Origin: an uncultured Pirellulaceae bacterium
GTDB lineage: Bacteria; Planctomycetota; Planctomycetia; Pirellulales; Pirellulaceae
DNA length: 39,173 bases
Reading direction: 5' to 3'
Assembly: GCA_964389585.1 (NCBI GenBank)
Contig: CAYMFZ010000002.1
Coordinates: forward strand, 6,111 to 45,283
Part shown: one piece after another, positions 1 through 39,173 of the stretch
Layout: each line of letters starts with the position of its first letter
Position numbering within the stretch: the stretch's first letter is position 1
Position numbers and translations under genes: made by a program
Notes under the pieces: generated by a model
Databases searched by the model: none
Seen by the model: only the letters and a program-made list of their open reading frames with translations
What the model was told of the DNA's origin: nothing

Positions 1-107
1 AAAGTTCGAGCGGTCCGAACGCGTCCGTCGGCGGGGTCCAGTCGAAGCATGACTTCGCCTAGAGAGAGGATATCGAAACGACATTCTTCGGCAGATTTAA
101 TCTTCAT
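1..107 (-). CDS. PfkB-family sugar kinase (2-dehydro-3-deoxygluconokinase-like), N-terminus only, runs off the window
   Basis: Manual minus-strand translation from ATG at 107 gives MKIKSAEECRFDILSLGEVMLRLDPADGRVRTARTF. GEVMLRL is the typical KdgK/PfkB N-terminal motif. Not in the ORF track because it is truncated. Confidence 0.8.
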   Translation of the reverse strand, partial: MKIKSAEECRFDILSLGEVMLRLDPADGRVRTART

Positions 108-441
108 CGGTCGTGTTTTTTCAGGTAGTTTCAAAGGCTCCGATTCTACACGAAATGTAATGCGGCGCAACCATTAAACAGCGATTGGACAAGGGTGATC
201 ATAGATTTATCACCGAGAGGATCGTGACGATGAGACCGTCACTAGTCAGGTTATAGGCAGGAGTGATTAGTTTTGTTGGAAAAGACAAAATATTGTTACT
301 TCCTACGCGAACAAATAAATTATAAAGGTGAATCTGATCGGCGGTGCGGCTAATCCGTTGAGAAAAATTGGGCAAGATGTTGGCAATGTGTATTTACATC
401 ATGCTGGTTTGGGTGTCTTTCGACCATGAATTGAGGTTGGT

Positions 442-1011
442 GTGACAATTGAGTTTACTTGCGGCAGTTGCAGCACGACGTTACGTGTTCCCAAAGAGCA
501 TTTGGGGAAGCAGGCACGGTGTCCGAAGTGCTCAAACTTGAACGTGGTTCAGCCGTCGCCCAAGGCCGCTTCGCCACCTGTCAAAAATCCGGCTCAAGCT
601 TTGGGGCAAGCTTCGGCGTCATCTGGGCAGCCCGCTGGTTCCGAGAATCCTTACAGCCCAGGGCAGTCGGTGTATCCTGCTCAAGTTCCTGGCCACGGCG
701 GTCCACGAGGGCATTATCAACAGTCCCATCGAGGCGGTTTGATTTTGGCACTGGGAATCATCTCGATTTGTTGCAACGTTGCGGCGGTGCCAGGAATTTT
801 GGCTTGGATCTTTGGCAAGAATGACTTGAAGGCGATGGACGCGGGGCTAATGGATCCTGAAGGTCGGGGTATGACTCAGGCCGGCATGATTATGGGGTTG
901 GTCATGAGTATCTTCGCGCTTATTGGGCTTGTATTCTTGATTTGCTATTTCTTGTTTATCTTTTTGTTCGTTGTTGGCGTAGCGGGTGCCGCAGCAGGCG
1001 GTGGAATGTAA
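442..1011 (+). CDS. Zinc-ribbon plus DUF4190-like membrane protein
   Basis: N-terminal CGSC...CPKC zinc ribbon, Pro/Gln-rich linker with NPY, HRGGLILALGI motif and two hydrophobic helices. Confidence 0.8.
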   Translation: MTIEFTCGSCSTTLRVPKEHLGKQARCPKCSNLNVVQPSPKAASPPVKNPAQALGQASASSGQPAGSENPYSPGQSVYPAQVPGHGGPRGHYQQSHRGGLILALGIISICCNVAAVPGILAWIFGKNDLKAMDAGLMDPEGRGMTQAGMIMGLVMSIFALIGLVFLICYFLFIFLFVVGVAGAAAGGGM

Positions 1012-1130
1012 GTCGGCTTTGAGGGTATAAGCCGGTTTCGGGAACTTACCGAGGTATCGACAATAAGGGCCTCCCAAAACCAGACACTCGATCTGAAGAG
1101 CCAATTTCAAAGCCAGATAGTCGATCAATA

Positions 1131-1218
1131 GTGAGTCGAAGGCGCTAGCCTCGGGTTAGAAGAACCAGCAAAACAAACCACTCGTTGCGCTGGCCCGAGG
1201 CTAGCGCCTACGGCTCAC
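1131..1218. repeat. REP/REPIN-type palindromic element, family A (88 bp)
   Basis: Arms GTGAGTCGAAGGCGCTAGCCTCGGG ... CCCGAGGCTAGCGCCTACGGCTCAC. Near-identical inverted copy at 37718..37805. Lies between convergent genes. Confidence 0.9.
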
Positions 1219-1290
1219 AAGTTTCTGGGTAGGCTCAAAGTACGAGGTGTGTCGATTTTAAGAGTATCGACTTTTATAAGTGCTTGCCTT

Positions 1291-1923
1291 CTAAGTGCTT
1301 GCCTTCAACTGAATGATGAAGCTTTTCCAGTCGAGTCCTGGGACTTCATATTCTGACAACAGCCGGATGTCGACTTTCTTGAGAACGCCCAACTCGTCAG
1401 CCTCGGCTTTTTCCTCAATCCACTTGGGACCCTTGACCGCCAAGAGCCTTCCAAGAGAGGGCCAGACTTCTTCAAACCATGTCCCCATTTTCTTGAGCGG
1501 ACCAACGGCTCTGGCGATTGAATAGTCGTATCGGAAATCTTCCAACAACTCTTCGGCGCGACAGTGGTAGATTTCGCAGCTGACTCCAACCGATTCAGCG
1601 ATTTCACCAAGTGCCGCAGCTTTTTTGCCGACAGAATCGGTCAGCGAAATCGTCAGGTCCGGACGCAAGATGGCCAGAACCATTCCTGGTACGCCACCAC
1701 CTGAACCAATGTCCAAAACCTCTTTGCCTTCAGGGATCAATTTTGAAAGCTCAATTGTGTCCAAGAGATCGCGCGTAACGAACATCTCGTAGGTCGTGTG
1801 GCGCGTAAGATTCAAGTCTTGGTTTTTCTCCCAAAGAGCTTGGCAATAGTGTTTGAGTTTTGGGAAAGCCTCGTTTGGGACTTCCAACTCGAACATGTCA
1901 ATTGTTTTCTTTAAGCTGGCCAC
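1291..1923 (-). CDS. rsmG: 16S rRNA (guanine527-N7)-methyltransferase
   Basis: NLT motif, SAM-binding LDIGSGGGVPG, RAE, ARAV and KG motifs; 210 aa. Confidence 0.93.
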   Translation of the reverse strand: MASLKKTIDMFELEVPNEAFPKLKHYCQALWEKNQDLNLTRHTTYEMFVTRDLLDTIELSKLIPEGKEVLDIGSGGGVPGMVLAILRPDLTISLTDSVGKKAAALGEIAESVGVSCEIYHCRAEELLEDFRYDYSIARAVGPLKKMGTWFEEVWPSLGRLLAVKGPKWIEEKAEADELGVLKKVDIRLLSEYEVPGLDWKSFIIQLKAST

Positions 1924-2109
1924 AGAGTGTTTTTCGCAGGATTGAATGTTGTCAGGTCAATCCATAACTTAGCAGAATGATGGCGGATTGTCGGTAGGTC
2001 TCGAAGCCAAAAGTTCGTTTGGGTTTGGGGCAAGGATATCAACGCTAAACATTTCAAAAGAATTGGGTTGGCTTAGTGTGGCTAGTGAAGCGCTTATCGC
2101 GGCTTTTTT

Positions 2110-2221
2110 GAGCTTCGGTTCATTCGAGCTTCGGTTCATTCGAGCTTCGGTTCATTCGAGCTTCGATTCGATTGAGGTTCGACTCGATTGAGCCTAGACC
2201 CGAATGAGCTTCGATTCAATT
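2110..2221. repeat. 16-bp tandem repeat, 7 units (3 perfect, 4 degenerate)
   Basis: GAGCTTCGGTTCATTC x3 (2110-2157), then GAGCTTCGATTCGATT, GAGGTTCGACTCGATT, GAGCCTAGACCCGAAT and GAGCTTCGATTCAATT at an exact 16-bp period. Confidence 0.9.
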
Positions 2222-2542
2222 CTCGTCGTCGGAGTTATGAGGATGGTCGCGACCGCATGACCAGCAAACATTGAATCCGGCATCGACCGTTTCGCCACAG
2301 ACACATCGCCACTCTGGGATTAGTATTTCCGCGGCTGCGGGGACTTCTCGAATTACTGTTTGTGCCAAATCGAGATTCTCTTGGTGAACGAAAACCAGTA
2401 CGGGTTCCAAGCCCGTTTCGCTGATTGCATCGCCAACCACGATCGCGGAAATTCCGTTGGCTTCGAGTAAGATGCGAACAGAATGGGCCTCAAGCGAGCT
2501 TGGGTATTCTGCGACTTTCGAGAGTTTTTCGCCTTTGTGCAA
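2216..2542 (-). CDS. DUF2007-like (putative signal-transducing) protein with C-terminal RanBP2-like zinc finger
   Basis: EA...LEANGI core and C-terminal WRCVCGETVDAGFNVCWSCG; paralog at 9095..9448. Confidence 0.8.
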   Translation of the reverse strand: MHKGEKLSKVAEYPSSLEAHSVRILLEANGISAIVVGDAISETGLEPVLVFVHQENLDLAQTVIREVPAAAEILIPEWRCVCGETVDAGFNVCWSCGRDHPHNSDDEN

Positions 2543-2685
2543 TATCTGTCGTCTCGTCTTAGGCTTCGGTAGTTCCTACTCTTACTCTTTTTAAAACCCT
2601 CGCTTCGCTTTGGGTTTGGCGCTGTTTCACGGAGTGAAATGCCACAATTTCTGCATCGACTCTTCTCTCGTTAAAAAATTCAGCT

Positions 2686-3783
2686 TTAGATTGCGGCATC
2701 AGAATTGGTGATGACCTGAACAGCGTTGTTGATAATCGGTGAAGTCATCAAGTAGGTTTTTGCATCGGTGAAAATCAACGTTAGGTGGAAGAAGATTGGA
2801 GCCGCAAAACAAAGCGAGTCAATTCGATCAAGCACGCCCGCATGCCCGACGACCAAAGTGCCGTACTCTCTCACGCCGCGATCGCGTTTGATGGCTGACA
2901 TTGTCATGCTGCCCGAAGACGCCATCGAGCTGATGATCAACGCCATAAATCCCGCGCCATACCAAGTAAACGGCGTCACGGGTAACAGGATTTGAATCAA
3001 CATTCCAACGAGCGACGTGCAACAGGCCGCTCCGATCAATCCTTCCCAAGTCTTCGTCGCGTTGACGGTCGGCGCGATCACGTGACGACCGAACAACCGA
3101 TCCCAGACGAAATGCAGCATGTCGCTGACTTGAACGATGACAATAAAAAAGAACAGCAGGCCCGCAGTCGAACCATCCCATCGAACGTACTTTAATGTCG
3201 CTGAATCCCAGGTCGCCAAATCCAAATTCAAAAGCGCCGGGGCGTGGCTGAGCGAGTAAACGCAAATCAGCAAGCCGAATTGAATCTTGGCCGTTCGTTC
3301 GAGAAATCGTTTGTGGTCACCTGTAAACGCGATTCGAGCTGGAATGAACAGCGAAGCGTAAACGGGAATGATGATCGTGTAAAAATCGTAAAGATCGAAC
3401 CCAACCAGCACATATTGGAGTGGAGTGAATCCGAAGAACACCCAAAACAGCGTCCGATGATCACCACGTCGCGTCGGCGTCATCGTGATGAATTCGCGCA
3501 ATGCCCAAAACGAAATCAAGCCAAACAAAACAACCGTAACGACTTTGTTGAGCAGTAACGCGACCACCAGAAGAACGCAAATCGTTAGCCAGGAGGTGAC
3601 TCGCTTGTTAAAAGTTCTGATGATCGCCGGATCGATATGCGATTCCGGTTTTCGTTTCAACATTTGAGCGATGAACAACAGAATCGAAAGCGAAACGAGG
3701 ACGATCAAAACCAAAACGATGGTCAGCTTGTCCAAGCCTGTTGAAGGCAGTTTGGCAACTAAGGGTTGTAAGTTTGAAATCAC
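2686..3783 (-). CDS. Phosphatidate cytidylyltransferase family protein (CdsA/YnbB-like)
   Basis: Multi-pass membrane protein with KTWEG, SAIKRDRGVREYG and GHAGVLDRIDS motifs. Confidence 0.9.
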   Translation of the reverse strand: MISNLQPLVAKLPSTGLDKLTIVLVLIVLVSLSILLFIAQMLKRKPESHIDPAIIRTFNKRVTSWLTICVLLVVALLLNKVVTVVLFGLISFWALREFITMTPTRRGDHRTLFWVFFGFTPLQYVLVGFDLYDFYTIIIPVYASLFIPARIAFTGDHKRFLERTAKIQFGLLICVYSLSHAPALLNLDLATWDSATLKYVRWDGSTAGLLFFFIVIVQVSDMLHFVWDRLFGRHVIAPTVNATKTWEGLIGAACCTSLVGMLIQILLPVTPFTWYGAGFMALIISSMASSGSMTMSAIKRDRGVREYGTLVVGHAGVLDRIDSLCFAAPIFFHLTLIFTDAKTYLMTSPIINNAVQVITNSDAAI

Positions 3784-3910
3784 AGGTTGAGGAGTTTTCG
3801 ATAGATTGAATTGGATGAAGCGATTTCAGATGCTGCGATTTCAGGTTCGAATTTAATAGCCGAAGCGAAGCCAAGTCATCGCTAATGTTAGCAATCAGAG
3901 GTGGTGAATT

Positions 3911-4519
3911 TCAAGACTCTTTCATCTTCAGCACGGATTCCCTGGCTCGGGTAAGGAACTCTGTTTTGGTTTCGCCTGATTCCAGCCAGATTGGTGCTCC
4001 AATTGAGATGCAACTTAGCAACGGCACGGGCAGGAATTCTCCCTTGGGCATGACGCGATTGAGGTTGTCAATATAGACCGGAATCAATTCTAGGTCGGGA
4101 CGTTTTTTCGCCAAATGGAACAGGCCGCTTTTGAAATCACTCATTTCACCTGATGGATTTCGCCCGCCCTCGGGAAAAACGATCAGCGAGTTCGTGTTCC
4201 CAATCTCGCGAAGCATCATGTCAATCGGACTGTTGTGGACTTTGATCTTTTTACGATCGATCAACAGAACATTGAAAACCGAAGCCATATAACGCCTGAC
4301 CGGGCCGCCTGACCAATAGTCGACAGCAGCCACCGGGCGAGTCAGGCTTCGAATGTTCTTTGGCAGGGATGACCATAACACCAACGCGTCCAAGTGGCTG
4401 GTGTGGTTGGCAAAATAGATTCGCTGACATGTGTCCGGTTCACAGTTAACCCAGCGCAGCGTGGCCCCGCTTAGAATTTTGGCGACCGCGGCAAGAACCG
4501 GAACCGTGATCTGCTTCAT
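3911..4519 (-). CDS. Lysophospholipid (1-acyl-sn-glycerol-3-phosphate) acyltransferase
   Basis: NHTSHLD and FPEGGR motifs. Start reassigned to ATG 4519 (MKQITV) because the longer ORF overlaps the upstream gene. Confidence 0.88.
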   Translation of the reverse strand: MKQITVPVLAAVAKILSGATLRWVNCEPDTCQRIYFANHTSHLDALVLWSSLPKNIRSLTRPVAAVDYWSGGPVRRYMASVFNVLLIDRKKIKVHNSPIDMMLREIGNTNSLIVFPEGGRNPSGEMSDFKSGLFHLAKKRPDLELIPVYIDNLNRVMPKGEFLPVPLLSCISIGAPIWLESGETKTEFLTRARESVLKMKES

Positions 4520-4671
4520 TCGAATGGGCCAATCGAGTAGGTGGAATTCCGCAAGACGGTTGTCGTCGCGGCTAACTCGATATTGTTTCGAAGTCCCTGA
4601 GTTTTTCAAGGCTGTTAGTTGGCCCGCATTCGCAAAACGATTGGCAAACGATTGGCAGCTCAGGCAACTTC

Positions 4672-5913
4672 TCAGTTGGATTCCGCAGGGAAGTCGTGGT
4701 TCCAACTGACGACGCCGTTTTCACCAGGCTCACTTGAGTTACCAGTTTCAACTGCATCCCCGTCTAGCGAGACCGGTTGGCCGAACTTTCGAGAATAGAT
4801 CTCCTCGATCAGTTCCATATAGCCTTCTGTCATGCTGTCGAGCGAGCTGTTGGAAACGATATGAGATCGTCCAGCCTGCCCCATCGATTGACGCATTTCT
4901 GAATCGATCAAGAGTGTCAGCCAACGTTCAGCCATCAATTCAGCGTCATCAGCCGGCACAAGAAAGCCGGATTGGCCTTCAAGAACTGACTCGTCAATCG
5001 AGCCAACATCGGTTGCAACCACCGGGCGTTGGCAAGAAAGGGCTTCCATGATTGAAACGGGGCTCGCTTCGTTGTGCGAAGTTAACGCGAACATGTCGAA
5101 CATCGAAAGCACGCCGCGGATGTCGTTTTGGGATCCAATGAAATAAACTTCATCCTGGATTCCTTTTTGATTTGCAAGCTCTTCCAAGCGTTGACGTTCA
5201 GGGCCATCGCCGGCGATGACAAACCGTGCCGAGGGAAGCTTTTCCAAAACGAGCCGAGCGGATTCAAGGAATAAGTCGTGATTCTTTTCAGGGCGAAGTG
5301 CCGCGACGATTCCAGTCACCGGTGCTTCCGGAGTAATTCCAATTTGCTCCCGCCAACTTTTTCGGCTGTCGGCATCGAAAACGAACGCATCGGTGTCGAT
5401 GCCATTTGGAATCAAGAAGACTTTTTGCTCCGGGAATTTTTCTTGGTTAATTTGATACTCGGCGTGTTGTTGGGCGACCGCGATGAAGCCATCAGTGATC
5501 CCAGTGAGCATTCGATTCATTCGTCCCACGCCATCAGGCCATCCCGTCGAATGTAGAGCCGACAATACGACTGGCGTTTTGGCAAGTTTCGCACCAATTC
5601 GGCCCCAGAACATTTTGTCGCCTGCTCCGATCGTGATGAGCGCATCAATCTGCTGATCACGTAACAGCTTTCTCAATCGAGTCGCCACGGCGACGTCGTA
5701 CTTGTGCTTGATCAAGTCTTCAAAGACTGGAACTTCAGCCGCCAGAACTTCCCCCAAGACATCTTTCTGCTTCATGCAGCCAATTACCGGTTCGATTCGA
5801 GTTCGATCAAGTCGGCGAATCAAGTTGACCAGCAGTGTTTCTGCACCACCAATGGGCATGCTGGTCAACAAGAACATGACGCGTAGCGGCCGCGTTTTAA
5901 GTTTCTTTAACAT
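4672..5913 (-). CDS. Glycosyltransferase family 4
   Basis: GGAE, IPNGID, LRPEKNH, GDGPER and SHNEASPVSIMEA motifs. Confidence 0.92.
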   Translation of the reverse strand: MLKKLKTRPLRVMFLLTSMPIGGAETLLVNLIRRLDRTRIEPVIGCMKQKDVLGEVLAAEVPVFEDLIKHKYDVAVATRLRKLLRDQQIDALITIGAGDKMFWGRIGAKLAKTPVVLSALHSTGWPDGVGRMNRMLTGITDGFIAVAQQHAEYQINQEKFPEQKVFLIPNGIDTDAFVFDADSRKSWREQIGITPEAPVTGIVAALRPEKNHDLFLESARLVLEKLPSARFVIAGDGPERQRLEELANQKGIQDEVYFIGSQNDIRGVLSMFDMFALTSHNEASPVSIMEALSCQRPVVATDVGSIDESVLEGQSGFLVPADDAELMAERWLTLLIDSEMRQSMGQAGRSHIVSNSSLDSMTEGYMELIEEIYSRKFGQPVSLDGDAVETGNSSEPGENGVVSWNHDFPAESN

Positions 5914-5926
5914 TGCTTATAAACGC

Positions 5927-6874
5927 CTAAGCGGTTGGAGTTTGGGAAGATTGCGAAGTCGAGTTGTCCAGCGTTGGCATCACATCGAGAGGTGGCGTTG
6001 AATTTGATTCGTCGATTGGCTTAGGTGAATCTATTTTTGAATCGTGTTTTTCGTAATCGTAGCGCTTCGTTTTGGCCATTCTCGGATCCAGCGTCAGCCA
6101 GTTCTTGACCCTCGCGAAAACCGGGTCAGCGTGAATTCGTTGGATGTGAAACGCATCGCCGCCGATTTCATTCCAGCCTTGGTATGCCGAGCAGACGCCA
6201 AGAAATCCCGCCTCTTTCAGCAAATGAAACACGGCTGGATTAAGGTTCGAAAACTTGCCAAACGGAAATGCGAAGTAACGGAGCTTACGACCAATCAGTT
6301 CACCCATTTCATTTGATGCGTGAATGACTTCGTCGACTAAAGTCTCCTCGCAAGTAATCTTGCCCAAGTCGTAATGTGATCGAGTGTGTGCACCAATTTC
6401 AATGCCAGCCAAATCGAGCGATCGTAGTGACTCAATCGTATTCGTGGGGAGCGGAGTATTTAGCTCGCGGTCGTGAGGGAAAGTCTGTTGTTCAGTCGTG
6501 TGATAGGTCGTGACAAAGTAAGTCGCTGGAATTCCTCGCTCGATCAACAACGGCAGCGCAAAATCGCAGTTCTCGGCGTATCCATCGTCAAAAGTTATCG
6601 ACACGGTTGGGCGGTCATTGAAACCGCTTCGAATTCGACGTTGGCTTTCCTCTAAATCGACGAGGTCGAAGTTTTCCTGAAGCCAGTCAATTTGCCGCTG
6701 AAAATCTGCACACGTCATCGTCCATTCATTTAGCGCGTGATCAGCAACTCGGTGATAGAAAAGCGACAAAATGGGCACGGTCCCTTCGCGTTGCATACGA
6801 CGAAATTGAAGCTTCCGAAGCGGAGTCGTGGCAAGCCGATAAGCGTCGATAAATTTTGAATTCCAAGTTTTCAT
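5927..6874 (-). CDS. Polysaccharide deacetylase (CE4/NodB)
   Basis: YHRV, TFDDGY, HTRSH and FAFPFG motifs. Confidence 0.9.
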   Translation of the reverse strand: MKTWNSKFIDAYRLATTPLRKLQFRRMQREGTVPILSLFYHRVADHALNEWTMTCADFQRQIDWLQENFDLVDLEESQRRIRSGFNDRPTVSITFDDGYAENCDFALPLLIERGIPATYFVTTYHTTEQQTFPHDRELNTPLPTNTIESLRSLDLAGIEIGAHTRSHYDLGKITCEETLVDEVIHASNEMGELIGRKLRYFAFPFGKFSNLNPAVFHLLKEAGFLGVCSAYQGWNEIGGDAFHIQRIHADPVFARVKNWLTLDPRMAKTKRYDYEKHDSKIDSPKPIDESNSTPPLDVMPTLDNSTSQSSQTPTA

Positions 6875-7266
6875 TTTGACGCGAAGATCCGTTGGATCGT
6901 TCTTTTAGCAACTTCTTTTTGTAGAGCTCTCACAGAAAGAGCGGTGGTCTTTGTAATTGTTGGTTACCCACGGCGATCGTCCATTGTTATTTGTGCAATT
7001 TTGAGATCAGGAATTGAGTAGAGCGAATGATCGTCATAACCAGTTCAGACAAACCGTCGAAGCGATGATGACGCTGAGTTGTGATGACCGTTGCGGTGGA
7101 CGTGGCAAACGCGACCTAGGCTTTTTTAAAGCGTTGCTCGGTCTGTTGTTGAGCGATCTTCTAATGAAGACCTCCTGACTAATTAAGTCATCGCTTTTGT
7201 TTACAAAATCCAAAATTGCAATTTTCCAACTGCTCTCGACCCAATTTGAAGACTCAAAGGCTGACT

Positions 7267-8037
7267 ATGTCCATCAAGCGACACTTATTTGGTATTAAGA
7301 TCGACGCGATTCGAATGAACGAAGCCGTCGCAAGTGTTCGAGCTTGGGTTAACGAATCGCCATCTGAATGTCGTTACGTCGTGACTCCCAATGTCGACCA
7401 TGCCGTTCTCTTTCAAGAAAACGAAGGGCTGTGTAAGTCCTACGAAGAAGCGCACTTGATTCTGGCTGATGGGCATCCCATTGTTTGGGCATCTCGTTTA
7501 CTTCGGCAACCATTACCAGAACGCGTTGCCGGTTCAGAACTTGTTCCGGCTTTGTTTGACTCGTGCAACGAATCGGGCGGTCTCCGCGTGTTTCTGTTAG
7601 GAGCCCAGCCGGGAGTGGGGGCGATTGCTGCAGCCAACATGAAGAAACTTTGGCCCAATGTTGAGACCGTGGGCGTTTACAGCCCACCGATGGGATTCGA
7701 AAAAGACCCAGAAGAAAACAATTACATCCTCGGTCGAATTGCACTTTGTCGTCCCGACGTTGTCATCGTTGGGTTGGGAGCACCCAAGCAAGAGATATGG
7801 GTCAATAACCATTACAAGCAGATGAACGCGAAAGCCGCGTTGTGTGTCGGTGCGACAATCGACTTTTTAGCCGGTGAGCAAAAGCGGGCTCCCGTTTGGA
7901 TGCAAAAGGGCGGAGTCGAATGGCTGCATCGCATGTGCAGTCAACCACGACGGCTGGTGAAGCGCTATGCGAAAGATGCTTGGGTGTTTCCGCAGCTTGT
8001 TTGGCGACAAATGTTTGCCAAGCAGACCGGGTTTTGA
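7267..8037 (+). CDS. WecB/TagA/CpsF-family glycosyltransferase
   Basis: VVTPNVDH, ADG, ERVAGSEL, GLGAPKQE, VGATIDF, RAP, EWLHR and RY motifs. Start placed at ATG 7267. Confidence 0.93.
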   Translation: MSIKRHLFGIKIDAIRMNEAVASVRAWVNESPSECRYVVTPNVDHAVLFQENEGLCKSYEEAHLILADGHPIVWASRLLRQPLPERVAGSELVPALFDSCNESGGLRVFLLGAQPGVGAIAAANMKKLWPNVETVGVYSPPMGFEKDPEENNYILGRIALCRPDVVIVGLGAPKQEIWVNNHYKQMNAKAALCVGATIDFLAGEQKRAPVWMQKGGVEWLHRMCSQPRRLVKRYAKDAWVFPQLVWRQMFAKQTGF

Positions 8038-8064
8038 GAGTTCGATTTTCGCTTGACTTGTGAG

Positions 8065-9009
8065 CTATTCCGCAGGAACCAAGTTGATTTTGTAGAGTTT
8101 CGAGCAAAGCTTGCCTGTCACCAAGAGCGTTCGTTCGCCTGGAACCAGTGCAATCCCATTCATGATCCCGTCCAATGGTCGATCGCTCTTCGGCCAAAGT
8201 CCCGTCAAGTCGATGATGGATGTCACTGCGCCTGAGCTCGGATCGATCTCGTAGACTAAATCGGAAAGGTACTTGTTCGCAAATAGCTTGCCGCCCGCAA
8301 ATTCCAGCTCATTCAACTGACCAACTGGCAGGCCAGATTTTCTGCGAACCTTAAGCGTTCGTTTCAGTTCAAATGTTTTTGGGTCTCGAAACTGAAGTGT
8401 GTGTGACCCATCGCTCATGATCAGTTCGTTCTTGTTGGTGTCGGTCGTGATTCCCCAACCTTGGCCTTCGTAAGTAAACTCTTTGACGGGTTGCAAGTTC
8501 TTGTCGTAAACAAAAGCTTTTCCTGCTTTCCAGGTTAACTGAATGAGTTGATCGTCAACCATCGTTAAGCCTTCACCAAAGTACTTACTATCGACGGGTT
8601 CGTTTTGAAGGATCTCGCCCGTCTTCAAGTCGATCTTGCGAATCGACGACTCGCCCTTGCGACCAGTGCTTTCCCAAATAGCTCCGTCAGCGACCAAGAG
8701 CCCTTGAGTGAATGCTTTTTCATCGTGGTCGATTGTGTCGACCAAATCAAAAGTAAACCTGGGCGCTTGGTTTTGTTGTTTCTTGAGAAAGACGGCCAGA
8801 TACGTGCCACCTACGGAGATGGTCAAGAACAAAGCGATCAATCCCCATCGCATTGGACGCTTTTCCGAATGGCCTAAAGGAGAGCCTAGGGGAGAGCCTA
8901 GGGGAGAGCCTAGGGGAGAGTTGGCTGTGGAAGTTTTTTTGGCCGATTGAGTTTGCTCGGTCGTCGGAGGAAAACTGCGAGACCTACGCTTTGGTTTGTT
9001 CTTGGACAT
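8065..9009 (-). CDS. Glutaminyl-peptide cyclotransferase (plant/Xanthomonas type), N-terminally membrane-anchored
   Basis: FTQGL, ESTG, FGEG, QLTWK, GWG, SDGS, LNELE, NGIA and TGK motifs; single TM helix near the N-terminus. Confidence 0.92.
   Translation of the reverse strand: MSKNKPKRRSRSFPPTTEQTQSAKKTSTANSPLGSPLGSPLGSPLGHSEKRPMRWGLIALFLTISVGGTYLAVFLKKQQNQAPRFTFDLVDTIDHDEKAFTQGLLVADGAIWESTGRKGESSIRKIDLKTGEILQNEPVDSKYFGEGLTMVDDQLIQLTWKAGKAFVYDKNLQPVKEFTYEGQGWGITTDTNKNELIMSDGSHTLQFRDPKTFELKRTLKVRRKSGLPVGQLNELEFAGGKLFANKYLSDLVYEIDPSSGAVTSIIDLTGLWPKSDRPLDGIMNGIALVPGERTLLVTGKLCSKLYKINLVPAE
8872..8920. repeat. 12-bp in-frame tandem repeat encoding (SPLG)x4
   Basis: GCCTAAAGGAGA GCCTAGGGGAGA GCCTAGGGGAGA GCCTAGGGGAGA on the plus strand. 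Confidence 0.9.
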
Positions 9010-9094
9010 TAATATTGCAAACGATTCACGATATGTTTCTCAGCGCCTAGCGACGCACGAACGCTGATTCTGTTGAGTCTAATTTGTTGGATTC

Positions 9095-9448
9095 TTATTC
9101 CGCCTCTGAATTGGCATTGGATTCTATTGGGCCTTCATAGTCTGCTCCGCACGACCAACACACGCCGAATCCCTCATCGACATCTTCACCGCACTTACAA
9201 GTCCAAGCCGGAATCGCGTCGCCGTCGTCTTCCATGGCGTTGATGAGCAGTTCTTTGGATTTCGCTACGTCTTCTTCATAGACAAACATCTCAATCTCAT
9301 CGGGCCCGTCGAGTGCAGCTCCGAACGCCGAATCCCCAAGGCCTTTGACTAACACATGGATGCCATTGTCTTCAAGCGTTCCCTTGTAGAAATTTGCTTC
9401 GACGTCGGTTTCTACGACGAGCAATCGGACTAACGTTTTTTCTTCCAT
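9095..9448 (-). CDS. DUF2007-like protein with C-terminal zinc finger
   Basis: EA...LEDNGI core and WTCKCGEDVDEGFGVCWSCG; paralog of 2216..2542. Confidence 0.8.
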   Translation of the reverse strand: MEEKTLVRLLVVETDVEANFYKGTLEDNGIHVLVKGLGDSAFGAALDGPDEIEMFVYEEDVAKSKELLINAMEDDGDAIPAWTCKCGEDVDEGFGVCWSCGADYEGPIESNANSEAE

Positions 9449-9479
9449 AGCGCTACTCGATTCAAAACAGATGTGAGAT

Positions 9480-10514
9480 TTACTCTGATGTGCCTTCCTT
9501 GGTCCACAGTGAATCTGGAAGTGTAACTGATTTCGTTAATTGATCAATTTCCGCTAGTTCGTCTTTGGAAAAATCAAGGTTCTCAAGTGCCTTGCAGTTT
9601 TCGGTTATCTGTTCAGGCCGGCTCGCCCCACAAAGCACGCTTGTGATTTCTGGTAAGCGAAGAATCCAGGCGATCGCCATTTGGGCCAAGCTCTGTCCGC
9701 GTTTTTCTGCGATAGCATTCAAGGATCGAACAATGTTGAGAACGTCCTCGGTAAGTTCATTGGGTCGAAGTGTTCCCGGAGAATTTGCCGCTCGTGAATC
9801 CTTTGGAATTGAAGTCAAATACTTGCTCGTCAACAAGCCTTGATAAAGCGGGCAAAACGCAATCATGCCAACGCCTAATTCTTTGCATGACCCGACTAAA
9901 CGATCTTCAATCCACCGATTGAACATGGAGTAGTTCGGCTGGTGGATCAAAATGTTGGCCCAATTGTTTTTCTGACAAATTCCCACGGCGTCTCTGGTTT
10001 GCTCCGAAGAGTAACTGCTGATCCCCACGTAAAGTGCTTTGCCCTGCTCTACTGCGGTGTTAAGTGCGCCGAGTGTTTCTTCCATCGGCGTCTCTGGATC
10101 GAAACGATGGCTGTAGAAAATGTCAAAGTAATCTACGTCGACACGTTTGAGAGATTGGTCGAGACTGGCTAGCAAATATTTTCGCGAGCCCCACTCGCCG
10201 TAGGGGCCAGGCCACATGTCATATCCCGCCTTGGATGAAATCAGGATCTCGTCTCGTGGTAAGTCTTTCAGGATTTTACCAACGTTCGATTCTGCACTAC
10301 CGTAAGGCGGACCATAGTTATTCGCCAAATCGAAATGAGTGATCCCAGCATCAAAAGCAGTGTGGATCATCGCTCGTTGATTGTCCGTCGGTTGATCGCC
10401 ACCAAAATTGTGCCAACAGCCCAACGTGATTTCAGGAAGCTTCAGTCCTGAGCGTCCGCAACGTCGGTAGTTCATTCGGCCGTCGTATCGATTTGAATCT
10501 GGTTGGTAATTCAA
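9480..10514 (-). CDS. Aldo/keto reductase, L-glyceraldehyde-3-phosphate reductase (YghZ/MgrA-like)
   Basis: GITHFDLANNYGPPYGSAE, SSKAGYDMWPGPYGEWGSRKYL and FYSHRFDP motifs; TTG start. Confidence 0.93.
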   Translation of the reverse strand: MNYQPDSNRYDGRMNYRRCGRSGLKLPEITLGCWHNFGGDQPTDNQRAMIHTAFDAGITHFDLANNYGPPYGSAESNVGKILKDLPRDEILISSKAGYDMWPGPYGEWGSRKYLLASLDQSLKRVDVDYFDIFYSHRFDPETPMEETLGALNTAVEQGKALYVGISSYSSEQTRDAVGICQKNNWANILIHQPNYSMFNRWIEDRLVGSCKELGVGMIAFCPLYQGLLTSKYLTSIPKDSRAANSPGTLRPNELTEDVLNIVRSLNAIAEKRGQSLAQMAIAWILRLPEITSVLCGASRPEQITENCKALENLDFSKDELAEIDQLTKSVTLPDSLWTKEGTSE

Positions 10515-10711
10515 TTTTGGGATTCCATATCAAGGATATTTCGCAAATCAATTGTTAGTTGACACCAATTTTTTAACCACAGCCCGTTTTTGGCAAGCGG
10601 TCTAAGAATCGCATTGAGTTCAACTGCTTTGAGAGAGACAACACTTGAATCATGGTGGTTTTTGCATAGGGGACCCAAGTCAATCTTTGGTAGAACTTCA
10701 AACTCGAGCTT

Positions 10712-10799
10712 AGTGGGTAACTTCTGCGGAAGTTTCCAAGCCTCACGAGTGCTAGGGTTTGCACTTTGGCTAGGTAACTCTCGGCAAGAGTCACCCACT
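10712..10799. repeat. Inverted REP doublet (REPIN-like), family C
   Basis: GTGG+GTAACTTC-TGCG-GAAGTTTCC ... GGTAACTCT-CGGCA-AGAGTCACC+CAC; second copy at 30740..30856. Confidence 0.85.
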
Positions 10800-10961
10800 T
10801 AAGTTCAAGTGAATCATTGAACCTTAAACAAGTTCCTTGGGCTTCTTTTTGAGGTCTAAGAGTAAAGAGTTGCCGCGATTTTCGCGGAACGTTAAACTGC
10901 CAACCCAAAGAGCGATTCGACTCCACGGCAAGCAAACGTTTCTTCAATCACGGCTGAAAAC

Positions 10962-12305
10962 TTGGATCAACACCGCGTACTCATGGCGACCGATGTTCCG
11001 TTCTGGCGTAAATCGACTGGCGCGGAACAAAGAATGGCGTCGCTAGTCCATTTTTTGTCCATCGACGGATTTCAGGTTCGAACTTTTTTCCTTGGCCAAA
11101 CCGATACCGATCAATTTACATCGATGGATCGTGAACTGATCAGTTCACAAAATCTTGACATCGAGCAACGATCTTCAGAACAACCACCGCAACAGCTTGC
11201 AAGCAAAATCGGTTGGTACGCCCAAGCTGCCCAACACCAATGGTCCCAATGGGCTCGAGGTTCGGATGGGAGCGATTCGAATCAAGGCAATTCAGATGGT
11301 AGTGACTCGGTTGATTCTCCAGATGAAGAAACGCCCTCGCTTGGCGACTATCGCTGGCCTTGGGCGATCTCTGCGTTTGCTGAATCGATAGCCAAATTCA
11401 AACCAAATTCAGTGATCATCCAATACGTCAAGCTCAGCTATTTGTTGGAGGCAATCGACCAAGAAAAAAGTGAAGTCATGTCTTTGATTGATACGCATGA
11501 TGTGCTTCATGTGCGAGCGAAACAATTTCGCGAACATGGTTTCAAACATTGGATCGAATTGTCGAAAGAGGAAGAAGCGAACGAGCTTAAGAAGTTCGAC
11601 ACCATCATTGCGATTCAGGATAAAGAAGCCGAGTTGTTTCGAGAGCTTGTCCCCGACACCAAAACGATCGTGTGCGGGCACTCTGTCGAACTTGCGGCTT
11701 CGACCCGTCCTGTCGCACTTGCCAGCACCTCGCCATCGAGTGTTGAGGAGGATGGTCCCGCCAAATTGACGATTGGTTATCTGGGGTCAGCTAACGCATC
11801 GAACACGCATGCGGTTGAATCTTTCCTTACGAACGTTTGGCCGGAATTGGTTGATTTGAATCCGGAGATGCGATTCGATCTCGTGATTGCTGGCGGCATT
11901 TGTCAGTGGCTAGTTCAGTCCGACGTTTTCGAAACGCTTGATGAAAATCGAATTGACTTATTGGGCTCCATCGCCGATCTCGAAACGTTTTACAATCGAG
12001 TCGACGTCGTGATTAATCCTGTGCAGTTTGGGACAGGTTTGAAAATTAAGAATTGCGAAGCCATCGCGTTTGGCAAACCAGTGCTAACGACGCCTGCGGG
12101 AAATGCAGGGTTTCCCGCCGCAGCCCAATCGGCGATTGTGGTTTGTGATTCGGCAGAAGCTTTTCAAATTCACTTGATTTCCATCGCTGTCGAACGCGAA
12201 CGTCTGACGGCGTTGCAGGCTGCTGCCACAAAACTGTCCCAGTCCGGATTTTCAGATCAGCACGTCTATTCTGCGTTGAAAAAGACTCTTCTAGAGGGTT
12301 TTTAG
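10962..12305 (+). CDS. GT-B fold glycosyltransferase (family 4-like)
   Basis: DTHDV, GYLGS..SN and INPVQFGTGLKIKNCEAIAFGKPVLTT motifs; start codon uncertain. Confidence 0.85.
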   Translation: MDQHRVLMATDVPFWRKSTGAEQRMASLVHFLSIDGFQVRTFFLGQTDTDQFTSMDRELISSQNLDIEQRSSEQPPQQLASKIGWYAQAAQHQWSQWARGSDGSDSNQGNSDGSDSVDSPDEETPSLGDYRWPWAISAFAESIAKFKPNSVIIQYVKLSYLLEAIDQEKSEVMSLIDTHDVLHVRAKQFREHGFKHWIELSKEEEANELKKFDTIIAIQDKEAELFRELVPDTKTIVCGHSVELAASTRPVALASTSPSSVEEDGPAKLTIGYLGSANASNTHAVESFLTNVWPELVDLNPEMRFDLVIAGGICQWLVQSDVFETLDENRIDLLGSIADLETFYNRVDVVINPVQFGTGLKIKNCEAIAFGKPVLTTPAGNAGFPAAAQSAIVVCDSAEAFQIHLISIAVERERLTALQAAATKLSQSGFSDQHVYSALKKTLLEGF

Positions 12306-12444
12306 TAGGTAACCACTATCATTTGCCGTTTTGTCGTGGCTTTACTTGGTCAAAACGATGGAAAAAGTAGCCTAATTGGAACGGCTTGCTTAAAGGCGCG
12401 TCATAATAGTCTGGATGTTTTTCAAATCTTACTCGGGTAGATCA

Positions 12445-13356
12445 ATGAGCCGCAAAAAAGGATTCACGCTAGTCGAACTGTTGGTCGTGATTTCGATTAT
12501 CGGCATTTTGATGGGAATGCTTTTGCCAGCCGTTCAAATGGTTCGCGAAGCCGCGCGACGAACGCATTGCGCTAACAATCTCAAGAACATTGGTTTGGCG
12601 ATTCACAACTACGAAGGTTCGCGTCAACTGTATCCGCCATCCCGCGCCGCCGACGGATTTTTGACTTGGCCTGTCTACCTGATGCCGTACGTTGAGATGA
12701 ACAATATGTACGCAAAGCTGGACTTGAATAAGCGGTACATGGAACAGGATCCCGTCATCGTTCGCAAGCCGATGGAGGTTATGCTTTGCCCCTCACGTCC
12801 TCGAAGTCAAAACTTTAGTAAATTCGAAACGCGCGGGCCGCTTGGTGGAATCGGTGACTACGCCGGAAATGCAGGAACGGAACGATTTTTTATCAACGAC
12901 CTTTGGGCCCTGTTCGAAGAGCCTGTTGATGGTGTCTTCAATTCAGGATTGACAAAGGACAATCAAGTCGTCAACGGCATGCTTGTGGGGCCTGAAAAAG
13001 GTCGATACGGTCACAGCTCAATGTCGGATGGCCTATCAAACACAATCTTCGTTGGCGAAAAATACGTTAGCACATACGGCGAGTTGGATTCTCACGGCTG
13101 GGGCGACGGTTGCACTTACAACGGCGACGAACCTGAAACTTTTATGCGAATTGGTGGATACGGAATGGGGTTGGCATCGAGTCGAACTCTTGATGTTTCA
13201 CCTGGCCAGTATCCGGTCTTTGGAAGTGGTCATCCCCAAGTCGTAAATTTCGTCATGGGCGACGGAAGTGTTCATGCGGTCGCAACGGCGACAGACGAAG
13301 AAACGATTCATCGGCTTTGCTCGCGCGACGATGGCTCGCACGTTTCGCTTGACTGA
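12445..13356 (+). CDS. DUF1559 prepilin-type N-terminal cleavage/methylation domain protein
   Basis: [60 protein letters not shown] and C-terminal H-X9-DG ([12 protein letters not shown]). Start at 12445 or 12415. Confidence 0.93.
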
Positions 13357-13357
13357 T

Positions 13358-14719
13358 ATGTCTCAACCTTCCATCTATTTCGTTGGCACGCAACAGGAAG
13401 TGTCGCACCATGCGGCGCCGCTTCAGCGTTCGCTGGATGTGAAAATCGCCGAGCCCAAAGAAGTCGTGGAAAACGCGAAATCCGGCGACCTTGCGATCTT
13501 TTACTCGGAACACTTCGATCGGTTTCGAGACGCATGTCAGCAGCTAAAGCAGCGAAACGTTGCCACGTTGTATATGGTCGATGGAATTCTTGAATGGCGA
13601 AACGCTTGGGAGAACATGCCCAACGAAGTCGCTTGTCCTTACGCGATGCGTCCGGTGCTTTCCCATAAAGTTGCTTGCATTGGTCAGTCACAGGCGCGGG
13701 TTTTGAACGCTTGGGGTAACGAGAGCAAAACCGAAGTTGTTGGGATTCCACGTTTGGAAGGAATGGGGCGCGAATCAGTTGAACGCTCAAACTCCACCGC
13801 ATCGTTTCGCGTCCTGGTGATGACGGCGAAGACTCCCGGCTTTACGCCAGAACAAGTCGATCGTGTCCGCGAAAGCCTCAAAGATCTGAAGAATTGGCAG
13901 GCAGCAAACGGCCAATCGAATCAAACCAATCTCAATGTCGAGTTTGTGTGGCGGCTGACTGGTGGTTTGGCAGAAGAAATTGGTGTCGAGACTCAGGTTA
14001 ACGACCTAACGGGCAAAGAGCTGGCGGCAGTACTGGCAAACGTCGATGCCGTGATTTCAACACCATCGACCGCGATGCTTGAAGCCATGCAAATGGGATT
14101 GCCTGTTGCGGTTCTCGATTATCACAACTGTCCACATTACGTGAATGCGGGCTGGGATATTTGTTCGAATGAACATATTGGCCCAACCATCGTACAGATG
14201 GCGGAACGCAACGAAGTTCGAATGTTGTTCCAGCAAAATGAATTGGCTGATGCCCTTAACATCAACGGGAATTCGCTTCAACGATTCGTTGAGTTAATCG
14301 AAAAGATGTTAGCGTCGGCAGGTCGTCAACTTGAGAGCGATGACAGCCAGCCGCTGTCGTTCAACGAACCTTTGCTTACCCCATTGCCGCAAACGCTCGC
14401 AACGTTTTCTCACGAAGCGTTGTACCCCACTGCCGATGAGTTCACGAGTGAAGATAGGACGGTACTTCAAGTCGAGTTGTCGCACGCCCGACGCGAGATC
14501 GCGCACTTGCATCGGGAACTGGCTCAAATTCAGTCGGAGCTTGATCAAGCCCATCAAATCTTTGAACAAATTGAAAAACATCCGATCGCGGGTCCGGTTG
14601 TTCGAATCCGACAGAAGATGCTTGATTTGATGGCGACCATGCGAAACCGTAAAAACAAACTTGATTCAACTCATCCTATCACTCAATCACGATCCAACCC
14701 TGAAACGCCTTCGAATTAG
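13358..14719 (+). CDS. Hypothetical GT-B-like protein with C-terminal coiled coil
   Basis: DGILEW, VVGIPRLE and DAVISTPSTAMLEAMQMGLPVA resemble GT-B/capsule-synthesis enzymes. ATG lies 1 bp after the DUF1559 stop. Confidence 0.7.
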   Translation: MSQPSIYFVGTQQEVSHHAAPLQRSLDVKIAEPKEVVENAKSGDLAIFYSEHFDRFRDACQQLKQRNVATLYMVDGILEWRNAWENMPNEVACPYAMRPVLSHKVACIGQSQARVLNAWGNESKTEVVGIPRLEGMGRESVERSNSTASFRVLVMTAKTPGFTPEQVDRVRESLKDLKNWQAANGQSNQTNLNVEFVWRLTGGLAEEIGVETQVNDLTGKELAAVLANVDAVISTPSTAMLEAMQMGLPVAVLDYHNCPHYVNAGWDICSNEHIGPTIVQMAERNEVRMLFQQNELADALNINGNSLQRFVELIEKMLASAGRQLESDDSQPLSFNEPLLTPLPQTLATFSHEALYPTADEFTSEDRTVLQVELSHARREIAHLHRELAQIQSELDQAHQIFEQIEKHPIAGPVVRIRQKMLDLMATMRNRKNKLDSTHPITQSRSNPETPSN

Positions 14720-14754
14720 GCGGACCCAACGCTAAACCGTGTCATAATAACCAA

Positions 14755-15828
14755 GTGATCCAGGACTTAAGACAACGCGAATCGCTGCTTCAATCGGTTT
14801 CGACTTCCGATCCGATCGTGCTATGCGCCTCGGATGACAACTACGTCAAGCCACTGGCTGTGACGTTGCACTCGGCAGCCACTTCGTTGAAGTCCGGCAA
14901 TCATCTTCACGTGTTGCTGATGGATGGCGGAATCAGCGAATCCAACTGGACCGGGCTTCGCGAGACGCTAGTCGATTTGCCCGTGACGGTTCATGTTCTT
15001 CGCCCTGATCGCGAAGAGATCGCGGACCTTGGAATCTCGCATCACATCACCCACACAGCCTACTTTCGATTGCTGGCGGCAAGGCTGTTGCCGGAGTCGA
15101 TCGACAAAGTCATCTACCTCGATTCCGATGTCCTCGTCAAACACGATTTGACGGAGCTGTGGAATTTCGATGTTGGAGAACATTACTGTCTTGCGGCGGT
15201 TGATATTGCTTGTCCTTTTGTGGATGCCTATCAAGCCAAGTCCAACGCGACGGCTGAATCAAAGTCCAAACTAAGCAAAGCAATTCCACACCTCGCTGCG
15301 ATCTCGCCGATTCCCAATTGGAAGCAGCTTGAGCTCGTCGGCTCTGCGCCTTATTTCAACAGCGGCGTAATGGTTTTGAATCTTGCTCGTTGGCGGGCTG
15401 AAAAGATTGATCAGAAACTGTTGGCATGCCTTCGAGACAATTCCGATCACGTTTGGTGCTGGGACCAATACGCACTCAATGTTGTTTTCGCCGGACAATG
15501 GGGGCAGTTGCCGCCTCGTTGGAATCAGGGCGCTCATGTGTTTGAATATCCTGATCAGACACACAGTCCAATTGACGAATCGGAATTCGTCGCGATGCGG
15601 GATGACCCGGCTTTGATTCATTTCACCACGGAGTTTAAGCCTTGGGAGTTTCGCCCATTTCATCCGCTGAGAGAAACGTTTTTCCAGCAGCTGGACCAAA
15701 CGGCTTGGACCGGTTGGCGACCGACGAAGCCAGATTTCAGTCTCAAGCGGGCGTGGGATTTGACGGCGGTTTATTGGATCCGAAAGTGGGTCATTGGTTA
15801 TCGCAAGCTCCGAGCAGTTTTTGGCTAG
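14755..15828 (+). CDS. Glycosyltransferase family 8
   Basis: YFRL, YLDSD, YFNSGVMVLNL, DQYALN, WN and IHF..KPW motifs. Confidence 0.93.
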   Translation: MIQDLRQRESLLQSVSTSDPIVLCASDDNYVKPLAVTLHSAATSLKSGNHLHVLLMDGGISESNWTGLRETLVDLPVTVHVLRPDREEIADLGISHHITHTAYFRLLAARLLPESIDKVIYLDSDVLVKHDLTELWNFDVGEHYCLAAVDIACPFVDAYQAKSNATAESKSKLSKAIPHLAAISPIPNWKQLELVGSAPYFNSGVMVLNLARWRAEKIDQKLLACLRDNSDHVWCWDQYALNVVFAGQWGQLPPRWNQGAHVFEYPDQTHSPIDESEFVAMRDDPALIHFTTEFKPWEFRPFHPLRETFFQQLDQTAWTGWRPTKPDFSLKRAWDLTAVYWIRKWVIGYRKLRAVFG

Positions 15829-15902
15829 ATGAGTTCCTAGCTGATGACCTCCTGATCAACGACGTCCCAAACGAAATTCACAATTGAAAGAGGCGACAAC
15901 GC

Positions 15903-16898
15903 ATGTCGCAGCAAGACGCAAATTTGACTCAAACGAAAGTTGCTTCCAACGCGACTGAGTCGAGCGCTGCGCCAACATCGAGTTCGCTAGCGATCAATGC
16001 TGGTTCGGCCGATGTAACGAAGATTGAGCGAGACGTGTCATCGCCGTTGCTTACGATTTTCGCCTTGCCGAAACCATTCGGGCAAGGAACCGATTTGATC
16101 CAACGAAATGCGATCAACTCTTGGGCTCGCCTCCAGCCAAACGTAGAAGTCCTCTTGATTGGTGATGAAGACGGAATTGAAGCAGCAGCCGCGGATCTTG
16201 GTGTTCGACACGCCGGCGGAATTGAGTTCAATGAGCATGGCACGCCACTTGTCAGTTCGGCTTTTGAAATTGCCCACCGAGAAACGAATTCGCCTTTCTT
16301 AGCCTACTGCAACTGTGATGTCATTCTGATGAAGGACTTTCAGCGAGCCGTCGAGTTGCTCGCTAACGATTCGACTTTGGATCAGTTCGTGGCTTTTGGG
16401 CAACGAACAGATTTAAAAATTGAGCGTGAGATTGATTTTGACCAGCTGCTTCAGATTGAAGAACTTTTGGGTAACGCTCAGAAACATGGCAAACTCAGTT
16501 CGAACGTTTGCAAAGAGTACTTCATTTTCAATCGAGATCTTTACACCAACGTTCCAAAGTTTGCGATTGGAAGAGGAAATTGGGACAACTGGATGATTCA
16601 TTCGGCCAAAGAAAAAGAGATTCCGGTTGTGAAACTTTCGAAAATGGTCTCTGCGATTCATCAGGCTCACGACTACTCTCATGCCTCGGCCAGCCGTTTT
16701 AGTTGTTATGTGTCAGGTGCGGAAGCGAGTGAAAATCTGCGTTTGGCGGGCGGGCGACATTTAGTTTCCGGCTCTACCGCAAACTGGCGATTGACTCAAA
16801 CGGGACTCAAACGCGAAAAGCCACTGCTGTTGAACCCATCGTTTTGGAATGACATTCCCAGATTTACTCGGTTGATGTTTAATCTGTTGACGGGATAA
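15903..16898 (+). CDS. Putative GT-A glycosyltransferase-like protein
   Basis: FALPKPF, QRNAINSW, NCDVIL, GRGNWDNW and HQAHDY motifs; sits within the glycosyltransferase cluster. Confidence 0.7.
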   Translation: MSQQDANLTQTKVASNATESSAAPTSSSLAINAGSADVTKIERDVSSPLLTIFALPKPFGQGTDLIQRNAINSWARLQPNVEVLLIGDEDGIEAAAADLGVRHAGGIEFNEHGTPLVSSAFEIAHRETNSPFLAYCNCDVILMKDFQRAVELLANDSTLDQFVAFGQRTDLKIEREIDFDQLLQIEELLGNAQKHGKLSSNVCKEYFIFNRDLYTNVPKFAIGRGNWDNWMIHSAKEKEIPVVKLSKMVSAIHQAHDYSHASASRFSCYVSGAEASENLRLAGGRHLVSGSTANWRLTQTGLKREKPLLLNPSFWNDIPRFTRLMFNLLTG

Positions 16899-16940
16899 GC
16901 AGCTAGTGGTTTGTCAGCCTTAAAGTTTAGGGTGTTGGAA

Positions 16941-17008
16941 ATCAGCCGCCACGCGTTTGCGTCCGGTTGTAAGCGCCAGGAACCGGGTGCTAATGCACTG
17001 CGGCTGGT
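16941..17008. repeat. REP/REPIN-type palindromic element, family B
   Basis: ATCAGCCGCCACGCGTTTGCGTCCGGTT ... AACCGGGTGCTAATGCACTGCGGCTGGT; inverted copy at 36234..36309. Confidence 0.85.
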
Positions 17009-17165
17009 CCCAAATTTGAGCTTTGACGAGCCGCTAGTGCATCGTTCTAAATAGATTTTTTGGTTGTCCACTACCTATAGATCGAAAAGGAACGAAGCTC
17101 TCAGGATCGTCCATGGGTTGCCAACCGGGCCTCGCAGTGACGTGGGTATTCCAAATGGAAAAAAG

Positions 17166-18428
17166 ATGCTGACTTATTTTGCAATCACTGCGGCGATCTT
17201 TCTAATCGGCGCTGCAGTTGTGCAGGGAGCCATCGCGGTTTGGTTCCGCAATTGGTTTGTCAAAAAGAAACCCGTCGTCGTCGCTGAAGACCAACAGCAA
17301 CACGTTGCCGTGATCATGAGCGTTCGAGGATGTGACCCAACCTTGCGAAATTCGCTGACCGGTGTGCTGCAGCAGGATTATTCAAGCTACGAAGTTCACT
17401 TGGTCGTCGACCATCGAACAGATGAAGCTTGGGAAGTCGTCCACGCCATTCAGGCCGAATCAGATGACCGCAACGTCTTGATCATTCACGAGCTGTCCAG
17501 TCCGCGTGAGACTTGTAGCTTGAAATGCCACGCGATTGTTCAGGCTCTTGAATCTGTTTCTGAGAAAACGAAAGTGATCGCTTTGCTGGACGCGGACGTT
17601 GCGGTTCATAAGACTTGGCTGCGCGAGCTTACCGCGCCGTTGGTAGATCCATCAGTGGGAGGCGTGACGGGGAATCAGTGGTTCGAACCTGAACCGGGAG
17701 CTGGAATCGGGTCACTGACTCGTAGCACTTGGAATGGTGGAGCCCTGGTGCCTACTATTTTCTTTTCTAATCCTTGGGCGGGAAGTTTTGCGATGCGACT
17801 CGCCGATGTTGAGGCGTCAGAACTTAAGTCGATTTGGAGCCGTTCGATTGTTGATGACGGACCGATTCAATCTGCGATCAATGGAATCGGCTTGCGAATT
17901 GAATTTGCCCCCTCGTTGATCATGATCAACCGAGAGTCTTGCACTTTTAGTTACGTCAACCGTTGGGTTACCAGGATGCTGACCTGGTCTCGACTCTACG
18001 AAAAAACATTTTTTTTATCGGTTATCCACGCGGCATTTAGCAACGGCGTCATGTTGGCAAACTTTCTTGTTCTGATTCTCGCAATTGCACAAGGTCATGC
18101 GTTAGCGATTGGAATCAGCACCTCGACACTATTGATTAGCGGATTGTTGTCAACCGTTTCGTATCTCGCTGCCAGAAGTTGCGTCAAGAAAAGCTGTGAG
18201 TTGCGAGGAGAGACATTGCCTTCTATTCAACCCGCTCGATTCGTTGGCGTCTTGCTGATGGTTGCGATTGCTCACCTGGTTTACGGCGTTTCTTGCGCAA
18301 GAGCGTTGGTGCTTAAGCAGATCAAGTGGCGAGACATTTCGTACCGAGTCAAAAAGCACGATGACGTTAAACGATTGAACTATCATCCGTTTGTTCGCGC
18401 GGAAACCAACTCAGACGTGTCGATTTAG
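17166..18428 (+). CDS. Membrane glycosyltransferase family 2 / GT21-like
   Basis: N-terminal TM helix, DAD motif, WAGSFA, IVDD, RW..R, C-terminal TM helices and IKWR. Start moved to ATG 17166. Confidence 0.85.
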   Translation: MLTYFAITAAIFLIGAAVVQGAIAVWFRNWFVKKKPVVVAEDQQQHVAVIMSVRGCDPTLRNSLTGVLQQDYSSYEVHLVVDHRTDEAWEVVHAIQAESDDRNVLIIHELSSPRETCSLKCHAIVQALESVSEKTKVIALLDADVAVHKTWLRELTAPLVDPSVGGVTGNQWFEPEPGAGIGSLTRSTWNGGALVPTIFFSNPWAGSFAMRLADVEASELKSIWSRSIVDDGPIQSAINGIGLRIEFAPSLIMINRESCTFSYVNRWVTRMLTWSRLYEKTFFLSVIHAAFSNGVMLANFLVLILAIAQGHALAIGISTSTLLISGLLSTVSYLAARSCVKKSCELRGETLPSIQPARFVGVLLMVAIAHLVYGVSCARALVLKQIKWRDISYRVKKHDDVKRLNYHPFVRAETNSDVSI

Positions 18429-18594
18429 AAGCTATCCGCGAATCGGGACGTTTTGGCCACGGAGTGATCAACGACTATCGATAAGCGGCAGTGTCGTTGA
18501 TTTCTCCGAAATCTCAACGAGCGCAAGATTAAAGCCATGACATGCTCAAAAAATGTCACAACCTTTCGTGTTGCAGAAGATCTAACTCAGTAGG

Positions 18595-18640
18595 ATCCGA
18601 GCCAATCAGTTACAAACATCCGAGCCAATCAGTTACAAAC
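18595..18640. repeat. Perfect 23-bp tandem duplication
   Basis: ATCCGAGCCAATCAGTTACAAAC x2, ending 5 bp from the kinase stop codon. Confidence 0.9.
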
Positions 18641-18645
18641 TGCAT

Positions 18646-21147
18646 CTACTGCAGGTGATCAGCAAGCTGCTTCAAAGCCAACTCAACCGTTTGGATCGCA
18701 TCGTTGAACTTTGGTGCCTCTTCCTCGTCGACGGCTTCGAGTTGCGCAGATTTATCAGAGGCAACCATCGCTCCGATTGCTCCAAAGCTTGATCGAAGTG
18801 AATGACCTGAGCGACGCGCCGTTTTCCAATCCTCATCGGCAACCGCTTGTCTGGCTTGGGCGATAAGATTGGGAGCTTCTTGCAAGCATGTCGAGCGCAG
18901 CAAGTCGACCAACTCCGGATCGCCGGCTGCGGTTTCCAGGGCAGCCGCCTCATCGAGAATTGGAATGGATTGATTGTCTTGTGACGGAGAGTTGTTCGTT
19001 CCAGATTGTTCCACGGCTAAATACAACTCATTAGGTTTATACGGTTTGATCAAATGGCTATCCATGCCGGCGTCAAGGAAACGCTCCTTGTCGCCACTCA
19101 TCCCATGGGCAGTTAAAGCAACGACCCATTGATGTTTGCCGGTTGCTTTTTCTTGCTCTCGCAAAATCTTTACAGCCGACAACCCATCGAGTTCGGGAAG
19201 TTGAATATCCATCAATACGATATCATAATCGTTCTGTTCGATGGCTTCGAGAGCTTGGCGGCCTGACTCGACTAAATCAACGTGATGGCCTCGTTTTTCC
19301 AGCAGACCAATCGCGACTTTTTGGTTGACCAACCCATCTTCAGCCAGCAAAACTCGCAAGCCCCGCTGAGAATGAGATCGAATGGAATTTGGCTTTGATT
19401 TCTCAATAGCCAAAGCATCCGTCGGTTCAAGTCTAGCAGTGAATCCGAATACACTCCCTTTGCCAGCAACTGATTTGACGTCAGCGGTTCCCTGCATCAT
19501 CTCGGCAAGCGTCTTACAAATCGAAAGCCCAAGTCCAGTTCCGCCAAAACGTCGACTGATTGTGACGTTCTCTTGCTTGAATGGCTGAAAGACATCGGCG
19601 ACACGATCAGGAGCAATTCCAATTCCCGTATCCTCGACTTCGAAACGCAAGAGGTGCGACTTCGAAGAACCAGAATCAGAATCGGACTTAAAAAGACGAA
19701 CGTTGATTTCACCACGTTCGGTAAATTTGACGGCGTTGCTCAGCAGATTGAGCAGGATCTGTCTAAGCCGGAGCGGATCGCCAATGTAAACAGGAGCAAC
19801 CTGCTGACCATGCTCGATGTTAATCTTCAAGCCCTTTTGGTTGGCTTTGATTTCCATCAGCCCGACAACATCGTTGACCATTTTTTCAATGGCGAAAGGA
19901 CGATTCTCAAGCTCCAATTGACCGGCTTCAATTTTTGAGATGTCCAACACATCGTTGATCAGAGCCAAGAGGTTTTCTGCACTTCCACTGGCAAGGTCGA
20001 GATACTCAGATTGCTTGGCGTCGAGATCAGTTCCTCGGAGAAGCTCACACATACCCAGTACGCCATTCATTGGCGTGCGAATCTCGTGGCTCATATTGGC
20101 GACAAAGAAACTTTTCGCGCGGTTGGCAGAATCGGCTTCCTGGCGCGCGAGTTCCAGTTGGCGATTCGCAATTTCAGTCTGTTTTTGGGCAACTTCCAAA
20201 TCCTCAATGAGACTTGCCTGTTTTCGATTCCAAAATAGAGTCGCTATCGTTCCCAGCGTCATCGCAGTCAGAAGCGCACCAAGGCTCCACCAAAAACTTG
20301 GGTGTTCGTAAAACTTCTTTTGGAAAAATCCTGATGTGACCCAGCGAGCATGGTACTCACGGTGCTCGGAGGGCGTCATGCGGTCAAGCGTTTTTGAAAT
20401 GATGTCGGCGAACTCACTCCAGTCGTCGCGCACCCCAAATCCGTTGGAGTAAACAAAATCAGTTTCGCCCGCAACGCGGAGGTTAGTAATGCCTTCCTTC
20501 TCAGCCATGTAAGTCACAACTGATGCGCCGCCGAAAAAAGCGTCTACTTCTCCGGTCGACAACATGCGAACGCCTTGGGCCGGTCCGTCGACTTCGACCA
20601 ATTCGATTTCGGGATAAGAAGTTCGCAAGAAAAATTCACCCGTGTAGTCGTTGGGCACCGCGACTTTTTTTCCGGCAAGGTCCGAAAGCTCAAGCTTGCC
20701 AACTTCTTCTTTTCTGACCACGATCAAAGCCGGGAAAGTGATATACGGTTTACTGACCGAAACGAACTTTCGCGTTGACCAAGGAACAATTAGTGGTACC
20801 GCATCAATCTCGCGATTTCCCAACATCTGAAGATTTTCTTTCCATTGGTTGGTTCTAACCAATTCAAACTCAACGCCCAGTTCTTTGGAAAAACGATCAA
20901 GGTAGGTTGAGACAACGCCTTTGTATTCATCAACCGGACCGTTCTTTGTTTCTCTTGTTTCCCAAATCTCAAAAGGAGGAAAGCTGGGAGTGGGGGCGAT
21001 TCGAATAACTGGATGGTCCGCCAACCATTTCTGTTCTGATTTTGTCAGCCAACTAAGGTCGCGCGGAGTTTGCGCAGAGGTGGTCGCATCGACCAGAATG
21101 CAACTCAAAAGTAGAGTCGCAAGTGAGATCCTTTTGAAACGTGGCAT
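18646..21147 (-). CDS. Hybrid sensor histidine kinase (periplasmic-binding-protein sensor, TM, HisKA, HATPase, REC, Hpt)
   Basis: Signal peptide; FPPFE PBP domain; [13 protein letters not shown]; [10 protein letters not shown]; DTGIG; GGTGLGL; LLAED...LMDIQLP...KP; Hpt HSLRSS. Start at 21147 or 21162. Confidence 0.93.
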
Positions 21148-21591
21148 GAGCTCTCCAGCCAAAATTCTACGGAGATAGCAAACCGATTACAAAGATTTTC
21201 CACGTTATTCGCTCGTCCGGATCGAGATCGGAAGTTCGCTTTCAAACTTGTAAGAGTTCAGAAATGGGCAGGCGTCAAAGCTGCACAGAATGACTTTTCC
21301 GGCGAGCGAGGTAAGGGCTTCAGCCAACATTGCAAACGAGACCGTGTTTCGTTTCCATCTATCTCCCAAGCATGTCGGAAACGCTTTTTGAAAGGTTTCC
21401 CCAGCTTTGACCAAGTGTCGCAAAAAGATTTGAAAATTCTCAAATAGAGAGCCAATATTTCACATACACGGCTTTTTTTGCATGAATGTTCGGAAAACCG
21501 AATTGGCACGGCAGGTGCGATAGGTGAGATGGAGTTTCATCAAGGAGATAACATCCATTTCAAAAACTATATCTAAAAAGGAGTTTTTTGC

Positions 21592-22224
21592 ATGCAGATA
21601 TCGCCATACAAGCCAGATGTCGATTTGTTTCAGACGCCGTACTTTTTCTTTTCGAACAATCGAGATTCAGAAATCCTTTACGTGAGTCCCTCTGTCCAAG
21701 ACGTCTTGGGATATTCGCCCTGCGAAATGGTAGGTCGCAACTACACCGAGTTCTTTGAATCAGAAGTGACCCCGAACGATGTCCGGCTTCCAAGCCGACC
21801 TCGACCAACGAGCAAGACAAGTCGAACTTCTTTGAGGGTGGTAGCTGCTCGAGACGGATCTACCAAAGTCTTAAAAATCCAGTCTTATGGAAAAGTTGAT
21901 GAGTCGGGACGAATCGTAGTTGATCATACGATTGCTCAAGACATTTCAGGCGAGTTCGAAGCGAGAACTCACATCAATGAACGGCTGGAAAAATTGTTAT
22001 CGGTAGAAGCAGCCCTGTCCGAGCGAGAAGCAAGTGCATTGAAATCTGTCATTGCCGGAAAACCGAACAAGGCCATCGCAAAACAGTTCTCAATTACTGA
22101 GCGTGCCGTTGAAATGATTCGCTCTCGATTGATGAAGAAATTTGACGTCGGCACGTCTGCTGAATTGATCGCACTGGCAAGCGAGCTTGAGACGTTACGC
22201 GGTGTTCTTCAATTCAACGATTGA
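21592..22224 (+). CDS. PAS-domain LuxR/FixJ-type HTH regulator
   Basis: YVSPSVQDVLGYSPCEMVGR PAS motif; LSERE...GKPNKAIA...ITERAVEMIRSRLMKK HTH. Confidence 0.88.
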   Translation: MQISPYKPDVDLFQTPYFFFSNNRDSEILYVSPSVQDVLGYSPCEMVGRNYTEFFESEVTPNDVRLPSRPRPTSKTSRTSLRVVAARDGSTKVLKIQSYGKVDESGRIVVDHTIAQDISGEFEARTHINERLEKLLSVEAALSEREASALKSVIAGKPNKAIAKQFSITERAVEMIRSRLMKKFDVGTSAELIALASELETLRGVLQFND

Positions 22225-22250
22225 GTTGAAATTCAAAGTTGCCTGGGTCG

Positions 22251-22289
22251 TTGACGTTGGGCCGAGTCGTTAACGCTCGGCCAACGCAA
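22251..22289. terminator. Hairpin between convergent genes (possible terminator or decayed REP)
   Basis: TTGACGTTGGGCCGAG-TCGTTAACG-CTCGGCCAACGCAA imperfect inverted repeat; no clear U-tract. Confidence 0.45.
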
Positions 22290-22445
22290 TCTAAAACGCC
22301 AGCCTGTTTCGCAACTCATGCTCTTCTTTCTGGGCCAAGGCTGGTGACAACGCATTGAACTAGGATCAAAAAAACGGAGCAAGCCAAATACTTGTGGCGA
22401 GCTCCGTTCTTTTATCAATCGTAAACTTGCGACTACCGCTACTGA

Positions 22446-24536
22446 TTACCGATCAGCAACATAGACCGCCAAAGATTTATATGGCAGCGTATGGCTGCCA
22501 CTTGCTGCCAATTCTGGTCCGTCAAGTTCTGGGTAAACATCGTGTGGCGAGGGAAGCGAAGTATCAACGAACAGTCGCCACTTTTTTGATTTCGCGATCG
22601 TCGGAATTAGAAAGCGACTTCCTTGGCCACTCGAATTCAACATCAGTAGCACATCTCTACCCATCCCCTCTGGGTCGTCTTCTGGTTTTGGGGCCGCGAG
22701 CAAACAGATGATTGATTGCTCTGAGGCATGCCAATCAACAGCGGTTCCAAGGGCACTGTACCAACTCACGTCCGCCCATCCGTCTTTGCTGTCAGGAACA
22801 CCGGTCAAGAAAGTTTGCCGTCTGACGGTCGGTTGGTTTCTTCGGAACTCGATCAGCGAGCGTGTGAATCGAATGAGTTCCGCGTTGTCTTCAACAAGCT
22901 TCCAGTCGAGCCAAGAGATTTCGTTATCCTGGCAATAAGCGTTGTTGTTGCCGTTTTGCGTTCGTCGGAATTCGTCGCCAGCGACAAGCATCGGAACGCC
23001 TTGGCTCAGCATCAACGTAGAGATCATGTTTTTGATCTGACGAAGACGGAGTTGGTCGATCAGCGGTTGGTCTGTGGGGCCTTCGACGCCAAAGTTTTCG
23101 CTGAAGTTATGATTGTCGCCGTCTCGATTGTCTTCGCCATTAGCGAGGTTGTGCTTTTGGCTGTAGCTGGAAAGGTCACTCAGCGTAAACCCATCATGCG
23201 AAGTGATGAAGTTGATGCTGCTGCAAGGCGGACGGCCACCAGGTTGATAGAGGTCCGCTGATCCCGCCAAACGAGTCGCAAGCGCGCCTCTCGTCCCACT
23301 GTCGCCTCGCCAGTAACTCCGAATATCATCTCGGTATCGACCATTCCACTCGGCCCAGCGATCGTCGCCGAACGAGCCGACCTGATAAGCACCTGCGGCG
23401 TCCCAGGCTTCGGCAATGATCTTCGTATCAGCCAACAAAGGATCTTCGCCAATCGCTTCGACAAGCGGAGGATTGGGAACAAGGTGGCCATTGCGGTCAC
23501 GGCTGAGAATCGATGCTAGATCAAAACGGAATCCGTCGATGTGGTAGTTGTGAACCCAGTGACGCAAAGAGTGAAAGATCATTTCGCGAACGATTGGGTG
23601 ATTCCCATTAACCGTGTTTCCGCAACCAGAATAGTTCTTGTAGTAGCGTTGGTCATTTTCGAGCATGTAGTAGACGGAGTTCTCAAGCCCTTTGAAGCTA
23701 AGCACTGGTCCACGCTCGTTTCCCTCACACGTGTGGTTGTAAACCACATCGAGAATGACTTCGATGCCGGCTTCGTGAAGAGCCTTAACCATTTGTTTGA
23801 ACTCAACGACTTGGGCACCCGGAGTCTGATCATGGGCATACCCGCGATGCGGCGCGAAAAACGCCATCGAGTCGTAGCCCCAATAGTTCGGTCTTTCGCT
23901 TCGCGTTCCATCCGTCGCGAGAATGGGAAACTCATGAATCGGCATCAGCTCAACAGCCGTCACGCCTAGAGACTGAAGGTAAGGAATCTTTTCGATGACG
24001 CCCAAGTACGTTCCCGGATGTTCGACGCCACTGGAGTCATGTTTGGTAAACCCTCGAACGTGCATTTCATAGATGACAGATTCAGAAAGATCACGACGCA
24101 GATGCCGGTCGCCTTCCCAGTCGAAATTGTCATCGACGACAACGCACTTTGGCGGACGGACAATGCCATCGTTGGAAGGGTGGAAGGTGCCCGCGAGAGC
24201 TTTTGCGTACGGATCGATCAAGCGAGCATGTGGCTGAAACCGCATTCCTCGGCTGGGGTCGTTGGGACCGTTGGCTTGAAAATGATAAAGCTGACCTGGG
24301 CCTACGCCCGGCACAAAGATGCTCCAGATGTCGCCCCAACGATTTGTTTCTGGTTCAAAATTTAAGACTTCGGACGGCTCAAGATCGTTAACGTCGTCGT
24401 ATAGCAACAAACGCATTTCGGTCGCGCTACGGCTGAAGACGACGAACTGAACGCCTTGTTCATGAATCACCGCGCCGTAAGGCAGCAAGTGCGTAAATTG
24501 AAGTTTTGGATGGGTGTGTCGCATGTGCATTAACAT
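22446..24536 (-). CDS. glgX: Glycogen debranching enzyme (GH13 isoamylase)
   Basis: NYWGY, DVVYNH, DGFRFDLA, AEAWD, ITSHDGFTL and QNGNNNAYCQDNE motifs; GAGG upstream. Confidence 0.95.
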   Translation of the reverse strand: MLMHMRHTHPKLQFTHLLPYGAVIHEQGVQFVVFSRSATEMRLLLYDDVNDLEPSEVLNFEPETNRWGDIWSIFVPGVGPGQLYHFQANGPNDPSRGMRFQPHARLIDPYAKALAGTFHPSNDGIVRPPKCVVVDDNFDWEGDRHLRRDLSESVIYEMHVRGFTKHDSSGVEHPGTYLGVIEKIPYLQSLGVTAVELMPIHEFPILATDGTRSERPNYWGYDSMAFFAPHRGYAHDQTPGAQVVEFKQMVKALHEAGIEVILDVVYNHTCEGNERGPVLSFKGLENSVYYMLENDQRYYKNYSGCGNTVNGNHPIVREMIFHSLRHWVHNYHIDGFRFDLASILSRDRNGHLVPNPPLVEAIGEDPLLADTKIIAEAWDAAGAYQVGSFGDDRWAEWNGRYRDDIRSYWRGDSGTRGALATRLAGSADLYQPGGRPPCSSINFITSHDGFTLSDLSSYSQKHNLANGEDNRDGDNHNFSENFGVEGPTDQPLIDQLRLRQIKNMISTLMLSQGVPMLVAGDEFRRTQNGNNNAYCQDNEISWLDWKLVEDNAELIRFTRSLIEFRRNQPTVRRQTFLTGVPDSKDGWADVSWYSALGTAVDWHASEQSIICLLAAPKPEDDPEGMGRDVLLMLNSSGQGSRFLIPTIAKSKKWRLFVDTSLPSPHDVYPELDGPELAASGSHTLPYKSLAVYVADR

Positions 24537-25092
24537 TGGTCATTTCCTCGTTGTTGACAATCCCATGCGTTGCGATCCCTGCTAACCAACATGTAGAATT
24601 TCGCCTGAACTCCGGTTGGAACTCAGGCTAAAAGGTAAGGTGTATACCCTTACATCAGGCCAAGAGCGGCTGAGTCTTAATTTGTTTTTCACGACTCAAG
24701 GCGACAACCAATACCGACAGGATGCGGGAAATTGGAAACCGTGAAGGATTCGGAAAAGCTTCAAGGCGGATGAAGCCGATCCGCCCGTTAGCGACAGATA
24801 GTGTTATTTGCCGCATGGTTGCCGGAATTGAGCGAATCAGGCAAACTATTCTGGGCGGGGCAGCTCTGACGGACACGTTGCCTCGTTTGAATGAGCTGAT
24901 TCCAATTGCGGCAGGCTGACGTTTTGCGGTTAAAATTGGCTTGGCGGCACCCGGCAGGTGTCAACGATTCAAGCCTCGCGATATAGTTCGAGTTCGCTGA
25001 ACGATTGTTTGAGCAATTTTTTTGAGCGAACGACTTAGCACAAGTTCGAATAGCGAACGATTTACAAAACCGACGGACATTCAAGCGAGCCC

Positions 25093-26160
25093 ATGACTGG
25101 CGTTTCCTACAAAGATTCTGGAGTCGACCTCGACGTTTACAACGAGGCGATGAAGCGATTGCCGAAGTTGATGCACCGCACGTTTTCGCCGCGGGTACGT
25201 CAACTCGATGGTGGATTCGCCGGACTGTTCGAGCTTGATTTTCAAAACAAACTCTTCCGTCGAAACTACGAAGACCCAATGTTGGTCGCGTGTACCGATG
25301 GCGTCGGCACCAAACTCAAGCTCGCTCAAATGCTGGGCCGACATGACACCGTTGGCATCGACTTGGTCGCCATGTGCGTCAACGACGCAATTTGTTGCGG
25401 AGCGGAGCCGTTGTTCTTCCTCGACTACGTCGCCATGTCGCACGACGATCCTGTCGCGCTTGAGCAAATTGTTTCAGGAATCAGCGACGGTTGCTTGGCT
25501 GCAGATTGTGCTTTACTCGGTGGTGAGACGGCGATCATGCCGGATCTTTATCAACGTGGCGAGTATGATCTGGCCGGTTTTTGTGTTGGCGTTGTTGAGC
25601 GAAAGCACGTTATCGATGGACATTCAATTGCCGCTGATGATGTGGTGATCGGCGTCGCGTCGAGTGGCGTTCATTCCAATGGCTTTAGCCTGGTTCGCAA
25701 GATTGCTTTTGATGTCGGCAAGAAGAAACCTGAAGACTTGGTCGAGGGAACTGACAAGACGGTCGCCGAAACGTTGATCGAGCCGACTTTGATTTACACC
25801 AAAGCGATTCGAAAAGTCTTAAGCCGTTACAAAGTCAAAAATGTCATTCACGGGATCGCCCACATCACCGGTGGCGGGCTTGAAGAGAATATCGAGCGGA
25901 TTACACCGGACGGAATCGCGATTGATATCGATGGCAATTCTTGGGAGCGCCCGCCGGTGTTCAAGTGGCTTCAAGATCTCGGCAAGGTCGAAACCGAAGA
26001 GATGTTTCGTGTGTTCAACATGGGCCTGGGATTGGCACTGATTGTCAGTCCGTACTACGCTGACGCGATTTCACGAACGTTGGAAGAGCATGGTCATCCG
26101 AACTGGGTCATTGGATCGGTGAAAGCCGGCGAAAAGCGCGTAACCGTTCACGACAAGTGA
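25093..26160 (+). CDS. purM: Phosphoribosylformylglycinamidine cyclo-ligase (AIR synthetase)
   Basis: [45 protein letters not shown] and FNMGLG motifs. Confidence 0.97.
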
Positions 26161-26260
26161 ACCCCTATGACCTTGGAACAAGATAGATGCCCGTTCCACG
26201 CTTACGACGACGCGACGAAAAGGCAAATCGCCGCCGACCATGAGCGAAACGCGAACATCT

Positions 26261-26359
26261 ATCCCCAAGGGATTTCAGCCCATAGCCGGTGGTTTGAGCG
26301 AAGCAAACACCACCGGTACGTTTTTCCAAAAAAGTTGTTTATCCCAGAGGGATTACAGC
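26261..26359. repeat. Composite REP-like element, family D
   Basis: Two ATCCC-nnn-GGGAT-nnCAGC hairpins 80 bp apart (26261, 26341) flanking the hairpin CCGGTGGT...ACCACCGG; between convergent genes. Confidence 0.7.
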
Positions 26360-26452
26360 AACCGAAAGAGCATCCGATGGGTTCGGAATCCAGTTCTTCC
26401 CTTTGCAAATCCGGCCAAGCCCTTAAATCAAAACTCTTGGACAAGCTCAGAT

Positions 26453-29032
26453 CTATGGAATGGGCAAAGCGGTTTGACGCTCGCTGAATTCTTCTGCTTT
26501 GGAAAGCGCTTCCAAAGCCTCGCTCGGTCCGAACAGACCTTCCAGGAGAATCGCAGGCTCTTCTGGGTAATTCGATGGGTAAATTAGATTCACCGGGATT
26601 TGAACGCGATCAACACGGTCGAGATCCTTTGAAATTCGCTGGTCGTTGTTCGTCATGTCTGCGATGACAAGTTTGACACCTAAAGATTTTAATTTGTCTT
26701 TAACATCCTGATTCGAGAAGACACGCCCCTCGTTTATTTTGCAATTCGCTCACCAGTCTGCGGTGTAGTCGACCCAGATAATCGGCTGGCGTTTTGCCAA
26801 TGAGTACTCCACCTTTCCCGGTGCCCAAAGATCCCAGTCGCCGTGCGAGACGACTTCACCCTTTTGTTGTGCCGCATCGAAACACATGTAACCACCAAGC
26901 AAGGCCAGCAATCCTGCCAAGCCATACCCAACCAAGAATCGCTTTTTTGTGGATTTTACTTCGCTCGGACTCCACTGCCCGTAGACGTAAGCCGCCAATC
27001 CAACCACCACCAAGGCCATTAACAACCAAGACAAACCTTTGATTCCTGTTTGGGCACCGAAGGTTCGAGCAAAAAATGCAACCGTGGCAAACAAAGTAAA
27101 TGCCATGATGGCTTTAAAAGTTTCCATCCACGGCCCGGGTTTCGGGAGTTTGTAAATCAAAGAAGGAAAAAACGAGAGAACTAAGTAAGGCAACGCGATC
27201 CCCAGAGCGAAGACCGTAAACAAGACCATCGCGATTTCAGCTGGCTGAGCTAACGTATAGCCCATGTCTGCACCAAAAAACTGGCCTGAGCATGGTGTGG
27301 CAATCAAAGTTGTCAAGATTCCATCAAAGAACGACCCGGAGTAACCCTTCTTTTGAGAAGCCGAGCCGCCTACCGAAGTTAGTGACGTGCCGATTTCAAA
27401 TACGCCGGCCATATTGAGTCCCAACAAAAACAAAAGGACGATGATTCCGCAAACGAAATACGGATTGCCCATCTGTTGGCCCCAGTTAACGCTTTGGTTA
27501 AACGATAATTTCAATACCAAAATAAATCCCGCCAAGACCCACATGGAGACGACGAGTCCGGCTGTAAAGGCAATTCCATGATTGCGAATTTTCTTGGGTT
27601 CACTGCCGGCTTGCATCACAAATCCCATGACCTTGAGTCCAAGCACAGGAAAAACGCAGGGCATCAAATTCAAAAGAATGCCACCTACAAACGCACCAAA
27701 CAACGCCGTCCAAAAAGTTGTCTTTGTCGTGTTGCCATCAAGTGTGACGTAGTTGATTTTTTCGTCGCTGTTATAGTAGCCCAACATCTCAGCCAATTTT
27801 TCTGGTGTGTCGGCTAAAACAGGGTAAGAACTTTCTTTGTCGTCGTCCGCGTCATCGACTTCAGGTTCTTCGTCTTTGGGAATTTCGCCATCGGCCATCG
27901 GTTGGGCTTTGTCGGCTTTCTTTGCAACAGCATAAGAAGCCTCCTTCCATTTCACAGGAACGATCGCAGCCTTGCCGAGTGGGATGGAAGCTTCAAACGA
28001 AGCACCCGCGGGCTGGTCGCAAGTTGAATCCGAACAAGCGTGATATCCAATCGCGCCGCTGACCGAATAAGAATCATCTGATTTTGCCGTCGATGGAATC
28101 GAAACGTAAAACGACCAAGTGATTGGGTCGTGATGATAAAAGGCGGGCTTGCCAAACGCTTCACCTTCTTCAGGTTCTTCCGAGGCAACAGGACCTTTGA
28201 CATCCCAGCCGTTGGTCTCAGTGAATCCAACGATCGTCGACATGTAGTCGGTCTTTTCGAGTGAGTACGAATAGACGTGGTAGTTGTCGGTCGGAGTTGC
28301 AGTGATTTCAAGTTTCACGACGTCGCCCGGGCGAATTGGCTTGTCGATACCTGACGCACGAATCAGCCGTGCACGAACTTTGGTGTGCAATCCGTCTTGC
28401 GCGAAATCCTCAATCTTGACATCGGGCTGAACAAAATCAGCTTTAACAGTCAACGATTCATCGTATCCATCAAACTCGCCTTCGAGCTCGAATGTAAGAG
28501 GAAGGCAACTGCCGCCGGTCTCACAAGTCTGACCGTTGTAAACGACGTTGATTGTCAGGTCTTCGGGGTCGACGCCATCAGCCAATTGGATTGGGGCGGA
28601 CCAAGTGATCTCGCCTTCGAACTCTTCGCAGGGTTCATCAAACCCCTTCTCCTCAACGATGTGTGGTTTCCGATCTGGTCGGAATTTACCAATCACCTTG
28701 TACTTATCAGATTCTTCAACCGTGAACTTTGAGGGCATCGGACCCTTTGTCTTGTTCATTGAAAAGACATGCCAGTTCGGCTGGATCTCAGCAGTCACTC
28801 GCAGGATACCTTTGGTCTTGCCTTTGACGATCTTGAACGTCGACGACATTTCGACTGGATCATCCGAGGGGATATTTCCAAAGTCACCAATTTTGTCTTT
28901 GAGAAATAGATCCTGTGCTTGTGCGGGACTGGCCGACATCTGAATCGATGCTAGGAATCCGAAGAGGATCGCCAAAACAAAAATCGCTTTGGGAGAACGA
29001 GACAACAAATTTCTGTAATTCGACTTCATCAT
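26453..29032 (-). CDS. dsbD: DsbD-like thiol:disulfide interchange protein (2x DsbD-N, TM domain, thioredoxin domain); probable selenoprotein with in-frame TGA at 26750..26752 (UxxC)
   Basis: Signal peptide; N domains with CETGGSC and CSDSTC; TM Cys motifs NLMPCVFP and ATPCSG; LPKPGPWM. VDYTADW-TGA-ANCKINEGRVF continues in frame, with no further stop, into the 26453..26656 ORF and completes the Trx fold (IPVNLIYP cis-Pro motif). About 859 aa with readthrough. Confidence 0.85.
26714..26732 (-). promoter_or_regulatory. Candidate bacterial SECIS hairpin
   Basis: mRNA: UGA + 17 nt + CGAGGGG-CGUGU-CUUCUCG. 7-bp stem with two G-U pairs and a 5-nt loop with G at position 2; the loop starts 24 nt after the UGA. 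Confidence 0.55.
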
Positions 29033-29298
29033 TTTTTCCACAACAGTCGTTGTTTGGAAGGAGTTTTGGAAGTGGCTTCTCAAACTGGCTCGAATGCCAA
29101 ACAATTGAATTTCACCAATACCCAAATCGTTTAATTGATAACGACAAAAGTATATCAATTATTGAGTTTTGGCTCTATGTTCGCGCGAAGCGACTTGCCA
29201 CTGTTTCGACGCCCGGTCATTCAGTTCCTTACGGAATCGTCTAAGCAAAGTTCGAGAGTTTTGCCATAGTGGGACGTTGGAGCAGAAAAACCAGCAAT

Positions 29299-29997
29299 TT
29301 AGCGAATTAGACCACGGTTTGCCGCGTCAGACTGTGAAGCTGTTCGCTGTGGCCGAGCAGAAGTCGCGTCGGTCGCGGTTGCAGGCGGTTTTGGAGTCGG
29401 CGAAAAGAACCCTGCGAATTTGCCTTTGGATGCGACATCAGAAAGTGGCAAGCAAACGCCTTGGTCACTGCAGACTTGGCCGCTAAATGTGACCTCGGCA
29501 GTTAGTTTTTCTGGAGTGGTGCCGGGAGCGACTTCGATTGGTACGAAGAATTGAACCGTGCCTTTGTGCTTTTCAAGTCGTTGTTCAAAAATGGGATCCT
29601 TTTCGATTACCGTTGGCGGTTGATCGGGTGTGAAGGTTCCTTTGAGGCGAAATTGACGCGAGTGAGCAACATCGATCTTTGACGGACGCAGAGGTGCTGT
29701 TTGAGTCATCGAATAGATGTAGCTTCCAGCGGGCATTTCCATTCGGACAACCAAGTAGCCATGATTGCTTCCTTGTTGCAGATGAAAACGCGAGGTTAAC
29801 TTATACGGTTGAGCTGGCGATTGAACTGCTGATTGAGTTGGCTGTTCAGTTTGCGAAGCCTGGTTTTGATGATGCTCGGCCGCAGAATTTGCGTTCTTTA
29901 CAAGCGGCTGAAGAGTTTGCCCAGTTGATTCACTTGCCGACAAAGCCAATGTTATCAGCGTACATGCAGAAGCGAGCAGCAGGTTGTTTAACCGCAT
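29299..29997 (-). CDS. Secreted stand-alone DsbD N-terminal domain protein
   Basis: Signal peptide; GSYIYS...GQVCSDQGVCLP resembles the N domains of the downstream DsbD (GQTCETGGSCLP). Confidence 0.82.
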   Translation of the reverse strand: MRLNNLLLASACTLITLALSASESTGQTLQPLVKNANSAAEHHQNQASQTEQPTQSAVQSPAQPYKLTSRFHLQQGSNHGYLVVRMEMPAGSYIYSMTQTAPLRPSKIDVAHSRQFRLKGTFTPDQPPTVIEKDPIFEQRLEKHKGTVQFFVPIEVAPGTTPEKLTAEVTFSGQVCSDQGVCLPLSDVASKGKFAGFFSPTPKPPATATDATSARPQRTASQSDAANRGLIR

Positions 29998-30312
29998 TCG
30001 ATCATCCTTGATCTAAATGTTTTGAAAGCCGTCTTGTTTTTCAGCGGCTTAAGTCTGCGACATCTTTGTCGCGCCACTGCTTTGCCGAATCCTTTCGGCG
30101 GCGGAGAGTACCAAGATCAGAGAACAGCCTTCAATGGCATTTCGCCAAAGTTTGAAGCCATTTACCGCGTTTTTTCTAAGAATCGGCGGCTTGGCAAGCC
30201 AATTCCTCAAAATGCCCGTTGCGTTTGATGTTTTTTGTATAAGTCAGTACAACCAATTCATCGTTATTCGCCTCACCAAAATCCAACCGATTGAAATTTT
30301 TTCGGGCTCTCC

Positions 30313-30663
30313 ATGATCGTTTTTTTGACTTCTGATTTGATGATGTCCTCGAGTGTCAGCGCCCACGCTCGCGAGAACGACATCAAGCTCAAGACCATCG
30401 ACAATGCGAATGCAATGATCAAGTTCGTAGAAGAAAATCGTCCGCTGTTGATGCTGATTGATTTGCAAACACCCAAGCTCGACGTTGAGGAGTTTGGCCA
30501 ACAGGTTCGAAGCTTGCCCGATTCTGTTTGCCCAATCACCATCGCCTACGCTCAACACGTCAACGTTGATTTGCTGACCACTGCTAAAAACGCGGGGTTC
30601 GATCAGGTAATGACGCGTGGTCAATTTAATAGTGGCGTTGCCCAAATCGTTTCTGAAGCGTGA
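30313..30663 (+). CDS. Single-domain receiver-like (CheY fold) protein, atypical
   Basis: 116 aa alpha/beta pattern with LIDLQTP, IAYAQHV and AGFDQVMTRG; lacks the canonical acidic pair and KP. Confidence 0.72.
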   Translation: MIVFLTSDLMMSSSVSAHARENDIKLKTIDNANAMIKFVEENRPLLMLIDLQTPKLDVEEFGQQVRSLPDSVCPITIAYAQHVNVDLLTTAKNAGFDQVMTRGQFNSGVAQIVSEA

Positions 30664-30739
30664 GCCAATGAGTTTTCGCTGCGAGAACTGTGAAATTGAA
30701 ATTCAATCCGACAATTATTGATTGTCGATGCGTGGTTTG

Positions 30740-30856
30740 GTGGGTAACTTCTGCCGGAAGTTTCCATGACTTACGCGTCGTCCAATGTCAGCAAGCGTTT
30801 TACCGATGAAGAAATCCACTCATTGGCTTGGTGACTCTCGGCAAGAGTCACCCACT
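30740..30856. repeat. Inverted REP doublet, family C (overlaps 3' end of acyl-CoA dehydrogenase gene)
   Basis: GTGGGTAACTTCTGCCGGAAGTTTCC ... GGTGACTCTCGGCAAGAGTCACCCAC; arms match 10712..10799 while the spacers differ. Confidence 0.85.
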
Positions 30857-31935
30857 AAATCAATTCCAGCCAACTCGCACAGGCTTGCATTGAGAACTGA
30901 CTGCGGGCAACTCCAAACCAAAAAGAAAAGGGCTTCCTGGCACCAACGACCAACGCGGTGTCCTTTGACAAAGCCAGTCCCTTTAGCGGCGACCATAGCT
31001 GATTGAGTCGAGCGCAAAACAAGACTGTTTGCCTCCGTTCTCAATTCTTCTTTGGTGCAGGATGTGATTCCCGATGCCAGTTCGAACAAAGCCTTCTTAA
31101 TTTTTGACTGCTGCTGATCAAGTGCTTCGAGTGATTTTTTCAGCTCGGGGCGTTTCAACGATTCCTCGCGAACAAACTCGATCGCGGCTTGTGACAATCC
31201 AATCGCCAAAGCAGAAGTTTGAAAACTACCGGTGCTGGGTGCTTTTCCAGCCAAAACATTTTCAGTTGGGCCGCCCAAAATCCAGTCTCGACTGACCTGA
31301 ACATCTTTGCAACGAACGACGCCTGTTTGGCTATCGGATAATGCAACGAGATCAAATCCAGGCTCGACTGTGATTCCATTTGCATCCGACGGAATCGTAA
31401 ACAAGATTTGGTTTCCGTCCGATAATTCCGCGCCCATGACGATAAATTTGGCTTGAGATCCGCCAGTGACCCAAGGGCTGAATCCGTTGACGACAAAGCC
31501 ATCGCCATCGTTGTTCGGGCTTACGGCCAAAACTGGTTTGTCGAGGTGACGACGACTCGTGGTCAAATGAGAGATTCCAACTGTCGCTGGGCCACTTCCG
31601 TCCAGAAGGCCGGGCAACAGGTTTTGCTTGAGTCCCTCATTCTCTGAAGCACAAATTCTTTTGATCGCCGCAACGCGCTGGGTAAGTACAAATGTTGTGG
31701 TCAAACACGCAGACGCAAGTTGAACATAGCCAATCGTTAAGTCGGTGCTGCTCCAACCAAGTCCGCCCAAATCTTTCGGAACAAACCAGCGGTAGACGCC
31801 GGCGAATTTTAAGAGTTCAAGTTGTTTCTCAGGCCAGCCTGTGGATGGCTCGCCAGCAGACTGGGCCAATTCGTTGCAAAGTGATTGCAGCTCTGGACTG
31901 TCTGGCGTTTCGATTTGAATGGTTTCGGAATTCAT
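30820..31935 (-). CDS. Acyl-CoA dehydrogenase superfamily protein
   Basis: FVPKDLGGLG, NGFSPWVTG, AAKGTGF and RWCQEALFFLVWSCP motifs. Confidence 0.85.
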   Translation of the reverse strand: MNSETIQIETPDSPELQSLCNELAQSAGEPSTGWPEKQLELLKFAGVYRWFVPKDLGGLGWSSTDLTIGYVQLASACLTTTFVLTQRVAAIKRICASENEGLKQNLLPGLLDGSGPATVGISHLTTSRRHLDKPVLAVSPNNDGDGFVVNGFSPWVTGGSQAKFIVMGAELSDGNQILFTIPSDANGITVEPGFDLVALSDSQTGVVRCKDVQVSRDWILGGPTENVLAGKAPSTGSFQTSALAIGLSQAAIEFVREESLKRPELKKSLEALDQQQSKIKKALFELASGITSCTKEELRTEANSLVLRSTQSAMVAAKGTGFVKGHRVGRWCQEALFFLVWSCPQSVLNASLCELAGIDLVGDSCRESPSQ

Positions 31936-32365
31936 GAATCAGATTCTTATACTCGGTGCGAGTGGTCGGAGGCTGCTGAAAATGGATGTTTAGTTTGTCG
32001 ACGCAAAACGTGCGCCAAAGAAAAACTTAAGTCATTTGAAAAAAGGTATGAATGTGTCGGAGCTGCCAAATAGGTCAATTTTTTGTAAGGAGCGAGATCC
32101 CCTATCGACAGCGCTACGTGGTTTTCCTATAAATCGCACCTCGAAAGCGACAGGTTTTCATTACATTTTATAATGACTTGATTTTTAAAAAGTTGTTGCA
32201 AACATGTTAGCGAAATCAGTCGATAACATTTTCGACGCTTTTGTTTTTGTGAACTATGCTTGATAAAACAGTTAGCACATTGCGGAAGCGAGTTTGATCA
32301 TTGGATCTCTATCGCTGATACAAAGCCGCAGAGAATTATTTGATTAACAACTGAAACATTGATAC

Positions 32366-32540
32366 AGGATATCTCCGAAACTTGACGGCTGAGGGACCAA
32401 TTTTAGGGTAGATCTAGGTCAATCAAGGCTTGTGCTTAGCACGTCCGACTTACATCTGTCTCCCAGCGACTCCCATCGCTATCACTATTCGGAGTATCTT
32501 TTACATGGCCGTAACGTCGAAAGACGTTACGGCTTTTTTT
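32366..32540 (+). ncRNA. Candidate structured ncRNA, 6S RNA-like
   Basis: Hand folding gives a long irregular rod with a central 10x10-nt bubble, followed by an intrinsic terminator. No credible plus-strand CDS ends at this terminator. Confidence 0.5.
32508..32540 (+). terminator. Intrinsic terminator
   Basis: GCCGTAACGTC-GAAA-GACGTTACGGC perfect 11-bp stem followed by T7. Confidence 0.88.
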
Positions 32541-32706
32541 GTAGAACAGTTGTCCTCAACTGTTCCGCGGTTCGAAAAAAGCATCCAATCGAATTCCAGC
32601 GAAACGTTTTTGGGTAGTTGCAAGTTGGGAAGTGTAATGGCGAGGCGGTTTTCTTCGTGCGGCATTCGTTTTCGTGCTCAGGAACAGTTGGGACAACTGT
32701 TCTACA

Positions 32707-33366
32707 CTACTGCTCCAACCTCTTCGCAATTTCTGGTGGCATTTCCAAGTCAAACCGATCCAACAACTGACGATAGTCTTCGATCGAATTAACGTTTGTC
32801 ATCGAATCGAGTTTCGAGTCACACTGCCGCAAAGATTCGACATCGGGCTGAACGGCGTTAAACGCCTTGGCCAATTCTGAAACGCGAAGCTGTCCCGCGG
32901 AGATGCGCTCGGCAATTTGTATATGTAATTCCGTTTGATAAATCGCCGTCATTCCAAAGACACGTTTCTCGCTGACCGGAACGATCGCCTGTCGTTCGCC
33001 AAGCTGATCGTGTAGGTGCTTAATGAGATTGGGTTCGATCAGCGGGACATCGCAGCTAGTAACAAACGCCAGATCAACTTGATTTGAAAGCGCTTTCAGT
33101 CCAACGCGGATTCCCTCGAGCGGTCCCCTACCCTCTTGCTCATCCGATTCAAGGATCACATCTGAGGGCAAATTGTGCTTGGCGAAATCGGTGTCGCCAA
33201 CCAATACGATTGGGGCGCAGACTTGGCTGACTTGGTTGACCACGCGCTCAAGAAACGTCTGACCTTGAAACAGCAGTTGAGTCTTGTCCATTCCCAATCG
33301 CGTCCCTTTGCCACCGCAAAGCACGACACAGCCGATGCGGATTGAATCTTCGTTTTGATTCTCCAC
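32707..33366 (-). CDS. mobA: Molybdenum cofactor guanylyltransferase
   Basis: VLCGGKGTRLG.DK, GPLEGI, CDVP and NVNS motifs. Confidence 0.85.
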   Translation of the reverse strand: MENQNEDSIRIGCVVLCGGKGTRLGMDKTQLLFQGQTFLERVVNQVSQVCAPIVLVGDTDFAKHNLPSDVILESDEQEGRGPLEGIRVGLKALSNQVDLAFVTSCDVPLIEPNLIKHLHDQLGERQAIVPVSEKRVFGMTAIYQTELHIQIAERISAGQLRVSELAKAFNAVQPDVESLRQCDSKLDSMTNVNSIEDYRQLLDRFDLEMPPEIAKRLEQ

Positions 33367-33435
33367 GTGTGTCGCCTGATTCTTTCGGATGGATTAGGTT
33401 ACAATTGGTTTTCGCGTTCCAAGTTCGAGCATCCT

Positions 33436-34248
33436 ATGGCTCTTGTTCTTAGCCAACAAGTCGAAACGTCAATTCCAATCGAAGTCCCCGGCCTGACGCC
33501 GGACGGACTCTTGGGAAAGTCAAAAGCCGAAATCGAGAAGTTTCCGATTTGGCATGGCCGCCAACAAATCGAATTGGCTGAGCTGTTTTCAGTATCGGGC
33601 AAACTCGAAAACGATGGCGTTGTGATTTTCGACGGCCATCTTCAATCGGTCCATGGAATCGGTGCGAAGATGAAGTCGGGTTCGATTCATTTAGAGACAG
33701 ATGCGGGACGGCGATTGGGATTGCAAATGGCAGGCGGCGAAATTTTCGCGAAAGGCAGCGTGTCTGATTACGCTGGAGTCGAGATGACTGGCGGAACCAT
33801 TCGGATTCGACGCGACGCTGGTAATTCGATTGGTGGTCATCAACCTGGTTCGAAATTCGGAATGAATCGTGGCTCGATCTTTGTTGGCGGCAACGTTGGA
33901 AAAGGGCTTGGGCAGGCGATGCGGCGCGGCACGATTGTAGTTGGTGGAAACGCGGGTGACGCGATCGGTTGGAACATGCTGGCGGGAACAATCGTCGTTC
34001 TAGGAAACTCAGGTGCCAACACGGGCGCCGAAATGAAACGTGGGACCATCGTCCTGGCAGGAGATCACGAAAGTCTCTTGCCGACTTTCACCCAAGGACT
34101 AACCCAACCGGTTCCGATGCTTCGCATGCTGTCCAAGTGGATGGAGCGACAGGGCTTTGAAGCGGACCTGTCGGTTTTGTCGTCAGACTTTCAAGTCCAC
34201 CACGGCGATCACTTGCATGGCGGGCGCGGCGAAGTCTTCGTGCGGTGA
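33436..34248 (+). CDS. fhcC: Formylmethanofuran dehydrogenase / formyltransferase-hydrolase complex subunit C
   Basis: Repeated GxxMxxGxIxxxG beta-helix units, LAELFSVSG, LLPTF and C-terminal GD...GRGEV. Start placed at ATG 33436. Confidence 0.88.
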   Translation: MALVLSQQVETSIPIEVPGLTPDGLLGKSKAEIEKFPIWHGRQQIELAELFSVSGKLENDGVVIFDGHLQSVHGIGAKMKSGSIHLETDAGRRLGLQMAGGEIFAKGSVSDYAGVEMTGGTIRIRRDAGNSIGGHQPGSKFGMNRGSIFVGGNVGKGLGQAMRRGTIVVGGNAGDAIGWNMLAGTIVVLGNSGANTGAEMKRGTIVLAGDHESLLPTFTQGLTQPVPMLRMLSKWMERQGFEADLSVLSSDFQVHHGDHLHGGRGEVFVR

Positions 34249-34273
34249 CGTTTGCCGATCCTAAATCTTCACG

Positions 34274-35440
34274 TCACTCTTCAAGCCAGTCCAACGAGAA
34301 CTTCGCAAACGAAATTGATTTGTAGCCGTCTTTTTCAAACAGCAAGCCAATCTGACGTTTTTTGGGAAACGCGATCAAGTTCGAATAGGCGGCGCCGTGT
34401 TCGTAGATCCGCTTTTTGATCGGCCACGTCTCCGCTTCGTCGTAACTCAGCCAAACGTGCAAGTCCGATCGCTTGACGCCACGCGGACTTGAAAACAGAA
34501 TTCGATTCTTCGACTTGGGTTCGCTTTCGTTTTCGGCTAGCGAATAGCGAATCATGCTCGCTTGGCAAACGGGAGTGTTCAATTCTCGATCTTGAACGAC
34601 ATGGCTCCAAGTCGCTCCGCCATCCGTACTAGTTGCTGCAGCCCGGAATTTGTCTTTGTGATACGAACGCATTGATTGAAGAATACTTCCCTCAGCCATT
34701 TCGACGACGGCTGACTCGTTGGTTTTGTCGTCTTGAACTCCGCCAATCTCCCATGTCTCTCCATGATCGTCTGACCAAAAGACATGGCTACGATAGGGAT
34801 GCTTCGATTCGTCGGTGTGATCTGAATGGTTGGCCGGAATAAGCAATCGACCAGAGTGTTTGCCTCGCTTCAACTGGATCGCGTTGCCAGGACCCGTCGC
34901 GTACCAGCGCCAATGTGGCTTGCGGACAGAATCTGAGATTTCACGGGGTACTGACCACGTTTCACCATGGTCATTGGATGAAGTCACGAAGACCCTACGA
35001 CCCGTCTTGCTTTCGCCAGCCTTGATTTTGCTTTCGTGATCCGATCCATGGTTCCAAGTCATCAACAACCAGATCGTCCCTGTTTCTTGGTCGACGACCG
35101 GGCACGGATTTCCACACGTGTTGTCTTGGTCGTCCCAAATGATATGTGTTGCTGACCAAGTCTTTCCCAAATCGGAACTTCGTCGCATGACTAAGTCGAT
35201 GTTGCCCGTGTCGCTGCCGTTCGTTTTTCTGCCTTCGCAAAAGACAAGGAGTGTTTGGTCATTCGTTTGCACAATCGCAGGGATCCGATAGGTGTGATAG
35301 CCGTCTTCTCCGCTGACAAAGACATCATTGAAGGTTAGCTGGCTCTTGTCCTGTGCGAAAACGGAATCAGCGTGACACAAACAAACGAGTCCGAGAGTGA
35401 GAGTAAGTCGATAGCACTGGTTGAGGATTAGATTTTTCAT
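34274..35440 (-). CDS. Secreted sialidase family (GH33) protein
   Basis: Signal peptide, YRIP motif and Asp-boxes SSDLGKTW, SNDHGETW, SDDHGETW, STDGGATW and SYDEAETW. Confidence 0.92.
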   Translation of the reverse strand: MKNLILNQCYRLTLTLGLVCLCHADSVFAQDKSQLTFNDVFVSGEDGYHTYRIPAIVQTNDQTLLVFCEGRKTNGSDTGNIDLVMRRSSDLGKTWSATHIIWDDQDNTCGNPCPVVDQETGTIWLLMTWNHGSDHESKIKAGESKTGRRVFVTSSNDHGETWSVPREISDSVRKPHWRWYATGPGNAIQLKRGKHSGRLLIPANHSDHTDESKHPYRSHVFWSDDHGETWEIGGVQDDKTNESAVVEMAEGSILQSMRSYHKDKFRAAATSTDGGATWSHVVQDRELNTPVCQASMIRYSLAENESEPKSKNRILFSSPRGVKRSDLHVWLSYDEAETWPIKKRIYEHGAAYSNLIAFPKKRQIGLLFEKDGYKSISFAKFSLDWLEE

Positions 35441-35516
35441 GGATTCGTGGATGTAGATTTAAACTGTTGATTCTAACGCGTGCCATGCGGAATTGTGTTC
35501 ATTACAATTGGAACCG

Positions 35517-36140
35517 ATGATTCTTTCTACCTTAATTCTGTGCGTTTGGATGGTTGTCGAGTTGTTTCTCGATTTAGTCGTGCCTGATGATCTTTCCGAC
35601 TCCGCCGATCAGTCGACTTGGCAGTGGATGATTGAGCGACAACGAGTCTTTCGATCCAACACGCGCGATCGGTTCTTGCGACTGACTTGTTTGGGGGATT
35701 CACTTCAAGGCATTCGAAAACGGCTGATTCAGGCTTTTAATGTCTCAAGTGATGTCTTATTGGTTGTTGGATTGATTTGCTCACTTCCGATTCTGTTTAC
35801 TTTTGTTTCGCCGTTGGCGATCTGGTTGATCGGTGCATACACGAGGGCGGTTTTGGAAGGCGGTGTATTTGACGACGGAGGATTTGGCCCAAGAGAAGAA
35901 TTGAAGTTTCTTGAAGCTCCGTCAGAGCTAAAGCCTGAAGACGCGAGTTTCGAACCAATCACAACGTCACCCGCTCAAGCCAATTGCATTGTTTGCGGTG
36001 ACGAATTGAAGTTCGGAGTCATCTATTGTGAAGACTGCGGAACACCTCAACACTACGATTGTTGGTGTTATCTTTCGAAGTGCTCAGTCTACGGTTGCGG
36101 CTGCAAGAAGTTTCGAGTCGAGAACCCCTCTGGTAATTAA
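35517..36140 (+). CDS. Membrane protein with C-terminal prokaryotic RING finger
   Basis: TM helices plus CIVCG...CEDCGTPQHYDCWCYLSKCSVYGCGC. Confidence 0.78.
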   Translation: MILSTLILCVWMVVELFLDLVVPDDLSDSADQSTWQWMIERQRVFRSNTRDRFLRLTCLGDSLQGIRKRLIQAFNVSSDVLLVVGLICSLPILFTFVSPLAIWLIGAYTRAVLEGGVFDDGGFGPREELKFLEAPSELKPEDASFEPITTSPAQANCIVCGDELKFGVIYCEDCGTPQHYDCWCYLSKCSVYGCGCKKFRVENPSGN

Positions 36141-36233
36141 AGTATTCCGATTAAAGCTTCTCCAGATTATGGCTCTTAACGTATGGAAGCAAAGAAACTT
36201 GAATCTCGTGGTTTGTCAAAGCCTAAGGTTAGG

Positions 36234-36309
36234 ATCAGCCGCAGTGCGTTAGCACCCGGTTCAACCTGGTTCAGTCGCGTAAACCGGACGCTAAAGCGTG
36301 GCGGCTGAT
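36234..36309. repeat. REP/REPIN-type element, family B
   Basis: ATCAGCCGCAGTGCGTTAGCACCCGGTT ... AACCGGACGCTAAAGCGTGGCGGCTGAT; inverted relative to 16941..17008. Confidence 0.85.
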
Positions 36310-36449
36310 TTTCTCAACTTTAAGGCGGCGTTTGGTGCATATGAGAGATTGCATCGGCGAGAATGTTGGCCAGTCTGATAAAATTCTGGTTGCCCCGATC
36401 ACACTATCTCGGTTCTAAAAACTTAAGTCAAAATTCCAGGAGAAATGAG

Positions 36450-37646
36450 ATGTCAAAGTTTGTCGCCTGCGCGTGCATCCTCGCGTTGTCCGTTGTCGCA
36501 GTTTCCCCAGTCGCAGCCCAACAAAAAAATATCGTTGAAACGGCGGCTTCGGCTGGAAATTTCAACACATTAATCGCCGCTGCCAAAGCCGCAGGACTGG
36601 CGGGTGCTCTGAGTGGAAATGATCAACTAACCGTTTTCGCTCCCACAGATGACGCTTTTGCGAAACTTGATCAGAACCTTTTGGCTTCTTTGCTGCAGCC
36701 TGAGAACAAAGACAAACTTGCTGCGATTCTGACTTACCACGTCGTGCCGGGACGAGTTTCAGCTTCGGCAGCTTACGGCTTGAATGAAGCGACGCCGCTT
36801 CAAGGCCAACGCCTAAATCTGGACTTTCGTGGCGAAAAGCCAATGGTCAATCAGGCTCAGGTCGTGGCTTCAGATATTCAGTGTTCAAACGGAGTCATTC
36901 ACGTCATCGACGAAGTTTTGCTTCCGTCCCTCGATACGATTCCAGCAACGGCGGTCAAAGCCGGAACCTTCAACACTTTGGTCGCTGCCGTTGGTGCGGC
37001 GGGCCTTGGTGATGTCCTGGGTGGCCAAGGACCTTTTACCGTTTTCGCTCCGTCCGACGACGCGTTTGCCAAACTTCCTGCGGGAACGGTTGAGAGTTTG
37101 TTAAAGCCGGAGAACAAGCAGAAGTTGGTCGACATCTTGAAGTATCACGTTGTGCAAGGAAGAGTTTACGACGAAGCGGCGGTCAAAGCCGGCAAGGCGA
37201 CAACACTGCTCAACCGTAGCGTCAAAGTCAATTTTTCAGCCGAGGGTTTGATGGTGAACGATGCGAAAGTCGTTGCCAAAAACTTGGACGCTTCTAACGG
37301 AGTGATTCACGTGATCGACTCTGTCCTTCTTCCAGGATCAAGCGTCGGACCTGCGGAAGCGTTGACGATGTTGTCGGATGCGATCAATCGTGGGGCCCCA
37401 GTTTTCAACGCGGGTCAACATCAAGAGTGCTGCAATATCTACACGGGAGCGATGACCGGTTTGATGGAGTCAGGAATTGATGGAGCTGATCAGCACACGA
37501 TGTCGATCATCTCGAACGCTCTAAGTAACGCAAACCGAACCTCGAACGACACGGATAGAGCATGGGCTTTGCGTAGTGGCGTTGATCAGCTTTATAACCG
37601 TTTGGGTTCGATGCAGATGACGACGACAGTCCAACCTCGAAACTAG
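36450..37646 (+). CDS. Secreted tandem fasciclin (FAS1 x2) protein with extra helical C-terminal domain
   Basis: Signal peptide; two sets of TVFAP.DDAF, ILxYHVV and NGVIHVID; AGGAG RBS upstream of ATG 36450. Confidence 0.92.
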
Positions 37647-37717
37647 GTTGGCACGATGGGTTGGCAAATCGGTTAAATGGCAACCGTCGCCAGTCAGGTT
37701 GGGTATTCACCAAACCT

Positions 37718-37805
37718 GTGAGCCGTAGGCACTAGCCTCGGGCCAGCGTAACGAGTGGCTTATTTTTCTGGTTATCCTGGCCCGAGGCTAGCGCCTACGG
37801 CTCAC
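37718..37805. repeat. REP/REPIN-type element, family A (88 bp)
   Basis: Inverted near-identical copy of 1131..1218, including most of the spacer. Confidence 0.9.
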
Positions 37806-37863
37806 CAATCAGTGATGCTCGAAGACATCATGTGTATCGACCGTGAACCGAATGCGTTTGAAG

Positions 37864-37962
37864 TTGTGAGCCGTGCCGCGTAAGCCGAACGAAGTAGCCC
37901 GTTGAAAAAAACTGCTTCCGAAATGCCCGATACCCCAAAGCCCGGTGCCTCACGGCTCACAA
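37864..37962. repeat. Divergent family-A-related element
   Basis: Terminal inverted repeat TTGTGAGCCGTG ... CACGGCTCACAA; contains the TGA stop of the adjacent gene. Confidence 0.65.
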
Positions 37963-38817
37963 CGCTCGTCGGCTGTGACAACCATACGTCGAACACTTTC
38001 CGACGTAGTTCCAGCAGTCGAGATGGTGACGAGTTTGGCAGTCCTCACAGGAAACGCTTTGCTCAACGCCAACCGACACGCCGCACACCATGCATTTGCT
38101 TTCGCGATTCTCAACGAAAACTAATTGGGTGCCTTCGATTTCAACACCGGCAAGCGAATTCAGCATCAACCGATGAATGTCGGCGAAGCTCTTGATGATC
38201 GCAAGAATTTGACGCTTGCTCAACAATCGAGTCGCTTTGCCCCCGAACTCAACTTCGCCGCCGCTGATCGTGATCGAAATTCGCCCGTGGGCATTCTTGA
38301 CGTGAGAACGGATTCGCTTGCAAATTTTGTCGTTCAAAAGCTCCTTGATTGACTTGGCGTTATTGCCATGAACTATAAACGACTCATCAAAGCGATCATT
38401 GCCGACGGTAATGTCTTCCATTTGACGAGCTTGTTTCCAATGCCTTGTTCGTCTTTGATCAGGAAAGATCCTCAAGCGAAAACCATCTTCGGGCCAATGC
38501 GTTAGCAAGCGAATTGAGTTGACGCCGTGTTGGTTTGTGACAAAAGCTCGAAAGACCGTGCCGTTTCGACGAAACGAGATGCTCGGATTGGCGGATGTAT
38601 AATCGACGTTCCCCTTCAATCGCTTGGCGACATTTTCGAGCGTCGTGTTTTGCTTTTTCCCGACCGAGACGCTGGCTCTTGAACGATGCTGTGGTTCACT
38701 TTCGACTCGTTGGTAACGCGTGCTATAACGACGCGTTGGCGCTTGAGGAAACTTTTTGCAGACTTCGACAATGATCCGAATGGCGACGAAGAGAATGAAC
38801 AGAGCGACTTGGGGCAT
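37957..38817 (-). CDS. N-terminally anchored protein with C-terminal prokaryotic RING finger
   Basis: N-terminal hydrophobic helix, EDITVGNDRFDESFIVHG segment and CMVCG...CEDCQTRHHLDCWNYVGKCSTYGC. Confidence 0.82.
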   Translation of the reverse strand: MPQVALFILFVAIRIIVEVCKKFPQAPTRRYSTRYQRVESEPQHRSRASVSVGKKQNTTLENVAKRLKGNVDYTSANPSISFRRNGTVFRAFVTNQHGVNSIRLLTHWPEDGFRLRIFPDQRRTRHWKQARQMEDITVGNDRFDESFIVHGNNAKSIKELLNDKICKRIRSHVKNAHGRISITISGGEVEFGGKATRLLSKRQILAIIKSFADIHRLMLNSLAGVEIEGTQLVFVENRESKCMVCGVSVGVEQSVSCEDCQTRHHLDCWNYVGKCSTYGCHSRRAL

Positions 38818-39118
38818 GTTTTTTAGCTGATAGACAAGAATCCGTTGGAAAGTCTATCAGCTTTTGAGGCAAGATTAACATGGAGAAGAAGTTTTTGGCT
38901 TCAAGCCGAATCAGTTAGATCCAAAAAGTTTGTCAAATTTTGGGAAAGTGTCTTAGGCTTCCAGCCTGAGGGATTCTCAATTGGTAACGCCAAAAGTCCT
39001 TGCCGGTTTTCAATGAACCTACCAGCGGCGAGACAACAACACCATTCGACAGGTGAACCAAATTTGATAAGATCACTCGTCTTGTTATCGCCCAATCTCA
39101 ATGGGCAATTAGAAACAA

Positions 39119-39173
39119 GGGCCAGTAGCTCAGTTGGTTAGAGCAGGGGACTCATAATCCCTTTGTCGCGGGT
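39119..39173 (+). tRNA. tRNA with CAU anticodon, probably tRNA-Ile2 (lysidine), 3' end outside the window
   Basis: GGGCCAG TA GCTCAGTTGGTTAGAGC A GGGGA-CTCATAA-TCCCT; anticodon at 39153..39155. The arm resembles Ile2 tRNAs (GACTCATAATC) and lacks the initiator features. Confidence 0.88.

Follow-up and report, generated by a model that had tools for sequence, protein, structure and literature searches.

A ScsB-class DsbD-superfamily gene with a predicted selenocysteine in its gamma domain, from a Mariniblastus-like marine planctomycete

In DsbD and ScsB proteins, electrons pass from thioredoxin to the beta domain and from there to the gamma domain, the alpha domain and periplasmic substrates, as set out in the sections of PMC3322552 drawn on here. 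The ScsB proteins of Caulobacter crescentus, Salmonella and Proteus mirabilis treated in those sections share an alpha-beta-gamma order, two beta cysteines and a large two-part alpha domain with conserved cysteines in its N subdomain only, and the note to Table 1 of that paper gives as their signature a Lys at +8 after the first beta Cys, which is absent in DsbD. Selenocysteine (Sec) is catalogued in the 'thiol:disulfide interchange protein' (PF13098; supplement of PMC1794560), which has UxxC in a thioredoxin fold and a DsbD-like name; by eye, the catalogue entries in that supplement are three sequences of about 190 aa, of FFNPGUIGC type, with a thioredoxin domain, a helical tail and no membrane or alpha domain. 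The GOS 'Trx-like 2' reads (supplement of PMC2398784) also carry UxxC, but they are a mixed bin of 22 read fragments, mostly of lipoprotein-like thioredoxin plus helical repeats and by eye without a DsbD membrane domain. One of the 22, JCVI_READ_100177, resembles a proteobacterial DsbD-gamma fragment with U, and this ocean-metagenome read is the sole precedent we found for Sec in a DsbD-gamma domain. TsoB (NCBIfam NF045694), a rhodanese/DsbD fusion-like selenoprotein with a DsbD-like membrane and thioredoxin region, has the motif UxxxxU with 2 Sec and is filed under rhodanese-like proteins in the part of PMC13188914 used here. Table 1 of that paper, a 2026 list of 119 families, contains DsbD only in TsoB and no ScsB or DsbD with Sec in the gamma domain, and none of the 13 planctomycete selenoprotein candidates in Table S9 of PMC4807772 is annotated as DsbD. 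In the literature we searched on DsbD, ScsB and planctomycete selenoproteins we found no description of a full-length Sec-containing DsbD or ScsB, and genes of this kind may be listed simply as thioredoxins in BSepDB or RefSeq.

The window analysed here is the whole stretch of 39,173 nucleotides from a contig of an uncultured Pirellulaceae bacterium. On the basis of sequence, domain anatomy, machinery genes, conservation and covariation, we consider it very probable that it contains one ScsB-class gene in which UGA specifies Sec in place of the first Cys of the gamma-domain CxxC. The product would likely relay electrons from thioredoxin to the envelope. The common selenoprotein motif UxxC would thus occur in a membrane electron hub that seems to be missing from the catalogues. 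The bacterial selenoproteome would gain a multi-pass membrane electron transporter, an envelope counterpart of thioredoxin reductase. The features are listed in Table 1.

Table 1. Location and description of the gene, its predicted domains and RNA element, and related genes (positions refer to the window unless contigs are named)
Feature	Position	Strand	Description
ScsB-class DsbD-superfamily gene	26453..29032	minus	859 aa with TGA761 as predicted Sec; signal peptide-alpha1-alpha2-beta-gamma
In-frame TGA, predicted Sec codon	26750..26752	minus	residue 761; supported by the column in relatives and by run contigs
Predicted signal peptide	28916..29032	minus	about aa 1-39; hydrophobic core, ends ...AQA; from sequence and hydropathy
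Alpha1 Ig-like domain	28463..28855	minus	aa 60-190; Cys170/Cys176; from Pfam DsbD_N and model
Alpha2 Ig-like domain	27938..28384	minus	aa 217-365; second pair Cys333/Cys338; all-beta in model
Beta transmembrane domain	26867..27715	minus	aa 440-722; Cys459, Cys581, Lys467; Pfam DsbD_TM
Gamma thioredoxin domain	26468..26836	minus	aa 733-855; W-U761-A-N-C764; Pfam Thioredoxin_7
SECIS-like hairpin CGAGGGG-CGUGU-CUUCUCG	26714..26732	minus	7 bp stem, 5-nt loop CGUGU, loop 24 nt past UGA
Stand-alone DsbD/ScsB-alpha gene, upstream	29299..29997	minus	232 aa, signal-peptide-like start, CSDQGVC pair; Pfam DsbD_N
13 further thioredoxin-fold TGA genes and an MsrA candidate (loci L114-L127)	G000 contigs C554, C165, C40, C82, C631, C119, C170, C154, C164, C502, C216, C311, C725, C468		

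The domain anatomy is that of a DsbD-type electron relay in which all relay cysteines are intact. Pfam matches cover residues 65-179 (DsbD_N), 441-653 (DsbD_TM) and 744-819 (Thioredoxin_7). An AlphaFold model built from an alignment of 118 sequences (pLDDT 87; the single-sequence model, at pLDDT 42, was unusable) contains two Ig-like domains, a helical membrane domain and a thioredoxin domain, and its top Foldseek matches are the ScsB N-domain (6c29) and DsbD-gamma. The number of transmembrane segments, eight in the ScsB class, comes from model and hydropathy only: the model helices are consistent with 8, and hydropathy gave fewer peaks. Among the 118 sequences C459, K467 and C581 are invariant, and Cys170 and Cys176 are each conserved in at least 90%. 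The second alpha domain shows 25% identity to the first (E 1.6e-4), and its Cys333/Cys338 pair is retained in close orthologs. DsbD-gamma domains are the best PDB sequence matches of the gamma domain, with Foldseek TM-scores of 0.70-0.79. The gamma domain also has an Ile-Pro813, which we take to be the place of the thioredoxin cis-Pro.

The sequence-only reading had called the protein DsbD-like, and this holds at the level of the superfamily but not for the E. coli type. The gamma domain does resemble that of E. coli DsbD (PDB 2FWE, 1UC7, 1VRS), whose W-C-V-A-C aligns with W-U-A-N-C, but against the NCBIfam model PRK00293 the protein scores 122 bits with a cut-off of 330, and it differs in its Lys at +8, its two tandem alpha domains and its predicted Sec. 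Three features of ScsB are found: the Lys at +8 (MPCVFPVLGLK, K467), which also occurs in 150 of the 150 top homologs; the alpha-beta-gamma order with a Cys (or Sec) pair in each; and an enlarged, two-part alpha region, modelled as two Ig-like domains, with the P. mirabilis N-domain (6c29) as its closest structural match. The protein therefore appears to belong to the ScsB class, with a ScsB-like relay function as the prediction. Its departures from the described ScsB proteins are a predicted Sec where these have the first gamma Cys, a separate Cys pair in each alpha part, and the additional stand-alone alpha gene upstream. This gene is 34% identical to alpha1, a separate upstream homolog occurs at 18 of 23 related loci, and it is likely an extra acceptor module. 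No scsC/prpX-type neighbour was found within the window.

We rejected identity with two of the catalogued selenoproteins. TsoB matches at residues 434-804, with 134.8 bits against a cut-off of 805, and no rhodanese domain was found here. The 'thiol:disulfide interchange protein' entries, at about 190 aa and by eye without a membrane domain, are a different thing from an 859-aa membrane protein.

The frame from 29032 to 26453 contains a single in-frame TGA, in the context VDYTADW-U-ANCKINEGRVFS, and runs for 98 codons past it to a TAG. The motif around the codon, VDYTADW-U-ANCK, reads as the gamma-domain CxxC with Sec first, and in the alignment with E. coli DsbD-gamma residue 761 falls on the first Cys of WCVAC. 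The 802-aa open reading frame (ORF) that ends there (26750..29158, minus) begins with a TTG upstream of the ATG at 29032, and the ATG is the likelier start because a signal-peptide-like stretch comes next. The sequence-only reading had proposed that this ORF stops at VDYTADW-TGA, in the place of the first Cys of DsbD gamma domains, that 31 stop-free codons then lie in frame with an ORF at 26453..26656, that the whole is one Sec protein of about 859 aa, and that annotation pipelines would shorten it. Translation and the E. coli alignment confirm the first point, the distance from the TGA to the ATG at 26656 is exactly 31 codons, and the third is backed by the Sec machinery, by the alternation of TGA and Cys in relatives, by a tail that evolves under purifying selection and by a SECIS-like hairpin whose stem covaries. 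It had further pointed to four observations as informative (TGA or Cys at this column in relatives, the Sec machinery genes, dN/dS past the TGA and the sequencing at 26750), and the outcome for each is given below. As for annotation, all 3 members of the protein cluster (NCBI, ENA, JGI/IMG) end at ...YTADW. Among the closest 150 representatives in a search of 1.8 billion proteins, 114 have a full CxxC, 21 end at the motif by pattern and 5 more by eye. The Sec reading would thus correct a systematic mis-annotation, in which 26 of these 150 stop at or just before the Sec position.

A more conventional explanation would be a pseudogene, in which the TGA arose by sequencing error or by a nonsense mutation of recent date. 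Chance alone puts an open tail of 98 codons behind about 4% of TGA stops; among the long ORFs of this genome, at least 98 open codons follow 27 of 752 TGA, 43 of 840 TAG and 48 of 713 TAA stops. By itself the open tail is thus within chance. The position of the TGA is beyond chance, because it aligns with the first Cys of the E. coli WCVAC and falls in the same column in relatives. The gene also has further apparent base errors, which this explanation could draw on: between 27267 and 27325, beside Cys581, there are seven base differences from two sequencing runs and the other cluster members, and the window reads QFFGAD where 2 runs and both other cluster members have the conserved PFLGAA. The window assembly thus probably has local base errors near 27267-27325 and none at the TGA, which is spanned, unchanged, by contigs from 4 of 4 seawater sequencing runs of one study. 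The TGA is moreover present in 28 of 36 genomes of the same genus, and in two phyla the stop at this column is always TGA and never TAA or TAG. That the tail is under purifying selection is shown by a dN/dS of 0.106 past the TGA, where the part upstream has 0.042; both values come from 12 unsaturated pairs, not independent of one another, among 32 sequences. We consider the error or pseudogene explanation to be refuted by this conservation and leave it next to no probability.

The genome contains what is needed to insert Sec. SelA was found with 486 bits (528 bits for the NCBIfam selA equivalog), SelB and SelD each score over cut-off, and a tRNA-Sec with anticodon TCA and a long variable arm scores 65 bits. 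SelD (G000:C636:435-1343, L010) lies inside a 749-aa open frame without TGA, probably an oxidoreductase-SelD fusion. A UGA could also be read as another residue, either Trp or Gly under an alternative code or Cys by a special tRNA. Orthologs with Cys at this column work, and the inserted residue is here predicted from sequence. Against this, UGA elsewhere in the genome is an ordinary stop: 770 of the 2,363 long ORFs end in TGA, and the genome encodes RF2 (prfB). The only UCA-anticodon tRNA found in the genome is the one that scores as tRNA-Sec, and SelA, SelB and SelD accompany a conserved SECIS-type hairpin. Insertion of a residue other than Sec is in our view extremely improbable, and decoding of TGA761 as Sec very likely.

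The hairpin spans 20-38 nt downstream of the UGA. Bacterial SECIS criteria, as given in the part of PMC13188914 used here, are a loop of 3-9 nt, a stem of 4-16 bp, a G in the first two loop positions, a distance of 16-37 nt from the UGA and an MFE of at most -7.5. The hairpin lies within all of them, in energy only marginally (-7.6 kcal/mol), and it is not more stable than shuffled sequences (z +0.51). When all 40,446 TGAs of the genome were put through a simple hairpin filter, 729 remained. More can be learned from the orthologs. Across 33 distinct orthologous sequences, 93.9% of cells are paired and 5 of the 7 pairs show two-sided change (24 cells); this was reached by 0 of 500 shuffles and slid controls were 37-65% paired, counts which overstate significance because the sequences are related and non-independent. 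More telling is the codon pattern. Among 32 sequences, Arg+9 is CGT in 30 of 30, Lys+8 AAG in 21 of 21 and Val+10 GTC in 29 of 30, and the hairpin codons show about one third of the synonymous change seen in the rest of the tail (0.107 against 0.344). Some orthologs keep the stem despite changes in the protein (RVFS to RVSL, EVSIAS). With the register fixed, 6-7 of 7 pairs form in the 35 TGA sequences of clade A, and at most 4 form in 12 of the 14 Cys sequences.

The UGA might instead be mainly a regulated stop, with a gamma-less alpha-alpha-beta product that works with a separate periplasmic thioredoxin, and a Sec form that is minor or made only when selenium is replete. RF2 competes at UGA, and many exported thioredoxin-fold proteins of this genome could stand in for the gamma domain; split ScsB forms and CcdA-type beta-only transporters do exist, as described in the sections of PMC3322552 used here. 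A product that ended at the UGA would nevertheless keep just 28 residues of the thioredoxin fold, the downstream ORF from the ATG at 26656 lacks the CxxC, and selection on both tail and hairpin implies that the full-length form matters. We therefore hold a mainly regulated stop to be very unlikely.

The taxonomic distribution of the Sec and Cys forms is uneven. In the genus (Mariniblastus-like planctomycetes), the genomes other than those with TGA comprise 5 with Cys only, 1 without the site and 2 without a match. Of the 28 TGA genomes, 24 have a selA match over cut-off; among the remaining 4, a strong tRNA-Sec was found in 2, and the last 2 are assemblies of 75-80% completeness. In other families of the order TGA was found in 3 of 24 genomes, all 3 with selA, and those of the 24 that lack selA show no TGA in their matches. 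The gene occurs in two paralog clades of about 33% identity, which differ in hairpin register. Both paralogs have TGA in 5 genomes (G005, G024, G028, G029, G032), and G036 has one TGA and one Cys copy. In a paralog subclade (L054-L056, L058-L061; TGPN-U-xTC) the conserved A-D-W before the Sec position gives way to G-P-N or G-P-A, which makes the thioredoxin active site unusual. Of 48 matches in 250 genomes drawn from across the phylum, 1 has the TGA form, and the Sec form therefore appears concentrated rather than general in the phylum. It also occurs in Verrucomicrobiota: in 81 genomes of the family of L075 (Akkermansiaceae), TGA was found in 13 of 83 matches, 13 of 13 at the same column. Four verrucomicrobial loci (G371:C48, G340:C41, G324:C9, G381:C74; L097-L099, L104) have the Sec-ScsB gene followed immediately by a separate gamma-like thioredoxin ORF of 170-202 aa with no internal stop.

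A tree of the beta region, which is unrooted and leaves out the Sec codon, the hairpin and named reference ScsB proteins, needs 8 Sec/Cys changes among 85 DNA-verified rows, and for 7 of the 8 strongly supported branches leave no alternative. Grouping all Sec forms into one clade is rejected (p-AU 6e-5, 45-row subset) and planctomycete monophyly weakly rejected (p-AU 0.033); the unrooted tree is compatible with a transfer of the window's clade from Verrucomicrobiota. Reversion of Sec to Cys is suggested by the Cys forms L025/L028/L031 and L087/L088, which branch from within groups of Sec forms, come from genomes that still have selA and retain 2-6 of 7 hairpin pairs. The natural Sec/Cys pairs of gamma domains offer a direct test of the role of selenium in a DsbD-type relay.

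The gene is not the only one of its genome with an internal TGA. Scans by hairpin alone or motif alone were too noisy, and candidates were found by profile searches, except for the MsrA candidate, which came from these scans and was then checked. In the organism's own genome 9 of 28 AhpC-TSA and 5 of 14 Thioredoxin_7 matches, this gene included, contain an internal TGA, and in all 14 it stands first in UxxC, or UxxF in one deiodinase-like case. The strict hairpin filter is passed by 7 of the 14 tested, against 1.8% of TGAs genome-wide. Catalogued families are represented over cut-off (VPGUxxT type 2, Trx7/PDZ, SelL-related), while L124 (RST-U-PPC) matched no NCBIfam family, and the MsrA candidate has GUFWG. 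The number of thioredoxin-fold TGA genes indicates that the organism places Sec in many of its redox proteins, and this speaks for the Sec reading of the gene in the window. By hydropathy about 10 of the other 13 have signal-peptide-like N-termini, and these putatively exported proteins are possible clients of ScsB. Three Molybdopterin matches, two of them at contig ends, have no internal stop and give no formate-dehydrogenase selenoprotein. We rejected as Sec a TGA in a release-factor-like match on C510, which sits at an apparent frameshift and not in a redox motif; the start of this gene (G000:C510:751-1533) is apparently in another frame, by frameshift or assembly error.

A mechanism can be proposed by analogy with DsbD and ScsB. 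SelB would bind the downstream hairpin and deliver Sec-tRNA(UCA) at the UGA. Cytoplasmic thioredoxin would reduce Cys459/Cys581 of the beta domain, which would in turn reduce U761/C764 of gamma; gamma would reduce the alpha pairs 170/176 and 333/338, and perhaps the stand-alone upstream alpha protein too, and alpha would hand electrons to periplasmic redoxins. Sec761 would occupy the nucleophilic position of gamma. Docking of gamma on alpha is a textbook pair, and in E. coli DsbD the matching Cys461 has an unusually high pKa until docked on alpha. Because a selenolate is ionised at neutral pH, Sec would be predicted to speed the gamma-to-alpha step without docking-induced activation.

Taken jointly, these observations allow a broader but tentative reading, which we hold to be possible and somewhat short of probable: a selenium-wired envelope network in Mariniblastus-like marine planctomycetes, with a ScsB hub that has no Cys back-up and about ten exported Sec-containing thioredoxin-fold clients, where ScsB gained Sec repeatedly, the Sec form was exchanged between Verrucomicrobiota and planctomycetes, and some genomes with selA returned to Cys, leaving decayed SECIS hairpins. 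The lack of a Cys back-up is suggested because the assembly, which is 79% complete, has no other DsbD_TM gene and both paralogs have TGA in the 5 relatives named above. We take the Mariniblastus-like organisms here to be aerobic, and if the network reading were true, a bacterium that presumably lives aerobically would need selenium for the redox balance of its envelope. The part of PMC13188914 used here holds that aerobes rarely keep selenoproteins and that Sec-to-Cys substitution is rare in bacteria, and the many exported UxxC proteins in this one genome bear on these views.

Two further observations concern the surroundings of the gene. A 133-aa ORF upstream (30244-30645, minus) has no Pfam or NCBIfam match and has homologs at 14 of 26 related loci. 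Elsewhere in the window, two Prok-RING_1 (prokaryotic RING finger) ORFs, at 35493-36140 (plus) and 37957-38817 (minus), flank a fasciclin-domain gene.
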